Translations under genes and position numbers: made by a program
In this document: positions 1-64,000 of the stretch, piece after piece
How the letters are laid out: each line of letters begins with the position of its first letter
How positions within the stretch are numbered: the first letter of the stretch is position 1
Origin: Nitrospirota bacterium
Lineage (GTDB): Bacteria; Nitrospirota; Nitrospiria; Nitrospirales; Nitrospiraceae
Direction of reading: 5' to 3'
Length of the DNA stretch: 64,000 nucleotides
Assembly (NCBI GenBank): GCA_963701855.1
Contig: CAVPBK010000015.1
Location: 1 to 64,000, forward strand
The notes under the pieces: generated by a model
The model's input: the letters and a program-made list of their open reading frames with translations, nothing else
Told to the model about the DNA's origin: nothing
Database searches by the model: none

Positions 1-291
1 GAGTCGCTTATTCTGCATATTGAAGACGCGAGCTTTAACTGCATTGACGATGAGGCGCTTATCGACAATGGCCTGGTCGAGCTGGGCGGTATGAACTTTT
101 GAAAAGAACTCGTCCAACTGAACGGAATCCCACCATCCATCCATGTATGACTCGCCAAGCCCCAACGATCCCTCGGCCAGGACACGACCATAGAGTCCGT
201 CGTTATGCACCAGGATATCTCCCGGCTGGGTGCCGTTGATTTTAATCTGGGCCTTGTCGAGCAATTGTTGAATGACCTGTCTGTGGCTCAT
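1..291 (-). CDS. cfa: Cyclopropane-fatty-acyl-phospholipid synthase, 5' part (runs off window)
   Basis: Manual translation from ATG at 291: MSHRQVIQQLLDKAQIKINGTQPGDILVHNDGLYGRVLAEGSLGLGESYMDGWWD..ARVFNMQ; GSLGLGESYMDGWW is the characteristic Cfa N-terminal motif. Not in the ORF track. Confidence 0.85.
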   Translation of the reverse strand, partial: MSHRQVIQQLLDKAQIKINGTQPGDILVHNDGLYGRVLAEGSLGLGESYMDGWWDSVQLDEFFSKVHTAQLDQAIVDKRLIVNAVKARVFNMQNKRL

Positions 292-340
292 CGGGTTCAG
301 TATCCTTATTGACTTCAATCGGGTCTGTGCTGTGGAGATC

Positions 341-1258
341 TTATGACGGTCCCGGACTATGAGTCGGCGGAATGCGCCCCATGTGGACCCCGCTCTCGAC
401 GGCGATGGTTCTGGCTTTGATCTGTTCGGGAGGCGTTCTAAGATCCCACACGATTCCGAACCAAGACAAGAGCACCAAGATGTAATAGGACAGGTCCACT
501 TCCCACCAAAACCACCCCTGATTGGCAGCCGACTGATAGTGATGGTGATTGTTGTGCCAGCCTTCTCCGCAGCAGAGGACGGCAAGAGTAAAACTATTCT
601 TGCTTCCGTCGTTCGATTTGTACCTGACTCGGCCAAGCATGTGGGTAAGGGAATTGATGAAGAATGTACAATGATACAGCGCGGTCGTCGAAATAAAGAA
701 GCCCCAGATGAGGCCTGGGAAGCCCCAGACGCTATAAATGAGCAGCGCGTAAAAAAGTGGCGGGATCCAGTAGAACCGGTTGAGGAAACAGATTTCAGGA
801 GTTCGACGAAAGTCCCTCACGAGATTCAAATCGGTTCGCATATAATCTGCCGACAGAATCCATCCGACGTGAGAAAACCAAAATCCTCGTTGCAGTGGTG
901 AATGAATATCTTCTTCCTGGTCTGAGTATTTGTGGTGATGTCGGTGGTGAGCCGCCCACCACAACACGCCTTTCTGCGCGGACGTCATCGCGAGGAACGC
1001 CAGGAGAAACTGGAATACCCGGCTGGTCTTGTACGAGCGATGGGAAAAATAACGGTGGTATCCCGCCGTGACGGCAACCATTCTCAGATAATAGCTACCG
1101 ATGGCCAGCATGACCCATTCCCATCGAACCCCGGTCTGAAAGGCCAAGAGGCACATCAGATGGATGCTAAAAAATGGAATGACGTCCCAATACTGAACAA
1201 AGTTTTTCCAGGACCTGCCTGCGAGGGAACCGTCGGTATGATGGACCATTTTGTTCAT
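341..1258 (-). CDS. Membrane fatty-acid (acyl-CoA, delta-9 type) desaturase
   Basis: His boxes HRYFSH, HRHHH, HNNHH, GEGWHNNHH motif, hydrophobic segments. Confidence 0.9.
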   Translation of the reverse strand: MNKMVHHTDGSLAGRSWKNFVQYWDVIPFFSIHLMCLLAFQTGVRWEWVMLAIGSYYLRMVAVTAGYHRYFSHRSYKTSRVFQFLLAFLAMTSAQKGVLWWAAHHRHHHKYSDQEEDIHSPLQRGFWFSHVGWILSADYMRTDLNLVRDFRRTPEICFLNRFYWIPPLFYALLIYSVWGFPGLIWGFFISTTALYHCTFFINSLTHMLGRVRYKSNDGSKNSFTLAVLCCGEGWHNNHHHYQSAANQGWFWWEVDLSYYILVLLSWFGIVWDLRTPPEQIKARTIAVESGVHMGRIPPTHSPGPS

Positions 1259-1399
1259 CCCAAAACCGTTGTGTCTTCAGCCGCGCTACAAGTAGTCATT
1301 TTGAGAGACCTCTCGCTGTAACCGTCCCGCTATAATCACCTACTCAGCACGGCCGCGGCAGCTCATGTCATCACTCGCACCGTTCGGCATAGCGTATTG

Positions 1400-3904
1400 T
1401 CAAGCCTCGCAGCTTTCAGGGTTCTCTAGGGAACACCCGTCGGCGACGGTGTCTTTTTCTTCTCTTTGTGATGGAGCCTGCGTCCATTCTGGATCAACCT
1501 GGGGATGTGGGCCGCTCGGCGCTTCATGAGATGCGGCACCGACCGTCGTCTTAGCGATACGTGTCGTTGGACGGGATCGCAAGTAGTACGTCGTGTTCAG
1601 TCCCCTCTTCCACGCGTAGAAGTACATGTTCGATAGGTGTTCGATGTTTGGGCTTTCGGTGAACAGATTCAACGATTGGCTCTGATCGATGAATGCCCCA
1701 CGATCGGCGGCCATGTCGATCAAGGACCGCATAGGAATCTCCCACGCGGTCCGATAGACGGCGCGGACATCCAATGGTAACTCTTCCAGCGGCTGGACCG
1801 ATCCCTCCGCCAACGCGAGCCGCGCGCGTATGGCAGAGGTCCACAGGCCCCGTATTTTCAACTCGTTCACGAGATATCGGTTCACTTGAATAACATCATC
1901 ACCCGACAAGGTCTCGCATTTGAACAGATTCGAGGTTTGCGGTTCAACACACTCGTAACAACCGGCGATTGACGTGATTGTGGCAGCAGGAGCGATCGCA
2001 ATAAGCAGAGAATTGCGCAGCCCGTGCGTCCGGATATGGAGGCGCAACGCGTTCCACCGCTCCGCCTCTTTTGGTGAGACCCCCCAGGCATCGAACTGTA
2101 GTTCGCCTCTCGCGGCCCGTGTTTCCTCAAACGCAGGGTGCCGGCCTTTCACAATCGCAAGTTCCATCGATGCCGATAGGGCGTGGAAATACAGTTCTTG
2201 CGCAATGCGAACCGAAAGCGCGCGGGCTTCGGGCGCGTCAAAGGGGAGGCGCATCTGGAAGAACATATCCTGTAAGCCCATGAGCCCGAGGCCCACCGGA
2301 CGCCAGCGAAGATTCGACGATCGTGCCGCAGCGAGGGAATAATCATTAAGATCGATGACACGATCGAGCTGGTGTACCGCGCTCCGTACGGTCCGCGCGA
2401 GTTTTTCAAAATCAAGTGCGACCGCCCCGTCAGTGCCTGTTGCCGTGTGGCGTCCGAGATTGATCGAGCCAAGATTGCACACTGCTGTTTCATTTCGCGA
2501 AGTCACCTCGATGATTTCAGTGCTGAGATTCGAGCGATGGACTGTCCGCCCCGGTAATGCGGTTTGGTTACAGGCCCGGTTGGATTTGTCTTTGAACGCC
2601 ATCCAGCCGTTGCCGGTCTGCGCCAGCGTGCGCATCATGCGCCTATAGAGATCGCGGGCCTTGATGGTCTTCGTTCCCAACCCGGCCCTCTCGGCTTGAC
2701 GGTATGCCTGTACGAACGCTCCGCCATAGAGATCGGGCAGCTCCGGCACCGTTTTCGGATCGAAAAGGTTCCACTCCTCGTCCGCCTCCACGCGCCTCAT
2801 GAAGAGGTCAGGGATCCAGTGGGCCGGGTTCAGGTTGTGCGTGCGGCGGGCTTCGTCGCCTGTAATGTCACGCAGTTCGAGAAATTCTTCAATGTCAGCA
2901 TGCCAGGGTTCGATATAGAGGCAGCAGTCGTCTTTCTGTTTCACGCCCTGGTTCACCGCTTCGACCGATGCGTCGAGTGTTTTCAACCATGGGATGATCC
3001 CGCTCGCGTGCCTGTTCGTGCTCTCGATAAATGAAGCCCGCGAGCGCACACGATGGGATGCCAAGCTGATCCCTTCAGAGAATTTCGAGAGCATCGCGAT
3101 ATCTGTGCAGCGCTGGTAAATATGTTCGATCTGGTCTTCGGGAGGGTCCAGGAGAAAACAGTTCGACAGTTGCTCATGTTGCGTGCCTGCGTTGAAGAGG
3201 ATCGACGAACTCGGGAGATATTCGAGAGACGAGAATGAGCGATACAGGTCGAGCGCATCCGTGACGGTCTCGGCGAGGGCGCAGGCGATACGTAGAAAGA
3301 ACTGCTGCGGTGTCTCGATGACCTGCAGAGTCGCGGGATGCTTCAGCAGATATTGGTCATAGATGGTTCTGAGACCGGAGTATTCAAACTCCTGGTCACG
3401 CGTGGAATCGAGCGCATCGTTCAACGTGCGGCTGTTTTGCGAGACGAACTCCTGCAAACGGTCGTTTAGCAGACCAAGCTGATGCCCTGCCGCAATCGAC
3501 TGGGAGAACGCGTGGATCTCCTGATTTCGAACCTCTTTGTCGATATAGATCGCGAGTAGGCGGGCTGCGAGCTTCGCATACTGTGGTTCTTCCGCAATAA
3601 GCGCGGTAGCCGTCTGAATGGAAAGCCGGCCGAGTTCGCGCGTCGTCGCCCCGTCGTAGAGGCCATTGAGTGTCTTGGTCGCGATTCGGAGTGGATCGAT
3701 ATCGGAGAGACCTGCGCAACAACGATCGACGGTACGCATGATCTTGGTGATATCGACCGGTTCCGTGACGCCGTTTCGCTTTCTCACTCGCATGGTTCGC
3801 TGCGGACAGGTGTCGTGGGTCGGGATATTCGGGATATCATGAGGCGGGGCGACTTTTGGCGTGGCAACAGGACTGGCCATTTTCTCGACAGGTTCACAGG
3901 GCAT
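1400..3904 (-). CDS. nrdA: Class Ia ribonucleotide reductase alpha subunit, degenerate (catalytic Cys to Ser, C-terminal CxxC cut)
   Basis: N-terminal ATP cone (VRKRNG), ETPQ, EPWHADIEEFL, AVCNLGSINL, DQSQSLN, TTYYLR; SNLSTEI in place of SNLCTEI. Confidence 0.9.
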   Translation of the reverse strand: MPCEPVEKMASPVATPKVAPPHDIPNIPTHDTCPQRTMRVRKRNGVTEPVDITKIMRTVDRCCAGLSDIDPLRIATKTLNGLYDGATTRELGRLSIQTATALIAEEPQYAKLAARLLAIYIDKEVRNQEIHAFSQSIAAGHQLGLLNDRLQEFVSQNSRTLNDALDSTRDQEFEYSGLRTIYDQYLLKHPATLQVIETPQQFFLRIACALAETVTDALDLYRSFSSLEYLPSSSILFNAGTQHEQLSNCFLLDPPEDQIEHIYQRCTDIAMLSKFSEGISLASHRVRSRASFIESTNRHASGIIPWLKTLDASVEAVNQGVKQKDDCCLYIEPWHADIEEFLELRDITGDEARRTHNLNPAHWIPDLFMRRVEADEEWNLFDPKTVPELPDLYGGAFVQAYRQAERAGLGTKTIKARDLYRRMMRTLAQTGNGWMAFKDKSNRACNQTALPGRTVHRSNLSTEIIEVTSRNETAVCNLGSINLGRHTATGTDGAVALDFEKLARTVRSAVHQLDRVIDLNDYSLAAARSSNLRWRPVGLGLMGLQDMFFQMRLPFDAPEARALSVRIAQELYFHALSASMELAIVKGRHPAFEETRAARGELQFDAWGVSPKEAERWNALRLHIRTHGLRNSLLIAIAPAATITSIAGCYECVEPQTSNLFKCETLSGDDVIQVNRYLVNELKIRGLWTSAIRARLALAEGSVQPLEELPLDVRAVYRTAWEIPMRSLIDMAADRGAFIDQSQSLNLFTESPNIEHLSNMYFYAWKRGLNTTYYLRSRPTTRIAKTTVGAASHEAPSGPHPQVDPEWTQAPSQREEKDTVADGCSLENPESCEA

Positions 3905-4169
3905 ACACAGGCTCCTCCTTCAACGGGTTAGGCAAAAGGGATTACCCTTCGCGTAGCGCCGCGAGGAAAAGATAACAGTCGAAACGCGCGTGAATTCGCA
4001 AGTGTATCTCGAATCGACCTCCACCCCACGGATGCCATCACAACCATGTGAGAGGATTGGTCGTGAACGAGAACGGAGAGAGGGGACTGAATCCGAACCA
4101 GCTCAGACCTACTGACCTCCCTCGAGGCTTCCAGGTCGAACCGGCCCAGGTTGTCTCTCCCATGCCGGA

Positions 4170-4350
4170 TGCTGGCAGGTCTTCGGGCTCGCGAGCACTT
4201 CGGCTTTCGCCGCGTTTCTACTATCCACTGCTTTCCAGCTCCAAAGAGCCAGTGCGTGTCGTGGATTCGTTCTCGCTTACCGCTGCGGGGCAGTCCCGGA
4301 GTCGCACCGGGTTCCCTCTTACTCTCTGAGAATACTCAGAGAACCAGCAC
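4170..4350 (-). ncRNA. Cobalamin (B12) riboswitch upstream of nrdA
   Basis: Minus strand reads AAGAGGGAACCCGGTGCGACTCCGGGACTGCCCCGCAGCGGT...CACTG..GGAAAG...GAGCCCGAAGACCTGCC (B12 box). Confidence 0.92.
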
Positions 4351-4357
4351 GGGTCGC

Positions 4358-4386
4358 AGTCTATTGTGGCACCCGATATTTGTCAA
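4358..4386 (-). promoter_or_regulatory. Sigma70-type promoter for the riboswitch-nrdA transcript
   Basis: TTGACA-17 nt-TAGACT on the minus strand immediately before the riboswitch. Confidence 0.75.
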
Positions 4387-4646
4387 CAGCAATGGTGCGG
4401 GTCGCGGCACGATACGGCTCCATCAGCACGATGTCGCATGCTGAAGAACGAAAGTCGTTCCCTATCGTTGCCTGGGTTCTATTTCCCAGGCCCAGCCCAA
4501 CACTTGACCCATTACGGTAGGTGATGCCAGGAGATGGGACAGACTGAAGGCGGGCACTTGGAACGTGAAGTGTGGAGTGGCGATCCGGATTGAACGGACT
4601 ACCTGCGGTTTGCGAAGGCTGATCACATTCGCCCGTGCGACGAATC

Positions 4647-5030
4647 TTATCGATTCCGAGACGCCCCACGGGCCTGTATTCGCCAGAGCCGCCAATAGAC
4701 GGCGGCATTGAAAGCGACTACCACTGTGCCCAACAGCAACTGAAGGTTCCGCGTCAGGTTCCCAGGGTAGAGCACCGGCAGCAGATACTGTGAGATGAAG
4801 TCGGAACGATAGACAGTCTCGCCACCCTGCTCGCGCAACCAATTCTCCAGTGGCGTGAGCGGGCAGATCCGGCCGGTGAATTCGACGACCGCGCCCCAGG
4901 CAACAGCAGGCAGGTGGAGCCATGCGATCCACCGCCACCTCAGCACCAGTAGTCCTCCGCATAGGACGAAAACCACGAAAGCTAGGTGAACAATGAGAAC
5001 CAAATCGGCCAGGAGTAGGTACATCAGCAC
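4647..5030 (-). CDS. DUF2784-family membrane protein
   Basis: HLAFVVFV..WLHLP..CPLTPLENWLR..FI..YLLP.LYP pattern. Confidence 0.8.
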   Translation of the reverse strand: MLMYLLLADLVLIVHLAFVVFVLCGGLLVLRWRWIAWLHLPAVAWGAVVEFTGRICPLTPLENWLREQGGETVYRSDFISQYLLPVLYPGNLTRNLQLLLGTVVVAFNAAVYWRLWRIQARGASRNR

Positions 5031-5036
5031 ACGCAG

Positions 5037-5600
5037 TTAGAACAACGATGGAGAGTCAGTCGGTTTTGGATAGGTCAGCGTGCCCTTCTCGAAATGGGCA
5101 AATGATGTGAGGATGTGTTGGGTAGCTTTCCCGGGAGACATGATATGCCCGACCTCCCAGCCTCGGACGACCAACGCATCGGCGATCAGCGAGCGATGGC
5201 ACCGCCACGGCACAGCCTCGGCGCACATGATCGCCGTCTTCATGCCCGTGCCATACGCCATAAGTTCTTCAATGGCGCTTTGAAATTCCTCCGTCTGCAT
5301 ATAGTCGGCGTAGCCGCGAAAACCGGCGTTTCTCCATCCCTTGTTGATCGAATCCGTTCGAGCCTTTCGAAGACCCCCAAGTGCCGGCATGTGGAGAGAA
5401 ACGAGACCGGCTTCTTTCAGACTCTTGGCCAACCTGTCCGTATTGAATTGCGGATTGTGTCGTGAGCGTGGAATCGTTCGAACGTCCACGAGGAGGTGGA
5501 TATCATGCGCACGCAAGAAATCGGTGAACTCATCAATCGGTCTGGTCGAATGGCCGACGGTCCAGATTGCCGGTTGTCGAGGCATGGAGCAGTGTGGCAT
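5037..5600 (-). CDS. DUF488-family protein
   Basis: WTVGHSTR, LVDVRTIPRSR.NPQFN, LGGLR, MCAEAVPWRCHRSLIAD motifs. Confidence 0.85.
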   Translation of the reverse strand: MPHCSMPRQPAIWTVGHSTRPIDEFTDFLRAHDIHLLVDVRTIPRSRHNPQFNTDRLAKSLKEAGLVSLHMPALGGLRKARTDSINKGWRNAGFRGYADYMQTEEFQSAIEELMAYGTGMKTAIMCAEAVPWRCHRSLIADALVVRGWEVGHIMSPGKATQHILTSFAHFEKGTLTYPKPTDSPSLF

Positions 5601-5635
5601 AGCGAGCGGGGAATCGCTACGGAAGGATAGCCGAC

Positions 5636-5806
5636 ATTATTCATGACGGTTCGTCGCGAAATCGCTGAGCCACGTCGCGAGCCCGGAGGATCTAAGGCGT
5701 ACTCGTGCAGTACGTTGAGGGTCCGAGGAGCAAGCCCGCCGGCCGAAGGCTCGTCGTAGTAGCGGATCGGCGATTGGAGCGGACGCGCTCATGAGTATTG
5801 TGGGTA
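5636..5806. repeat. MITE-like intergenic element, family C, copy 1
   Basis: Ends CATTATTCATGA...TCATGAGTATTG; CATTATTCATGACGGTTCGTCGCGAAATC and GGATCGGCGATTG recur at 59339-59455. Confidence 0.7.
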
Positions 5807-5816
5807 AGGGAGAGGA

Positions 5817-6359
5817 TCAATCTGGCGGTAATTTTTCGGGATCGATTTCGAGCAGCCGCATCCGGCCGTTGGCAATGTGCTCGGTCTTGTAGAGGTGAAC
5901 ACCCAGTTGCATGGTCCCCACAAGGAGATTACCGCTGGCGACAAAGGTAAAGTCCCCCTGCGAAGGTGGCTTAAAGGCACCACGGATGATGGCGCTATCG
6001 TTGCTGCGGGAGACCGTCGACATGATATCCAACTCGGGGCTGGCGCCATCAAAGAGCTCAATGACGATCCTGGGATGGGGTCTGGCCCCGGCATCCTTCA
6101 ATACTTGAAGCAATGGGAGATCGAGGGCGATTTCCCGATCACGGAGCACCCACGGTCTTCGCGGCGTCGGCGGCTGATCGGCGGCAGGAGGAGTCAGGAT
6201 TGTCTGCCACAGGCTCTGTGGCATCGGGTGCTCATCGGCCCACACAGGAAAAGAGCACACACAACCGAGTAGTCCGACAAGAAGCAGGCGGCGAAATGGC
6301 ACGCGGTCTGGCCTGTGCCACGCGAAAACCATCAGAGGTTGCTGGCCTCCTGAGCCCAT
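5817..6359 (-). CDS. Hypothetical secreted protein
   Basis: Signal-peptide-like segment (LLLVGLLGCVCSFPVWA); co-oriented and overlapping with the upstream gene; start uncertain. Confidence 0.55.
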   Translation of the reverse strand: MGSGGQQPLMVFAWHRPDRVPFRRLLLVGLLGCVCSFPVWADEHPMPQSLWQTILTPPAADQPPTPRRPWVLRDREIALDLPLLQVLKDAGARPHPRIVIELFDGASPELDIMSTVSRSNDSAIIRGAFKPPSQGDFTFVASGNLLVGTMQLGVHLYKTEHIANGRMRLLEIDPEKLPPD

Positions 6360-6643
6360 ATCGTCAGGTCTTCCGCATCCTCCAGGACATTCACCGGGAC
6401 TTCGTAATAGTTCTTGAGGGTTTGTTTGGCGTTGGGTCTGAATGGTTTCATTTTACGCTCGCGATATTGTGTCGCTGTGGTCGCATTCGTCTTGAAATAC
6501 AGGCGGCCCTTCTGGACGATTCCGAAGAACACCCTATCACGGTACAGCCCATATCCGCCGAACATGGCTCGGCACGTCACGCCCTGCAGGCCACTGAGTT
6601 GATCTAGCACGAAGTCCTTGAATCCGGTGTGCGTTGGCGCCAC
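6332..6643 (-). CDS. TfoX/Sxy N-terminal domain protein
   Basis: RAMFGGYGLY..FFG....LYFK..PF..YYEVP motif; probable GTG start at 6643, inside the longer ORF-track frame. Confidence 0.8.
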   Translation of the reverse strand: MAPTHTGFKDFVLDQLSGLQGVTCRAMFGGYGLYRDRVFFGIVQKGRLYFKTNATTATQYRERKMKPFRPNAKQTLKNYYEVPVNVLEDAEDLTIWAQEASNL

Positions 6644-6650
6644 GGGAATC

Positions 6651-7507
6651 TCACAGAGGATTGCGCGCCGCGACCATTCGGACGGCGATGGGGAGGGCAA
6701 TGTTCCTGCTTCGCTGAAACTGATCGACCGCTCGGGTGATGAGTTGCTCTGCCTGACGCTGCTGATCGGCGGAGAGTTTCGCAAATAGGTTTTGAATCGG
6801 TGCGGCGATGTCCATAAGGCTTGCGATGTATTCCAATGCCGATGAAAATCGTACGTCGGTAATGAACTCCTGGTCGCATACGTCAGCGAATCCTGCATGG
6901 TGTAGCATCTCTGCAAGATCACCAGGATTAGCCAGGCGAAAAATACCTGGGGTACTGGGGTCCGGTGGTGGCAGTTCGATTAGCTGCTTAATCGCGTCCA
7001 TCGGAATTCGGAGGTACGGGTTTTTTCCGGTGTCGACCACACAGCCGCTGCTACCCAACCGCCTGGTTTGAGCATACGGGCGATTTCAATGATTGCACTG
7101 GGAATTTCTGGCAGGAACATCAAACAAAATCGACTGGTCACTGCGTCGAAGGAAGCAGCCTCAAACGGCAACGTGGTCACGTCGCCGGTGTGGAAAGTCG
7201 TGTTCGTCAAACCCAGCGCTGTAGCTTTGCGTCGCGCGACGTCGAGCATCTGCTCGGCAAGGTCAATTCCAATAACACTCCCACTTGGTCCAACGGTTTG
7301 TGCGGCGAGCAGGGCGGGATAGCCGGTGCCCGAACCGAGATCGAGCACGCGCATGCCGGCTCGTAGTCGCGCATCGGCCACGAGCCGGTGATTAAGAAAT
7401 GCCATCTGCTCGTCGAAAAACCGATCCCACTTCTCCCAGCCACCGGCGACCCGGTTCCAGTCCTGCCGTTGGCTTTCGATGACTTGTTGTGCGGTTGGCT
7501 GCGCCAT
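6651..7507 (-). pseudogene. Class I SAM-dependent methyltransferase, frameshifted in an A6 run at about 7021-7026
   Basis: VLDLGSGTG motif I in frame 6980-7540; C-terminal half (KNPYLRIP..PGIFRLA) in frame 6651-7058; adding one A restores WSTPEKNPY. Confidence 0.8.
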
Positions 7508-7545
7508 ACTGCTCCTTCCCGTGGGGGTGTTATACCTCAAGCGCG

Positions 7546-7806
7546 TTATCCGCCGCTGAGGGCGCAGACGATATAGATCCGATCCTCTCGCTGAAGTGGT
7601 GCGTTCAGGTGCGGTGCCTGTTTTTCATTCACAAAGATTCTGATGTGCGGTCTGATCGTATCCTGCTCCGTGATGATTCGAAACCGTATGCCGGGGAAAC
7701 ATCGATCCAAGCCTGCCAGTGCCTCAGCGAGCGTGGCGCCCCCCACCTGCACCTCACTCTGCTGTGCCGTGTAGGACCGCAAGGCGCTGGGGATGTGCGC
7801 CGTCAT
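7546..7806 (-). CDS. MoaD/ThiS-family ubiquitin-like protein
   Basis: 86 aa, IP.ALR..T, FPG.RFRI, IFVN, C-terminal ALSGG. Confidence 0.85.
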   Translation of the reverse strand: MTAHIPSALRSYTAQQSEVQVGGATLAEALAGLDRCFPGIRFRIITEQDTIRPHIRIFVNEKQAPHLNAPLQREDRIYIVCALSGG

Positions 7807-8984
7807 CGTCCGAGTGCGGCCGCTTCTATCGAATAGATTTCAGGTAGATGCCTGGCGATGCAGGTCCAGGCCGCTCCCTCATTTCGGCTTGCCCAGATCT
7901 CGCCTTGCGTCATACCCAAGTACAGTCCCACTGGCTCATGCGCATCCGCGGTCATCGCGTGCCGCTTCACGGTCCACCAAGCATCTGTTCGTGGAAAGCC
8001 TTTATCCTGTCTTGCCCAGGTCTTACCGCCGTCGCGTGTGACGTAGGCTGCAGGTTTACCTCCAGGACTCACGCGTGGCCACACCGTCGAGCCGTCCATT
8101 GGGAATACCCAGGCCGTATTGGCATTGCGCGGGTGGACGACCATTGGGAAACCGATATCGCCGACTTTCTTCGGCATATGTTTGCCAATGCGCACCCATT
8201 CGTTCGATGGCCTGTCCATCCGGTAAATCCCGCAGTGGTTCTGTTGGTACAAACGGTCCGGATTGGTCGGACAGAGCCGGACACAATGGGGATCGTGGAA
8301 AGCGACGTTAGCGGCGTTGAATCCTTCGACCACCTCCAGACCTCGCACGATGGGCGTCCAGAGTTGGCCGCCGTCGACTGATTCGTGCACGCCGCCGCCC
8401 GACATGGCGAAGTACAGGTGCTTGGCATCCCGCGGATCGACGAGGATCGAATGCAGCTTCGGTCCGTCCGGTGTGCCGTCCTGCACGCTGCCCATCCACT
8501 CACGGTACTGCGGATCGTCGTTGACATACGAAAATGGCTCCCATGTGACGCCGCCGTCATTGGAGCGGAAGAGTCCCTGTGGCGAGGTGCCGGCATACCA
8601 CAGTCTCGGTTCACTGGGATGTCCAGGCGTGAGCCAGAACACGTGATCCACCACCCGCCCGTTCTGGCCCTCCGGCGCTTTGGGAAAGGCCGGCGGAGAC
8701 TTCGCCTCCTTCCACGTCTTGCCGAAGTCCGTGGACCGGAACACCGTCGGCCCCAGATGCCCCGTGCGTGCGGCTATGAGCATCGTGCGCCGGTCGCGTG
8801 GGTCCAGCACCACATGATGCACGATGTGCCCCAGGAACATTGGCGAGGACAGCTTCCATGTGTGGCGCGTGCGATCGCCACGCAAAATGAACGCTCCCTT
8901 GCGTGTGCCGATCAGTAGCGCCACGGAGCCGGTGGTACGTTGTGGTGAAGTCGCCTTCTTCGATCGCGGCATCGGAGCCCTCAC
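7803..8984 (-). CDS. BNR/Asp-box repeat beta-propeller protein (sialidase-like)
   Basis: Repeated S-x-D-x-G-x-T-W boxes (STDFGKTW, SNDGGVTW, TRDGGKTW, SRNEGAAW), YQQNHCG. Confidence 0.85.
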   Translation of the reverse strand: MRAPMPRSKKATSPQRTTGSVALLIGTRKGAFILRGDRTRHTWKLSSPMFLGHIVHHVVLDPRDRRTMLIAARTGHLGPTVFRSTDFGKTWKEAKSPPAFPKAPEGQNGRVVDHVFWLTPGHPSEPRLWYAGTSPQGLFRSNDGGVTWEPFSYVNDDPQYREWMGSVQDGTPDGPKLHSILVDPRDAKHLYFAMSGGGVHESVDGGQLWTPIVRGLEVVEGFNAANVAFHDPHCVRLCPTNPDRLYQQNHCGIYRMDRPSNEWVRIGKHMPKKVGDIGFPMVVHPRNANTAWVFPMDGSTVWPRVSPGGKPAAYVTRDGGKTWARQDKGFPRTDAWWTVKRHAMTADAHEPVGLYLGMTQGEIWASRNEGAAWTCIARHLPEIYSIEAAALGR

Positions 8985-8994
8985 TTGTAAGAGG

Positions 8995-9429
8995 TTACTT
9001 GATCGTCTGCAATGTCTCGCGCAGTTCCTTCAATTCGGCGCTCAAGAGATCAAGATGCAAGTCGCGATGAGGCTGGTCGCCCTTAAATTTCCAGAGCCGC
9101 TTGAAGATGGCCGTCAATTCCTTCTTATGCGTCACGGCCAAGTCGTAAGCCGGCGTCTTGGCCTGCGCGCCCGTCACATCGCAGAACGCATCATTGAGCG
9201 CATGAAACTGATTGTGCAGGTCGTCGAAGGCTGTGTCGACACCTTTTCCGCCTTTGGCCTTGCTCGCCGACGCTTCCATCATGTTCGTCAGGTTGATCAT
9301 GGTCTCAACCCCGCTCGCGCCTTTCGCTTGCATCGCATAGTCGCCCGCTCGGGGGTAGAACAAATAGCTACAGCCGCTGAGGCCGATCAGCAGCATTGAG
9401 AGAGCGAACAATCCAATCAATCGTTGCAT
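8995..9429 (-). CDS. Hypothetical lipoprotein
   Basis: Lipobox LSGC after a hydrophobic leader; helical body; RBS GGAGG. Confidence 0.7.
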   Translation of the reverse strand: MQRLIGLFALSMLLIGLSGCSYLFYPRAGDYAMQAKGASGVETMINLTNMMEASASKAKGGKGVDTAFDDLHNQFHALNDAFCDVTGAQAKTPAYDLAVTHKKELTAIFKRLWKFKGDQPHRDLHLDLLSAELKELRETLQTIK

Positions 9430-9621
9430 GGGGACCTCCCTGTCATCGTGAATGCCGAGTCGAGATAGATATTGAATTGTTCACTCGCAGTCATGGTGAA
9501 CGATATGTTCTGATGGATCATGTTCACCATGGCGAACTCGCTCCTGATCAGACAGACAACGAGAGGTTTCCTTGTGTGCTGATGCCCACACGGGGAAGCC
9601 TCTCCTGCGTCAGGATTTTTC

Positions 9622-9828
9622 TTAGATCGTGATTGTGACCGTCTTGATCGCTGCCTTCACCTGGTCCGCCATTTCCTGCGGGATTGAATCCAGTTTATGG
9701 CACTGCTTGGCGTGGGTGGCTACCAACTGCATCAGTTCCGCCTCCGTCTCAGCCCGCACCTGGAATCCGCAGCCGCCTGCCGGTTGGACATCCAGACATC
9801 CGAGTTGCTTGTATGGTTTCATCGCCAT
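9622..9828 (-). CDS. DUF1059-like small metal-binding protein
   Basis: C.D....GC.F...AETE.EL......HA...H pattern; RBS AGGAGG. Confidence 0.75.
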   Translation of the reverse strand: MAMKPYKQLGCLDVQPAGGCGFQVRAETEAELMQLVATHAKQCHKLDSIPQEMADQVKAAIKTVTITI

Positions 9829-9924
9829 GGTTCGCTCCTCCTGTGTGATGAGGTGAAGTAATAAGGTGTATAGTTCAGCACGTCAGCCAGGCCGGGTCAA
9901 TACCACCTGACGGCTTCAGGCTGG

Positions 9925-10290
9925 CTACATGGAATAGAAGAACTCCTCCTTGACGATTTTTCCATTTTGAATTGTATAGAGGCCTGTTTCGTCCATGGTC
10001 ATGCGTTTCCCCGTGTGTTTCGGCGTGACGTCATACCTGAAATGAAGGATGAAGCGGTCGCCGTGGGGATAGGGCCCGTCAACCGTGCCTCCGTGGATCT
10101 GATGATTGTCGACCCACCATTGATTTTTCCCTTTGATCTTTGTGATCCCTCTCTGGGTCTGTTCCATGCCTGGCATGGCACAGGGCTCGACGCTCTCGAC
10201 ATTTGGCGAGTAAAAGCGATCGATCGCCTCCTGATTTTTGCCCTGTCTGCATAGTATCGCCAATTCTTTTCCGATATCTATGGCCGTCAT
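9925..10290 (-). CDS. SnoaL-like (NTF2 fold) protein
   Basis: YSPNVESVE, GPYPHGDRF, MDE.GLYT...GKIVKEEFFY. Confidence 0.8.
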   Translation of the reverse strand: MTAIDIGKELAILCRQGKNQEAIDRFYSPNVESVEPCAMPGMEQTQRGITKIKGKNQWWVDNHQIHGGTVDGPYPHGDRFILHFRYDVTPKHTGKRMTMDETGLYTIQNGKIVKEEFFYSM

Positions 10291-10385
10291 AATGGCTCCT
10301 CCTATTCCGGTAGTCGCGATGGCCTATCTGTTCTGATCTTGATGCCGAGACGTTGAAACATTCTTTTGGCGCGTCTCCTGTGCGC

Positions 10386-11144
10386 TCATACCGCCATGAC
10401 TCCCCCGTCGACAGGTAGAATGCTGCCGGTCGTCCAACGTGACTCATCGGACGCAAAATAGATTGCAGCTTCGGCTATTTCTTCCGGCTCCCCCAGGCGA
10501 CCCATCGGATGGATGTCCTCGAATAACGCGTTAGCCTTCGGGTCCTTCAGCATCTCCTGGACCGGCGGGGTCAGTACGCCCGCGGGACAGATGCAGTTGC
10601 AACGGATGCCCTGCTTTGCATACTCGACCGCTACTGATTTGGTCAGCATAATCACCCCCGCTTTCGCCGCCTGGTACGCATGGGCCTGAAAGAAGGGGAT
10701 GGCTTTCATCCCCGCGACCGTTGACACGTTGAGAATCGAACCCCCGCCCTGTTTCAACATCAGCGGGATCGTGGCACGCATGAATCGGAATGTCCCTTTC
10801 AAGAACAAGTCGAGCGTCTCGTCCCAAATCTGGTCGCTGGTTTCATGCAGCGGCCCTGCATAGAACAGGTTCCCCGCGTTGTTCACAAGGATGTCGAGTC
10901 TCCCAAATGTTCGGACCGTGGATTCCACCGCTTTGCGTACATCCTGTTCATTCGTCACGCTTCCCTGAAGAGCCAATGCATGGCCTCCCTGTTGCTCGAT
11001 GGCGTTGACGACCCGCGCCAATTCCTCCTTCCGCCGACCCGTGATTGCGACCTTCGCGCCCTCCCGCGCAAAGACTCTCGCGATCGCTTCTCCGATACCG
11101 GTCCCTCCGCCTGTGACAATAGCCACTTTATTCGCGAGTCTCAT
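10386..11144 (-). CDS. Short-chain dehydrogenase/reductase
   Basis: TGGGTGIG, NNAG, YQAAK, VDGG; start set at MRLANK after RBS AAGGAGG. Confidence 0.9.
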   Translation of the reverse strand: MRLANKVAIVTGGGTGIGEAIARVFAREGAKVAITGRRKEELARVVNAIEQQGGHALALQGSVTNEQDVRKAVESTVRTFGRLDILVNNAGNLFYAGPLHETSDQIWDETLDLFLKGTFRFMRATIPLMLKQGGGSILNVSTVAGMKAIPFFQAHAYQAAKAGVIMLTKSVAVEYAKQGIRCNCICPAGVLTPPVQEMLKDPKANALFEDIHPMGRLGEPEEIAEAAIYFASDESRWTTGSILPVDGGVMAV

Positions 11145-11224
11145 GGGCACATCCTCCTTGAAAGATTTGTGTTGAGCGTGTCTTGCGGCATCTTTTCGCA
11201 CTGCTGTGAATGGCAATGAGTCTC

Positions 11225-11437
11225 TTATGTCGCCATTACCAGTTTCTTTAGCCGTTGCCGGCACAACGGGTCAAGCTCGGTCTTGTGGGTAGGTTGATGA
11301 TGAGCCGCGATCACAGAATCGACGATCGCGCCGCAGTTGAGACAGCGCCACGCGGAGATCTCATATCCCGCAGTGCCCAATTCAATATCGTCATACTGCT
11401 CCAGAACCATCAACCCCGTACAACGTTGGCATGTCAT
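11225..11437 (-). CDS. Small Zn-ribbon protein (CxxC..CxxC)
   Basis: MTCQRCTGLMV...WRCLNCGAIVD; RBS GGAGG; paralogue at 43395. Confidence 0.7.
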   Translation of the reverse strand: MTCQRCTGLMVLEQYDDIELGTAGYEISAWRCLNCGAIVDSVIAAHHQPTHKTELDPLCRQRLKKLVMAT

Positions 11438-11478
11438 ATGGCGCCTCCTTCCCTGGATGATCGATGTCACTTCGAGTG

Positions 11479-11494
11479 TGGAACGATCGTTCCA
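11479..11494. promoter_or_regulatory. Putative TetR operator 1
   Basis: Perfect 16-bp palindrome TGGAACGATCGTTCCA upstream of the Zn-ribbon/SDR genes. Confidence 0.7.
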
Positions 11495-11519
11495 TAACAG
11501 GTTAAAAAAATGGATTGCC

Positions 11520-12101
11520 TCAGTCCATGATCGAGAGTGCGATCTCCGCTGTCTGTTTCACGACATCAGCCGGCGCTCCGGCTTTAATCATCACAATGGC
11601 GCCTTGCATCATTGTGACGAGGAACTGCGCCAGTGTTCGCGGATCTTGTCCTTTTTGAAGCTCGCCTTGCTGTTTTGCGCGGGTCAAGACTTTAAAAAAG
11701 GTGTCTTCAGCCATCTTCAGGGCCAGACGGAGCCTGCCCGCGATCTCTTTCTCGTGCGGTGATAGTTCTATGACCGTGTTGGAGATAAGGCAACCACGGC
11801 GTTTCGGGTCGGCCAGGCCACCCTCGATCATGCCGCTGATGAACCGACGCAAGGTCGGGAGGGCCGGGCCAGGTTGGTCGAGGAGGGAAAACTTCGAACT
11901 GGCGAAGGTCGTGCAGTAGCGGTCCATCACTTTCAGGAACAGTTGGCGCTTATCGCCGAAGGTGCCGTAGAGCGAGCCACGATTCAGATCCATCGCGTTG
12001 AGCAAATCCTTCATCGACGTGGCTTCATACCCCTTATGCCAGAAGACCTGCATGGCCTTTTCGATCGCATCGTCTGGGTTGAATTCCTTCGGGCGGGGCA
12101 T
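11520..12101 (-). CDS. TetR/AcrR-family regulator (NemR/ComR-like)
   Basis: MPRPKEF..FWHKGYEATS..GSLY.TFGDK HTH; RGCLI.N in the C-domain. Confidence 0.9.
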   Translation of the reverse strand: MPRPKEFNPDDAIEKAMQVFWHKGYEATSMKDLLNAMDLNRGSLYGTFGDKRQLFLKVMDRYCTTFASSKFSLLDQPGPALPTLRRFISGMIEGGLADPKRRGCLISNTVIELSPHEKEIAGRLRLALKMAEDTFFKVLTRAKQQGELQKGQDPRTLAQFLVTMMQGAIVMIKAGAPADVVKQTAEIALSIMD

Positions 12102-12147
12102 TCGGGCTCTCCTGAATTCCTGACTCGGTGGGCAAAGTAACATATAT

Positions 12148-12163
12148 TGGAACGATCAGTCAA
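12148..12163. promoter_or_regulatory. Putative TetR operator 2, overlapping the tetR -35
   Basis: TGGAACGATCAGTCAA, 13/16 match to operator 1; minus strand begins TTGACT. Confidence 0.6.
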
Positions 12164-12373
12164 TAATAGGAGCGCTACCATCTATATCTATCTCGCCGAT
12201 GACGCCGTCATGCTGAGCATGTGAGCATGTGAGGAAGTGAGGAGTGTAGCCTACTGAGTTCGAGGGCCCGTTTTGGACTTCTATACAATAACGGTGGCGA
12301 TATATACTAACTGCTCAACCACCGAGGGGACGACAAAGATTCTCGTGACGGTGGAGAGGATTCAAAGAAGCAG

Positions 12374-12811
12374 ATGGTGGAAGACATACGGTCATACATC
12401 AAGGCGTTGCTGCGAAAAATGGGTTTGCGGATTGCGGAGCACCCTCGTCATGAATCCGTACGGCAGGACGGAAGGCCTCTTCGGTCTGAACGTCGTCGGG
12501 AAACACGAAGGCCGAGAATTAGTCCCTGCACCTATGGCTTGTTGCGCTCGGTGGATCGCGATGGTGCGATCCTTCAAGAGGGGCAAGGCACCGCGGTGAA
12601 CGATAGTCCAACCGGAATGCGGCTCCTGCTCGGCGTCGCTCCATCCAAAGGTCAGCTTTTGGAAATTCAAACCAACGATCAGACGCTCGAACGTGCCATC
12701 TGTCTCGTAGAAGTCTGTTGGACGAAACCGCTGCAACAAGACGCGCAAGGAGCGCTGTACCTCGTCGGCTGTCGCCAGAACTTCGGCACTACACACGATA
12801 AGGCCATATAG
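12374..12811 (+). CDS. PilZ-like domain protein
   Basis: RRETR, N-x-S-x-x-G (NDSPTG), EVCW, YLVGC; similar to 55157-55612. Confidence 0.6.
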   Translation: MVEDIRSYIKALLRKMGLRIAEHPRHESVRQDGRPLRSERRRETRRPRISPCTYGLLRSVDRDGAILQEGQGTAVNDSPTGMRLLLGVAPSKGQLLEIQTNDQTLERAICLVEVCWTKPLQQDAQGALYLVGCRQNFGTTHDKAI

Positions 12812-12857
12812 CGCGACGCGTATTCCCCTAGCATCCTTCTGTGAACAACCATCTTTC

Positions 12858-12960
12858 CTGTCTGGCCAGTCTGGTTTGTTTTGTTTATCTGGTTGATTTG
12901 GTTCATCTGGTTGGTTTCGTGCCACAAAAAACAAGACAGAACAGACAAGCCAAATAACGG
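12858..12960. repeat. Low-complexity 9-nt-period inverted repeat, family D
   Basis: (TCTGGTTTG/TCTGGTTGA)n followed by its complement (AACAAGACA/AACAGACAA)n; similar block at 54808-54885. Confidence 0.6.
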
Positions 12961-13010
12961 TTTTCTTCTGCTGGCAGAACTTTTCAGCGTCCTGCTAGAA
13001 TCGCTCCGCC

Positions 13011-13742
13011 ATGCCGATCGAAACGTTTACCGCACAAGTTGAGTCGATTGAGAATCTCACCCACGACGTGCGCCGTCTCGATCTGCGGTTAATCAAGCCG
13101 AAGACCATCACGTTTAAGCCCGGTCAATTTGTGTCTTTTGAAATGCCGGATCCGCAGACCGGCCGCCTCCTCACGCGGGCCTACTCCATCGCCTCGCAAC
13201 CCGGCAAATCAGGCGTCATCACGCTATTGTTCAATCTGATATCCGGTGGTCCAGGCTCCGGCTTTCTGTTCCATCTCACAGCAGGAGAGAAGACACAGTT
13301 CAAAGGGCCGGCGGGGCATTTCTATCTGCGAGACGATCCTGAACGCGAACTGCTGTTTGTGGCCAGTGGTACCGGCATCGCGCCGATCCGGTCCATGTTA
13401 TTGGCGAACGCGGAAAGTTCCGATCCGAGGCCGGCGACTCTGTTCTGGGGCCTACGCAGCCAACGGGATTTGTACGATCAGGAGGAGCTGGCCGAGCTGA
13501 CCAGGCGAATGCCGGCTTTTACGGCCATCACCACACTCTCCCGCCCTGAGCCCGGCTGGTCCGGCTCATCTGGCCGCGTCTTGCAGCTGATCGAGGAGAG
13601 GATTTCCTCCGTCAAGAATCTGGCTGTCTATCTCTGCGGGAACAGCGCCATGATTGCCGACGCCACATCGTTGCTCCAGAAGAAAGGCCTCTGCCCCATC
13701 TACCGCGAAAAATACTACGACGGAGAAGGGGATGGAGGCTGA
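13011..13742 (+). CDS. FAD/NAD(P)H-dependent oxidoreductase (FNR-like)
   Basis: FKPGQF, RAYSIAS, GPGS, ASGTGIAP, YLCG. Confidence 0.88.
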   Translation: MPIETFTAQVESIENLTHDVRRLDLRLIKPKTITFKPGQFVSFEMPDPQTGRLLTRAYSIASQPGKSGVITLLFNLISGGPGSGFLFHLTAGEKTQFKGPAGHFYLRDDPERELLFVASGTGIAPIRSMLLANAESSDPRPATLFWGLRSQRDLYDQEELAELTRRMPAFTAITTLSRPEPGWSGSSGRVLQLIEERISSVKNLAVYLCGNSAMIADATSLLQKKGLCPIYREKYYDGEGDGG

Positions 13743-13925
13743 TGATCCTCTGTGCTCGTGCAACGCGAGGTCTTCCCACAGAAGAAGATCAAGGTTGAGG
13801 CTTAGGTTGAGCAGTGACCAATCATGCTTCGGTGTCTTTTTTTCCCTCAACCTCGACCTAATCCTTGGCCTGCCAATGAGATGCGCACAATAAAGGGCAG
13901 CCTTGGCCACTCCCTTAAAGAGAGG
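13727..13925 (+). repeat. Family A hairpin element with a family E hairpin inserted in its loop
   Basis: GGGGATGGAGGCTGATGATCC.CTGTGCTCGTGCAACGCG left arm; insert 13790-13870 also found at 25115-25200; right arm GATGCGCACAAT..GGCCACTCCC. Confidence 0.75.
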
Positions 13926-13945
13926 TATAGGAAAAAGGTGAACAT

Positions 13946-14665
13946 GTGAATCGGTTGAAAGACAAAGTCGCGATTGTGACGGGCAGCAGCAGCGGCATCG
14001 GCAAGGCGATCGCGCTGCGCTTTGGAGCCGAAGGTGCGAAAGTCATCGTCACGGCCAGGCGGATGGCCCTCTGTGAACAGACCGTCGCACAGATCGCGAA
14101 GGCCGGCGGCGAGGCCTGGGCTGTGCATACCGACGTGGCCGATGAACGACAGGTGGACCGACTGATTGAGGAGACAGTCTCGCGCTATGCGCGGCTGGAC
14201 ATTCTCGTGAACAATGCGGGAATTATTGCAGGCGGGCGGTTAGCCGAGACGACGACGGCATCGTTCGACGAGGTGCTGAACGTGAACCTGCGCGGCACGT
14301 TCTTCTGTTGCCGGGCCGGGTTTAAGCAGATGAAGAAGCAAGGGGGGGGAATCATCATCAATATGTCGAGCGTCGCCGGCGTGCAGGCCTGGACAGGCAC
14401 GGGCACCTACAGCGCATCGAAGCACGGCATCATGGCGTTGACGAAGTCGCTCGCCGATGAAGGCCGTCCGTATCACATTAGAGTGAGCGCCATTTGTCCA
14501 GGTGGGGTGGCTGACGATCTGGTGGATGCGTCGAAGGAAGAAATTCTCCGTAGCGAGAAGATCGACCCATTCGACGTGGCTGAAACGGCGGTTTACCTTG
14601 CGACACTCGGCAAGTATTCCGTGGTACATCAGGTCGTCATCGATCGGCTGGGGGCGGATTGGTAG
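13946..14665 (+). CDS. Short-chain dehydrogenase/reductase
   Basis: TGSSSGIG, NNAG, YSASK. Confidence 0.9.
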   Translation: MNRLKDKVAIVTGSSSGIGKAIALRFGAEGAKVIVTARRMALCEQTVAQIAKAGGEAWAVHTDVADERQVDRLIEETVSRYARLDILVNNAGIIAGGRLAETTTASFDEVLNVNLRGTFFCCRAGFKQMKKQGGGIIINMSSVAGVQAWTGTGTYSASKHGIMALTKSLADEGRPYHIRVSAICPGGVADDLVDASKEEILRSEKIDPFDVAETAVYLATLGKYSVVHQVVIDRLGADW

Positions 14666-14666
14666 A

Positions 14667-14895
14667 GGAGGGTAACCTGTTGGTCTCTCGTGCTCGCGCA
14701 ACGCGCGGTCTAGGAAGACCCTCGTTGAACGCGCGCAGTAAGAGACCAATCAGGCCGCCCTTGATGAGGGAAGTCATGAAGAAGGGTGTGACGGTGAATC
14801 TGTGCTCGTTCGATGCGCACAGTAAAGGGCAGCCTTGGCCGCTCCCCTAAAAGAGCGGTATGAAGAATCGGAAGGTCTCAATGCGCGCATTGAAG
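14667..14895 (+). repeat. Family A hairpin elements (one full copy plus extra right arms)
   Basis: CCTGTTGGTCTCT-cGTGCTCGCGCAACG..CGTTGAACGCGCGCAGT-AGAGACCAATCAGG. Confidence 0.75.
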
Positions 14896-15318
14896 ATTGT
14901 GATCATCAGAGTACGGGAGAGGGCGGACGATTGGTAGTTGTCGCCCAAGAAGCGTGAGGTGGTCTAGGAGAAACGTGCTACGCTTCACGAACGACTTGTC
15001 TAGTTAGCGTCTTTGTTATCGGCTTTTGTTCCCAACCTCTTGTCCCGTGCCTTCTCCAAACGCCATCTGATTTGCTCATTCACTATCCATCATTCCACAT
15101 TCGTCTGGCCTCTAGATCGCGCGGCATTCCTGGAGATAGCGGGGATCTCTGTCGGGTTCTAAGCATGAACAGATGACTGTCTCATCCTTGTCTGAATGCG
15201 TATCCATACATAGGTTGACTCATACATCTTATGCAGCACTTCTTGTCCCGCTCTGACTATGCCATCGAGGAATGGTTGGAATTTCAATGTCTAAGAGAGC
15301 CTCGGAGATTAGCGTGAC

Positions 15319-15334
15319 GGGCACATCTTATGCT
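15319..15334 (+). promoter_or_regulatory. Possible sigma54 promoter
   Basis: GGGCACATCTTATGCT, GG-N10-GC spacing, about 70 nt before the di-haem gene start. Confidence 0.4.
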
Positions 15335-15404
15335 CATTAGTAATGCCATGATCGGTCCTAAATTAATGGTGCACAGAAATTCAGCTATCTATAGGGAGGC
15401 TAAC

Positions 15405-16806
15405 ATGACTTCTCGCGCGGGTATCATGAAGTTCGGAGGCATCGGATTGTCGGTGGTATTTGCGGTGATCGGAGCGTCCTTTTCTGACGATGTCTGGTCA
15501 CAGATGGCACGATTCGCGGCACGCGATCCTGGCGTACGTTCCGGCTCCGTTCCCACGGACCTCAAATTGCCGGGCCTCACCCCGTCGGAACAACGTGCCT
15601 TTGATGTAGGGCTGGGAGCCTTTCAGGAAGTGGCGTCCGTCCAAGGCGTGATCCCAGGCACAGAAGCCGGGCTTGGCCCGCGCTTCAACCTGGACGGTTG
15701 CGCCGGGTGTCATACGCAGCCGGCTGTCGGAGGGAGCAGTCCCGCCATCAATCCCCAGGTCCAGGTAGCCAAGAAAGAAGGTGCCAGCAATGACCTTCCA
15801 CCGTTTATCAAGAGCGATGGACCGATTCGTGAAGCCCGATTCAAGTCTAACCCGGACGGTACGCCCGACGGCGGCGTGCATGCGCTCTTTACGATCTCTG
15901 GTCGAAAGGATGCGCCGGGCTGTTTCCTTCAACAGCCGGATTTCCGCACCGCGGTGGCGCGCCAGAATGTGGTGTTTCGCATTCCGACGCCGGTCTTCGG
16001 GGCTGGGTTGATCGAATCCATTGACGACGATGCCATACTCGCCAACATGCAAGCCAACCTTGCTGCCAAGCAGTCGCTTGGTATTGGTGGCCGTGCGAAT
16101 AAATTGACGGGCCGGCCCAATACCAGCGGAAACGACGGCACCGTGACGCGTTTTGGGTGGAAAGCCCAGAACAAGTCGCTCGAAATCTTCGCAGGCGAAG
16201 CCTACAACGTTGAGCAGGGAGTCACGAACGATCTCTTTCCGCAGGAGCGAGATGAGGCACCGAATTGCCATTTTAATGCGACGCCGGAAAGTCGGACTAA
16301 CTTTGAGGCCACGGAGCATCTTGAAGGACTCAGCGATGTGGTGAAATTTGCGATGTTCATGCGCTTCCTGGCGCCTCCGACACCGGCACCCGACACCGAC
16401 ACCATCGTCCGGGGCCGGAAGGTGTTCGCAGAACGTCGGCTGTGCGATGTGCCATACCCCGACGTTGCACACCGGCAAATCGTCGGTGGCGGCATTGCAG
16501 GGCAAGGATGTCAACCTGTACTCCGATCTGGCGCTCCATAACATGGGGCCGGGCCTGGCCGATGATGTGAGCCAGGGCAACGCTACGGGGGATGAATTTC
16601 GCACAGCGCCCTTGTGGGGCCTCGGGAAACGAATCTTTTTCCTGCACGACGGGCGCACAAAAGATTTGATCGAAGCAATTCAGGACCATGCAAGCAGCGG
16701 CAACGGGCGCTATGTGCCCTCGGAAGCGAATCAAGTCGTCGGGCAGTACAATCGGCTCAACGAGATCGACAAGCAGCATCTGCTGAACTTCCTTCGTGCC
16801 TTGTGA
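15405..16806 (+). pseudogene. Di-haem oxidoreductase (DHOR / putative peroxidase) family protein, +1 frameshift at about 16430
   Basis: GLGPRFN..CAGCH, FGAGLIE, RFGWKAQ, EAYNVEQG in frame 1; CAMCH, YSDLALHNMG, FRTAPLWG, FLHDGR in the shifted frame. Confidence 0.82.
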
Positions 16807-16886
16807 TCCAGAATAGGTGAACGTGTGGCCGCGTCGTGTCTTCATATGAAGGCACGACGCAGGTGCGAAAGGGGAGGAATAGGGTG

Positions 16887-18431
16887 ATGCCTCAACCCGG
16901 CAAGGTCGTGACTCTCTTCGTGATCCTGTTCGCGCTGGCGTCCCCACAGGGGCTCTCTGCGGAGGGATTACGCGGCGGATTCGATGACGCGTTCGGTCCG
17001 CGGTTCAGTCCGGATGCCAGACCGGCCCCACCGGATTTGAAGCATCGCTCACGGCATGGATTCGATCGGGCCAACGTCGTCCGCCGTTGGAACCAGATCG
17101 CCATTGATGCCAGTGGTCTCGATCACACGCCGGTCGCCTCGGGAGAGACCCGCCTGTTCGGCGAACAACTTGGGCCGGGTCGCGCGGCCCGGGCGATGGC
17201 CATTGTCCATCTTGCCGTCTTCGAAGTGGTGAATGCCATCGAAGGCGACTTTAAAAGCTACGTCGGCCTGCCTCATGCAAAGCTGGGCACGTCGATGCAG
17301 GTGGGCGTCGCCCAAGCAGCCCACGATACGCTCGCCGCGCTCTTTCCTTCGCAAGCGCCGGCCTTCGACAACGTTCTCGCGGAGGAGCTGGCCGGAATTC
17401 CGGAAGGGCGCCTGAAAACCAACGGAATCGCGTTAGGGAAACGCGCGGCCTCGGCCATCCTCGCCGTGCGCGCCAACGACGGTTCGCAGCGCCCTGAGCC
17501 GCACGTCGGCATCGAGTTTCTCACGAGCAACGACCCGGGCAAGTGGCGGCAGGATCCCATCAGTATGATTCCGCTCGCATTGGGCGCCTACTGGGGTAAG
17601 GTCAAACCATTCGTACTCGAGCGAGGCGATCAATTTCGGGCGCCGGTGCCGCCCAGGATCGACAGTGCCGACTATGCCGTCGCCTATAACGAGGCGAAGA
17701 TGTTGGGGGGAGACGGTGTTATCACTCCCACGACCCGCACGGCGGAGCAAACGCAGATCGGAATCTATTGGGCTTACGACGGCACGCCGAGTTTGTGCGC
17801 GCCGCCGAGGCTCTACAACCAAATCACCATGCAGATCGCGAACAAGATGGGCACGGATACCGATGCCCTGGAACTCGCACGGCTTCTAGCCCTCGTGAAT
17901 GTTGCGATGGCTGACGCCGGGATCGCGATATGGGAGTCCAAATACTATTATCAATACTGGCGGCCGATCACCGGCATTCGAGAAGCCGACGAGCGCACAG
18001 GGCCAAGCGGATTGGGTGACGGCAATCCTGCCACGGCCGGAGATTCGACTTTTTCACCCCTCGGTGCGCCGGCCAGCAACCTTACCGGGCCGAACTTTAC
18101 CCCGCCGTTTCCGGCCTATCCCTCCGGTCATGCCGGGTTTGGTGGGGCGCTCTTCCAAACGTTGCGGAATTTCTACCGGACCGATCGTATCGCGTTTACC
18201 TTTGTCTCGGACGAATTCAACGGCGTGACTCAGGACAATAATGGCATCGTGCGGCCGGTCGTGGAGCGTCGCTTCTCTTCCCTCTCGCAGGCGGAGGAGG
18301 AAAACGGACAGAGTCGCATCTATCTCGGCATCCACTGGGCCTTCGACAAAACCGAGGGCATCGCGCAGGGCCGCAACGTGGCCGACTACGTGTTCAAGAA
18401 TATGTTGCGCCCGCAACACCCAGGACGGTAA
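16887..18431 (+). CDS. Vanadium-dependent haloperoxidase (PAP2 superfamily), secreted
   Basis: K-x6-RP (KYYYQYWRP), PAYPSGH, SRIYLGIHW vanadate-binding motifs; signal peptide; RBS GGAGG. Confidence 0.88.
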   Translation: MPQPGKVVTLFVILFALASPQGLSAEGLRGGFDDAFGPRFSPDARPAPPDLKHRSRHGFDRANVVRRWNQIAIDASGLDHTPVASGETRLFGEQLGPGRAARAMAIVHLAVFEVVNAIEGDFKSYVGLPHAKLGTSMQVGVAQAAHDTLAALFPSQAPAFDNVLAEELAGIPEGRLKTNGIALGKRAASAILAVRANDGSQRPEPHVGIEFLTSNDPGKWRQDPISMIPLALGAYWGKVKPFVLERGDQFRAPVPPRIDSADYAVAYNEAKMLGGDGVITPTTRTAEQTQIGIYWAYDGTPSLCAPPRLYNQITMQIANKMGTDTDALELARLLALVNVAMADAGIAIWESKYYYQYWRPITGIREADERTGPSGLGDGNPATAGDSTFSPLGAPASNLTGPNFTPPFPAYPSGHAGFGGALFQTLRNFYRTDRIAFTFVSDEFNGVTQDNNGIVRPVVERRFSSLSQAEEENGQSRIYLGIHWAFDKTEGIAQGRNVADYVFKNMLRPQHPGR

Positions 18432-18525
18432 CGACTCAGGCATCCGTGAAAGGTCTGAATGAATCCGGAAACGAACGACTCTTCACGTTCTTTCTTTGTG
18501 CAATCAGGGATCAACGATCGCCGGG

Positions 18526-18654
18526 CAGGATGCTCAAAAAATCCGTTCAGCAAGGCCGCAGGGAGATCGGCGACTGAAGCGTACCCTTGGGGTACGTTGC
18601 AGGGAGACGAGCGACTGAGAACGACGCCGGCGGACTTTTTCAGCATCCTGCTAG
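18526..18654. mobile_element. MITE-like element, family B
   Basis: Terminal inverted repeats GCAGGATGCTCAAAAA...TTTTTCAGCATCCTGC followed by TAG; internal GCGTACCC-TT-GGGGTACG hairpin. Confidence 0.7.
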
Positions 18655-19103
18655 CGATACTTGGCGAAGCAGATAAGATCCAGATGATCGTAGTGGTCGG
18701 GGAGAATCGTTTCCGCCTTGTAGCCGAGACTGAAGAACAAATGAATGTTCCTGGCCGTACGCAGCATGGTGCAGGCGTAGAACTTATGGGCGTCGGTCGT
18801 GACCTGTTCGATTTCTCGTATCAACGCCTTTCCCACCCCATGGCCCTGGTGGGTGGGGCTCACGGATAACAGCCGGATGATGCAGACTCCAGCCACGGTC
18901 CAAAAACGCACCGATCCCACCACCACTCCCTCCGCCTCCGCCACAAAGATATGCTTCTCCTTGGCATCTTCCTGGAGACTGTCGAGCGTTTCCGTCGTCC
19001 ATCCGCTTACTGTATAGACATTGGTGTATTCGCCGAACGCGGTCTGCTGTACGTGAAGAATAGCGGCGAAATCAGCTTCGGTTGCGGGTCTGATGTGAAT
19101 CAT
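18651..19103 (-). CDS. GNAT-family N-acetyltransferase
   Basis: LSVSPTHQGHGVGKAL motif A, FF..LGY. Confidence 0.85.
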   Translation of the reverse strand: MIHIRPATEADFAAILHVQQTAFGEYTNVYTVSGWTTETLDSLQEDAKEKHIFVAEAEGVVVGSVRFWTVAGVCIIRLLSVSPTHQGHGVGKALIREIEQVTTDAHKFYACTMLRTARNIHLFFSLGYKAETILPDHYDHLDLICFAKYR

Positions 19104-19213
19104 GATCGGCGCTCCAGGCTGATGCTCCCATGGGAGGATATCAAAGCCCGTTACGATCTTCTATCTGACGCGATCAGTGCGAGAGCAATCGGACTACTGG
19201 GGAACGGCTCCTG

Positions 19214-19433
19214 GCAGGCTGCTCAAAAAGCCGACGGTTCTCACCCGCCCCGCCCTGGCACGCCAAGACGCGCCGTTCCCCAGGCAAGGCCGCAACCGAT
19301 GAAAGTACCGGAAGCGTAGCTTTTCTCACCCGCCCACCCGAAGCTGCCAAGACAGCTTGTTCTCCAAGTGGGCTATGTTGAGGAGGTTTTCGAGGGGGGA
19401 ACGCCGCTGGCGGACTTTTTCAGCAGCCGCTAG
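19214..19433. mobile_element. MITE-like element, family B (expanded)
   Basis: GCAGGCTGCTCAAAAAG...CTTTTTCAGCAGCCGCTAG; internal direct repeat TTCTCACCCGCCC..GCCAAGAC twice. Confidence 0.65.
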
Positions 19434-20302
19434 CCTAGGGCTGCCAGTCCGGCAAACTTGTACTTCATCGCGTTGACTCGTGCGAGATAGCCCCGAACGT
19501 CGTGGTCGCCGCACCGTTGGTGGTGGGTCAGCCGGAAGCCGTGTGTCACATAGGCATGGCCGGCTCCGGCTCCGCAGAGGTGGATCACGGCGGCCAGATC
19601 CTGCTTCTGCCGGAGCGTGACCGTGCCGATCCGTCGCGGTCCTACGGCACTCGCGACGCGTCGATCCAACAGCGCCGAGGTCAATTGGATGGCATGACTC
19701 GGCACGACGCGGCTGTAGAGGCTGTTGAACCAACAAGAATTCGTGTCGTGCCAGGGGCCGTCCTCGATCACCCGATGATTGTGGACGCAATAACGTGTCG
19801 CTTCCTGGAAGGTTCCGTCGGTGATCTGGTACATGCCGACGGCGCTCGACGCCGGTTGGTACCACTCCAAGGGGTTCCTCGTCAGATGCCACCGCCAGTA
19901 GGTCCGCGCCACCGGGTTCCCTCCGCCCTCGACCTGAGCCAGCGCAGCCAGCAACTCGGGTGTCATGACGGATGTTGCATGTTTGCGGAAGAGCGAGCCG
20001 TATTGCTCCCATGTCTCGGCGGGATTTTTATTGAGTGAGCGGTCCAAGGGAAAGAAGACTTCCGTCGGCTTGTTGAATGCATGATAGGCCCAGTTGACGC
20101 CGAGGCAGAGGAGCAGGATACCCGATAGGATCACGACGGTACGCAGGGTCGGCGGTGAGGCGAGTACGGCCTTTCCAACCGCACGGGACGTACGCCAACG
20201 TGCCTGTACGAAACGCCGGAGGGTCTTGAGGGTGAGCCTGCGTGTGCGCCGCTTGCGACGGCGAGGAGGGGTGGGGGTGCGGTGATTGGGGCGGGAAGGC
20301 AT
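19430..20302 (-). CDS. Transglycosylase SLT-domain protein, membrane anchored
   Basis: LAALAQVEGGGNP, SAVGMYQIT motifs; basic N-terminus plus a TM helix. Confidence 0.75.
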   Translation of the reverse strand: MPSRPNHRTPTPPRRRKRRTRRLTLKTLRRFVQARWRTSRAVGKAVLASPPTLRTVVILSGILLLCLGVNWAYHAFNKPTEVFFPLDRSLNKNPAETWEQYGSLFRKHATSVMTPELLAALAQVEGGGNPVARTYWRWHLTRNPLEWYQPASSAVGMYQITDGTFQEATRYCVHNHRVIEDGPWHDTNSCWFNSLYSRVVPSHAIQLTSALLDRRVASAVGPRRIGTVTLRQKQDLAAVIHLCGAGAGHAYVTHGFRLTHHQRCGDHDVRGYLARVNAMKYKFAGLAALG

Positions 20303-20481
20303 ATGTCACTATAATAACCGAAAAAAAGGAAGGTAGTCCGCTTGGGCACTGGCTACATAGACCATACAAGTATTTCCTCACGTGATCCACGCAATCTCCC
20401 TTGCGCGTTCTCTTCGCGCCTCTTACAATTGGATTTCCTGAGAGGCTCTCCATGCTGTCAGACCACCCGTATCAATCAAGG

Positions 20482-21819
20482 ATGAACATGCGCAAAAGAA
20501 TCGTTCGCAGCTCTAACCTTCTCACCATCACATGGGTTGTGTGCCTGCTCTTCGTGCTCGGCGGATGCTCTATTCTGCCGGGTCACTGGCGGCCAGGATG
20601 GAATCAGCCGTGGCCCGCCGACAAACCGGTGCCCGACACAGCCGGCTCATGGAAGTTGACCGAACTCGAATCGAATGACGGCCGCTTTGTCGCCCTGGCC
20701 ATATCGGGTGGCGGGAGTCGAGCCGCCAACTTCGGAGCCGCCGTCATGTTGGAGCTCCGACAGAGGGGTTTGCTGGAACAAGTGGATGTGATTTCTGGCG
20801 TGTCTGGTGGAACGCTTCCGGCCGTGTACTACGGACTCGGAGACAAGGCCGGTGCATTTACCGAACCGGCGGTTCGCGAGGCCTTGGGCTACGATTTTCA
20901 GAGCAGTTGGATTCGCCGGTGGTTTCTACCGCAGAACATCTTCCGCTATTGGCTGTCCGACTTCACCCGTTCAGATATTATGGTGCAAGTCTTCAACAAC
21001 AACCTGTACCACGACGCCACCTTTGCAGACCTCCAGCCGCATCCCAAGATCTTGATCAATTCGACCGTCCATAACGATCACACCCGGTTCACGTTTACGG
21101 ATGACCGCTTCGCCACGCTCCATTCTGTGCTCGCCCCCTATCACGTCGCCAATGCCGTGAATGCGTCATCCGCATTTCCCGGCGCATTCCAGGACGTGAC
21201 CCTGCAGTGGTATATGGAGCCGACGCAGTTCCTGCATCTCTATGACGGCGGTCCCATCGATAATCTAGGCGTACAGGCGATCACCCAATACATGAATCTG
21301 AACATTTTAGGCACGTCGCTCGATCGGCTGTTTCCCAAGGGGTGTGTCATTTTTGTCATCGACGCCACGCCATCGAGTGATCATGCTGACCTCAACACGC
21401 GTGAGTCCGATCGTACATTCGTCGACTATTTCGTCGACACCAATGCGCTCGATGCCACGGATGCCATGTTGATCGAATCCCGCCGCTCCCTACTCGAGAG
21501 AATGGGCATTCCGGTCGAGAAGCAGGATCGGGAGCCGAGGGGCCGGCTCCCGGTGAACGATCTCCGGCAATGCGGCTGCGAAGTCCGCCATATCTCGCTT
21601 CGGCATCTGCTCTATGCCGAAGTATCCGAAGCGAATGAGGAATTGGCCGAACGTGTGACGCGAATTAAGACGAAGTTTTGGCTTGCCGACGGAGAACAGA
21701 ACGATCTCTTCCAAGCCGCCAAGGTCATCATGCAGCTGCTCGACGACACACATCTATTATCGGACTCCTCGTTTAAAGTTCCTTGTGCCGGCGGACCAAC
21801 ACAGAAACCACCAGCCTGA
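20482..21819 (+). CDS. Patatin-like phospholipase, lipoprotein
   Basis: SGGGSRAA, GVSGG nucleophile elbow, DGG; lipobox LGGC. Confidence 0.85.
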   Translation: MNMRKRIVRSSNLLTITWVVCLLFVLGGCSILPGHWRPGWNQPWPADKPVPDTAGSWKLTELESNDGRFVALAISGGGSRAANFGAAVMLELRQRGLLEQVDVISGVSGGTLPAVYYGLGDKAGAFTEPAVREALGYDFQSSWIRRWFLPQNIFRYWLSDFTRSDIMVQVFNNNLYHDATFADLQPHPKILINSTVHNDHTRFTFTDDRFATLHSVLAPYHVANAVNASSAFPGAFQDVTLQWYMEPTQFLHLYDGGPIDNLGVQAITQYMNLNILGTSLDRLFPKGCVIFVIDATPSSDHADLNTRESDRTFVDYFVDTNALDATDAMLIESRRSLLERMGIPVEKQDREPRGRLPVNDLRQCGCEVRHISLRHLLYAEVSEANEELAERVTRIKTKFWLADGEQNDLFQAAKVIMQLLDDTHLLSDSSFKVPCAGGPTQKPPA

Positions 21820-22160
21820 GGGGAGGGGATGGAGCCTGATGATCTTCTGTGCTCGCGCAACGCGCACGATCAGAATGTGCTCGTCCGACGCGCGCAATCG
21901 AGGATCAACCAGGCCACCCTTTGAAGAGGGTAACGAGCAAGCTTGGAAGGAGCATCATACGTTGGACGCGCGCAGTAGAAGCTCAATCAGCCCCCATCCC
22001 TAAGAGAGAACGAGCGAGCTTGGAGGGACCATAATATTGATCGTCCGATGCGCGCAGTGAAGGACAGCCTGGCCACTCCCTAGAGAGAGGTTATACAAAG
22101 ATTGGTCGGAAAAATGTATTGAACGCGCGCAGTGGAGACCAGCTGGGCCGCTATTTTGAG
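21820..22160 (+). repeat. Family A array: one left arm plus four right-arm units about 80 bp apart
   Basis: GA(C/T)GCGCGCA(G/A)T cores at about 21877, 21965, 22047, 22123; GAGC(A/G)AGCTTGGA tails after the first two. Confidence 0.8.
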
Positions 22161-22289
22161 AGAGAGACGGGTATCACAGTTTTTCTCCCTCGTCCTATGG
22201 AAGCCAGCGTACCATCATCTGAAAGGTTCCTCATGTTGCCTCCGTCTGATTGCCAGCGCGCATGGAGTTCCACTGCTGCATGGAAAGTC

Positions 22290-22937
22290 ATGGCGATCTT
22301 CTTGCTCGGAGGACTCCTGATCGTCCTGCACGCGTCTCCTGCGCCGGCGGGGCCCGAATTCGCGCCGTCGTCAATCAAGAAAGGTGTGCTCTTAGTAGCC
22401 AGCCCGTTGCTGGAAGATCCAAATTTCCACCAAACCGTCGTGCTCATCTTAGAGCATGGGCCTCAGGGAACATTCGGGGTCATTCTGAATCGCTCCACGA
22501 AAGTCCTTCTGTCCGAAGCGCTGCCGAAGCTCACGGTGCTCGAGGGGACCAGGCATCGTGTGTTTTCGGGTGGGCCGGTTGAACAAGGCCGCCTTCTCCT
22601 GCTGTTCCGACTCAAGGAGCCTCCAGGAGATGCACGGTCGGTCTTCGATGGGATCTACGTGGGGGGGACACCGAGCACCCTGGAGCGCATCATTACACAG
22701 GCCAAACCTACCGAAACCTTCAGAGCCTTTGCAGGATCTGCCGGATGGGCTCCCAAGCAGCTGGAAGCTGAGATGCTTGTCGGCGCGTGGGGGGTCTTGC
22801 CACCGGATCCGATCGGTATGTTTGACAAAGATCCGGCCGTACTCTGGCAGGATTGTATCAGCCGGCTGCAGGGGCCGAGGGTGGTGGGGGTAACCTGGTT
22901 AGTCCCCAGTGCTCATGGAACCCCCACGATAAAATGA
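22290..22937 (+). CDS. YqgE/AlgH (DUF179) family protein; C-terminus encoded by a family A arm
   Basis: LLVASP..DPNF..TVVL..EH...G..G..LNR, GGPV, GW..KQLEAE..W. Confidence 0.8.
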   Translation: MAIFLLGGLLIVLHASPAPAGPEFAPSSIKKGVLLVASPLLEDPNFHQTVVLILEHGPQGTFGVILNRSTKVLLSEALPKLTVLEGTRHRVFSGGPVEQGRLLLLFRLKEPPGDARSVFDGIYVGGTPSTLERIITQAKPTETFRAFAGSAGWAPKQLEAEMLVGAWGVLPPDPIGMFDKDPAVLWQDCISRLQGPRVVGVTWLVPSAHGTPTIK

Positions 22938-23290
22938 CTGGGAGGACACCCACGTTAGTCCTGTGCTCCCGGAACAGAGGAGGGGATGGAGCCTGATGAT
23001 CTTCTGTGCTCGCGCAACGCGCGGTCGAGGACTCCCCTCGTTGGACGCGCGCAGTGGAAGATCAATCAGGCCCCATCCCTGAGAGAGGACGAGCGAGCTT
23101 GGAGGGATCATCTGTAGCCTCGTTCGACGGCCGCACATAGATCAAGATGGGTGCCCTCCCAGGGAAGGAATTGCAAGCAAGCTTGGAAGGGTTAATTAGA
23201 TGAATGGTGGTCGTTCGACGTGCGCAGTTGGGGACCGATCCAGGCCACCCCTTAATAGAAAATGAAACCGAGCAGGCTCGGAAGAGAAGA
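22887..23290 (+). repeat. Triple-nested family A hairpin elements
   Basis: Left arms at 22887, 22938, 22981 pair in reverse order with right arms ending at 23080, 23162, 23251. Confidence 0.8.
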
Positions 23291-23482
23291 AAATGGCAGT
23301 CTGGTCGTCCTCCTGGGTCCGACCGCTTCCCTTTCGTCCGGACGGTTGAGTATCAGGGGGTTGTTGATTATCTAACTCCCCTTAAATACCGGAATTGTTT
23401 TTGAAGATGTCGACACGATTGCTAGCAATAAGTAGCCTGGCCCCGCTTCACTCCAATCATGGAACTTGAGGCGCCGAATGTT

Positions 23483-23917
23483 TTATTCGGCCATGCTGAC
23501 GCCCGAGCCACCCATTTCCTTCGGGATGTCTCTCATCTTTGGCAACCCGTCCTTCATTCGCAACTTCGTCTCTTCATAGTTGACATGGATGCCGGCGTGG
23601 TACGGAAAGTCCGGAATGACTGCCGCATAGACGTCGGTGAGTCCCCAGCTGGGATGCTCGGTGAAGATGTGGCCCCCACAAGTCTTACACCACTTGCGAT
23701 AACTGAGAGGCGTCTTGTTGTACGTGCCGATGTTGTCTGCTCCCTGCGTGAGCTGTACCGCTTCGGGTTTCCATAAGGTGAAGGCGTTGACTGGTGCCGC
23801 CGACCAGCTTCGACAGGATTCACAATGGCAATACCCCATTGCGGCTGGCTCACCGCTGACTGTGAACTGAACTGCGCCGCAAAAGCAGCTGCCTCTGTAC
23901 ACTTTTCCGTTACTCAT
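23483..23917 (-). CDS. GFA (CENP-V) family Zn-binding protein
   Basis: GSCFCGAV, CHCESCR, WCKTCGG. Confidence 0.88.
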   Translation of the reverse strand: MSNGKVYRGSCFCGAVQFTVSGEPAAMGYCHCESCRSWSAAPVNAFTLWKPEAVQLTQGADNIGTYNKTPLSYRKWCKTCGGHIFTEHPSWGLTDVYAAVIPDFPYHAGIHVNYEETKLRMKDGLPKMRDIPKEMGGSGVSMAE

Positions 23918-24082
23918 GATGCACCTCCTTGGTGGCGTGCACTCATATTAACGTATCTTGGGATGCTTTCGCTCCATAAGGTAGGGCTTGTACCTTTCCG
24001 GGAAATCAGCACCGGACCATTCGAACCCATCGAGACTCAATGAATCTTTCCGATTCACGAACCCGATGGGGCGCACACCAAG

Positions 24083-24303
24083 GGAGGAGGGGATGGAGCC
24101 TGATGATCTCCTGTGCTCGCGCAACGCGCGGTCGAGGACTCCCCTCGTTGGATGCGCGCAGTGGAAGATCAATCAGCCCCCATCCCTGAGAGAGAACGAG
24201 CGAGCTTGGAGAAGGGAAGGGGAGCGGCCAGGTGCCCTTTTTGCTCGCAGAACGCGCACGATAGGAATGTGCTCGTTCGATGCGCGCAGTCAAGGGAAAC
24301 CTG
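24083..24303 (+). repeat. Two tandem family A elements
   Basis: First copy is nearly identical to 22981-23105; second has stem variant GGCCAGGTGCCCTT. Confidence 0.8.
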
Positions 24304-24410
24304 ACCGTGTAAATGCAACCATTTCAGAAAGCCGTTCGTTTGATTTCATGCCTTGAACAGGGTATTTCTATGCGGCGAGAGAGGAGTTTTCCCGAGAATA
24401 GGAGCGAGTC

Positions 24411-24920
24411 ATGAGTGCGGTATTTCCGAGCGAGCGAATAGAGCAAACCATTCTCTTGCTTCGCGGCCACAAGATCATCCTTGATAGAGACCTGGCTGCA
24501 ATGTATGGCGTCTCAACCAGGGACCTCAATAAGGCGGTATCGAGGAATCTGGACAGATTCCCCGATGATTTTATGCTGCAGTTGACACGTTCAGAGTTCA
24601 ACGACTTGAAGTTCCAATTTGGAACATCAAGTTGGGGAGGGACCAGGAAGCTACCAAGGGCCTTTACGGAACAAGGGATTGCCATGCTCTCCAGCGTTCT
24701 CCGAAGCAAACGGGCCATCCATGTGAATATCGCGATTATGAGAGCCTTTGTGAAGCTGCGAGAGTTTGCAGCAAGCCATAAGACCTTGGCGGCGAAGTTG
24801 GAGCAACTTGAGCGGAAAGTGGGAGGGCATGATGGACAGATTCGGTCGCTATTCGATGCCATCCGTCAGCTCATGGAGCCGCCGACTCCGAAATCCCGCC
24901 GCATCGGATTCAAGGCCTGA
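24411..24920 (+). CDS. ORF6N-domain DNA-binding protein
   Basis: RGHKIILDRDLA.MYGV....LNKAVSRN..RFP.DFM.QLT, P.AFTEQG.AMLSSVL.S. Confidence 0.88.
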   Translation: MSAVFPSERIEQTILLLRGHKIILDRDLAAMYGVSTRDLNKAVSRNLDRFPDDFMLQLTRSEFNDLKFQFGTSSWGGTRKLPRAFTEQGIAMLSSVLRSKRAIHVNIAIMRAFVKLREFAASHKTLAAKLEQLERKVGGHDGQIRSLFDAIRQLMEPPTPKSRRIGFKA

Positions 24921-24986
24921 GCAGACACTTCTGTCCTCAGCGGCTCTTTGCCGTGCCCCCTCAACCATAACCCCAGCCTCGATCTT

Positions 24987-25400
24987 CGTTATGGACGCGC
25001 GCAGTGGAAGATCAATCGGGCCACATCACTGAGAGAGAACGAGAGAGCTTGGAAGGAGTAGGGAGGGCAGACTAGATGGTCTCCTGTGCTCGCGCAATGC
25101 GCGGTCGTTCCACAGGTTAAGGTTTAGGCTGAGGTTGAGCAGTGACCAATCATGCCTCGGTGTCTTTTTCCCCCTCAACTTCAACCTAAGCCTTGGCCTG
25201 CCAATGAGACGCGCGCAGTGGGAGACCAATCTAGCCCGCCCTCAAGAGAGAAGATGGAAGAGCGGTGGTCGCTCAATGTGCGCAGTAGGGGATAGATCCA
25301 GACCACCCTTCGGGGGGAAGTACGAGCAAGTTTGGACGGGGCATTGTAGTAGGAGTTGGTCCGACGTGCGCAAATGAGAATAGACCAGACCGACCCTGAA
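24987..25400 (+). repeat. Family A array with a family E insert
   Basis: Stem variant CTAGATGGTCTCC / GGAGACCAATCTAG around insert 25115-25200, flanked by extra right-arm/tail units. Confidence 0.75.
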
Positions 25401-25491
25401 AAAGTACAATGTCCCCGTTTCTTCATTCCTCGAAGCCTGGCCCCATTTTTCTCGACAGGCTGAGGTGTCGGCCTGGTAGGATGCGTCGGCC

Positions 25492-26772
25492 ATGAACGAC
25501 CGACCTACTGTCTCCACCCCTCGCTCTGCCGCGGTGCTGTTTATCCTCATCACAGTCATGCTCGACATGCTGTCCTTCGGCATCATCATTCCCGTGCTGC
25601 CGAAACTCGTCGAGGAGTTTCTCTCCGGCGATACGGCCCAGGCGGCCATGATCTACGGACTGATGGGTACGACCTGGGCGGTCATGCAGTTCTTTTGCTC
25701 GCCGATTCAGGGAGCCCTGTCCGACCGGTTCGGCCGCCGGCCGATCGTGCTGCTGTCCAATCTGGGATTGGGACTCGACTATATCGTCATGGCGCTGGCG
25801 CCGACCGTCGCCTGGCTGTTCCTGGGTCGTGCCATCTCCGGCCTCGCCTCATCCAGCTTCAGCACCGCCGGTGCGTACATTGCCGACGTGACGCCTCCGG
25901 AACACCGGGCGGCGGCGTTCGGCAAGATCGGCATGGCGTTCGGCATCGGCTTCATACTCGGTCCTGCACTGGGCGGCTGGCTCGGCGAGATCGATCCGCG
26001 ACTCCCGTTTTGGGGCGCGGCGGCGCTCAGCCTGGCGAACGCCTGCTATGGGTTCTTCGTGTTGCCCGAATCCCTGACGCATGACAAGCGGATGGCCTTC
26101 TCGTGGAAGCGGGCGAATCCGGTCGGCTCGCTGGTGCTGTTGCGCTCGCACCATGAACTCTTCGGGCTCGCGGCCGTCGCCTTCTTCGGCTATCTGGCCC
26201 ATACGGTGTTGCCGAACGTGTCGGTGCTGTATATGGGTTACCGGTACGGATGGGGGACCGCCACAGTCGGTCTGACGCTCGCCGGCGTCGGCGTGGCCGT
26301 GATGATCGTCCAGGGGGGGCTGATCCGTCCGGTCACGGCCCGATTAGGCTTGCGCACGACATTGCTGGTGGGGTTGCTCTGCGGAGCGATCGGGTTTTCG
26401 GTCTACGGCGTGGCGCCCGAGGGATGGATCTTTTGGCTGGGCATTCCCGTCATGGCCTTTTGGGGCCTCGCGGGTCCGGCGGCGCAGGCACTGATGAGTC
26501 GCCGCGTGAGCAGTTCCGAGCAGGGCCAACTCCAGGGAGCCATTGCAAGCATCAACGGCTTAACCGGTCTGATCGGGCCGATCCTCTTCACGCAAAGCTT
26601 TGCGTATTTCATCGGACCGAGCGCCGCCTGGCACCTGCCGGGCGCGCCTTTCTTATTAGCCTCGCTCATGATGCTCAGCGCCGCAGCCATTGCCTGGTGG
26701 GCGACGCATCCCGGTCGATCAGCCATCCCGAACGTTGAATCAGTCGGCACAAGTAGGAGGGATGGAGCCTGA
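25492..26772 (+). CDS. MFS drug:H+ antiporter, TetA/DHA1-like
   Basis: GALSDRFGRRP motif A, GFILGPALGG motif C, about 12 TM segments. Confidence 0.88.
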   Translation: MNDRPTVSTPRSAAVLFILITVMLDMLSFGIIIPVLPKLVEEFLSGDTAQAAMIYGLMGTTWAVMQFFCSPIQGALSDRFGRRPIVLLSNLGLGLDYIVMALAPTVAWLFLGRAISGLASSSFSTAGAYIADVTPPEHRAAAFGKIGMAFGIGFILGPALGGWLGEIDPRLPFWGAAALSLANACYGFFVLPESLTHDKRMAFSWKRANPVGSLVLLRSHHELFGLAAVAFFGYLAHTVLPNVSVLYMGYRYGWGTATVGLTLAGVGVAVMIVQGGLIRPVTARLGLRTTLLVGLLCGAIGFSVYGVAPEGWIFWLGIPVMAFWGLAGPAAQALMSRRVSSSEQGQLQGAIASINGLTGLIGPILFTQSFAYFIGPSAAWHLPGAPFLLASLMMLSAAAIAWWATHPGRSAIPNVESVGTSRRDGA

Positions 26773-27218
26773 TGATCTTCTTTGCTCGCGCAACGCGCGG
26801 TCTCAGAAGGATGGGGAGGGTAGCCTGGTCGTCCTCCTGCTCGTGGAACGCGCACGATCAGAATGTGCTCGTTCGACGCGCGCAATCGAGGATCGACCAG
26901 GCCACCCTTGAAAATGAAATGGGGAAGTGGGAAGACGCGCGCAGTGGAAGATCAATCAGCCCCCATCCCTTGAGAAATAACGAGCGAGTGTGGAGGATCA
27001 TTTATAGCCTCGTTCGACGGCCGCACTTTGGGAGACCGAAACGGTGTCAGGAACAGTTTCCCGGTCCGTGTATTCCGGGGACGGCCTTCATTAGAACGAG
27101 GAAACTGTTCCTGACACCGTTCATTCTCCCCAGGTGCCCTTCTTGCTCACAGAACGCGCACGGTGAAACAGTGCTCGTCCGATGCGCGCAATAGCGGGCA
27201 GTCTCGTCCACTCCCCTT
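26756..27218 (+). repeat. Nested family A elements plus a REP-like palindrome
   Basis: Outer arms 26757/26970 enclose inner hairpin 26814-26909 (CCTGGTCGTCCTC / GAGGATCGACCAGG); 27040-27123 is AACGGTGTCAGGAACAGTTTC...GAAACTGTTCCTGACACCGTT. Confidence 0.78.
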
Positions 27219-27449
27219 TGTAGATGTTTGGAGTAGGAGAGGGATTTAGCTCGAACGTGGTGGTGGATCGCGTCTCAGCGGGAAGGAGTGTTCCCAATAT
27301 TTAAAATGTTTCCACTTCCTCTCGTATCGAATAGACAGTTTTCACCCACAGTGCTAGCATTGCACCCGCCTGCTCGCCAGCGGCTCTAGATCTACCGAGT
27401 GAGAACTCTGCAAGTTCCTTAAGGCTCAAAGCTGTTTTGAAATAACCGT

Positions 27450-28697
27450 ATGTCGGTAACAAATCTAGCGCTACAAAATTTCAAGAGTTTTAACTCCCTG
27501 AGTGTCGAGCTTAGGAACTTTAATGTCTTGATAGGCGCAAATGCTTCGGGCAAATCCAATTTCACACAAATTTTTAAATTCATAAAAGACATACGTGTTC
27601 ACGGCCTTGATAATGCAGTTTCATTGCAAGGAGGAGTCGAGTTCCTGAGGAATATCAATCTCGGCTCTTCTGTACCCTTATCATTATCAATTCGATACAA
27701 CGACAAATACACGAGTGCATCAGTTCTTGCTCGTGAAAGAGAGATGGGGCGAGTTCATGTCGATGATACAGAATATAAGTTCGCAATAGGGTTCAAAAAG
27801 ACACGTCTAAGTTTCGATATTATTGAGGACCGATTGATACAAAGAGGTGAGTACATTTCACGAGGGCCTAAACGAAAAGATGAACAGCAAGCCAGGGCGG
27901 AGATCGTTCATTCGATTAATGACGGCAAACTCAAGAAGGATGTGAAAATATTTGAGGGGGAAAGCATTCGATCGGGGAATCTCTTCCCGACCATGCGCTT
28001 TAATCAAGGGGCGTTCAGGACGGAACAATGGGACAAAAAGACGTTGATCCTTCAAACCCCACTGCCGCATTTTCCAAGCATTGGAATTTACGACTTCGAT
28101 CCGAAGCTTCCCAAGAAGGCAACTCCGATTACGGGCAAAGTTGATTTAGAAGAAGACGGTGCAAATCTGGCAATAGTCATCAAGCAGATCATCTCGAGAC
28201 CAAGTGCGAGAAAGCAACTAGCCGACTTATTTAAAGACTTGCTTCCATTCATAAGTAACGTAGATATCGAAAAGTTTTCCGACCGCTCCTTGCTCTTCAA
28301 GCTAAAGGAAATATACTTCAAAGATAGGACATTGCCCGCATCGTCGCTTTCTGATGGCACAATTAATGTGGCTGCCCTGATCGTCGCTTTATTTTTCGAG
28401 CATAGTCTATTGACGGTAATTGAAGAGCCGGAAAGAAACATACACCCATCTCTCATTTCAAAAGTTGCGTCGATGATGAAAGAGGCTGCCTTAAATAAAC
28501 AAATAGTAGTCACGACTCAAAATGCAGAATTTGTAAAGCATGCGGGGATAGAGAGCCTGCTTTTTGTGTCCAGGGATAAGCAGGGATTCTCGGAAATATA
28601 TAGACCGGGAGAAAAGGAAGCCGTAAAAGCCTTCCTTCAGAACGAAATAGGGATTGAGGAACTTTACATTCAGAATCTGTTAGGTGTCTCAGCTTGA
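27450..28697 (+). CDS. ABC/SMC-like ATPase (AAA_21 / OLD-type)
   Basis: NFKSF, Walker A GANASGKSN, signature LSDGT, Walker B IEEPE; visibly AT-rich. Confidence 0.88.
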   Translation: MSVTNLALQNFKSFNSLSVELRNFNVLIGANASGKSNFTQIFKFIKDIRVHGLDNAVSLQGGVEFLRNINLGSSVPLSLSIRYNDKYTSASVLAREREMGRVHVDDTEYKFAIGFKKTRLSFDIIEDRLIQRGEYISRGPKRKDEQQARAEIVHSINDGKLKKDVKIFEGESIRSGNLFPTMRFNQGAFRTEQWDKKTLILQTPLPHFPSIGIYDFDPKLPKKATPITGKVDLEEDGANLAIVIKQIISRPSARKQLADLFKDLLPFISNVDIEKFSDRSLLFKLKEIYFKDRTLPASSLSDGTINVAALIVALFFEHSLLTVIEEPERNIHPSLISKVASMMKEAALNKQIVVTTQNAEFVKHAGIESLLFVSRDKQGFSEIYRPGEKEAVKAFLQNEIGIEELYIQNLLGVSA

Positions 28698-29227
28698 GTT
28701 ATATCCGGCTGTTCGTATTCTTAGAGGGAGATGATGATGAAAGATTGTTTGACGCAGTTTTGAGGCCCAGTTTTAATATCCAGTATGACTTAGTGCAGAC
28801 AATCAAATACGCAGGATTAAAAAGCGACAAAGTCGATAGCTATTTAACGTCGATTAAGGGGATGGGCGCTAACTATCTATTCTTGAGAGATATGGATCAG
28901 GGGCAGTGCGTTAGCAGTAAAAAATTAGAACTAGTAGGTCGATATAAAAAGCTCGATACGTCGAACATCCATCTTGTAATTAGAGAAATGGAAAGTTGGT
29001 ATCTGGCTGGTATTACAAAAGCTCACGCAAGAAAAATAAAGCTAGCTACTTCCGGGACCACAGATTCAATTACGAAGGAAGCATTTGACGGTCTAAAGCC
29101 AAGACGATTCATTAGCAGGATTGATTTCATGGTGGAGCTTCTGAACTTCTTCTCTGTTTCTGCTGCCATAGCCAACAATCAGTCCTTCAAACATTTCATT
29201 GAGGCGAATGGTCTCCCGCGATCATGA
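28694..29227 (+). CDS. TOPRIM-fold protein (DUF4276/RloB-like), partner of the ATPase
   Basis: FLEGDDD, RDMD (DxD), EMESWYLAG; 4-nt overlap with the ATPase stop. Confidence 0.72.
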   Translation: MSYIRLFVFLEGDDDERLFDAVLRPSFNIQYDLVQTIKYAGLKSDKVDSYLTSIKGMGANYLFLRDMDQGQCVSSKKLELVGRYKKLDTSNIHLVIREMESWYLAGITKAHARKIKLATSGTTDSITKEAFDGLKPRRFISRIDFMVELLNFFSVSAAIANNQSFKHFIEANGLPRS

Positions 29228-29260
29228 GAAAGAAAGTGGTGTCAGCAACTGTCTTGGGAT

Positions 29261-29450
29261 TTAGGTATGATGCGCCTCCATCTGCCGCCAGGGAGTCCGA
29301 TGTTTCAGCATCGCATTGAGAATCGTCAGCAACTTCCGCATGCAGGCGGTGAGCGCCACCTTCTTCGCCTTTCCCACTCGCTGCAAGCGCTGATAGAAGG
29401 CCCGAATCACCGGATTGAATCGGGCGGCCACAATCGCGCCCATATAGATA
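29261..29450 (-). mobile_element. IS110-family transposase C-terminal remnant
   Basis: NPVIRAFYQRL...GKAKKVALTACMRKLLTILNAMLK; no N-terminal part present. Confidence 0.85.
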
Positions 29451-29565
29451 GAGGACGAAAAAATAAAAGGTGTCAGGAACAGTTTTCGCCTCGCCCGCGC
29501 GCACGTTGCGATCGTCGAATACTTTGAGGGTTCCTTGTGCGCGCTTTAAACTTTGAGAGGGATCT

Positions 29566-30351
29566 ATGAATAAGACACACATCGTGGCGGTAGCTGCAGC
29601 GGTGCTCTTGGTTGCGTCGGCGGCTGCGGCTGAAGTTCAAACTAGAGAAATCGAATACAAAGAGGGCGGGACGGTTCTACAGGGACTCATTGCCTGGGAT
29701 GACGCTTCGAAGGGTCTACGTCCCGGCGTGCTTGTCGTCCACGAGTGGTGGGGCCACAACGAGCACGCGCGGTATCAGGCCAAGCGACTCGCGGAGGCCG
29801 GCTACGTCGGCTTTGCGCTGGATATGTATGGGAAGGGCAAGGTGACCACGCATCCGAAGGATGCCCAGGGCTTCATGGCCGAGGTCAAGAAGGATCCGGC
29901 GGTGATCCCGGCGAGATTTCACGCGGCGCTAGAGCTGCTCAAGCAGGATCCCCACGTCTCGGTGGACCACATCGCCGCTATCGGATACTGCTTCGGCGGA
30001 GCTGTGGTTCTTGGCGAGGCGCGTTCCGGGGCCGATTTGGATGCGGTGGTCAGCTTCCACGGCGCACTCGCGACGAACAGTCCTGCGGAACCGGGTAGGG
30101 TCCGGGCTCGGGTTCTTGTGCTCACAGGCGCAGCCGATCCGTTTGTGCCGAAGGAGCAAGTGGAAGCCTTTACTCAGGAGATGAAGGCGGCGGGGGCGAA
30201 ATTCCGTGTGATCACCTATCCGGGCGTCAAACACGGATTCACCAATCCGGATGCCGGCAAGGCGGGGATGGATGCCCTCGAGTACAATGCGGAAGCCGAC
30301 AAAAAGTCTTGGGCGGCGATGCTGGAGCTGTTTAAGGAAGTGTTCCATTGA
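29566..30351 (+). CDS. Dienelactone hydrolase family protein, secreted
   Basis: HEWWG, GYCFGG, SFHG, D and HGFTNP catalytic triad; signal peptide. Confidence 0.9.
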   Translation: MNKTHIVAVAAAVLLVASAAAAEVQTREIEYKEGGTVLQGLIAWDDASKGLRPGVLVVHEWWGHNEHARYQAKRLAEAGYVGFALDMYGKGKVTTHPKDAQGFMAEVKKDPAVIPARFHAALELLKQDPHVSVDHIAAIGYCFGGAVVLGEARSGADLDAVVSFHGALATNSPAEPGRVRARVLVLTGAADPFVPKEQVEAFTQEMKAAGAKFRVITYPGVKHGFTNPDAGKAGMDALEYNAEADKKSWAAMLELFKEVFH

Positions 30352-30656
30352 AGACTCTCGTCCGCGCGCGGGAGACACTACCTTCATCGAACAGAGGATC
30401 AGATGGAGCTGACTGGAGGGACGCGGGACCATCTTTAAGAAAAACCGTCGGAAGCCGCAACTCTGTTCCTGAAAGTGGATTTTACCGATTGCATTTCGTC
30501 CGGTTAATCGCCTAGGCTATACCACGTCAACTTCTATCCCATCATTGCGAGACGCCTGCGGAGGTCAGTCCTTGTGATGATCATTCCAGCACACATTGTT
30601 TTCGCGCAAAGCATTTCTTGTCGGATGATACCCGCTATGGGCGGGGAGAGGAGGGT

Positions 30657-31079
30657 ATGATGGCTGATCTGATTCGAATCGCTCAATATTTCAAGGTGCA
30701 GATTGCGGATAAGCCCGGGACATTAGCCGGCATCCTTGCTCCGTTGCGTGAGGCCGGAGGGAATCTGATGGCCGTGCATGCCTTTCCCCGGAATCGCCGC
30801 ACACAGGTGGATGTGGTGCCGGAAGATCCTACTGCGTTCAAGAACATCGCGAAGATGCATAAGTTGAAAGTGCAGGGACCGAAAATGTGCTTGCTGGTGG
30901 ACGGGGATGATCGCCCTGGAGCGCTGGCCGATCTGACCGAGCGACTCCGCTTAGCCAAGATCAACATGACGGCGGTGACCGGCCTCGCTGCCGGCCAGGG
31001 ACGCTTCGGAGCCATTCTATGGGTCAATCCACGGGATGTGAAAAAAGCAGCCAAAGTCTTCGGCGTCGGACTGAGTTAG
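30657..31079 (+). CDS. Tandem ACT-domain protein
   Basis: DKPGTLA and DRPGALA ACT signatures. Confidence 0.75.
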   Translation: MMADLIRIAQYFKVQIADKPGTLAGILAPLREAGGNLMAVHAFPRNRRTQVDVVPEDPTAFKNIAKMHKLKVQGPKMCLLVDGDDRPGALADLTERLRLAKINMTAVTGLAAGQGRFGAILWVNPRDVKKAAKVFGVGLS

Positions 31080-31557
31080 CGACGCGCGTCCGCTATTCTG
31101 GTGAGCGCGGGTAGATAGGGTGTCGGGACTTGCAATCCAACATTGCGGCCCTTTTCCCCGCACGAAGAATCAGCCATCACGATGGTGAATGCTTTCCTGG
31201 CGGGGGAGGGCTCAATCGACTTCCCTGGCGAGCACGCCGCGCAATGTGCGGTCGTCTCAGAAGTCTTCACTCGTGTTGACAGGGCTGGAGTTGAGCCGTC
31301 GCCGCCTGTCCGTGAATAAGTCTAAGCCGAATCCCTTGTATTCGATGTCTTTGATCGGACGGTGTAGGTGCGAAGGATTGACGGACGGTGGCGTCTGTTT
31401 CTTGTCGTATGGTTCGGTTTCATCTCTCCCGTGCGGCACAGCTAACGTGTGAGTGGTAGATTCCTTCCGGATGAATTGGATCTTGTTTGATACGGTCGAG
31501 TGCCTATCGAGACCCTTATTCTCGCGAGTTGTTTTGGTTTCAATACTGATTTAAGCT

Positions 31558-31573
31558 TGGCACATCTCCTGCT
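31558..31573 (+). promoter_or_regulatory. Probable sigma54 promoter
   Basis: TGGCACATCTCCTGCT, GG-N10-GC, 45 nt before ATG 31618. Confidence 0.55.
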
Positions 31574-31617
31574 CGTGTAAGCCTTGGTAGTGCGTGCAGC
31601 CATCGTGGAGGTGTCAG

Positions 31618-32723
31618 ATGAGTGCTCAATCGTCGCGTCTCACAGACAAGACCCCGATTCTTCACCGATCAGATGGAGAAATCTGTTTCCAGGTTGATGA
31701 CGTGGAGCCGTGCACGGAACGATTGCCCGTGACGGAATTTAGACCAAAGTTGAAAAGGCTGTGGGTGGACCTCTGTTGGCTTTTAGTCATGAATCGTCTT
31801 CCACGGTTGTGTCAGGAAGTGAGGTCGGCGAGCACGGGCTGGTGAATGCGGTCCATCTTGCATTCAGCCAGCACAGACCGCTGGTGCTCACACCGGATGC
31901 CGTTTGGCTCACGCTCGCTCAGGGGTTTGCCCAGCACATCAATAATCATGCGGAAGCGCTTCGGTCCCGCTTCGTAGGCCACAAAGGCAAAATAGAGTTG
32001 AGGGTAGATGCTCAACTGCTCACTACGGCGGAGGATTGGAGCGCTGTTGTTCATCAATGGAGTGCAAATATCAGTGAGCATGTCGGCCTAGGGCTCTATG
32101 AACTGATGATTTGTAATTTCAGCACAACAACGCCGGTCGTAAAAACGGCGAGCGAGGTAGCCATGATGGACGCGTTCCAGCGGTATTTCGAATACGAGGT
32201 TCGCTTCATTTGTGGAATCCCTACTGTGACACTAAAAGGGACAGTTACTGATTGGGTCGAGATTCGAAGACGCGTTGACGTCATAGAGGGGTACCATCTT
32301 GAATGGTGGACGGACAGACTCAAGCCTCTCTGTGACGCGTTTATTGAAACGGCTAAAGGAGTTCCCTTGCGCACGTTCTGGCGGCACATCTACAGCCCTA
32401 AGGAGATATATGGGGGAGAAGCTATCACTGGCTGGCTTGCGGATCTGTTTCCGTATATTAACGACTATCGGACCGAGGCGCCCACTGTCAGAAATCCTAT
32501 CTTGGGTATTGTGCGCGAGAAACTGACTACCCAAAATGGTCTCTCGCCGAACTCTGTGCCCTCAGGCCTCTCTCAAGCTCCGTTTCTATTGAAAATGCCG
32601 CCGACCCAGGACAAACAGGAGTTGGAACTTGTTGCAGGGTTCATCGGTGTTCGGGAAAATCAGACAACAGGCCAAGTTCAGCCCGATATTGGGTGGGCTG
32701 TGTGCAAGCAAAGAAAACATTGA
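31618..32723 (+). pseudogene. DUF4419-family protein, frameshift at about 31745
   Basis: AFSQHRPLVLTPD.VWL, NFSTTT, MDAFQ.YF.Y, CGIPTVTL.GT..DW, ITGW..LFPY; N-terminus (FQVDDVE) in another frame. Confidence 0.75.
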
Positions 32724-32980
32724 TGGGAACCATTTCACCTCGTCCATGCTTGTGCGGGAGATGCGATTGCCTCGGTGGTCGTCGCCCGCGTTGACAGGTT
32801 CGGAGTCGAGCCGTCGCCTCCCCTTCGTAAGCGAGCTTCAAGCCGGATCCACGATGTTCGATGTCTTTGGTCGGACGATGCAGGTGCGGAGGACTGACGG
32901 GCTCGTGCAGCTGTGTGCAGGAAGTCCCGTCTCCACATTTTCCCATTGACCGGTTTTGCTAACTCTGGGGCGATGATCGC

Positions 32981-33211
32981 CTATATTTCGAGCTTCTGGA
33001 GCAGATTACCTACATCGAGACGTTCGCGATTGGCTCACGGATTGGGGAAGTTGCGCGGCTTCGTAAGCTGTATGGGAAAGGTCGCTGGCGAAAGCGGAAG
33101 GGGATTGCGAAAGTTCGGCTGATCGATGGGAACGTGCAGTTTGCTGAAGTGCACTGGTATGAGGCAACGGGAATTGGTCGGAAGAAATACAAGATCAAAC
33201 GATTGTTGTGA
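32981..33211 (+). CDS. Conserved small basic protein (WRKRKG/HWYEA), putative toxin; no canonical start seen
   Basis: Manual translation: YFELLEQITYIETFAIGSRIGEVARLRKLYGKGRWRKRKGIAKVRLIDGNVQFAEVHWYEATGIGRKKYKIKRLL; missed by the ORF track. Confidence 0.7.
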   Translation, partial: LYFELLEQITYIETFAIGSRIGEVARLRKLYGKGRWRKRKGIAKVRLIDGNVQFAEVHWYEATGIGRKKYKIKRLL

Positions 33212-33220
33212 GGCCGATTG

Positions 33221-33457
33221 ATGAGAAAGGCTACAGTTGCACCAGCACGATTGGTCATCTGTGTGGAGAACAAGGGCTACGCAGTGTCTCTGGAAAAGAA
33301 AAAGATCTATGTCGCGCTGGCTGATCGTCAAGCCGCGAAGCATGGCCACATGCGAGTCATTGACGAGTCCGGCGAAGACTATCTGTATCCGAAACAGTTC
33401 TTCCTACCAGTCACTTTGCCTCAGTCCATCAGAAAGGCAGTCCTGAAAGCGGCTTAA
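33221..33457 (+). CDS. Conserved small protein (RVIDESGEDYLYP), partner of the upstream gene
   Basis: C..N.GY..SLE..KIY, RVIDESGEDYLYP motif; starts 9 nt after the partner stop. Confidence 0.75.
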   Translation: MRKATVAPARLVICVENKGYAVSLEKKKIYVALADRQAAKHGHMRVIDESGEDYLYPKQFFLPVTLPQSIRKAVLKAA

Positions 33458-33640
33458 AGGAAGCCCTCATCTGCCCGATTCCGACCTCTACAGGCACCAT
33501 ATCTCCGCCGACAGCCTCATTACCTGCGATCACTCTCTGACCATTGAATCAGCACGATTGAGAAGTTATGCTGGTTTTCTCATCGCTTTACCCGCGCGAA
33601 GCGATGGCAATTCTGTCTAAGGCGCAACCGGAGGCATTGG

Positions 33641-34168
33641 ATGAAACCGGGAGAGAATGAAAAAGCCGGGCCTATCACGGATTTCCTTGTGAAAGACCAC
33701 GGGAGGCTTGAAGGGCTGCTGCAATCGGCTGTGGCTCATGCCGACCATGTGGATCAGGGAGCGTATTCTCAGTTTCGGGCCGGGCTTCTCCGCCACATCG
33801 GCATGGAAGAAAAGATTCTCATACCCGCCGCCCAGCGACTGCGAGGCGGAGAGCCGCTTTTCATTGCCTCGAAGCTCCGGCTCGATCATGGAGCACTCGG
33901 CACGTTGCTCATACCGACTCCCACGACCGCCGTCATTGCGAGTATCCGCGGCATTCTCAAGGAGCACAATGTTTTGGAGGAAGGCCCGGGGGGCTTGTAT
34001 GAAACCTGCGACGAACTAGCCGGAGCAGAAGCTGCGCAGCTTCTGGCCAAACTGAAGGCTGCACCGGAGGTGGTTGTGCTGCCGCATTCCGATACTCCTA
34101 CAGTGATGAGTACCGTACGTCGGGCGATGGAGCGAGCTGGTTATACCTTCCGCGAAGATGAAACTTGA
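33641..34168 (+). CDS. Hemerythrin-like (HHE) domain protein
   Basis: DH.RL, RHIGMEE, DH, HN..EE. Confidence 0.75.
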   Translation: MKPGENEKAGPITDFLVKDHGRLEGLLQSAVAHADHVDQGAYSQFRAGLLRHIGMEEKILIPAAQRLRGGEPLFIASKLRLDHGALGTLLIPTPTTAVIASIRGILKEHNVLEEGPGGLYETCDELAGAEAAQLLAKLKAAPEVVVLPHSDTPTVMSTVRRAMERAGYTFREDET

Positions 34169-34256
34169 GAAATTGTACGGTCGGTTTTCGAGTCTTGTAA
34201 TCCAATAATGCGAAGTTCGTCCGCACGCAGCATTGTTGTAATTCTTGAGTAGCGCC

Positions 34257-34514
34257 ATGGCCTATCTTCGATATTCACGAGACTGTGATTGGCATGTTTT
34301 CGATGAGGGCCGGACAGGTGAGTCTGAGAGCCGTCTTGCCGTGTGGCACAAGGACCATGAGGCTCAAGGTGCGTCGTATACTGTGAGCATGATTCAGAAG
34401 ATGCTGGAATTGGAAGACTACTCCGGTATCCCCGGGTACCAGCCGCACCATAAACGCATGATCCGTGAAGCCTTCGAATCCTGGCTGCTCGAGCAATCAA
34501 GTGCAGAGATCTAG
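34257..34514 (+). CDS. Hypothetical protein
   Basis: Open frame MAYLRYSRDCDWHVF..., protein-like composition. Confidence 0.55.
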   Translation: MAYLRYSRDCDWHVFDEGRTGESESRLAVWHKDHEAQGASYTVSMIQKMLELEDYSGIPGYQPHHKRMIREAFESWLLEQSSAEI

Positions 34515-34582
34515 CGCCGGTTTCGTCTCATAACCTCGTCCGCGCGCGGGATGTGTTGATGAGCCGTCTTATCGGTGTGGCG

Positions 34583-34909
34583 TTAGCTGTGGCCGGCTGT
34601 GGTTTTGAGCCGCTGCAGGATATGGTCCAATCGTTCCTGATGGGGTGAGGCGAGGGACTGAAACTCAATGCCGATCCCCTGTGCTCCGGACCAGCGCACA
34701 ACGGCGCCTTGAATGAGGATCGGGGTCTTGTCTTCGGGGATATAGAGCAGGAGATCCACCTTCATTCCCGCGAAGGCTCGAAAGGGACTTTCGAGCCGAC
34801 ATCCTTTGCGCGAGAGATCCAGCGCCTTGTCGATCTGATGAAGGCGGTGTTGGTGAATGAGGGTGCCGGAAAAAGTTGCCTGGAATCTGGGATATTGTCG
34901 CACCACCAT
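34583..34909 (-). CDS. PilZ domain protein
   Basis: RQYPR, DLSRKG, VVRW, GIEF. Confidence 0.85.
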   Translation of the reverse strand: MVVRQYPRFQATFSGTLIHQHRLHQIDKALDLSRKGCRLESPFRAFAGMKVDLLLYIPEDKTPILIQGAVVRWSGAQGIGIEFQSLASPHQERLDHILQRLKTTAGHS

Positions 34910-35341
34910 AACGAGGTTCTTTTCTGCGGCCTTGCCGCGGGATGGCCGTACGAATTCTCATTGGTGAGAGTATGCAGGTGCGGTGCCTAGTTGGAAGCCA
35001 TGGCGATCGTCTTTTCCCTCATACATATGCATGTTTGAAAGTCATTGACTCAGACAGCCCTGTTCGCTCATGAGCAGAGGTGAAGGCAAACGGAAACGTC
35101 ATGTTGACGTTGTGCGCGTGATTACGGACGAGAAGCAGAGGGCAGCGCTGATCCAAAGCAATCCGCGGTCGGACATCGCGCTGCTCCAGGCTGGAGATCT
35201 CTGTTTGAGCATGAAAAGTGTCAGTCCCTATCGAGCACTTGTTGTGGAGAAATCCATCTCACATCGACCGCGGACCTAACCCATTATCCTTCCTCCTCCC
35301 TTCCTCACTGTTCTGATCTTCCAAACCCCTTCCCCCCGGCA

Positions 35342-35359
35342 CGTAGGAATTGTCTTACG
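35342..35359. promoter_or_regulatory. GacA/UvrY-box-like inverted repeat
   Basis: CGTAGG-AATTGT-CTTACG versus consensus TGTAAG-N6-CTTACA. Confidence 0.45.
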
Positions 35360-35505
35360 GAAAGACGGCTGAATATCTGACATTAAGGCTGGACGCCATC
35401 TGATCGTGCGCCATGCTGATGTCGTGTGGAATGCCGCTATATATCTGAAGAAACAGGCAATCCTGCCTACGTGAGCATAGGTCTACATGAAAGGGAGGGA
35501 GCATC

Positions 35506-35760
35506 ATGAAGTTGGAGAAAGCACAAGAAACAGGAGAGAGGAAGCCACGCACGGTGATGTCCAATCAGACCGGTGTAACTAGGCCGATCAGCAAGACTGC
35601 GAAGCACGCGCAACCATCGTTCGACGATATGCATGCGCACATCGCCACACGGGCCTATGATTTGTACATCCAGCGGGGTTGCCGAGAAGGCTGTGCCGTG
35701 GATGATTGGCTGGATGCCGAACGGGAAATCGTGGGCCGTGAATTTCCAGTCTCGCCCTAA
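35506..35760 (+). CDS. DUF2934 domain protein
   Basis: IATRAYDLY..RG...G...DDWL.AERE; RBS GGGAGG. Confidence 0.85.
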   Translation: MKLEKAQETGERKPRTVMSNQTGVTRPISKTAKHAQPSFDDMHAHIATRAYDLYIQRGCREGCAVDDWLDAEREIVGREFPVSP

Positions 35761-36136
35761 TCAGGGAAAGGAGACTCACTGTGATCCCTACATAGACGGT
35801 GTGTTCGCGGTGATCGCCTATCCGGCACACTAAGGCGTCTCAGGCACTATGGGTTTCTGGTCGATCCAGACAGAGTGGGCCACGAACAGAATGTGGGCTT
35901 GAACACTACGGCGGTCGTCTTCACGATAACCACCTTCAATTCCGGCGAGAGCTGGATACAGGCACCCCTTCTCACCAACGCTTGTTCACAGTGAGCTCAA
36001 GGCTCTTTGTGGATTGATCGAGCAACATTGCTCTTCTAAAGTGCGAGCGACGACGGAGCGTGGCTGGCGGGTCCAACGTCTCCGACTCCCTCCGCGATTG
36101 TCATGGAATACACGGCGAACTATCAGAAAGGGATAT

Positions 36137-37297
36137 ATGACAGGTTGCCACGTTCACAGAGGGTATCTTTTCCCCTGGTTAGTTGTCTGTCTGGTGCTGG
36201 CCGTTTGGGTGGGGAGTCCCCGGCTTCTCGCGGCTGCTTTGGTCACGCAGGAAGAAATGAATAGCGTGCGGGTCTACAAGCAGATGGCAAAATCCACCGT
36301 TCTGATCGCCTCAGCCTATGTCAGCGCCCATCACGTCGCCCAGGCATCGGGGAAAGGGTTGGCATCGGGTGTCTTGATCGACGAGCATGGCTCGATCGTA
36401 ACCAATGCACACGTTGTGGCAGGGGCGGCCAACATCACGGTGACATTGCACGATGGAACTCGTCTTCCGGCAGAGCTGATCGGAAGCGATCCGCAATCGG
36501 ATGTTGCGCTGCTCCACGTGACACTTCCGAAGGGGCCGTATACCCCTGCTCATCTGGGTGATTCAGACAAGCTGGAAATAGGCCAGAAAGTCCTGGCGAT
36601 TGGGCATCCTTTTGGATTGGGCTATGCATTTTCGACCGGCATTGTGAGCGGATTCGGCAAACTATTTGAGACCAAGCAAGAAGTATTTCAAGAGCGTGTC
36701 ATACAGACCACGACGCCGATCAACCCCGGCAATAGCGGCGGGCCGCTGGTCGATTCCGAGGATCGTGTGATCGGAATCAACGCGTCCATTTTGGCCGGCG
36801 CTCAGAATATCGGATTCGCCATCCCGATCAATACGGTCAAATCCATCGTCGCGGAACTACGCAAGAATGGCCGTGTGATTCGTCCCTGGCTCGGCATCAA
36901 AGGTAAACTTGTGACCGATGAATTGCAAAACTTAATTGCGCTTCCGCTACCCAGCGGCTTACTCATCATCGATGTGGACGATGGGAGTCCGGCTGAGGCG
37001 CTCGGGCTCCATGCCGGCAAACTGGATGTCATTATCGAGGGAGAGCCGTGGGTCTTGGGCGGCGATATTATCGTCGCAGTCAATGGGCAAGATGTGAAGA
37101 CCGGCGAGGACTATGGCAAGATGTTCCAGCAGCTGAAAGCCCAACAGCTCATTGAGATCACGGTGTCCCGAGACGGCGTAAAGCGCACGATGAGCGTCAC
37201 GCTGGGGGAGCGCCCGACGCCGTCCGGCTCCCTAGAACATCCCAAGTTCGAGGTGCCTCCTGTCGTCCCACAGGGGCTGAACTTTGTGCCGTTTTGA
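36137..37297 (+). CDS. HtrA/DegP-like serine protease with PDZ domain
   Basis: TNAHVV, SDVALL, INPGNSGGPL triad; C-terminal PDZ. Confidence 0.9.
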   Translation: MTGCHVHRGYLFPWLVVCLVLAVWVGSPRLLAAALVTQEEMNSVRVYKQMAKSTVLIASAYVSAHHVAQASGKGLASGVLIDEHGSIVTNAHVVAGAANITVTLHDGTRLPAELIGSDPQSDVALLHVTLPKGPYTPAHLGDSDKLEIGQKVLAIGHPFGLGYAFSTGIVSGFGKLFETKQEVFQERVIQTTTPINPGNSGGPLVDSEDRVIGINASILAGAQNIGFAIPINTVKSIVAELRKNGRVIRPWLGIKGKLVTDELQNLIALPLPSGLLIIDVDDGSPAEALGLHAGKLDVIIEGEPWVLGGDIIVAVNGQDVKTGEDYGKMFQQLKAQQLIEITVSRDGVKRTMSVTLGERPTPSGSLEHPKFEVPPVVPQGLNFVPF

Positions 37298-37436
37298 TGT
37301 AGTTCGAGGGACACAAGAGCGGTGCGCGATCAAGATCAAGATACCGAAGACCAGGAGCTTTTCACGGGAGATCGGTCACAGTGCGTAACGCATGATCGGA
37401 GTAGGGGCAACTCCTAGTTTACCCGCAGAAGAAATC

Positions 37437-37929
37437 ATGAGCCCTGTGGGAATCGGTTCAATCGTGTTTGTGTGTATCTTCGGCAGCGCGATGCTCGGAC
37501 GTTATCTTCGCACCGTGCTGCCAGACCATCACCTGACCGATGATCCAATGCGTGTCGTTACGCTGAGTACCGGCCTGATCGCGACGTTGGTTGTGATGGT
37601 GCTGGGCTTGCTGATCTCTTCTGCAAAGACCTTCTTCGAAAGTATCAACGAGGAGGCCACGCAGAACGCCTCCAAGGTCGTCCTCCCAGACCGTGCCCTA
37701 GTTAATTACGGGCCGGAGGCGAAGGAAACCCGCGAACGGCTCCATCATATTCGTTGGGCCCGGTGTACACGGGCCCAACAACTCAATCGTCTTGGCGACT
37801 TTGTTCGCCTCCGCGCTGTCGGTCTCCGGCGCGGTCTTTCTGATCGAAGCGTTGGATCATCCGCTCGATGGGTTGATGCAGGTCTCCAGTGCTCCGTTGC
37901 GCAACGCGCTCGCCCAGCTTAGGCAGTAG
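37437..37929 (+). pseudogene. DUF4239/bestrophin-like membrane protein with internal deletion and frameshift
   Basis: N-part LPDHHL..GLIATL..VLGLLISSAK..DRAL..YGPEA joined at about 37742 to out-of-frame C-terminus ALSVSGAVFLI..LDHP.DGLMQVSSAPLRNALAQL. Confidence 0.7.
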
Positions 37930-38338
37930 ATGCTTATTCGCCAGGCTCTACGTACAACGGCTGAATCGCGACGCAATTGCGCGTAGATCTCGAAGAGAGC
38001 GACCCAATTGGGATAATTTCTCGGTCGGGTATTGAGGCGACGGGCGGGTGTTGGCTGCTGCATGACCAGGTTGAGCAGGAGCCAGGATTATCTGGACCGC
38101 GCTAGTGTGTGTAGATCACAATATGTCCAGGGCTGGTGAGAATGCGGCGTATTTCCATGGCGGTTGTCGCCACTCTTCCCACATTCTACTAAGGAAACGC
38201 ATCGATGCTTGAACGGATGATCATCGGTTCGCATACGCAGCGGCTCTTGGTCTGCTTCGCTTGGCTCGTGCTGATGTGCAGCGAGTTCTACACGTTTCGC
38301 TACATTGTATGCCGGTCACCCTGGCAACTGGGTTCAGC

Positions 38339-40435
38339 ATGAACATGTCGCTAGAGAAGAAGATTGTGGTGGGCCTCGTGTTCGTAATCATCCTGCTGTC
38401 TGGAGTCGGGATCGTCTCTTATTGGAACACGACCGACCTCATAGATCGTGAAGTCCGGGTCTCCCAAACCCATCAGGTGCGGGAAGTAATCGAGCACCTG
38501 TTTTCTCTGATGGAGGACTTAGAATCCACGCAACGGATCGATCTTCTCACCGGTGAGAACCAGTACCTGCAATATTATCGTGAGATGAGCCAAAGCGTGG
38601 AAGCCGTGCTGCACAATCTTGAAGTCTTGACGAAGGATGACCAGGCCCAGCAACAACACCTTCTTGCATTGCGTCCGCTGATTGATTTGAGATTGACACA
38701 ACTCAAAACATCGATCGACTTAAGGGATGTGGGAAGGGTTGACCTGAATGAGTTGAAAGTCGTTCTGCATGCCGGCAAAGAGACCATGGACAAGACCAAA
38801 GTGGTGCTCGATGCGATGCGAGACCATGAGCAGCTTCTGCTGACCAACTGGTCGAAGCAAGCAGACAGGGCGGCCTCGTTCACGCTGTCGTTCGTTGTAG
38901 GCGGAACGTTCTTGACCATCGTGCTTGCTATCGGGGGAGGAAGGCGGATCTTATACGACCTGTCGAAGCGCAGGCAGGCCGAGAGAGATGTGCTTGCCGG
39001 CCGTGCCCGAGAAGCATTGATTTTGCGTACCGTGCCCGCTGTGATGTATTCTGCAAAGCCATCTGGGGATTACGGTGCATTGTGGGTGAGTGACAATATT
39101 GAGGCGTTGACCGGTTATTTTCCACGTTCATTTTTGGATGACTCATCCCTCTGGGCCTCGAGACTGCACCCCCTCGACCAGGAGAGAGTCTTCATGGAAT
39201 TTGAGAAGATATCTGTTGGTGGCGCACTAGCGACGGAATATCGCTGGCAGGTGCACAGCGGCGAGTACCGCTGGTTTCGAGATGAGGCGGTATTGATTCG
39301 GCGATCGGACGAAACCCCACAGGAAATCGTCGGTCTCTGGACCGACGTCACCGCACGAAGACAAGCGAGTGAGGTGATACGAAGACAGGCCGACATTATC
39401 AATCAGATCCAGGAAACCGTTATCTCCATCGATCTGGACGGCCATGTGCTGAGCTGGAATAGAGGGGCGGAAAAGATGTTGGGATATTCGGTGGAAGAGG
39501 CGCTTGGCAAGCATATCTCATTCATCTACCCGGAGGAAGACCGAGAGTTCCTAGAGCGTGAGGTCATCGGCCCTGTGAAGGTTAAGGGAACCCACCAGGT
39601 CGAGGTTCGCAGGAGAACCAAGTCCGGGGTGCTGCGTTTTGCCCAGCTTTCACTCACGTTGCTGAAGGATGACACAAATTCTCCAACCGGCATCATCGGG
39701 TATTCGATGGACATCACCGATCGGAAGCGCGGGCAAGAGGCGCTGCTCAATTCTCGCAACCAACTCGCTGCGCTCGCCGTTCGCCTCGAATCGGTGCGAG
39801 AAGAAGAGCGAACAAGAATCGCGCTGGAGGTTCATGATGTGTTGGGACAGGCGTTGACGGGATTGAAGCTGGATGTGGCATGGGTCCACAAACGGATCAC
39901 AGAATCGATCGAGCCAGCCCGGCCTGCCGCTGTGCTTGCAAGACTGGCTTCGGCGCTTGAACTCCTTGACTCGACCATTCAATCGGTGCGTGATGTCGCG
40001 ACGACCTTGAGGCCTGGCGTCTTGGACGAACTCGGCTTGGAGGCTGCGGTCGAATGGCAGGTGCGAGAGTTTCAGCATCGAACTGGGATTGCATGTGAAA
40101 CAACCATCTGGCCTCATAACATGGCATTCGGGCCTGAGCAATCAACCGCGCTGTTCCGTATCCTCCAAGAGGTCTTGACCAACGTGGTGCGGCATGCGCA
40201 AGCCACCAAGGTCCACATCAGGTTGGAGCAGTCTGGTGAGCAGGTGTCCTTGCAAGTTCAAGATGACGGCAGGGGTATTAGTGGCGTGGAGCAGTCCGGG
40301 CCGAAAGCGTTCGGTCTGCTGGGGATGCGCCTGCGGGCCCAGCAGCAGGGCGGTTCGTTCGACATTCAGGGCACGCCGGGAATGGGAACGATGGTCACCG
40401 TCAGTATCCCGCTGTATCGGGTAACAGATGATTAA
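38339..40435 (+). CDS. Sensor histidine kinase: CHASE3, 2x PAS, HisKA_3
   Basis: Two TM helices, VSQTHQV, HPLD, WNRGAE, EERTRIALEVHD.LGQ, QE.LTNVVRHA, DDGRG. Confidence 0.9.
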   Translation: MNMSLEKKIVVGLVFVIILLSGVGIVSYWNTTDLIDREVRVSQTHQVREVIEHLFSLMEDLESTQRIDLLTGENQYLQYYREMSQSVEAVLHNLEVLTKDDQAQQQHLLALRPLIDLRLTQLKTSIDLRDVGRVDLNELKVVLHAGKETMDKTKVVLDAMRDHEQLLLTNWSKQADRAASFTLSFVVGGTFLTIVLAIGGGRRILYDLSKRRQAERDVLAGRAREALILRTVPAVMYSAKPSGDYGALWVSDNIEALTGYFPRSFLDDSSLWASRLHPLDQERVFMEFEKISVGGALATEYRWQVHSGEYRWFRDEAVLIRRSDETPQEIVGLWTDVTARRQASEVIRRQADIINQIQETVISIDLDGHVLSWNRGAEKMLGYSVEEALGKHISFIYPEEDREFLEREVIGPVKVKGTHQVEVRRRTKSGVLRFAQLSLTLLKDDTNSPTGIIGYSMDITDRKRGQEALLNSRNQLAALAVRLESVREEERTRIALEVHDVLGQALTGLKLDVAWVHKRITESIEPARPAAVLARLASALELLDSTIQSVRDVATTLRPGVLDELGLEAAVEWQVREFQHRTGIACETTIWPHNMAFGPEQSTALFRILQEVLTNVVRHAQATKVHIRLEQSGEQVSLQVQDDGRGISGVEQSGPKAFGLLGMRLRAQQQGGSFDIQGTPGMGTMVTVSIPLYRVTDD

Positions 40436-41066
40436 CATTATCCTTGCAGACGATCATCCGTACCTGCGCCGCGGTCTCGTCCAGATTCTCATCGATGAAT
40501 TCCCTGGAGCCGTGGTCGGTGAAGCATCGAATGTCCCAGAGCTGCTGGAGCTAGCGCAAAAACAGCGGTGGGACGTGGTCGTGCTGGATCTGACGATGCC
40601 GGGACGCGGCGGGCTGGAGGGGTTGCACGAACTAAAACGGCTCTGCCCGAGCCTTCCCGTGCTGGTGCTGAGTATGCATCCTGAGGATCAGTTTGCCGTG
40701 CGGGTGTTACGCGCAGGGGGCGCTGGATACCTGACGAAGGAAAGCGCTCCGCAGGAATTAGTTCATGCCATTAAGACAATCTGGAAGGGGGGGAAATACA
40801 TCACGCCCAACACGGCTGAACTCCTTGCGGCACACCTTCAGCAACACGGTGACAGCGAGCAGCCGCTTCACAATTCCCTATCCGATCGTGAGCACCAGGT
40901 GTTCAGTTTGATCGCCGCCGGACACACGATTACGGACATTTCCGATCAACTCTCCCTCAGCGTCAAAACCATCAGTACCTACCGTTCCCGCATCCTGGTG
41001 AAGTTGAATGTCAAAACGAATGCGGACTTGGCGCGTTATGCTGTTCAACATCGTATCGTAGAGTGA
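40428..41066 (+). CDS. NarL/UvrY-family response regulator
   Basis: ADDH, LDLTMP, GYLTK, LSDRE..LSVKTISTYR HTH; overlaps the kinase stop. Confidence 0.92.
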   Translation: MINIILADDHPYLRRGLVQILIDEFPGAVVGEASNVPELLELAQKQRWDVVVLDLTMPGRGGLEGLHELKRLCPSLPVLVLSMHPEDQFAVRVLRAGGAGYLTKESAPQELVHAIKTIWKGGKYITPNTAELLAAHLQQHGDSEQPLHNSLSDREHQVFSLIAAGHTITDISDQLSLSVKTISTYRSRILVKLNVKTNADLARYAVQHRIVE

Positions 41067-41162
41067 TTACAACAATATTATATCCATCCTGGGCTCTCTA
41101 AAGTAGTTCACTGCCAGCGGACATCTACGCTAGGTTTTCCCTTTCTTGCTCTATCGTTTCTC

Positions 41163-41180
41163 TGTCAGACGATTCCTACA
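41163..41180. promoter_or_regulatory. GacA/UvrY-box-like inverted repeat
   Basis: TGTCAG-ACGATT-CCTACA, directly downstream of the regulator gene. Confidence 0.45.
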
Positions 41181-41368
41181 GACGGCATCGGCCAATTACC
41201 ACAGGCATGAGCGACTTACTCTTATCCCTCCCAATGAGGGGATGGTGTGTACTTCAGTTCACAGGCCATTGGGGAGAATGATCTCTGACTCATTGTAACG
41301 GGCCAGGCAATGTACGCATACGTCACTCATGGGGCAGGGAGCCGACTGGGGAGAAAAGGGGGCTGGAG

Positions 41369-41581
41369 ATGAGTTGTCAGCGCTGCGGGGGTGTGGTGGC
41401 TGCCGAACTTGCGGCTGCGATGTACAAATTGGTTTGTGAAAGGGGCGTGATCGAGAACCAATACTGCCATTGCGACGAGGACGACCGTCCGGTGCAAGCG
41501 GATTTGCATCGAGATGGGAGAGGTGCTCTCGCCGAGAAACCGCCTCCTGAAATCACGATGTCGGAAGGGGGAACCCCATGA
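41369..41581 (+). CDS. Small Zn-ribbon-like protein, probably degenerate
   Basis: MSCQRCGG start like 43395 and 11437; second CxxC not intact. Confidence 0.4.
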   Translation: MSCQRCGGVVAAELAAAMYKLVCERGVIENQYCHCDEDDRPVQADLHRDGRGALAEKPPPEITMSEGGTP

Positions 41582-42003
41582 TTGGCTATGGAAAACGTGT
41601 GCTGGTGGTCGACGATACGGACATGATGCGGCTGTTTCTCGCTGAGGTGCTAGGGCAAGAGGGGTTTGCTGTGGTGCAGGTGTGTGATGGTGTTCAGGCG
41701 TTATGTGAACTGCAACGGCGTCATTTTGATGTGGTGGTTACCGACTATCACATGCCTCGCCTCGATGGGCTCGATTTCCTCCGGCAATCTCAAATGACCT
41801 GGCCTGAGATACCGGTCATTTTTTTCTCGGAGATAGAGTGGGATAAGAACGACCTGGCGGAGGCCGGAGGAGCCTTTGCCTGGGTTCGTAAGTCATCTGA
41901 TGCCGGTGTTCTTGTGAGTATGCTGGGCCTGGCTGTGGCGCAGGGCGTGGAGCAGGGTATGGAGTGGGGATCGCAGCACGTAATGGAGCGAGTTGGCGCA
42001 TAG
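41578..42003 (+). CDS. Single-domain response regulator receiver
   Basis: LVVDD, VTDYHMP.LDG, conserved K. Confidence 0.85.
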   Translation: MIGYGKRVLVVDDTDMMRLFLAEVLGQEGFAVVQVCDGVQALCELQRRHFDVVVTDYHMPRLDGLDFLRQSQMTWPEIPVIFFSEIEWDKNDLAEAGGAFAWVRKSSDAGVLVSMLGLAVAQGVEQGMEWGSQHVMERVGA

Positions 42004-42038
42004 GAAAGTCTGTGCATAGGAAAAAGGAGGAAGCGATC

Positions 42039-42299
42039 ATGGGCACAGGAAATGCGGATGCGGACGAGGCCGTTCTGAATATGCTTCAACGCTATGATGT
42101 GCTTATGGTGGAAGACCTCATCATTGGGCGGCCGGATTTCAGCTATTCACAATTGTTTCTCGCCATCGACCGACTGAGCCGAAAGAACCTGATCGCGCTC
42201 CATCGAACGGGCATGAGCTACCAGATCCGTCCGATGAACCAAGAGCGGACCCTCGGCCAGGACCAACAGCATGAGGATCTGGCTGCTTCTCACCGGTGA
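42039..42299 (+). CDS. Small hypothetical protein, possibly winged-helix
   Basis: Strong RBS AAGGAGG; SQLFLAIDRLSR..LIAL..G..Y. Confidence 0.6.
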   Translation: MGTGNADADEAVLNMLQRYDVLMVEDLIIGRPDFSYSQLFLAIDRLSRKNLIALHRTGMSYQIRPMNQERTLGQDQQHEDLAASHR

Positions 42300-42658
42300 C
42301 GAGCCTGACATTTGCGAAGTGGTCGTTGGATTCCTGCGAGGCTATAACCCGTGCTAACCACCCCCCTCTTGTGCCTCGTGGTATTCTCTGGGCTCGTATT
42401 GCTTGGGGTGGGGGTGTGGTTCGTGGTGCAGCAATTGAGGTAAGGATGGGTAAGCCAACGGAGTTAAACATCTGTGGTCTCGGCTCAAAGATTAATACTC
42501 AGTCACCAATGAGCAAGTTATACGAAGAGAGTATCTATGCTTAACCCAAGAGGAAGCTCACGCACTACTGCTACGAGTGGGAATGGCGTGGCTATAGATG
42601 AAACCTGCAGGAATTTGAGATGTGCCTCTGTTTCAAAAGGTAGAGAGGGAGGGCGATT

Positions 42659-43156
42659 ATGTCGGCCGCTATGCGAATTCTTCTGGCCGTCGACGAATCC
42701 GAGAACTCCCATCGCATTGTCCAGTATGTCGGATCTCTCCTTGGCCGAACACCTGATGTCGTCGTCACCCTCTTTCATGTGCTCAAGCCCATGCCGCGGG
42801 GGTTGCTGGAGCATGGCGGATCGGAGAATCCTGCCGCTGAAGCGCGATTGAGCGAGCAGTTGCGCGATGAGCAGGAAGGCTGGATTCGGAAGGAACGGGA
42901 ATCCGAGTGCCATGTCCTGAAGCAGGCGTGCGAGACACTGGCACAATTTGGGTTCGACTTGGGCCATATTGAGGTGAAGTATGGCCATGAGGACGATATT
43001 GCCAGAAACATTCTCGAAGCGGCGCAAAGCGGGCATCATGGAACCATCGTTGTGGGGCGGCAGGGGACATCCAGGATCAAACAGATCTTCGGCGGCGGTG
43101 TAACCGATCAATTACTGCGCGATGCTAAGGGCTTTGCGATCTGGGTGGTGGAGTGA
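42659..43156 (+). CDS. Universal stress protein (USP)
   Basis: ILLAVDES, LFHV, IVVGRQG, FGGGVT..L. Confidence 0.88.
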   Translation: MSAAMRILLAVDESENSHRIVQYVGSLLGRTPDVVVTLFHVLKPMPRGLLEHGGSENPAAEARLSEQLRDEQEGWIRKERESECHVLKQACETLAQFGFDLGHIEVKYGHEDDIARNILEAAQSGHHGTIVVGRQGTSRIKQIFGGGVTDQLLRDAKGFAIWVVE

Positions 43157-43189
43157 CACGATCGGTACCTATCGAGCATCCATTGTGGA

Positions 43190-43329
43190 GAAGCCTATCT
43201 CGAATCGTCCGCACGGCGAATGTCTTTGAAGTCCGATGAACTAGGCCTGTGCCGGTTGAGTCATTCGGAAATCTGTATTTGGTTGGATGCCGACGGATAT
43301 TCGGCCCCTGTCACTATCTGTCGTTTTAG
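43190..43329 (+). pseudogene. 3' remnant of a PilZ-like gene paralogous to 55157-55612
   Basis: NVFEVR*TRPVPVESFGNLYLVGCRRIFGPCHYLSF* versus NVFETRWAKPLQVEAFGNLYLVGCQRIFGPLHYLSF. Confidence 0.8.
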
Positions 43330-43394
43330 TCGAAACGTTCGGGCCACCAGTGCTCGCACAAGAATAGGAGCGACAAACGCAAGGAGGAAACGAT

Positions 43395-43775
43395 ATGTCG
43401 TGTGAACGATGTGGGGGATTGATGGTCATCGAAGCTATTTGTGATCTCATGGAAGAAGAATCCCACAGGGGGATCAATACGAGACGGTGTGTGAACTGCG
43501 GAAACTTTGAGGACTCGACCATTCGTGCTAACAGAGTTGTTTCCCGTTTGCCGAGACCTATTACGCCACACATAGTGGGAGCCAGAAGACTGAGCACTAC
43601 TCAGCCACGCGTGTTGGAGCGAGCCATACAAACTGACAGTGTCATTGCGGAGAGCCCGCGGGTTCGTGCCCCTCGTCTTCCTATAGGCACCCCTTCCGCC
43701 AAAACACGGAGACTTGAACCTGCATCCATTGAACGACACATCCAGATCGTACAGACCCAAAGGCGGTACGCATGA
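43395..43775 (+). CDS. Zn-ribbon protein
   Basis: MSCERCGGLMV...RCVNCGNFED; RBS AAGGAGG. Confidence 0.7.
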   Translation: MSCERCGGLMVIEAICDLMEEESHRGINTRRCVNCGNFEDSTIRANRVVSRLPRPITPHIVGARRLSTTQPRVLERAIQTDSVIAESPRVRAPRLPIGTPSAKTRRLEPASIERHIQIVQTQRRYA

Positions 43776-43973
43776 GTATTGCACAGTCGTTTCTACGGAG
43801 ACGCTCTCGATAATCTGGCCTCGCGACTGACCAGCTGTGCTCGCGTCTCTTACACGTCGCATCATGTGGCTGGATCGGAGGTCGGGGTATCTTCAGCGTG
43901 TTGTACGGGCGTAGTTGTTACGGTAACCATTGGGCATGGTTTTGTGCGTCGGTAACGGGTGTCTGTGGCCGTA

Positions 43974-45188
43974 TCACTTGGCAATCGTGATACTGGGAAC
44001 CCCGACGCGAGGCACCTCGCTGACGGTCATTTGGAACAAGAGATACAGCATTTGGAATGCCTCGCGGTTCCAGCGAGCCAGCGGCCCCGTGGTGTTGACC
44101 GAGTAATATTTCCCATGGGACTGAATCGATAGATCTGCTTCCGAGGGAGCGCTATCCGACAGCACGAGCTCCATGGTGCGGACGGGATTTTCGAGGACCT
44201 CTGGGGTTCGAGGATCTTTGTCAACGTAGTATTCAGGTTCTTCTCCGAGCGATCGGCCAAGAAAGTTGAGAATGGTATAGAAGCTCCGCAGCCGGAAATC
44301 TCCCTTGAGGGGGTATTCGCCTCCGACGTGCCCGGGACGAATATCGAAGGAGACATCGTTGAGGTACCCTTCCTCCGTTTCATCGATCAACCTGGCCCGT
44401 TCCTCAGGTGGAAGTGTGTAGGGGTCATAGTTGGTGATGAGAATTGGTCCCGTGATTTGTTTTTGAAGGGTGTAACTGTTGTCTTTCTGATTGTAAGTGA
44501 CGAGATACTCTTTCTGTAATGCCTGAAAACCTTCGGCTGTGACCGAATTGGCGGGAATGGTCCAGGTCCGATTATGGACGAGCGGTTCGGTATGGAGATG
44601 GTTCTGGTCTTGAATGGCCGAAAGGTGCGTCACCACCCGGCGGAACATCTCGTAGCCCGTCCGATCTGCCGGTGAATTGCGATAGGCGACCTCCTGGCCA
44701 TTCTCCGTGATCCGCAGTTCCTGGGCCATCAGCCGGAGCAATAGATCGATGTCGTACCGCTGCCGGAGGAGGAGGAGGAACTTGGTTTCCTGAAAGGGGG
44801 TCAAGAGCCGCTTGGTAAACTCTTCCCCTTCGATCGGTGCGATACTGATGGTAGGGTTCTCAGCCACGCTGCCGCCGAAGATCGGCATGAGCGCCCTGCT
44901 GGCCTCTCCCGTGAGTGCCGGAGTGGCGCCGGCGCTGACACGGAAATCGAACGTCGCGGCGATATTCGAGACGCCGGTGAAGTGAATCGGTTGATGCTGA
45001 TGGGCGCGGGCGATGTTGATGAGCAGTTGTTTGGAGATGGCATCCGTGATCGCCTGATCATAGGCTGTCACGGCGCGATTCAGCGTGATGGGTGAGAGGC
45101 AGCCGGTTACGGCCAGGCTGCAGACGATTCCCGACAGAATCAATTGTGCGGGGGATGTTAAACGCTGTCCCATCGTCATGTGAACCAC
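43974..45188 (-). CDS. Conserved hypothetical lipoprotein downstream of the RND pump
   Basis: Lipobox VTGC; QLL.NI.R...P..F, ENPTISI.P..GEEF..RLL.P. Confidence 0.7.
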   Translation of the reverse strand: MVHMTMGQRLTSPAQLILSGIVCSLAVTGCLSPITLNRAVTAYDQAITDAISKQLLINIARAHQHQPIHFTGVSNIAATFDFRVSAGATPALTGEASRALMPIFGGSVAENPTISIAPIEGEEFTKRLLTPFQETKFLLLLRQRYDIDLLLRLMAQELRITENGQEVAYRNSPADRTGYEMFRRVVTHLSAIQDQNHLHTEPLVHNRTWTIPANSVTAEGFQALQKEYLVTYNQKDNSYTLQKQITGPILITNYDPYTLPPEERARLIDETEEGYLNDVSFDIRPGHVGGEYPLKGDFRLRSFYTILNFLGRSLGEEPEYYVDKDPRTPEVLENPVRTMELVLSDSAPSEADLSIQSHGKYYSVNTTGPLARWNREAFQMLYLLFQMTVSEVPRVGVPSITIAK

Positions 45189-45551
45189 CTTCGAGCGAGC
45201 CCGACCATCCTTCGGCAGGTTTGTAGCATAACTGGCATGGGATGCCTAGCGGATCGTTGCCAGATTGTTTGATGCTGGGAGCCCTCTGTGGAGAGGATGT
45301 GGGTCAAGCCTGCGATTGACTGATTGAAGAGGGATTGCGGTCGTGCGGCATATCCGGATTCTCTTTTTTGCAAGAGGTCGAATCGTAAAGGAGGAATCAT
45401 CTGATCGAGAGCGTCCACCCTCCTGCGACCGGGTTTTCGATGATTGAGCCTCAGGCTCTTGCTCTTGGCTTAGATCACAGAGTCTGAGCTATTCCCAATA
45501 GCACAACCGACAAGACGATCATCCACCGACAAGAACATCGTTGCTGTATGG

Positions 45552-48500
45552 TCATCCCATTCCCTCCTCATCGCTAGGACCCGCATCACGCCGATGGACG
45601 ATCTCGTACAGCACCGGCAAGACGACCAAAATCAATACCGCCGCCGTCAGCATTCCGCCGACCACTACTCGTGCCAGCGGCAGCTGCGACTGCGAACCAA
45701 TTCCTGTGGCCACAGCGGCCGGCAAAAGACCGATAGCTGCCCCCAAAGTTGTCATCAGTACTGGCCGCATGCGCTCCCCGGCACTTTTCAAGATGGCGGC
45801 CCTCAGATCATATCCTGCCTTCCTGCGGTCTTGGATCCGAACGATCAGGATTAAGCCACCCTGGATTGCCACTCCGAACAGCGAGATGAATCCCACCGCC
45901 GCTGAAATGCTGAAATCCGTTCCGGTGAGCAGGAGCGACAACACGCCTCCGACCAAGGCAAAGGGAACCGCACACAATACCAGTAACGAATCGCGCAAGG
46001 AGTCTAAGGCGAGGAAAGCCAGGAGAAAGATGACCACAAGGCTTACTGGTACGATGGTCATCAGGCGCTTTTTTTCATCCTGCAACTGATCATACTCTCC
46101 ATGCCATTCCATCCGGTACCGTTCAGGCAAGGTGACCTGTTGGTGAATCAGCGCTTCCGCCTCCGTGACGGTGCCCTCTAAATCACGCCCTCGCACGCTG
46201 AACTTGATCGGGATGTACCGCTCGTTGTTTTCGCGATAAATGGTAAACGCCCCGGTCTGCATCGTGACCGTTGCGAGCTGCTTCAGCGGAATACGCGCGC
46301 CTGCCGGCGTGCTGACCAGGATGTTGCTGATCGATTCAGTATCCTGTCGATACTCCGGCAAAAACCGTACGACCAGATCAAACAACTTCTCACCTTCATA
46401 TACCTGCGTCACCGCTTGACCCCCGATCGCGGCCTGGACCACCACATTCACATCCGACACTTGCAACCCATAGCGCGCACTCGCCTCACGATCGACCTGG
46501 ATGAGCAGGTTCGGCTGCCCCACCAGGTGAAAGATACCGAGATCTTTCACGCCCCGAACCCCGTGCATAACATGCTCAATCTCGCTAGCCTTTGCCTCCA
46601 TAATCTTCAGATCAGGGCCGAAGAGTTTGATGGAGTTCTCTGCCTTCACCCCCGACATGGCCTCTTCAACGTTGTCCTGAATCACCTGCGAGAAATTGAA
46701 AATGACCCCCGGAATTTCTTTCAGCCGCCCATCAATCTCTTCAATCAGCGCTTCTTTACTCAATCCGGGACGCCATTCCTTTTTCGGCTTGAGATTGGCC
46801 AAAAACTCGGCATTGGAGAAGCTCGTTGGATCGGTGCCGTCGTCGGGACGCCCCAGTTGCGACATAACAGTCGTGATTTCTGGCGAGTCGCGGAACAACC
46901 GACGAACCTCGCTCGTCAACCGTGCCGCCTGGTCGAAGGATATATCCACAGGCATCGTGGCACGAACCCAGAGGTTCCCTTCTTCCAAGGCCGGCATGAA
47001 TTCCCCTCCAATCGACTTCAACGCCACGAACGTAATAGCCAGAAGTCCGACGCAGACGCCGACGACAGCAGTCCGATGGCCTAACGCCCACCCCAAGATG
47101 CTGTTGTAGAGGCGACGGATTCGGCGCACGACCATCGTATCATCCTCACTGATCGTGCCCTTGAGTAAGAAAGAACAGAGCACGGGGGCCAGCGTAAAGG
47201 CCATCAAGAGTGCGCCCACCAAGGCAAACCCATAGGTAATGGACATAGGGGCGAAAATCTTCCCCGGCACACCCGTCATCGTGAAGAGCGGAATGAACGC
47301 GACCACGATAATGGTCGTCGAAAAGAAAATCGGTCTTCCGACCTGCCGCGCCGCGCGGACAATCTGTTGGGGCATCGTTAAATTGTGGAGCTTCCTGTGC
47401 GCCAAGACGGAGAAGATGTTTTCCACCATGATCAAGGTGGCGTCAACCACAATACCGAAGTCGATGGCTCCGAGTGAAATGAGATTCGCCGACTCTCCGA
47501 TCAGGACCATCATCGAAAAGGTAAAAAGCAATGAGACCGGAATGGTCAACGCTACAATCACCGCCGCACGCAAATGGCCCAAAAACACAAAAAGAATGAT
47601 GAAGACCAAGACCATGCCGCTGATGAGAATGTCCATGACGGTCTCCACCGTCGTCTGGATCAAGGCCGAGCGATCGTAGAAGGTTTTGACCTTGACCCCG
47701 GCCGGCAACTTCCAGGTGTTGAGTTCCTCCACCTTGTGCAGCACCTTTTCGAGGACGGGCCGTGACTTGTAGCCCCGTTGGAGAAGGATGACACCTTCGA
47801 CGACATCGTCGCGCTCATCGATACCAACTTTCCCCAATCGAACCCGGGACCCGACCGTGACATTCCCCAGAGTCTTGATGAAGATCGGTGTCCCGTCTTT
47901 TTCCGCCACCATCACGTTCTCGATATCTGGGATCCCGTTGATGAGGCCCAGTCCACGAATGTTGTAGTTCTGCGGGCCAATGGTCAGATAGTTGCCTCCG
48001 ACGTTGGCATTGCTATTGGTCAAGGCGGACATGACTTGCGACAGGTTGACGCCGTAGCTGATCAATCGTCCCGGATCGATATCGACGTGATATTCTTTGG
48101 TCGTCCCACCGAACGCCGTCACATCGATGACGCCGGGAATGCGCCGGAACTCCCGTCGAACCTGCCAGTCCTGAATCGTCTTCAAGTCTGTGAGCGTGGT
48201 CTCGTCGGTCCCCGTAAGTTCATATCGATAGATTTCGGCAATCGTCCACCAAGGGGATAGCGACGGCACCGCTCCGGGAGGCAGTTTCACCGAGCCCAGT
48301 CGATTCAAGACTTCCTGGCGGTCGCGAAAGATCTCCGTATCAAAATTGAAATAGATCTTGATGTCGCTCAACCCGAAGATCGAGATCGAGCGAACGTCCG
48401 AGACGCCTGGCATACCGTTGAGTGCGACCTCGATAGGAATTGTGATTTGGCGTTCGATCTCTTCAGCCGACCAACTGGGATACTGGGTGATCAATTCGAC

Positions 48501-48638
48501 CATCGGCGGCGAGGGATCGGGATAGGCGACGATATCGAGGGTATGAAAGGCGTAGAGCCCGCCGAACAGGAGGAGAAAGCCCAGGATGCAGACCATGACC
48601 CGCTGGATGAGAGAAAGTTCGACGATTCTGGCTATCAT
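45552..48638 (-). CDS. Heavy-metal efflux RND permease (CzcA/CusA family)
   Basis: 1028 aa; NLISLGAIDFGIVVD, GKIFAPM, EFMPALEEG, RMRPVLMT. Confidence 0.92.
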   Translation of the reverse strand: MIARIVELSLIQRVMVCILGFLLLFGGLYAFHTLDIVAYPDPSPPMVELITQYPSWSAEEIERQITIPIEVALNGMPGVSDVRSISIFGLSDIKIYFNFDTEIFRDRQEVLNRLGSVKLPPGAVPSLSPWWTIAEIYRYELTGTDETTLTDLKTIQDWQVRREFRRIPGVIDVTAFGGTTKEYHVDIDPGRLISYGVNLSQVMSALTNSNANVGGNYLTIGPQNYNIRGLGLINGIPDIENVMVAEKDGTPIFIKTLGNVTVGSRVRLGKVGIDERDDVVEGVILLQRGYKSRPVLEKVLHKVEELNTWKLPAGVKVKTFYDRSALIQTTVETVMDILISGMVLVFIILFVFLGHLRAAVIVALTIPVSLLFTFSMMVLIGESANLISLGAIDFGIVVDATLIMVENIFSVLAHRKLHNLTMPQQIVRAARQVGRPIFFSTTIIVVAFIPLFTMTGVPGKIFAPMSITYGFALVGALLMAFTLAPVLCSFLLKGTISEDDTMVVRRIRRLYNSILGWALGHRTAVVGVCVGLLAITFVALKSIGGEFMPALEEGNLWVRATMPVDISFDQAARLTSEVRRLFRDSPEITTVMSQLGRPDDGTDPTSFSNAEFLANLKPKKEWRPGLSKEALIEEIDGRLKEIPGVIFNFSQVIQDNVEEAMSGVKAENSIKLFGPDLKIMEAKASEIEHVMHGVRGVKDLGIFHLVGQPNLLIQVDREASARYGLQVSDVNVVVQAAIGGQAVTQVYEGEKLFDLVVRFLPEYRQDTESISNILVSTPAGARIPLKQLATVTMQTGAFTIYRENNERYIPIKFSVRGRDLEGTVTEAEALIHQQVTLPERYRMEWHGEYDQLQDEKKRLMTIVPVSLVVIFLLAFLALDSLRDSLLVLCAVPFALVGGVLSLLLTGTDFSISAAVGFISLFGVAIQGGLILIVRIQDRRKAGYDLRAAILKSAGERMRPVLMTTLGAAIGLLPAAVATGIGSQSQLPLARVVVGGMLTAAVLILVVLPVLYEIVHRRDAGPSDEEGMG

Positions 48639-48688
48639 GGGGTGCGATTAGATTCCAATTCGAAAGAGGAGAGCCGTGCGTGGGAGCG

Positions 48689-49879
48689 CTATCCTTTGAC
48701 TTCCTGTCCCTTGATCAAGACCGCGCCCTTCGTCACGATACGTTGTCCCGATGTCAAGCCTTCCAGGACCCGCACCTGATCCGGTGAAATCGTGCTCACT
48801 TTGACTTCCCGTTTGACATAGTGACCGGCGCCTTCGACGACGTATACAAACTGTTTCCCATCCACTTCCAGCACCGCTTCACGAGGAATCATCAGGAGCG
48901 GCGTGGATTCTCCGACCTCAATATGGAGGCGCGCGAACATTTCCGGCTTTAGCCGATGATCCTTATTGTTGACCCAGGCACGGAGCTTGATGGTTCTGGA
49001 GGTCGGGTCAACCACGTCACCGATGGTGGCCACGGTCGCGGGGAAATTCACGTCCGAATACGCCTCTACGCTGACTTTGGCAGACTGCCCCTCCTTCACC
49101 AAAGAGAGATCCCGTTCATAGACATCCGCTACTATCTGCAGCATATCGAGATCGGCTACCGTAAACACGACCTGGCCGGAATCTCCTCCGATCGACTGGC
49201 CTGGCGTCACATTCCGTTCCACGACGGTCCCGGCCAAGGGACTCTTCATTTCGAATCGCGACGTGATTTTTTGCCGGTCGAGTGGCTTATCGAGTTCCTC
49301 CGCGGGAACCCGCAAGGACAACAACCGTTCTTTCGCACGGCGGAATTCCGCGCGCGCCTTGATCAATTCATTCTCCGCTTGCTTGAGGTCCTTCAACGCC
49401 AGCGCCTTACTCTCATACAAATCCTTGGCCAACTCGTGGGCGCGTGTCGCATATTGTAGATCCGAGTCTTCCTTGACGTATTCTGAATAGGCTTGGGCAA
49501 TTTCCTGACTATCCAACACCAACAACACATTTCCTGCCTGCACACGATCACCCAAATGCGCCCGCACCTCAAGGACCCGCCCTTGGAGCGGAGAGGAAAT
49601 TCTTGAATAGCGATCTTCGCCGTAAGCAACCTTTCCGGATAAACTGAGGTCATGAACTCCCGACCTGAGCTCGACGAGAGCTGTTTCCACCCGTGGATGC
49701 GGTTCCGCAACTGATCCGGCTACCTGGGATGGAGGCGGGGCAGCGGCGGAAACTGTGGGTTGTTCTTCTCGCCCACAGGCAGAGAGCACCAGGCAGCCTA
49801 AAACGAAGGTTGAGACCGTTAGAGTAATCAGTGGGCCGCGAGAGTCAATCGTACGCGCACCCTTAACCTGGCTCGTCAC
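48689..49879 (-). CDS. RND periplasmic adaptor (membrane fusion protein)
   Basis: SPLQGRV, SPLAGTV, LKPEMFA; lipobox LSAC. Confidence 0.9.
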   Translation of the reverse strand: MTSQVKGARTIDSRGPLITLTVSTFVLGCLVLSACGREEQPTVSAAAPPPSQVAGSVAEPHPRVETALVELRSGVHDLSLSGKVAYGEDRYSRISSPLQGRVLEVRAHLGDRVQAGNVLLVLDSQEIAQAYSEYVKEDSDLQYATRAHELAKDLYESKALALKDLKQAENELIKARAEFRRAKERLLSLRVPAEELDKPLDRQKITSRFEMKSPLAGTVVERNVTPGQSIGGDSGQVVFTVADLDMLQIVADVYERDLSLVKEGQSAKVSVEAYSDVNFPATVATIGDVVDPTSRTIKLRAWVNNKDHRLKPEMFARLHIEVGESTPLLMIPREAVLEVDGKQFVYVVEGAGHYVKREVKVSTISPDQVRVLEGLTSGQRIVTKGAVLIKGQEVKG

Positions 49880-51189
49880 GACCCGATCTCCTGCCCCACG
49901 GCGCTTTCCAGCTGAAAGAGATTATGCTGGTAGTTGAACAAGGCTTCGATATAGTTTTGCTGAATCGTCCGCGAGGTGCGCGCGGCATCGAGCAAATCGA
50001 TAATCGTCGCGCCGCCCCGTTCATAGGCCCGTTCGACGATCGTAAAAGTCGAGCGGGCATCTTCCAATACCTCACCGAAATAGGCTTCGACCAATCGCCG
50101 GCTCTGCAGCAGGTTGCGATAGGCGACGTCCACTTCATTCTCAACTAGATTGGTGGTCTTATCCAAGTCGGCTTCCGCCGACTGGAGGGAGACTTCCGCC
50201 TGGAGAATCCCACCTTGGTTTCGGTTAAACAGGGGCAAGGGAATGCCTGCACTGAGCGCGACTTGGCCTGGATTATCAGGCCCGCGCGCTCCCTGAATCG
50301 CGTATCCGGCCCCGATCGTCACATCGGGAATCCGGTAGGACTTCGCCAGCTTCAGATCGGACTCCCTCTGGGAAAAGGTATAGCGTTTTGCGCGGATATC
50401 CGGACGCGCATCGAGAGCGGTCACGCGCAATTTTTCGATGTCGGGATCGATCCGGCGAAAACCCAATTCCGTGGTCAATTCCAGCACCGTCTTTGGGGAT
50501 AACCGCAGCAGCTGACGAAGATCGCCTTTCGCCGATTCTGCCTCCTGCAATGATCGGATCACCTGCGAGTAAAAGTCCACCATCTGCAAGCGAATCCGAA
50601 TAAGATCGACTTCCGCGATGTACCCTTTATTGAATCGGATGGTATTGATCGCGAGGATACGGGAGAAACGTTCACGATTTTCTTCTGCCAACACTAACCT
50701 GCGCTGAGCCAACTGAATCCGGTAATAGGTGTCCTTGACGGTAAACCCGAGTTGCCGCACCGCATCTTCGAAGGCTGCTTCTGCCGATTGCGTGCCGTAC
50801 CCAGCACTTTCGATTCGATAGCCCCGTTTCCCTGCTAACTCGAACAACTGAGAGACTTGCGTAAACAACTGTCCGCTATTGGACAGAGTCCTCCCTTGCG
50901 TATAGGAGCTGAGTGTCCCGACCGAAACAAACGGATTCGGGAAGAGCCGCGCGGTGACTTCCTGCCCTTTTGTATGCTCAATTCCGTACTTGGCAATGAG
51001 CACATCAAGGTTTTGACTGAGGAACAGTCCCAGCGCCTCGTTCACGCTGAGACGAAGTGTTTTCGATGCCATGGTAGCCTGTTCAGGAGCCGGAGATGGC
51101 GAGGCCGCACCGGAGGGATATGCAGAAAGGCTCAAAATGCTGAAAACGATGATGTGGCAGATGGGACGCAATTGTCGATCCGCAAACAC
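49876..51189 (-). CDS. TolC/CzcC outer-membrane efflux protein
   Basis: LFPNP, ELAGKR..R, PLPLFNRNQG, LLDA.R. Confidence 0.9.
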   Translation of the reverse strand: MFADRQLRPICHIIVFSILSLSAYPSGAASPSPAPEQATMASKTLRLSVNEALGLFLSQNLDVLIAKYGIEHTKGQEVTARLFPNPFVSVGTLSSYTQGRTLSNSGQLFTQVSQLFELAGKRGYRIESAGYGTQSAEAAFEDAVRQLGFTVKDTYYRIQLAQRRLVLAEENRERFSRILAINTIRFNKGYIAEVDLIRIRLQMVDFYSQVIRSLQEAESAKGDLRQLLRLSPKTVLELTTELGFRRIDPDIEKLRVTALDARPDIRAKRYTFSQRESDLKLAKSYRIPDVTIGAGYAIQGARGPDNPGQVALSAGIPLPLFNRNQGGILQAEVSLQSAEADLDKTTNLVENEVDVAYRNLLQSRRLVEAYFGEVLEDARSTFTIVERAYERGGATIIDLLDAARTSRTIQQNYIEALFNYQHNLFQLESAVGQEIGS

Positions 51190-51374
51190 AAACAGTCCTC
51201 CGTGTAAACCACTGTATGGTGTGGGAGGTGAGCACAGTTGACCGCATCAACCTCTCAAGCGAATCTTGATTATACAGCGTGCGGGGGGCGAAGCAAGGAA
51301 CCTCTTGATAAATATGTTCTTAGTCCGCATTATTCAAATTTCATACTCATCGGTAGACCGACTCCTGCACGTCA

Positions 51375-52418
51375 CTACTTCCAGAACCGCTTGGGAACGT
51401 CAAACGAGTACCGGAGTTGAACGGCCGTATATTTTTGAACGAGTCCTGCCTTATCTAACGGTTGGTCCTGCTCCTGATACAGGCTCAGTTCCATATCGTC
51501 GCGAAACCGCAGCGCCACCCCTATAACCCAGTCCAACTCGGTGGGGTTGAGCTTGTTTCCGGCCTCCCGGTCTGTAAAGAAATTCATATCTCCGTACAGC
51601 ACGACTCTATTTTTATAGAGGTCGAGATCCGCATGGGCCACATACCGAAAAAGGGCTCTCCCGGTATTATCCGGTCGCGCAAAGTAGCTACTGTTATGAA
51701 ACAGCCAGCCGGCACCGGCATAGGCTGTCAGGTTCTGATTGGGAAAGGTGCGCTGCCACCAACTGAAATCCTGTCTGGCTTGAAATCGAGAAGTCAGTAA
51801 CGTATCGGCATACGCTTGGACGAGACCGCTCTTGTCAAGCGGCGCATCGCGCTCGTACTGGAGACGCCAGCCCCACCGGTCGATCAGCCCGGTGAAGGCA
51901 TAGGTGCCATCCCATTCGCTCAGAGTGATCCATCCTTTTGTTCGATCTGAGAAGAAGTTTTGATCAGTGTAGAAGGTCAGATACTGCTTGTAGAGGTCAG
52001 TTTCCAGGTGAAGCATGTGTCGAAGACCGACCAATCCTGTGTTATCGGGGCGAGCAGCGAAACTCGGGTTGGACACGAAGGCGGCCGTGAGGAAGTATCC
52101 TCCGAACAAGGTCTCTTCGGCTTCCCGTGCTGCCACGGTGTCCGGCTGCTCCATCGATGGCAGCGGACGGCCATACTTTTCCAACGCAAAGGACAAGGAT
52201 GGTGAGGCCAGAAGCCCAATGCTACTCAGGGCCAGGAAACCAACCGCAAGGACAAGGGTGGTAATCTGGCGCTGTTCCAGACGCCTCTTTCTCCCTATTC
52301 GGGCAACGAGCCACACTGAGTAAACGGTGAGGTAAACCTGTGTGTGACGGACGATGAGAAACGTCATGATGTACTCCTTTCTCCCTGTCCCCGAGGACCG
52401 GGCCGAAGCCATCATCAC
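51375..52418 (-). CDS. Hypothetical secreted, probable outer-membrane beta-barrel protein
   Basis: Signal-like segment, alternating aromatic beta pattern, internal repeat FAARPDNTG/YFARPDNTG and PLDKSGLVQ/PLDKAGLVQ; start uncertain. Confidence 0.65.
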   Translation of the reverse strand: MMMASARSSGTGRKEYIMTFLIVRHTQVYLTVYSVWLVARIGRKRRLEQRQITTLVLAVGFLALSSIGLLASPSLSFALEKYGRPLPSMEQPDTVAAREAEETLFGGYFLTAAFVSNPSFAARPDNTGLVGLRHMLHLETDLYKQYLTFYTDQNFFSDRTKGWITLSEWDGTYAFTGLIDRWGWRLQYERDAPLDKSGLVQAYADTLLTSRFQARQDFSWWQRTFPNQNLTAYAGAGWLFHNSSYFARPDNTGRALFRYVAHADLDLYKNRVVLYGDMNFFTDREAGNKLNPTELDWVIGVALRFRDDMELSLYQEQDQPLDKAGLVQKYTAVQLRYSFDVPKRFWK

Positions 52419-52682
52419 GCTCGTTGGATTAGGCCACGAGAGGAAAGGCTACGCAGAGGGATCGGTAGGGATTTGAGGGTATGGCATTCAAGCCAGCTAT
52501 ATCAGATTGACTACTACTGCCTGCATCCATGTCTTTCCTCCCCTGACGAGATAATTATCCTGTATCTGTACGTTGTTGCGTAGCAGCGTTCAAACAACAG
52601 AACCTTGAGGCTTCTACCTCAGCGAACAAGATGTGTCAACTACAAACTTCGGCCATATGCCTCATGATCGATAGCACAGTCT

Positions 52683-53111
52683 TTATTGAACACATACGTG
52701 AAAAATCTCTTCGCAGTGATCCGTAGCATCAATCGACCGGGGCACCGATCTATACTCTACCCCCACCACACGATCATCTGCCATAAGGAGATGCGCCCAA
52801 CATCCATGATGCGCTCCTGACCTACTGGACTTGGAGGAGGCAAATGATTCCTCAAGCATGGGCGCTTCTTTGTAGTATGACAGTACAGTTCCCTCGTCCG
52901 TCTTGGCTTCTTTAAGAGGGCTGCCTGCACAAGCGACGAGTTCTTGTTTGCTTTTCCCAAGCAAGGCTTTCCCGGTAGGGCTCGCTTCGATCGGCTGAGA
53001 CGCAGCACAGCCGATGAGCCCAACAAAGCCGATTATGAGGAGGAGTTCTACGATAGGGTACGGTGTGCCGGAAGCCAGCAAAGGTATTCTCATAAATGTG
53101 TTGTATATCAA
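52683..53111 (-). CDS. Hypothetical lipoprotein
   Basis: Lipobox LIGC; LLGKSKQEL..CAG.P; several Cys. Confidence 0.6.
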   Translation of the reverse strand: MIYNTFMRIPLLASGTPYPIVELLLIIGFVGLIGCAASQPIEASPTGKALLGKSKQELVACAGSPLKEAKTDEGTVLSYYKEAPMLEESFASSKSSRSGAHHGCWAHLLMADDRVVGVEYRSVPRSIDATDHCEEIFHVCVQ

Positions 53112-53416
53112 AGGATAGGTTTTAGCTACCCCTCGACGTCACCGCGGTACCAAGTTCTCTGGGGTCCGGTGAAATCATGGTCAATGATTGCTTGACCCTG
53201 GACGTCACGCCCCACGCTCTGTGGCCGTTGGCGGACTTCTTCAGCATCCTGTTAACGCTCTTGGTTAGAGAGGGAAAGAGAAGATGTTCTCTTTCGCGGG
53301 GCTGGCATGCGCTGCATCGAAAATGACGACTCTCATTGCATTGCGGAAGCGGGCTCTGGATAATGCGCGAAAGGCTCTAAGCCCAGTGTCATTTCTTAGG
53401 CGATAGGCGGTATTGA

Positions 53417-54757
53417 ATGTCTTCCATTTCTTTGGCCCTGCTCATCTTCGGTGTCTGCTATCTAGTCATCATCACCGAGCGGATCCACAAGACGATTGTG
53501 GCACTGTGCGGGGCTGCGGTGATGATCGGGCTCGGTGTGGTGTCACAAGAGGAGGCGTTTTACTCCCATGAGTTCGGTGTCGACTACAACGTCGTGTTTC
53601 TGTTGATAGGGATGATGGTGATTGTGAACATCGTTCGAGAGACCGGTCTCTTCGAAGTCTTGGCCATCTGGGCGGCGCAGCGGGCCGATGCAAAGCCGTT
53701 TCGTTTGCTGGTATTGCTGGCGCTGTTGACGGCTGGGCTTTCGGCCATGCTCGACAATGTCACCACCGTTCTGCTCATGGCGCCCGTCACGTTGGCGATT
53801 ACCAAGCGACTGGAGCTTAATCCCATTACATTCCTTGTGACCGAGGCGCTTGCATCCAATATCGGCGGGACTGCGACGCTGGTCGGTGATCCTCCCAATA
53901 TCATGATTGCCAGCAAGGCTGAATTGAGCTATCTCGACTTTCTGGTGGTCTTGGGTCCGATCGCTGTGGCGATCATGGTCGTGTTTGTGGCTGCACTTTG
54001 GGTCATCGTTGGGCGGACAATGACCGTGGCCCCGCATCTGCGAACGGCGGTTCTGGCATTGAGTTCACGGGAGGCCGTGTCAGATCGACCATTATTGCAT
54101 CGCTGTCTCTGGCTGTTGGGACTCGTCAACGCGGGGTTCTGTATGCATTCGCTCATTCATCTTGAGCCGGCCACGATTGCCCTCCTTGGCGCAAGCTTGT
54201 TCATGCTGATCGGTCGTGCGAGACGGAAGCGGGAGGATGCAGAAGAGTTGTCGTATTTGACCGATGTCGAATGGAAAACCATCTTCTTTTTTATTGGGCT
54301 GTTTATACTGGTCGGTGGATTGGTGAAGGTTGGCGTGATTCGCTACCTGGCGGATCAGTTGGTTTCGGTGACGCAGGGGAATCTTGCGGGCTCTACGATG
54401 GCGGTGCTCTGGGGGTCGGCGATGCTCTCAGCCGTGGTGGATAACATCCCCTACGTCGCGGCGATGAATCCGTTGATTGTGGACCTTGCCCGGTCGCTTC
54501 ACCCTGAGATTTCTGATTATGTGACCTTGGTACATCAACCAGACATTATGCCGCTGTGGTGGGCGTTGGCGCTCGGAGCGTGTCTGGGGGGGAACGGCAC
54601 GATCATCGGTGCGAGCGCGAACGTCGTCATTGTGGATATCGCGCGCAAAGCCGGCTATTCCATCTCATTCTGGCAATTCTTCAAGTTTGGGTTTCCCGTC
54701 ATGGTGGGGTCGGTATTCATCAGCGCGTTGTATCTCTGGCTTCTGTTTCTCCGCTGA
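53417..54757 (+). CDS. ArsB/NhaD (ion transporter superfamily) permease
   Basis: SAMLDNVTT, SNIGG.ATLVGDPPN, SAVVDNIP, GGNGT.IGASAN. Confidence 0.9.
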   Translation: MSSISLALLIFGVCYLVIITERIHKTIVALCGAAVMIGLGVVSQEEAFYSHEFGVDYNVVFLLIGMMVIVNIVRETGLFEVLAIWAAQRADAKPFRLLVLLALLTAGLSAMLDNVTTVLLMAPVTLAITKRLELNPITFLVTEALASNIGGTATLVGDPPNIMIASKAELSYLDFLVVLGPIAVAIMVVFVAALWVIVGRTMTVAPHLRTAVLALSSREAVSDRPLLHRCLWLLGLVNAGFCMHSLIHLEPATIALLGASLFMLIGRARRKREDAEELSYLTDVEWKTIFFFIGLFILVGGLVKVGVIRYLADQLVSVTQGNLAGSTMAVLWGSAMLSAVVDNIPYVAAMNPLIVDLARSLHPEISDYVTLVHQPDIMPLWWALALGACLGGNGTIIGASANVVIVDIARKAGYSISFWQFFKFGFPVMVGSVFISALYLWLLFLR

Positions 54758-54807
54758 CCTCGCCCCCTAGAAGGACCTGAAAAATTCCGCCAGCGGCAGA
54801 CGACTGT

Positions 54808-54885
54808 TAGTTTGGTCTATTTGGTTGAATTAGACTAACCGGATAAACCAGATGAACCAAATCAAGCAAATAAATCAGACCAATC
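54808..54885. repeat. Low-complexity 9-nt-period inverted repeat, family D
   Basis: TTTGGTCTA TTTGGTTGA ... AACCGGATA AACCAGATG AACCAAATC. Confidence 0.55.
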
Positions 54886-55156
54886 CATCTAGGCGAAGGA
54901 ATTTCCTCGCTGCTGTATGTCATGGGCTACAGCCGTAAGATCCTCGTAAAAACAGCTTGATAGAGTGATGCTGGCCTCGATGGTGAACTCGTTTCCCTTC
55001 GTGATAGATATGGTTATTGAGAATAGAGGGGTGGCCCGTACTTCAAAATGCCCCATAAATAATGTTGTCGGCTCTCTTCTCACCGACGGTACGGTGCTTG
55101 CTTTTCTCTCTATAGAGTCTTAGCAGGCTGAGAAAAGGTGAAATCGGAGGCCTAGT

Positions 55157-55612
55157 ATGACAACGCACACCTATGAAGAAATGCTTTCCAGCTCCACAGC
55201 AGTCGCCCGGTGGGATTGGAACGTGAGAAATGGAAACAATGATGTTGACCAAGCGTCTGCTGCGATACCGGCTAGGACCATTCCTCCGGGCCGCCGGTGT
55301 GAGGCGCGCATGGACTATCGGCGCATGTGTTCGTATGAGGTGCTCGAAGCCATTGAGGGAGAGTCGATCATCATCGAGCAAGGAGAGGCCTTCGCACTCA
55401 ACCGGAGCACGGAAGGAATACTTCTCCTCTTAGCCTTGGCTCCTCATGTGAAACAATTGATCGAAGTACACACTCCCCGTTTCGGATGGGGCCAGACCGT
55501 GAACGTATTTGAAACCCGATGGGCCAAACCCCTACAGGTAGAGGCATTCGGAAATCTGTACCTGGTTGGATGCCAACGGATATTTGGCCCCCTTCACTAT
55601 CTGTCGTTCTAG
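55157..55612 (+). CDS. PilZ-like domain protein
   Basis: RRCEAR, NRSTEG, ETRW, YLVGC. Confidence 0.6.
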   Translation: MTTHTYEEMLSSSTAVARWDWNVRNGNNDVDQASAAIPARTIPPGRRCEARMDYRRMCSYEVLEAIEGESIIIEQGEAFALNRSTEGILLLLALAPHVKQLIEVHTPRFGWGQTVNVFETRWAKPLQVEAFGNLYLVGCQRIFGPLHYLSF

Positions 55613-55738
55613 TATCCCATACCACTGACGGTTGATGCTCCCCTTCAGAATTCAGCTCCTCCTGTCTGCCACTTGCCCTCGCTGATACAGAGGGGTAAGA
55701 TTGGTCGTCTCCGCTCACCTACATCGATAGGAGGTGCT

Positions 55739-56507
55739 ATGGCCGTTCGCACCACACCCTCAAAACCACGAGTTTCTCTCGACCGAAACATCGAGCGGAT
55801 GCGGAAACAGCTGGTCGAATTCGCCCCGTTTTTGGGCAAGGGCAAGCAGACACGCAGCCTGGAGGAGTTCGATCTGGAAACCGAACGGCTGATCGAAGAT
55901 CTCCTCGGACAGACGTTCTGACTTGCTGCATGCCTATGAGTATGCTGAGCTAGGTGAGGCGGCAGGATTGGTCAATATGACAGATGAGGCGCCGGAAGGC
56001 ACCGGCATGGATAGTGAGCGCCAAAGCCTGTTGCAGCGAGGCCGCGTGTTGGAAAGTTGTGTGTCGGAATTGGAAGCACGCCGATCTGCCGGAACGAAGA
56101 AAAGCAAGGTCGGACGTACGCTCATTGGTCCGCAGATCGCCGAGCACATGTCCACTGAGGTTCGGGACGTGTCGCAGGATGCCAGCCTGCGACAGGCAGC
56201 GCAGCTGATGCAGCAATGGAAGATGGGGTCGTTGCTTGTCACCAACAGCCAATCATACGTCGGTATCATTACTGATTCAGCCCTGACTCGCGAGGTGGTG
56301 GCCAAGGGGTTGGATCCCAATACGACCGTGGTCAAAACATGCATGCGATCACCTGTGGCGACCATTGAAGGTGATCGGTCGATTATCGATGCCGTGCGCA
56401 TGATGAAGGAACGGGCTACCAGGCATCTGGCCGTGACACAAGACGGACAGATCATGGGGGTGATATCAGTCTCCAATATTCTGCGGTACTACTCGGGTAT
56501 CGCCTAA
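55739..56507 (+). pseudogene. CBS-pair domain protein with N-terminal extension, +1 frameshift at about 55917
   Basis: cagacgttctgacttg: removing one T gives QTSDLLHAYEY and joins ORFs 55673-55921 and 55923-56507; GIIT and GVIS CBS motifs. Confidence 0.75.
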
Positions 56508-56640
56508 CAGCATGTTGCGTGTCGTTCGTACAGCGTGGCCTGACCGGAGCGCATAGCTGATGGCTCGAAGGAGCCTGGGGTTTCACTTTCGCTGCCATCG
56601 GTTATAAGCCATTCGTTCCCATAAGAACGGGAGGTGAGAG

Positions 56641-57000
56641 ATGGGTCCAACTAAGGCGATCGTGAAAGAGAATGGGCTCTATGAAGTGGTAGGAGGAAGG
56701 CTGATTAAGGACGGTTTTGTCGGCCGACAGGAACTTGAAGACTACGTGAAACACCATTATGTAATATTGCCAGTGCTCGACAACGCGGGAAATCCCTGGC
56801 TGCTCGATGAAAAGCCGGTGTATTGTCTCCGTGGCACGCAATACGAAACCGTAGATGATCAGAGGGTACACCTCGCGCGTTGTCCGGATTGCGGTGGCAT
56901 GGGAATCAGATCAGACGAATTTACGGTCGAATCGGATTGCATTCGCTGTACGGCCTGCGGGCATGAATTCGATGCGCGATTGGAAATGATGGAAACATAA
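56641..57000 (+). CDS. Conserved hypothetical protein with C-terminal Zn ribbon
   Basis: CPDCGG..CTACGHEF; RBS GGAGGTG. Confidence 0.75.
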   Translation: MGPTKAIVKENGLYEVVGGRLIKDGFVGRQELEDYVKHHYVILPVLDNAGNPWLLDEKPVYCLRGTQYETVDDQRVHLARCPDCGGMGIRSDEFTVESDCIRCTACGHEFDARLEMMET

Positions 57001-57001
57001 A

Positions 57002-57076
57002 GAGGGGGCGGCCTTGTTGGTTTCCCGTGCTCACGGAACTCCCACGATGAAGCTGTGGTCGTTCGACGCGCGCAGG
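57002..57076 (+). repeat. Truncated family A element
   Basis: GTGCTCACGGAACTCCCACGAT..GTCGTTCGACGCGCGCAG, cf. 22909-22930 and 23210-23227. Confidence 0.65.
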
Positions 57077-57221
57077 TACATGTGTGTTGCTCTCGATAAC
57101 ATTATCTTTCCGAAAGCTTCATTCTTCGCCCGAGCCTGCAAGGGGAATTTGGAATATGCCTATGTATATCCGGGGGAATTTGGATGTACATCGTGATGTA
57201 TACTGTATTGCCACATCTGTA

Positions 57222-57250
57222 TTGACACATAGAGTAAAGAGAGTTAGGAT
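57222..57250 (+). promoter_or_regulatory. Sigma70-type promoter of amoC copy 1
   Basis: TTGACA-17 nt-TAGGAT, 125 nt upstream of ATG; palindrome TACATC-GT-GATGTA at 57187-57200. Confidence 0.65.
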
Positions 57251-57375
57251 TTCAGGGCAGCACACATACAGATGAATCAATATAGATTATCTGGGTCGGC
57301 TATGGTGAATATCGGCGGTTCTTCATATTAAGACAGAGGGGTGGATCACAGTTTTCTTAACAAGGAGGTCAGTGT

Positions 57376-58176
57376 ATGGCTAGTACAACATGGGGAGGGG
57401 GGGCGGATCGGGGCTACGACATGTCGCTCTGGTACGATTCCCGGCCCCTCAAGATCGGCTGGTTTACGATGTTGGCGGCGGTAGGGGCCGAGGTCGTCTT
57501 TCAGCGCGTCTTTGGGTATTCCCACGGCTTGGACTCCATGACGCCGGAGTTCGAAAACGTCTGGATGGGGCTGTGGCGCTTTAACGTGATTTCCAACATC
57601 ATCTTCTCGGCCTCCACCCTCGGGTGGATATGGAGTACCCGGGATCGCAACATTGCCAACGTGGATCCCAAGACCGAGCTCAAGCGGTACTTCTATTGGA
57701 TGATGTGGCTTGCGGTATACGTGTTCGGCGTGTACTGGGCGGGTTCGTACACTTTGGAGCAGGATGCGTCGTGGCACCAGGTGATCATCCGCGACACCAG
57801 CTTCACGGCCAGCCATATCATTGCCTTCTACTTCACCTTCCCGTTGTACATCACCTGTGGCGTGGCGAGCTATCTGTATGCCATGACCCGGCTGCCGCAG
57901 TTCAGCAAGGCGGTGTCGTTCCCCTTGGTGGGGGCGATCGTGGGGCCGATGATGATTCTTCCCAACGTGGGCCTCAATGAGTGGGGGCATGCGTTCTGGT
58001 TCGTCGATGAACTCTTTGCGGCGCCATTGCACTGGGGCTTTGTGACCCTGGGCTGGTGCGGATTGTTCGGGGGCACGGGCGGCGTCGCGGCGCAGATCGT
58101 CGCGCGCATGTCGAACCTGTGCGATGTGGTCTGGAACGACGAGAGCAAGGACTGCTTGCACGTGATTCCATACTAA
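57376..58176 (+). CDS. amoC: Ammonia monooxygenase subunit C, stand-alone copy 1
   Basis: [68 protein letters not shown]. Confidence 0.95.
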
Positions 58177-58211
58177 GCTGAGCTGTCAGTTTCGGCGTTC
58201 TAAGCGCCAAC

Positions 58212-58252
58212 CACGGGCGACCTCCTATCTAGGAGATCGCCCGTGTCGTTTC
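58212..58252 (+). terminator. Intrinsic terminator after amoC copy 1
   Basis: CACGGGCGAcCTCCTA-TC-TAGGAGaTCGCCCGTG followed by T-rich tail. Confidence 0.7.
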
Positions 58253-58881
58253 AAAGTCAGACCTATCGCAAGAGCAAGGAAAGAGTACGCATGAACTATG
58301 TGAGCAGGTTTACTGCGCCATAGGTTTGTAGTGCAGTGTTAGCGAGACATAAGCGATGAGACCCTTCCTGTCTGACCTGTCCGAACTCCAGGAGATATTC
58401 TCTCATTGACATAAAGATGAAGGCAGGAATATGAAAAATGTGATTGTGCTCTCACCATCAGAGAGGAGGTCGCTGATGGAAGACCTTGGTTCACCGGATC
58501 AGAATGTCTCGGCGAATTGAAGGCGGATTGCTCGGCTGGACTGACACTTTCATCATCGATGTTCACATCGTTCTCGTATGCGGGATCCACATAACAAGAC
58601 TCGATCGAGAGAAGGAAGCTGACACAGCGGCTCCACCGTATGAGGTGAGCCACACTGTCAACGTCGAGTCGGCTCAAGATTCTCAATTGCATACGGGTCT
58701 TCCGGTATCACAAGCACACAAGGGTCGCCGGTATCATCCTAAGCGTCCATCACCTGCAGCGCATGGGTCTTTCCTTTCTCTTTCCCTTGATGGCTGCCCG
58801 TGGTGTTTCTCGTGCTGATATCACCCGGGGGTGGGCTAGAAGGAGAAGTAATTCAGATTTGATTCACCAAAGGAGGCCACC

Positions 58882-59334
58882 ATGCTAGTCCAAGACGTCA
58901 TGTCAACCGGGATTGTAACGGTTCAGAAGACAGATACGATCCGATCAGCCGTGATGAAAATGATGCACCGTCACTGTGGGTCCCTTCCTGTGGTCGAGGC
59001 AGACAATCGGCTCGTTGGAGTGGTGACGTTGCGAGATGTCTTGATACAACTGTATCCTAACTATGGCGACTATATTCACGATAGCGTGCACAGCCGGAGT
59101 TTTGTCGAGATGGAAGATGGGTATCCCGAGGTGCTTGGTGGGAAAGTCGAAGACATCATGAGCAAGAATCCAATGACGGTCGCGCCCCACGATCCTATTC
59201 TGGAAGCCGCCTCATACATGGGTCTCAAGAACTTCCGTCGCATGCCCGTTGTCGACAAGGGCACGCTCGTTGGGATAGTCAGTATCAGCGACATCAACCG
59301 CGGGTTATTCATAGAGAAGGGGATGCAGCGCTGA
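58882..59334 (+). CDS. CBS-pair domain protein
   Basis: VQDVMS, LPVV..LVGVVT..D, MPVV..LVGIVS..D; RBS AAGGAGG. Confidence 0.88.
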   Translation: MLVQDVMSTGIVTVQKTDTIRSAVMKMMHRHCGSLPVVEADNRLVGVVTLRDVLIQLYPNYGDYIHDSVHSRSFVEMEDGYPEVLGGKVEDIMSKNPMTVAPHDPILEAASYMGLKNFRRMPVVDKGTLVGIVSISDINRGLFIEKGMQR

Positions 59335-59338
59335 GCGA

Positions 59339-59455
59339 GCCCGCATTATTCATGACGGTTCGTCGCGAAATCACGCAGTCGCGCCTTTCTGCCAGTCTCG
59401 TTTGAGTCATGGATCGGCGATTGCGCAGAAGCTGCTCATGAATAATGTGAGTTAG
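59339..59455. repeat. MITE-like element, family C, copy 2
   Basis: GCATTATTCATGA...TCATGAATAATGT terminal inverted repeat. Confidence 0.7.
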
Positions 59456-59601
59456 GCTTGGCTGGCCGAGAAAATTGAACAGTCAATCGCCATCTTACGC
59501 ATCACCCTTAGGCGACTTTCTGCGGCGGGAGCCTGTGATGATTTTCTCCAAGGGTACTCATCTTGTTTTTGCCTCATTCTGCGTCGGAGTCTATGTGGGG
59601 C

Positions 59602-59617
59602 TGGCACGGGGTATGCG
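59602..59617 (+). promoter_or_regulatory. Probable sigma54 promoter upstream of amoC copy 2
   Basis: TGGCACGGGGTATGCG, GG-N10-GC. Confidence 0.55.
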
Positions 59618-59778
59618 TGTACGTGCCGATAAAATGTGGAGACAGTCTTGTTGACTTTCGTTCAAGAGGGGTTATACGTTGAAATTGTACGTACAACGAT
59701 TCATGTGAAAGGGGACAGCCCCCGTACGCACTGTCAGTGCAATCCCCGAGGTCACTCCGAACCAAGGAGGAGGTGGAT

Positions 59779-59847
59779 ATGATGGCAGACTTTAGTCCAC
59801 CAGACCACAACGGCCCGCCGAGTCATGGGCGGGCTTCTCGTCAGTAG
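59779..59847 (+). CDS. Putative 22-aa leader peptide (uORF) in the amoC copy 2 leader
   Basis: AAGGAGGAGGTG RBS, then MMADFSPPDHNGPPSHGRASRQ*. Confidence 0.4.
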   Translation: MMADFSPPDHNGPPSHGRASRQ

Positions 59848-60076
59848 GCTAGCCAGTTCTACAGCGGCTCTTGTCTTGGCGTGCAGGCAACATCCATAAC
59901 ATATCGATGAGCCGTTGTAGGGCACCTGGGCAGGCAGGTTGAACACCAGCGGCTTCACAGAGCCGCGTCTCTTCTGACGGGTCGCCTTTTAATCCTATTC
60001 CTCGCACGGGTTTTCGTTACCAACTCACAGGTGTGTGTCTTGCGTACGTGACGTACGTGAGAAGGAGGTAAGGAAC

Positions 60077-60874
60077 ATGTCTAGTACAACATGGGGAGGT
60101 ACCGACCGTGGGTATGATATGTCTCTCTGGTACGATTCCAGACCCCTCAAGATCGGCTGGTTCGCAATGTTGTTCGCGGTGGGCGCCGAGGTCGTGTTTC
60201 AGCGTCTGTTCGGCTACTCTCACGGCTTGGACTCGATGACGCCAGAGTTCGAAAACGTCTGGATGGGGCTGTGGAAGTTCAACGTGATTTCCAACATTAT
60301 CAACGCGTCCGTGATCCTGGGGTGGCTTTGGAGTACGCGGGATCGCAACTTGGCCAACTTGGACCCTAAGACAGAGCTGAAGCGGTATTTTTACTGGATG
60401 ATGTGGCTCGCGGTGTATGTGTTCGGTGTGTATTGGGCGGGGAGTTATACGCTCGAGCAGGACGCGTCGTGGCATCAGGTGATCATCCGCGATACGAGTT
60501 TCACGGCTAGCCATATCATCGCCTTCTATTTCACCTTCCCGCTCTACATCACTATGGGCGTCGCGAGTTACCTCTATGCCATGACCCGGTTGCCGCAGTT
60601 CAGTAAGGCGGTCTCATTCCCCTTGGTGGGGGCAATCGTGGGGCCGATGATGATTCTTCCCAACGTGGGCCTCAATGAGTGGGGCCATGCGTTCTGGTTC
60701 GTCGATGAACTCTTTGCGGCGCCGTTGCACTGGGGCTTTGTGACCCTGGGCTGGTGCGGGTTGTTCGGGGGCACGGGGGGCGTGGCGGCGCAGATCGTGG
60801 CGCGCATGTCCAATCTGTGCGATGTGGTTTGGAACAACGAGAGCAAGGATTGTTTGCACGTGATTCCGTACTAG
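60077..60874 (+). CDS. amoC: Ammonia monooxygenase subunit C, stand-alone copy 2
   Basis: Same motifs as copy 1; RBS AAGGAGGT; start MSSTTWGG. Confidence 0.95.
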
Positions 60875-60937
60875 ATCGTGCAGACAGCTTTGGTGAGCTG
60901 GAAATAGAGAGGCCGTCGGTGTCCTCGTCGTTATCAT

Positions 60938-60980
60938 CGGGCGACCTCCTGCCTAGGGGGTCGCCCGTGTTGTTTATTTT
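60938..60980 (+). terminator. Intrinsic terminator after amoC copy 2
   Basis: CGGGCGACCTCCT-GCCT-AGGGGGTCGCCCG then TGTTGTTTATTTT; homologous to the copy 1 terminator. Confidence 0.75.
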
Positions 60981-61184
60981 GAAAAAGGAGCCCGAACCCG
61001 GCGGGGCGTTGCGCCCTGGTCATTCCACGACCTACAGCGTATAGCCTGACGCGTTGCGCAGCAGGGTGCTGGCATAGCAAGGGGCTCGGGCAGAGTCTTC
61101 AGAGTCATCGACGGCGATCAAGATTCGTGCGAGAAGATTATTCCCGCGAGGAGTTTCGTTGGGAGAGGATGCGACATCATAAAG

Positions 61185-61424
61185 TCACCAGACTTCTGTG
61201 GGGGAACGATGGAATTTCGCGACCACAGGAAACACGAGTGCGGCAACATCCCAGTAGCGCATGCGGATCGCGTTCGAATGGGTCCCGGCTTGGAATACGA
61301 TTTCCTCGTCTTCCGTGAGCGATCGATCGACATACACAGGGAGCCTCTAGAGGTTGCCGAAGGGCGGCATGGCGCCCAACTCGCAGTCGGGAAACAGGCC
61401 TGTGATCTCATCCTCAGTTGCGAC
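61185..61424 (-). pseudogene. YbaK/ProX deacylase C-terminal remnant
   Basis: ATEDEITGLFPDCELGAMPPFGNL*RLPVYVDRSLTEDEEIVFQAGTH..AIRM; internal TAG at 61347-61349; N-half missing. Confidence 0.85.
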
Positions 61425-61452
61425 CTTTCTCTGAGGATCGTATGATAGGGCC

Positions 61453-62187
61453 ATGACTTTGGAACCTGTCACGCGCATCAAATCGAAGACGCCCGTGCCC
61501 TACGAACTCACGGCTATTCATCACGATACCCACGACACGAAGACCTTTTGCTTTGCCTTGCCTGACGACGCCACGTTGGACATGCTGCCCGGCGATTATC
61601 TTTACGTCCACGCGACGATCGATGGAAAAACAGTGAAACGGCCCTACACGCCCTCGTCGATGCCCGGCGCCACTGGGTACTTCGACTTGACGGTCAAGCG
61701 GTACGAAACTGGCACGATTTCGAAGTATCTCCATGAGCGGGAGCCAGGAGATATCGTGCTGATGAGCGGGCCGAATCCTGGCGGCCATTGGGTAGACGGA
61801 ATGGCGAAGCAGGTGGGGTTTGTGGCTGGCGGCACTGGCATCACCCCGATGATTGCCATCATTCGCTGGACTCTTGCCAAGAGCCTCCCTGTTGAGTTGT
61901 TTCTGGTCTTTGCCAACAAGGCCGAGGCCGACATCATCTTTCGAGACGAATGGGACGAGGATGCGCGCGAACACGCGAGCTTCAATTGCTATCACGTTCT
62001 TGAGCAGCCACCTACAGGCTGGTCGCAGGGCACAGGCCGTATCACTGAGGACATTCTGCGAGGGCATCTTCCGCCGCCCGCTTCTGACACCGTGATCTTT
62101 CTCTGTGGCCCCCCGGCGATGGTCGATGCGCTGGAAGCCACTCTCAAATCGATCGGACATTCAGGGCAAGCCATCATTCTTCCATAA
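61453..62187 (+). CDS. Cytochrome-b5-reductase-like FAD/NADH oxidoreductase
   Basis: KRPYTP, VKRY..G..S, AGGTGITPM, FAN, LCGPP.M. Confidence 0.88.
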   Translation: MTLEPVTRIKSKTPVPYELTAIHHDTHDTKTFCFALPDDATLDMLPGDYLYVHATIDGKTVKRPYTPSSMPGATGYFDLTVKRYETGTISKYLHEREPGDIVLMSGPNPGGHWVDGMAKQVGFVAGGTGITPMIAIIRWTLAKSLPVELFLVFANKAEADIIFRDEWDEDAREHASFNCYHVLEQPPTGWSQGTGRITEDILRGHLPPPASDTVIFLCGPPAMVDALEATLKSIGHSGQAIILP

Positions 62188-62331
62188 CTACTCCAACGTG
62201 CAGATTTTTCCTCTCTAGCCTCTGGCAATTGGGCTTGAACTCGCCCTGGTAACCCCCTGGTATCGGGTGATTCAAAGAAGGATAATACATTCATCGTTGC
62301 ACTGGTCGCTTTCACTTCCCGGGAGGCCGCT

Positions 62332-62817
62332 ATGCGAATCCTTCTAGCCGTCGACGAGTCCGAGAACTCCCATCGCGTTGTCCAGTATGTTGGATCTCTC
62401 CTGGGCCGAACACCAGATGTCGTCGTCACCCTCTTTCATGTGCTCAAGCCCATGCCCCGAGAGTTGTTGGAGCATGGCGGATCGGAGAATCCTGCCGCTG
62501 AGGAGGAATTGAGCGTGCAGTTGCGCAATGATCAGGATGCCTGGATTCGCAAGGAACGGGAATCCGAGTGCCATGTTCTGAAGAAGGCGTGCGAGATGCT
62601 GATAGAGGCAGGATTCGACACGAGCCACTTGGCGGTGAAGTATGGCCATGAGGATGATATTGCCAGAAATATTCTCGAAGAGGCGCGAATCGGATGTTAC
62701 GACACCATCGTCATGGGGCGGCAGGGGACATCCCGAATCAAGCAGATCTTCGGCGGCGGCGTGACCGATCAATTACTGCGTGACGCAAAGGGCTTTGCGA
62801 TTTGGGTGGTGGAGTGA
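62332..62817 (+). CDS. Universal stress protein (USP), close paralogue of 42659-43156
   Basis: Near-identical N- and C-terminal sequence. Confidence 0.88.
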   Translation: MRILLAVDESENSHRVVQYVGSLLGRTPDVVVTLFHVLKPMPRELLEHGGSENPAAEEELSVQLRNDQDAWIRKERESECHVLKKACEMLIEAGFDTSHLAVKYGHEDDIARNILEEARIGCYDTIVMGRQGTSRIKQIFGGGVTDQLLRDAKGFAIWVVE

Positions 62818-62971
62818 AACGGTCAATGCCTCTCATATTGAGCAAGAGCTTGCCGCGAGAAGAAACGGAGCCGGGAGTTTCTGTTGGAGTGCCTCGTTTC
62901 GTGTGCGGCATTGCGTGGTTGCTCCTGCCTCGGTAAAATCACCCGCGTTGATCTTTTCTCCGAGACTGGCT

Positions 62972-63030
62972 GATCCCACGTGGTATTTCGCTTACGCATC
63001 GAATATGAATCGTCGCAAATTGAAGGAGAA
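62972..63030 (+). pseudogene. Possible 5' remnant of a gamma-glutamylcyclotransferase gene
   Basis: DPTWYFAYASNMN resembles the GGCT YFAYGSNM motif; short, with no continuation. Confidence 0.4.
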
Positions 63031-63045
63031 TCGTCATAGCTGCCA

Positions 63046-63461
63046 TTGGCGTACGTTTCGGCTTTCTGGTCACTGGTCACACTCCTCTTTCTGAGTTGTG
63101 TCTCAGCGTCTGCGAAGTGGGTGGTTGTGGAGAAAGACTATTTGTTGCCAGGGCTACAGACTGTATATATCGATCCAGACACCATTCACAGAGAGGGGAG
63201 TCGGGTGACGATGCGGCAATTAATTAACTTTAAGCGGATGCAAGGGAGTGCGAGAGGACCCACCAAATTTTTGTCTATGGAGATGTACAAACAATTCGAT
63301 TGTATGGAAAAGCGCTTTCGATTGTTTGCCTTCACGGGTTCTCAGGCCGTTTGGCAACCGGTATATCGGCTAATGGATAGGTAGAGAAGGACAACTGGAT
63401 ACCGGTTGAACCAGAGAGCATTAACCAAGCTCTATGGGAAGTGGTCTGCGGTAAAGAGTGA
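63046..63461 (+). pseudogene. Surface-adhesin-E-like secreted protein, disrupted
   Basis: A.WV, VYIDPDTI, QFDC.E.RFR; C-terminus WIPVEPESINQALWEVVCGKE in another frame after about 63340, with an internal TAG. Confidence 0.65.
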
Positions 63462-63647
63462 TCACACGACTGCTAGCAATCTTTGGCATAGAAGGTCACC
63501 CGCGATTACAGCATAGGGTCAACTGGTTCTGCCACTTGTCCCGAGGCATATGAGGCAGGGAATGATACAGAGCCTAAAGAAGTGCCGGTATGTGAGAAAA
63601 GGCGGCCTAGCCTTCCCTTTCCCAGTCCCCTGTGGATTCTGCCATTT

Positions 63648-64000
63648 CTATGTCTTCAACTTCCCGAAGATGCCTAGTGGCGAATAGAGGGTATACCGCC
63701 AACTACTTGGGCCAAAGGAATAAAACGTGTATGCCCAGATAGCCACATCGGTCAGGTTGCCCCATTCGGCCTTTCCCTGCCACGCATGATACACCACTAA
63801 CAAAATGCCTATGATAGAAATAAAGCGAAGGAGATGGCAGCCCACCGACAGCCGAAGAAGAGAGAGCGCCGTGGCTCCCATGAGACCGCCAGCGAACAAA
63901 TCCGATGCGAAGAGGGCACCATCGGTAAGATCTCTAGAAAAAAAATGCCATGCTCCCATCCACATGAGGAGAACATGAAAACCCCACCACGTAATCGTCC
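63648..64000 (-). CDS. Hypothetical membrane protein, 3' part
   Basis: Hydrophobic open frame running off the window edge. Confidence 0.5.
   Translation of the reverse strand, partial: TITWWGFHVLLMWMGAWHFFSRDLTDGALFASDLFAGGLMGATALSLLRLSVGCHLLRFISIIGILLVVYHAWQGKAEWGNLTDVAIWAYTFYSFGPSSWRYTLYSPLGIFGKLKT

What the first reader, a model, noticed from the sequence alone, without database searches (positions are those of the whole stretch)
22887..23290. Russian-doll nesting: three hairpin elements inserted one inside another
Left arms L1 (GGGGTAACCTGGTTAGTCCCC, 22887), L2 (CTGGGAGGACACCCA, 22938) and L3 (AGGGGATGGAGCCTGATGATCTTC, 22981) are followed by right arms in mirror order. These are R3 (GAAGATCAATCAGGCCCCATCCCT, to 23080), R2 (TGGGTGCCCTCCCAG, to 23162) and R1 (GGGGACCGATCCAGGCCACCCC, to 23251), each with its own tail. 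A two-level nest occurs at 26757-26970. Inference: the element targets the loop of a resident copy, so arrays record insertion order. This would also explain the about 80-bp right-arm ladders at 21870-22160.
Basis: partly seen in the sequence, partly recalled or inferred. Interest (0 to 1): 0.78.

Follow-up and report, generated by a model that had tools for sequence, protein, structure and literature searches.

The report
Self-nesting hairpin repeats in Nitrospira
Three copies of a small hairpin-shaped DNA repeat really do sit one inside another here, and related species carry the same site with none, one or two layers, so this looks like a small mobile element that inserts into the tip of copies already present.

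Summary
The three arm pairs lie at the stated coordinates. Each left arm pairs far better with its mirror-order right arm than with the other two, and both DNA strands fold into the three-layer nest.

The pieces belong to a dispersed family of about 130-145 nt. This 4.3-Mb comammox Nitrospira genome holds 136 left and 174 right half-modules in 123 clusters. A roughly 50-nt middle core is conserved. The outer arms fall into 25 sequence types that stay self-complementary.

All 101 clusters with more than one module have a single orientation. New copies enter resident copies at two exact places in the tip, or follow a copy's tail.

At the orthologous site in 34 other species of the genus I found none, one, two or hybrid layers. 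Only this genome has three.

The 80-bp ladders are arrays that lost left arms. At least one loss was a deletion between directly repeated cores in a tandem array, not a nested one.

No mobilising enzyme was found. The genome's RAYT-like, IS200-like and small GIY-YIG genes are not flanked by this repeat.

I read it as an undescribed REPIN/MITE-like family with site-specific self-nesting. Earlier notes of this scan reported the same kind of repeat in other Nitrospira genomes.

The parts
22887..22933 (+). Outer copy (arm type 1), left half: arm 22887-22907, left core and left side of the tip 22908-22933
   Evidence: It aligns at 88-92% with the uninterrupted orthologous hairpins of G058, G082, G056 and G089.
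22934..22975 (+). Middle copy (arm type C), left half: short leader, arm 22938-22961, left core to 22975
   Evidence: It is 94.6% identical to the same arm at the orthologous site of G092 and G018.
22976..23118 (+). Inner copy (arm type A), complete: purine leader 22976-22980, left arm 22981-23004, conserved core 23005-23056, right arm 23057-23080, tail 23081-23118
   Evidence: left module 22982-23023 at 50.8 bits, right module 23037-23110 at 71.8 bits. A sibling at 24087-24211 is 96.8% identical.
23119..23206 (+). Middle copy, right half: right core 23119-23138, arm to 23162, tail 23163-23206
   Evidence: (right module 23119-23192, 28.1 bits). The junction with the outer right core is shared with G092: one continuous alignment, 88% identity, covering 75% of the 178-nt query.
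23207..23289 (+). Outer copy, right half: right side of the tip 23207-23210, right core 23211-23229, arm 23230-23251, tail 23252-23289
   Evidence: (right module 23211-23284, 39.5 bits).
21825..22164 (+). Ladder: one left module (type A) followed by four right modules about 80 nt apart. The left arm pairs with the second right arm. The other three right arms have no partner.
   Evidence: (pair 21826..21974).
26758..26996 (+). Two-level nest: outer type A copy with a type 2 copy (26811-26934) in its apical loop
   Evidence: modules L 26759, L 26815, R 26868, R 26934.
24089..24305 (+). Tandem pair of copies. The second starts directly after the tail of the first.
24992..25342 (+). Array R-L-R-R. 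Its hairpin 25063..25217 carries an unrelated small palindromic insert in the tip.

Best explanation
This is a pile-up of a non-autonomous, hairpin-shaped mobile DNA repeat of the REPIN/MITE kind, so far undescribed, found in most sampled genomes of this family, the Nitrospiraceae (65 of 87).

Anatomy. One unit has a short purine-rich leader, a left arm of about 22 nt, a conserved middle core of about 50 nt that carries a small variable tip hairpin, a complementary right arm, and a conserved tail of 35-45 nt.

Shown:
- the unit is dispersed and always intact as a hairpin of fixed core length;
- arm sequence differs between subfamilies but stays paired;
- copies are added in one orientation only, at a few exact places in a resident copy: inside the purine-rich apical loop, in place of the whole tip directly after the left core, or directly after the tail. 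These give nests and tandems;
- the same genomic site has 0, 1, 2 or 3 layers in different species.

Inferred:
- the unit moves as folded single-stranded DNA, and a structure-specific enzyme recognises the conserved core;
- it is pasted next to a purine-rich motif that the element itself carries in its loop, left core and tail, which is why it lands in its own kind;
- afterwards, deletions between the directly repeated cores or leaders remove left arms and leave right-arm ladders and hybrid hairpins.

The enzyme is not identified.
For: Dispersed family:
- BLAST of the inner copy gives 99 matches in the genome. 22 cover more than 100 nt, and many are split exactly at the tip.
- nhmmer finds 136 left and 174 right modules in 123 clusters.

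Hairpin integrity:
- 116 of 174 right arms have a complementary left arm upstream, against 7 of 174 downstream.
- 94 of 136 left arms have a partner downstream, against 7 of 136 upstream.
- 89 of the 116 pairs have a core of 46-51 nt.

Covarying arms:
- there are 25 arm types;
- a type's own right arm is the best partner in 23 of 25 and second best in 2;
- duplex energy is -21.0 kcal/mol for own partners against -9.9 for others.

One orientation: 101 of 101 multi-module clusters.

Site-specific entry:
- 14 left modules lie in a resident apical loop. 13 of these share one junction, all in hosts with the type A style of tip.
- 9 lie directly after a resident left core. All 9 inserts are type A, the hosts have different arm types, and the host tip is always missing.
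- 11 lie after a tail.
- Modules make up about 0.4% of the genome, yet 23 of 136 left modules are nested.

Orthologous series.

Recent copying:
- copies within the genome are 90-97% identical;
- type A copies in other species are up to 96% identical, while the neighbouring gene is 72-87% identical.

Decay by deletion: G094 compared with this genome.
Against: - No enzyme is linked to the family. The one RAYT-like gene (C11) is flanked by a different 25-nt inverted repeat. The three IS200-like copies have unrelated end hairpins. The one small GIY-YIG gene is not flanked by this core.
- No pair of arms flanks a transposase.
- No target duplication or clean end could be defined in unique DNA. The 78 left modules outside other repeats share only a purine-rich left flank, often next to a stop codon.
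- The conserved middle with variable ends is the reverse of a classical MITE.
- In 9 of 9 cases a type A entry replaces about 20 nt of the host rather than simply inserting.
- Four of the loop-type nests are copies of one composite, so they are not independent events.
- Inner copies are not consistently younger.
- Gains and losses were not polarised on a species tree.
- The nearest relative held is only 87% identical in the flanking gene.
Confidence: 0.62

Rival explanations
1. Cassette exchange by recombination, not transposition. The conserved left core, right core and tail act as short homologies. Whole hairpins or halves are copied from one array into another by gene conversion or template switching, and unequal crossing-over then shuffles and deletes arms. 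Nests arose rarely and spread by conversion.
For: - The deletion that separates this genome from G094 lies exactly between two directly repeated right cores.
- Hybrid hairpins occur, with a left arm of one type and a right arm of another, at the orthologous site in G092 and G049.
- Type A entry replaces the host tip as a conversion tract bounded by the cores would.
- Four loci carry the same composite nest.
Against: - In the 9 type A nests the host left core keeps its own subfamily-specific variants right up to the junction. A conversion tract would have to end within a few bases each time.
- Simple unequal crossing-over between tandem copies cannot make a nest.
- Dispersal to 123 clusters, 78 left modules in otherwise unique contexts and strict single orientation still need a way to reach new sites.
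Confidence: 0.18
2. A functional structured element kept by the host: an RNA or DNA hairpin at gene ends that acts like REP sequences (transcript 3' end protection, or a protein binding site). Its multiplication is secondary and the conserved core is a protein binding site.
For: - The core is conserved across genera of the family, up to 96-98% over about 47 nt. Complete genomes of other genera hold only 6-17 matches each.
- The arms covary.
- Between co-directional genes the element has the gene's orientation in 53 cases against 16. It is more often found between convergent genes (34) than divergent genes (20) (crude ORF calls).
- Many copies start right after a stop codon.
Against: - The strand that folds better is the one opposite to the usual transcript: 86 of 89 hairpins with DNA parameters and 68 of 89 with RNA parameters.
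- There is no Rfam match, and no terminator-like T run follows the hairpins.
- Content at one site turns over faster than species diverge. That is not expected of a locus-specific function.
- This reading does not explain nesting. It is not exclusive of mobility.
Confidence: 0.15
3. Chance palindromes or an assembly artefact of a repeat-rich metagenome-derived genome.
For: The genome is in 15 contigs. The shared core of about 50 nt could mislead a short-read assembler.
Against: - 0 of 3000 random windows reach the observed arm pairing.
- Misjoins would break complementarity rather than produce three correctly nested pairs.
- Two-layer nests and the same junctions occur in independent assemblies (G013, G047, G049, G052, G092).
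Confidence: 0.03

Closest known systems
REPINs (REP doublets forming hairpins) mobilised by RAYT transposases, Pseudomonas fluorescens SBW25 (Bertels and Rainey 2011, PMC3116915; passages read)
   Same: - Both are extragenic hairpins of about 100 nt in over 100 copies, with compensatory changes across the hairpin.
- Singlet halves are read as decayed doublets.
- Tandem clusters occur.
[quoted passage not shown]
   Different: - In REPINs the conserved parts are the two REPs at the ends and the spacer varies. Here the middle is conserved and the outer arms vary.
- Here nesting is frequent, occurs at fixed positions and reaches three layers.
- The genome's only RAYT-like gene is flanked by another repeat.
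REP/BIME mosaics of enterobacteria, and insertion sequences that target REPs: IS1397, IS621, ISPpu9 (Delihas 2011, PMC3184786, passage read; Tobes and Pareja 2006, PMC1525189, listing only)
   Same: Small palindromic units are combined with fixed linker motifs into mosaics between genes. A hairpin repeat serves as a specific landing site for a mobile element.
   Different: - Per the abstract of Nunvar et al. 2010 (PMC2817692, listing), BIMEs have REPs in alternating orientation. Here 101 of 101 clusters have one orientation.
- The published REP-targeting elements are full insertion sequences with a transposase. Here the incoming element is another copy of the hairpin itself.
IS200/IS605-type single-strand transposition and its derived small palindromic elements (Ton-Hoang et al. 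2012, PMC3333891, abstract start only; mechanism recalled)
   Same: Both are strand-specific and orientation-specific. In both, recognition is by folded hairpins rather than terminal inverted repeats, no evident target duplication is made, and entry is next to a short motif that can also end the element. That last feature would give head-to-tail arrays.
   Different: - Those elements have two separate subterminal hairpins, not one long hairpin.
- The resident IS200-like copies share no sequence with this family.
- The target motif here is only loosely defined.
Ssn GIY-YIG single-strand nucleases and their NTS/SRM hairpin repeats (Chenal et al. 2025, PMC11893778; abstract and two sections read)
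   Same: A hairpin repeat in hundreds of copies, clustered around genes and recognised as single-stranded DNA by a small dedicated enzyme.
   Different: - Ssn genes are typically flanked by their own repeat. The one small GIY-YIG gene here has other repeat families upstream and none of this core.
- The paper describes Ssn as a nuclease that modulates transformation, not as a transposase.

Membership tests
REPIN-RAYT system | A RAYT (Y1 HUH) gene flanked by the same REP/REPIN family | tested here: not met
   The genome has four Y1_Tnp matches. The one long RAYT-like gene (229 aa, 64 bits to PF01797) is flanked by a 25-nt perfect inverted repeat unrelated to this family. BLAST of the element against the four loci gave only 9-16 nt chance matches.
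REPIN-RAYT system | Two inverted conserved REPs separated by a variable spacer, folding into a hairpin | tested here: inconclusive
   The hairpin is present. Conservation is inverted, though: the core is fixed and the arms fall into 25 types.
MITE (miniature inverted-repeat transposable element) | Terminal inverted repeats shared with an autonomous insertion sequence in the same or related genomes | tested here: not met
   No arm pair flanks a transposase within 6 kb: of 58 unpaired right arms, 3 scored 28 or more upstream against 7 in the downstream control. The one strong pair flanks two metabolic genes. No inverted pairs around a gene were seen in five other genomes.
MITE (miniature inverted-repeat transposable element) | Target-site duplication of fixed length | tested here: inconclusive
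   Loop-type junctions can be read as a 5-nt direct repeat or as the element's own tail end. The filled and empty orthologous sites of the outer copy show no duplication.
IS200/IS605-derived palindromic elements | Strand-specific insertion next to a fixed short motif, without duplication | tested here: inconclusive
   Single orientation holds in 101 of 101 clusters. In 58 of 136 left modules, the nested, tandem and family-X classes, the host side of the junction ends in a purine run. The other 78 show no fixed motif.
IS200/IS605-derived palindromic elements | End hairpins related to those of a resident IS200/IS605 copy | tested here: not met
   Three 550-bp IS200-like copies have their own end hairpins and share no similarity with this family.
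BIME | Palindromic units in alternating orientation separated by fixed linkers | tested here: not met
   All modules of every multi-module cluster have one orientation.
Ssn / SRM repeats | A small GIY-YIG gene flanked by the repeat | tested here: not met
   There is one small GIY-YIG gene (96 aa). Its upstream region holds three other repeat families and its downstream region holds none of this core.
Known RNA family (Rfam 15) | A match at or above a family's gathering score | tested here: not met
   The whole window matched only a cobalamin riboswitch at 4157-4363. The permissive scan of 21780-23320 gave only a chance miRNA match at E = 0.84.

The most novel reading that the evidence does not exclude
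The conserved 50-nt core is the attachment site of an unidentified structure-specific single-strand recombinase of Nitrospiraceae. This enzyme swaps the small tip hairpin for whole hairpin units. The family would then be a hairpin-scaffold cassette system: it would work like an integron on folded DNA, but the cassettes would be copies of the site itself. The hypervariable, covarying arms would be kept different between layers so that each layer folds only with its own partner.
Probability: 0.15. Interest if true: 0.8.

Novelty: new variant of a known kind. Interest (0 to 1): 0.5.

Why it matters
Small hairpin repeats (REP, REPIN, MITE) are common, but how they move is known for very few. This family offers unusually clean material for that question:
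- fixed entry points inside its own folded tip;
- strict orientation;
- a core conserved across genera, with arms that change while staying paired;
- one genomic site that shows 0 to 3 layers across species.

These features make the recognition site and the order of events testable, and they point to an enzyme still to be found in an environmentally important group of nitrifiers.

There is also a practical side. The arrays fill many intergenic gaps, alter gene ends (the upstream AlgH-like gene reads into the outer copy) and will confuse the assembly and annotation of Nitrospira genomes.

Tried and rejected
- Reads. Runs holding the stretch were found: two soil DNA runs hold 0.80 and 0.77 of its sampled words, and the RNA runs hold 0.08 or less. 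I drew nothing on layer polymorphism, expression or habitat from them.
- Inner versus outer age. I compared arm scores and module bit scores in 14 nested relations. Inner was better in 8 against 6 for arm scores and in 4 against 10 for bit scores. The bit scores are biased by the model's leaning to type A. No conclusion.
- Replication strand. GC skew on the 1.6-Mb contig against element orientation gave only a weak trend, so I did not use it.
- Mismatch types in the arms. There are 138 A-C against 85 G-T on the left-to-right strand. The copies are not independent, so I kept this only as support for the strand asymmetry.
- Autonomous copy. Nothing was found in this genome or from the positions of core matches in five genomes of two other genera.
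- Literature. Searches for Nitrospira with REP, MITE, repeat or intergenic terms, and for nested prokaryotic MITEs, returned nothing describing this family. The library lacks most subscription journals.
- Coordinates. I read the coordinates instead.
- Not done. I did not build a covariance model or run a formal pair count on an alignment; stands in for it. I did not build a species tree to polarise gains and losses.

Full report
**What is there**

The repeat finder lists the middle and inner pairs. The outer pair came out of my own arm search.

- Duplex energies in nested order are -18.4 (outer), -18.1 (middle) and -22.9 (inner) kcal/mol.
- The six wrong combinations give -6.1 to -12.6.
- None of 3000 random windows reached any observed value.
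- Folding 22880-23295 as single-stranded DNA gives the three-layer nest on both strands (z -4.26 plus, -5.84 minus).

The boundaries, read and from the orthologues, are:

| Copy | Left part | Right part |
|---|---|---|
| Outer | 22887-22933 | 23207-23289 |
| Middle | 22934-22975 | 23119-23206 |
| Inner | 22976-23118 (complete) | |

**The family**

The window is contig 15 of a 4.30-Mb, 15-contig genome.

- The inner copy has 99 BLAST matches in the genome. 22 are near full length, and many are split at the tip.
- Profiles of the left half and the right half find 136 and 174 modules in 123 clusters.
- A unit consists of a purine-rich leader, a left arm, a conserved core carrying a small variable tip hairpin, a right arm and a conserved tail.
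- 116 of 174 right arms have a complementary left arm within 900 nt upstream, against 7 of 174 in the downstream control.
- 94 of 136 left arms have a partner downstream, against 7 of 136 upstream.
- In 89 of the 116 pairs the distance across the core is 46-51 nt. The other 27 are interrupted.
- The 89 simple hairpins have 25 different arm types. A type's own right arm is the best partner in 23 of 25 and second best in 2. Duplex energy is -21.0 kcal/mol for own partners against -9.9 for others.

So the middle is fixed and the ends vary while staying paired. That is the reverse of a classical MITE.

**Arrangement rules**

All 101 clusters with more than one module have a single orientation. The commonest patterns are:

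| Pattern | Clusters |
|---|---|
| LR | 58 |
| R alone | 14 |
| LRR | 10 |
| L alone | 8 |
| LLR | 5 |
| LRRR | 4 |
| LLRR | 3 |
| LRLR | 3 |

Among the 116 pairs I counted 14 nested relations and 3 crossings. All three crossings, and 8 cases of a shared left arm, involve neighbouring copies of one arm type and are ambiguous assignments.

The left context of the 136 left modules is:

| Context | Left modules |
|---|---|
| In the apical loop of a resident copy | 14 |
| Directly after a resident left core, host tip absent | 9 |
| Directly after a resident tail (tandem) | 11 |
| After a fixed motif of another, more abundant repeat family | 24 |
| Other DNA with a purine-rich flank, often next to a stop codon | 78 |

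- 13 of the 14 loop entries share one junction, always in hosts with the type A style of tip.
- All 9 entries after a left core are type A, in hosts of several arm types.
- In every nested and tandem class the host side of the junction ends in a purine run.
- Four loop-type nests are copies of one composite, so they are not independent events.

**The orthologous site**

I searched for the AlgH-like gene upstream (Pfam) in 85 genomes of the genus, counting this one. 47 have it. 35 loci, including this one, hold its 3' end. Relatives are 72-87% identical in the gene.

- No module of this family lies downstream in 6 loci (G095, G091, G073, G004, G020, and G099 with only 254 nt held).
- An uninterrupted hairpin of the outer arm type sits at the same place in G058, G056, G009 and G082, and in a variant form in G023 and G057.
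- Compared with these, the copy here is split inside its apical loop, with about three host bases changed or lost.
- G049, G047 and G052 have a type A copy inside that left arm. Their outer right arm is missing or unrecognisable.
- G013 has a complete two-layer nest with other outer arms.
- G092 has the middle-type copy uninterrupted. It is joined on its right to the same outer right core and arm as here (one continuous alignment, 88% identity, covering 75% of the 178-nt query). On its left it has a different arm type.
- G011 and G087 have a type A hairpin followed by the outer right arm without its left arm.
- Only this genome has three complete layers.

The outermost type is the most widely shared. 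The series also shows that outer arms are lost and replaced.

**The ladder**

In 21825-22164 the single left arm pairs with the second right arm.

- The first right arm lies inside that hairpin and starts at the tip of another subfamily. In G003 the same place holds the complete inner hairpin.
- In the closest relative, G094, the type A hairpin is uninterrupted and the third right arm has its own left arm as a tandem neighbour.
- This genome lacks exactly the segment between two directly repeated right cores.

Ladders are therefore decayed arrays, both nested and tandem. They are not a direct product of nesting.

**Who moves it**

I found no enzyme.

- The genome has three 550-bp IS200-like copies with unrelated end hairpins.
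- It has one RAYT-like gene flanked by a different 25-nt inverted repeat. That repeat also occurs as a hairpin at about 27036-27130 in the window.
- No arm pair flanks a transposase.
- There is no Rfam family.

**Distribution**

BLAST of the inner copy against 201 genomes of the order gave these counts:

| Group | Genomes with a match |
|---|---|
| Own family | 65 of 87 |
| Sample of this genus | 12 of 12 |
| Second family | 0 of 87 |
| Third family (one copy 95% identical) | 2 of 21 |
| Fourth family | 0 of 5 |

In other genera mainly the core matches, up to 96-98% over about 47 nt. Five genomes of two other genera, four of them in a single contig, hold 6-17 core matches each.

**Strand and context**

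- The strand complementary to the left-to-right reading folds more stably in 86 of 89 hairpins with DNA parameters (24 of 25 arm types) and in 68 of 89 with RNA parameters.
- With crude ORF calls, elements between co-directional genes have the genes' orientation in 53 cases against 16.

So the better-folding strand is usually not the transcript. I cannot explain this. It argues against a purely RNA-level role and fits a single-strand DNA form.

**Reading**

The best account is a non-autonomous mobile hairpin that is recognised through its folded, conserved core. It is pasted, in one orientation, next to a purine-rich motif that it carries in its own loop, left core and tail. Arrays then decay by deletion between repeated cores.

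- Shown: the anatomy, the covariation, the orientation rule, the fixed junctions and the layer series.
- Inferred: the single-strand mechanism, the target rule and the direction of change.
- Recombination between the cores certainly acts and may also spread nests.
- A host function for the core is not excluded.

**Comparison**

The closest described things are REPINs. Bertels and Rainey note a few REPINs inserted into or next to others. Next come REP/BIME mosaics and REP-targeting insertion sequences. The membership features I could test for REPIN-RAYT, MITE, IS200/IS605 derivatives, BIME and Ssn repeats are not met or are inconclusive.

My searches found no description of this family. Notes of this scan reported the same kind of repeat in other Nitrospira genomes.

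Noticed in passing
window 22119-22937 (+): The AlgH-like gene has lost the stop codon that most relatives have just before the repeat. Its reading frame runs on through the outer left arm to a stop at 22935-22937, so its last residues are encoded by the repeat.
   Followed up: partly
window about 27036-27130; L004 977-1001 and 1910-1934: A hairpin made of the 25-nt inverted repeat that flanks the genome's only RAYT-like gene sits inside the array downstream of the MFS gene. The repeat has only 6, 9 or 14 copies genome-wide at 0, 1 or 2 mismatches.
   Followed up: partly
genome-wide; for example L047 1185-1350 and the left flanks listed: A second, more abundant hairpin repeat family has its left motif in 70, 210 or 352 copies at 0, 1 or 2 mismatches. 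It often starts on a stop codon and serves as landing site for 24 of 136 left modules of the family studied here.
   Followed up: partly
window 25063-25217; C11:117028; L025 (G094): At least three further small palindromic inserts occupy the tip or right core of copies of this family. One has a G+C-rich mini hairpin followed by a G-rich box. The same hot spot is therefore used by unrelated small repeats.
   Followed up: no
G000 C6:837063-839526 (L049 163-375 and 2414-2626): Two arrays in inverted orientation (213 nt at 95% and 86 nt at 98% complementary) bracket a 310-aa and a 188-aa ORF that look, by eye and without any family search, like agmatinase and pyruvoyl-type arginine decarboxylase genes. 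This could be an invertible or duplicated segment.
   Followed up: partly
all 89 simple hairpins: The strand opposite to the usual direction of the neighbouring genes folds more stably in nearly all copies. No explanation so far.
   Followed up: partly
G132:C81:1877-2009 and G119:C20:5-103: Two genomes of another family of the order hold a single copy each (95% and 85% identical), while 19 others of that family have none. This points to contamination of those assemblies or to transfer.
   Followed up: no
window 23296-23315: Just after the nest lies a lone left-arm-like stretch of another arm type without a core. It is probably a remnant.
   Followed up: no
window 4157-4363 (-): Cobalamin riboswitch, 114.4 bits.
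   Followed up: no
L013 (G018), downstream of the orthologous gene: The same order of left arms (type B, type C, type A) as in a three-layer nest is cut off by what looks, by eye and without any family search, like an IS3-type insertion sequence, so the right side is displaced.
   Followed up: no
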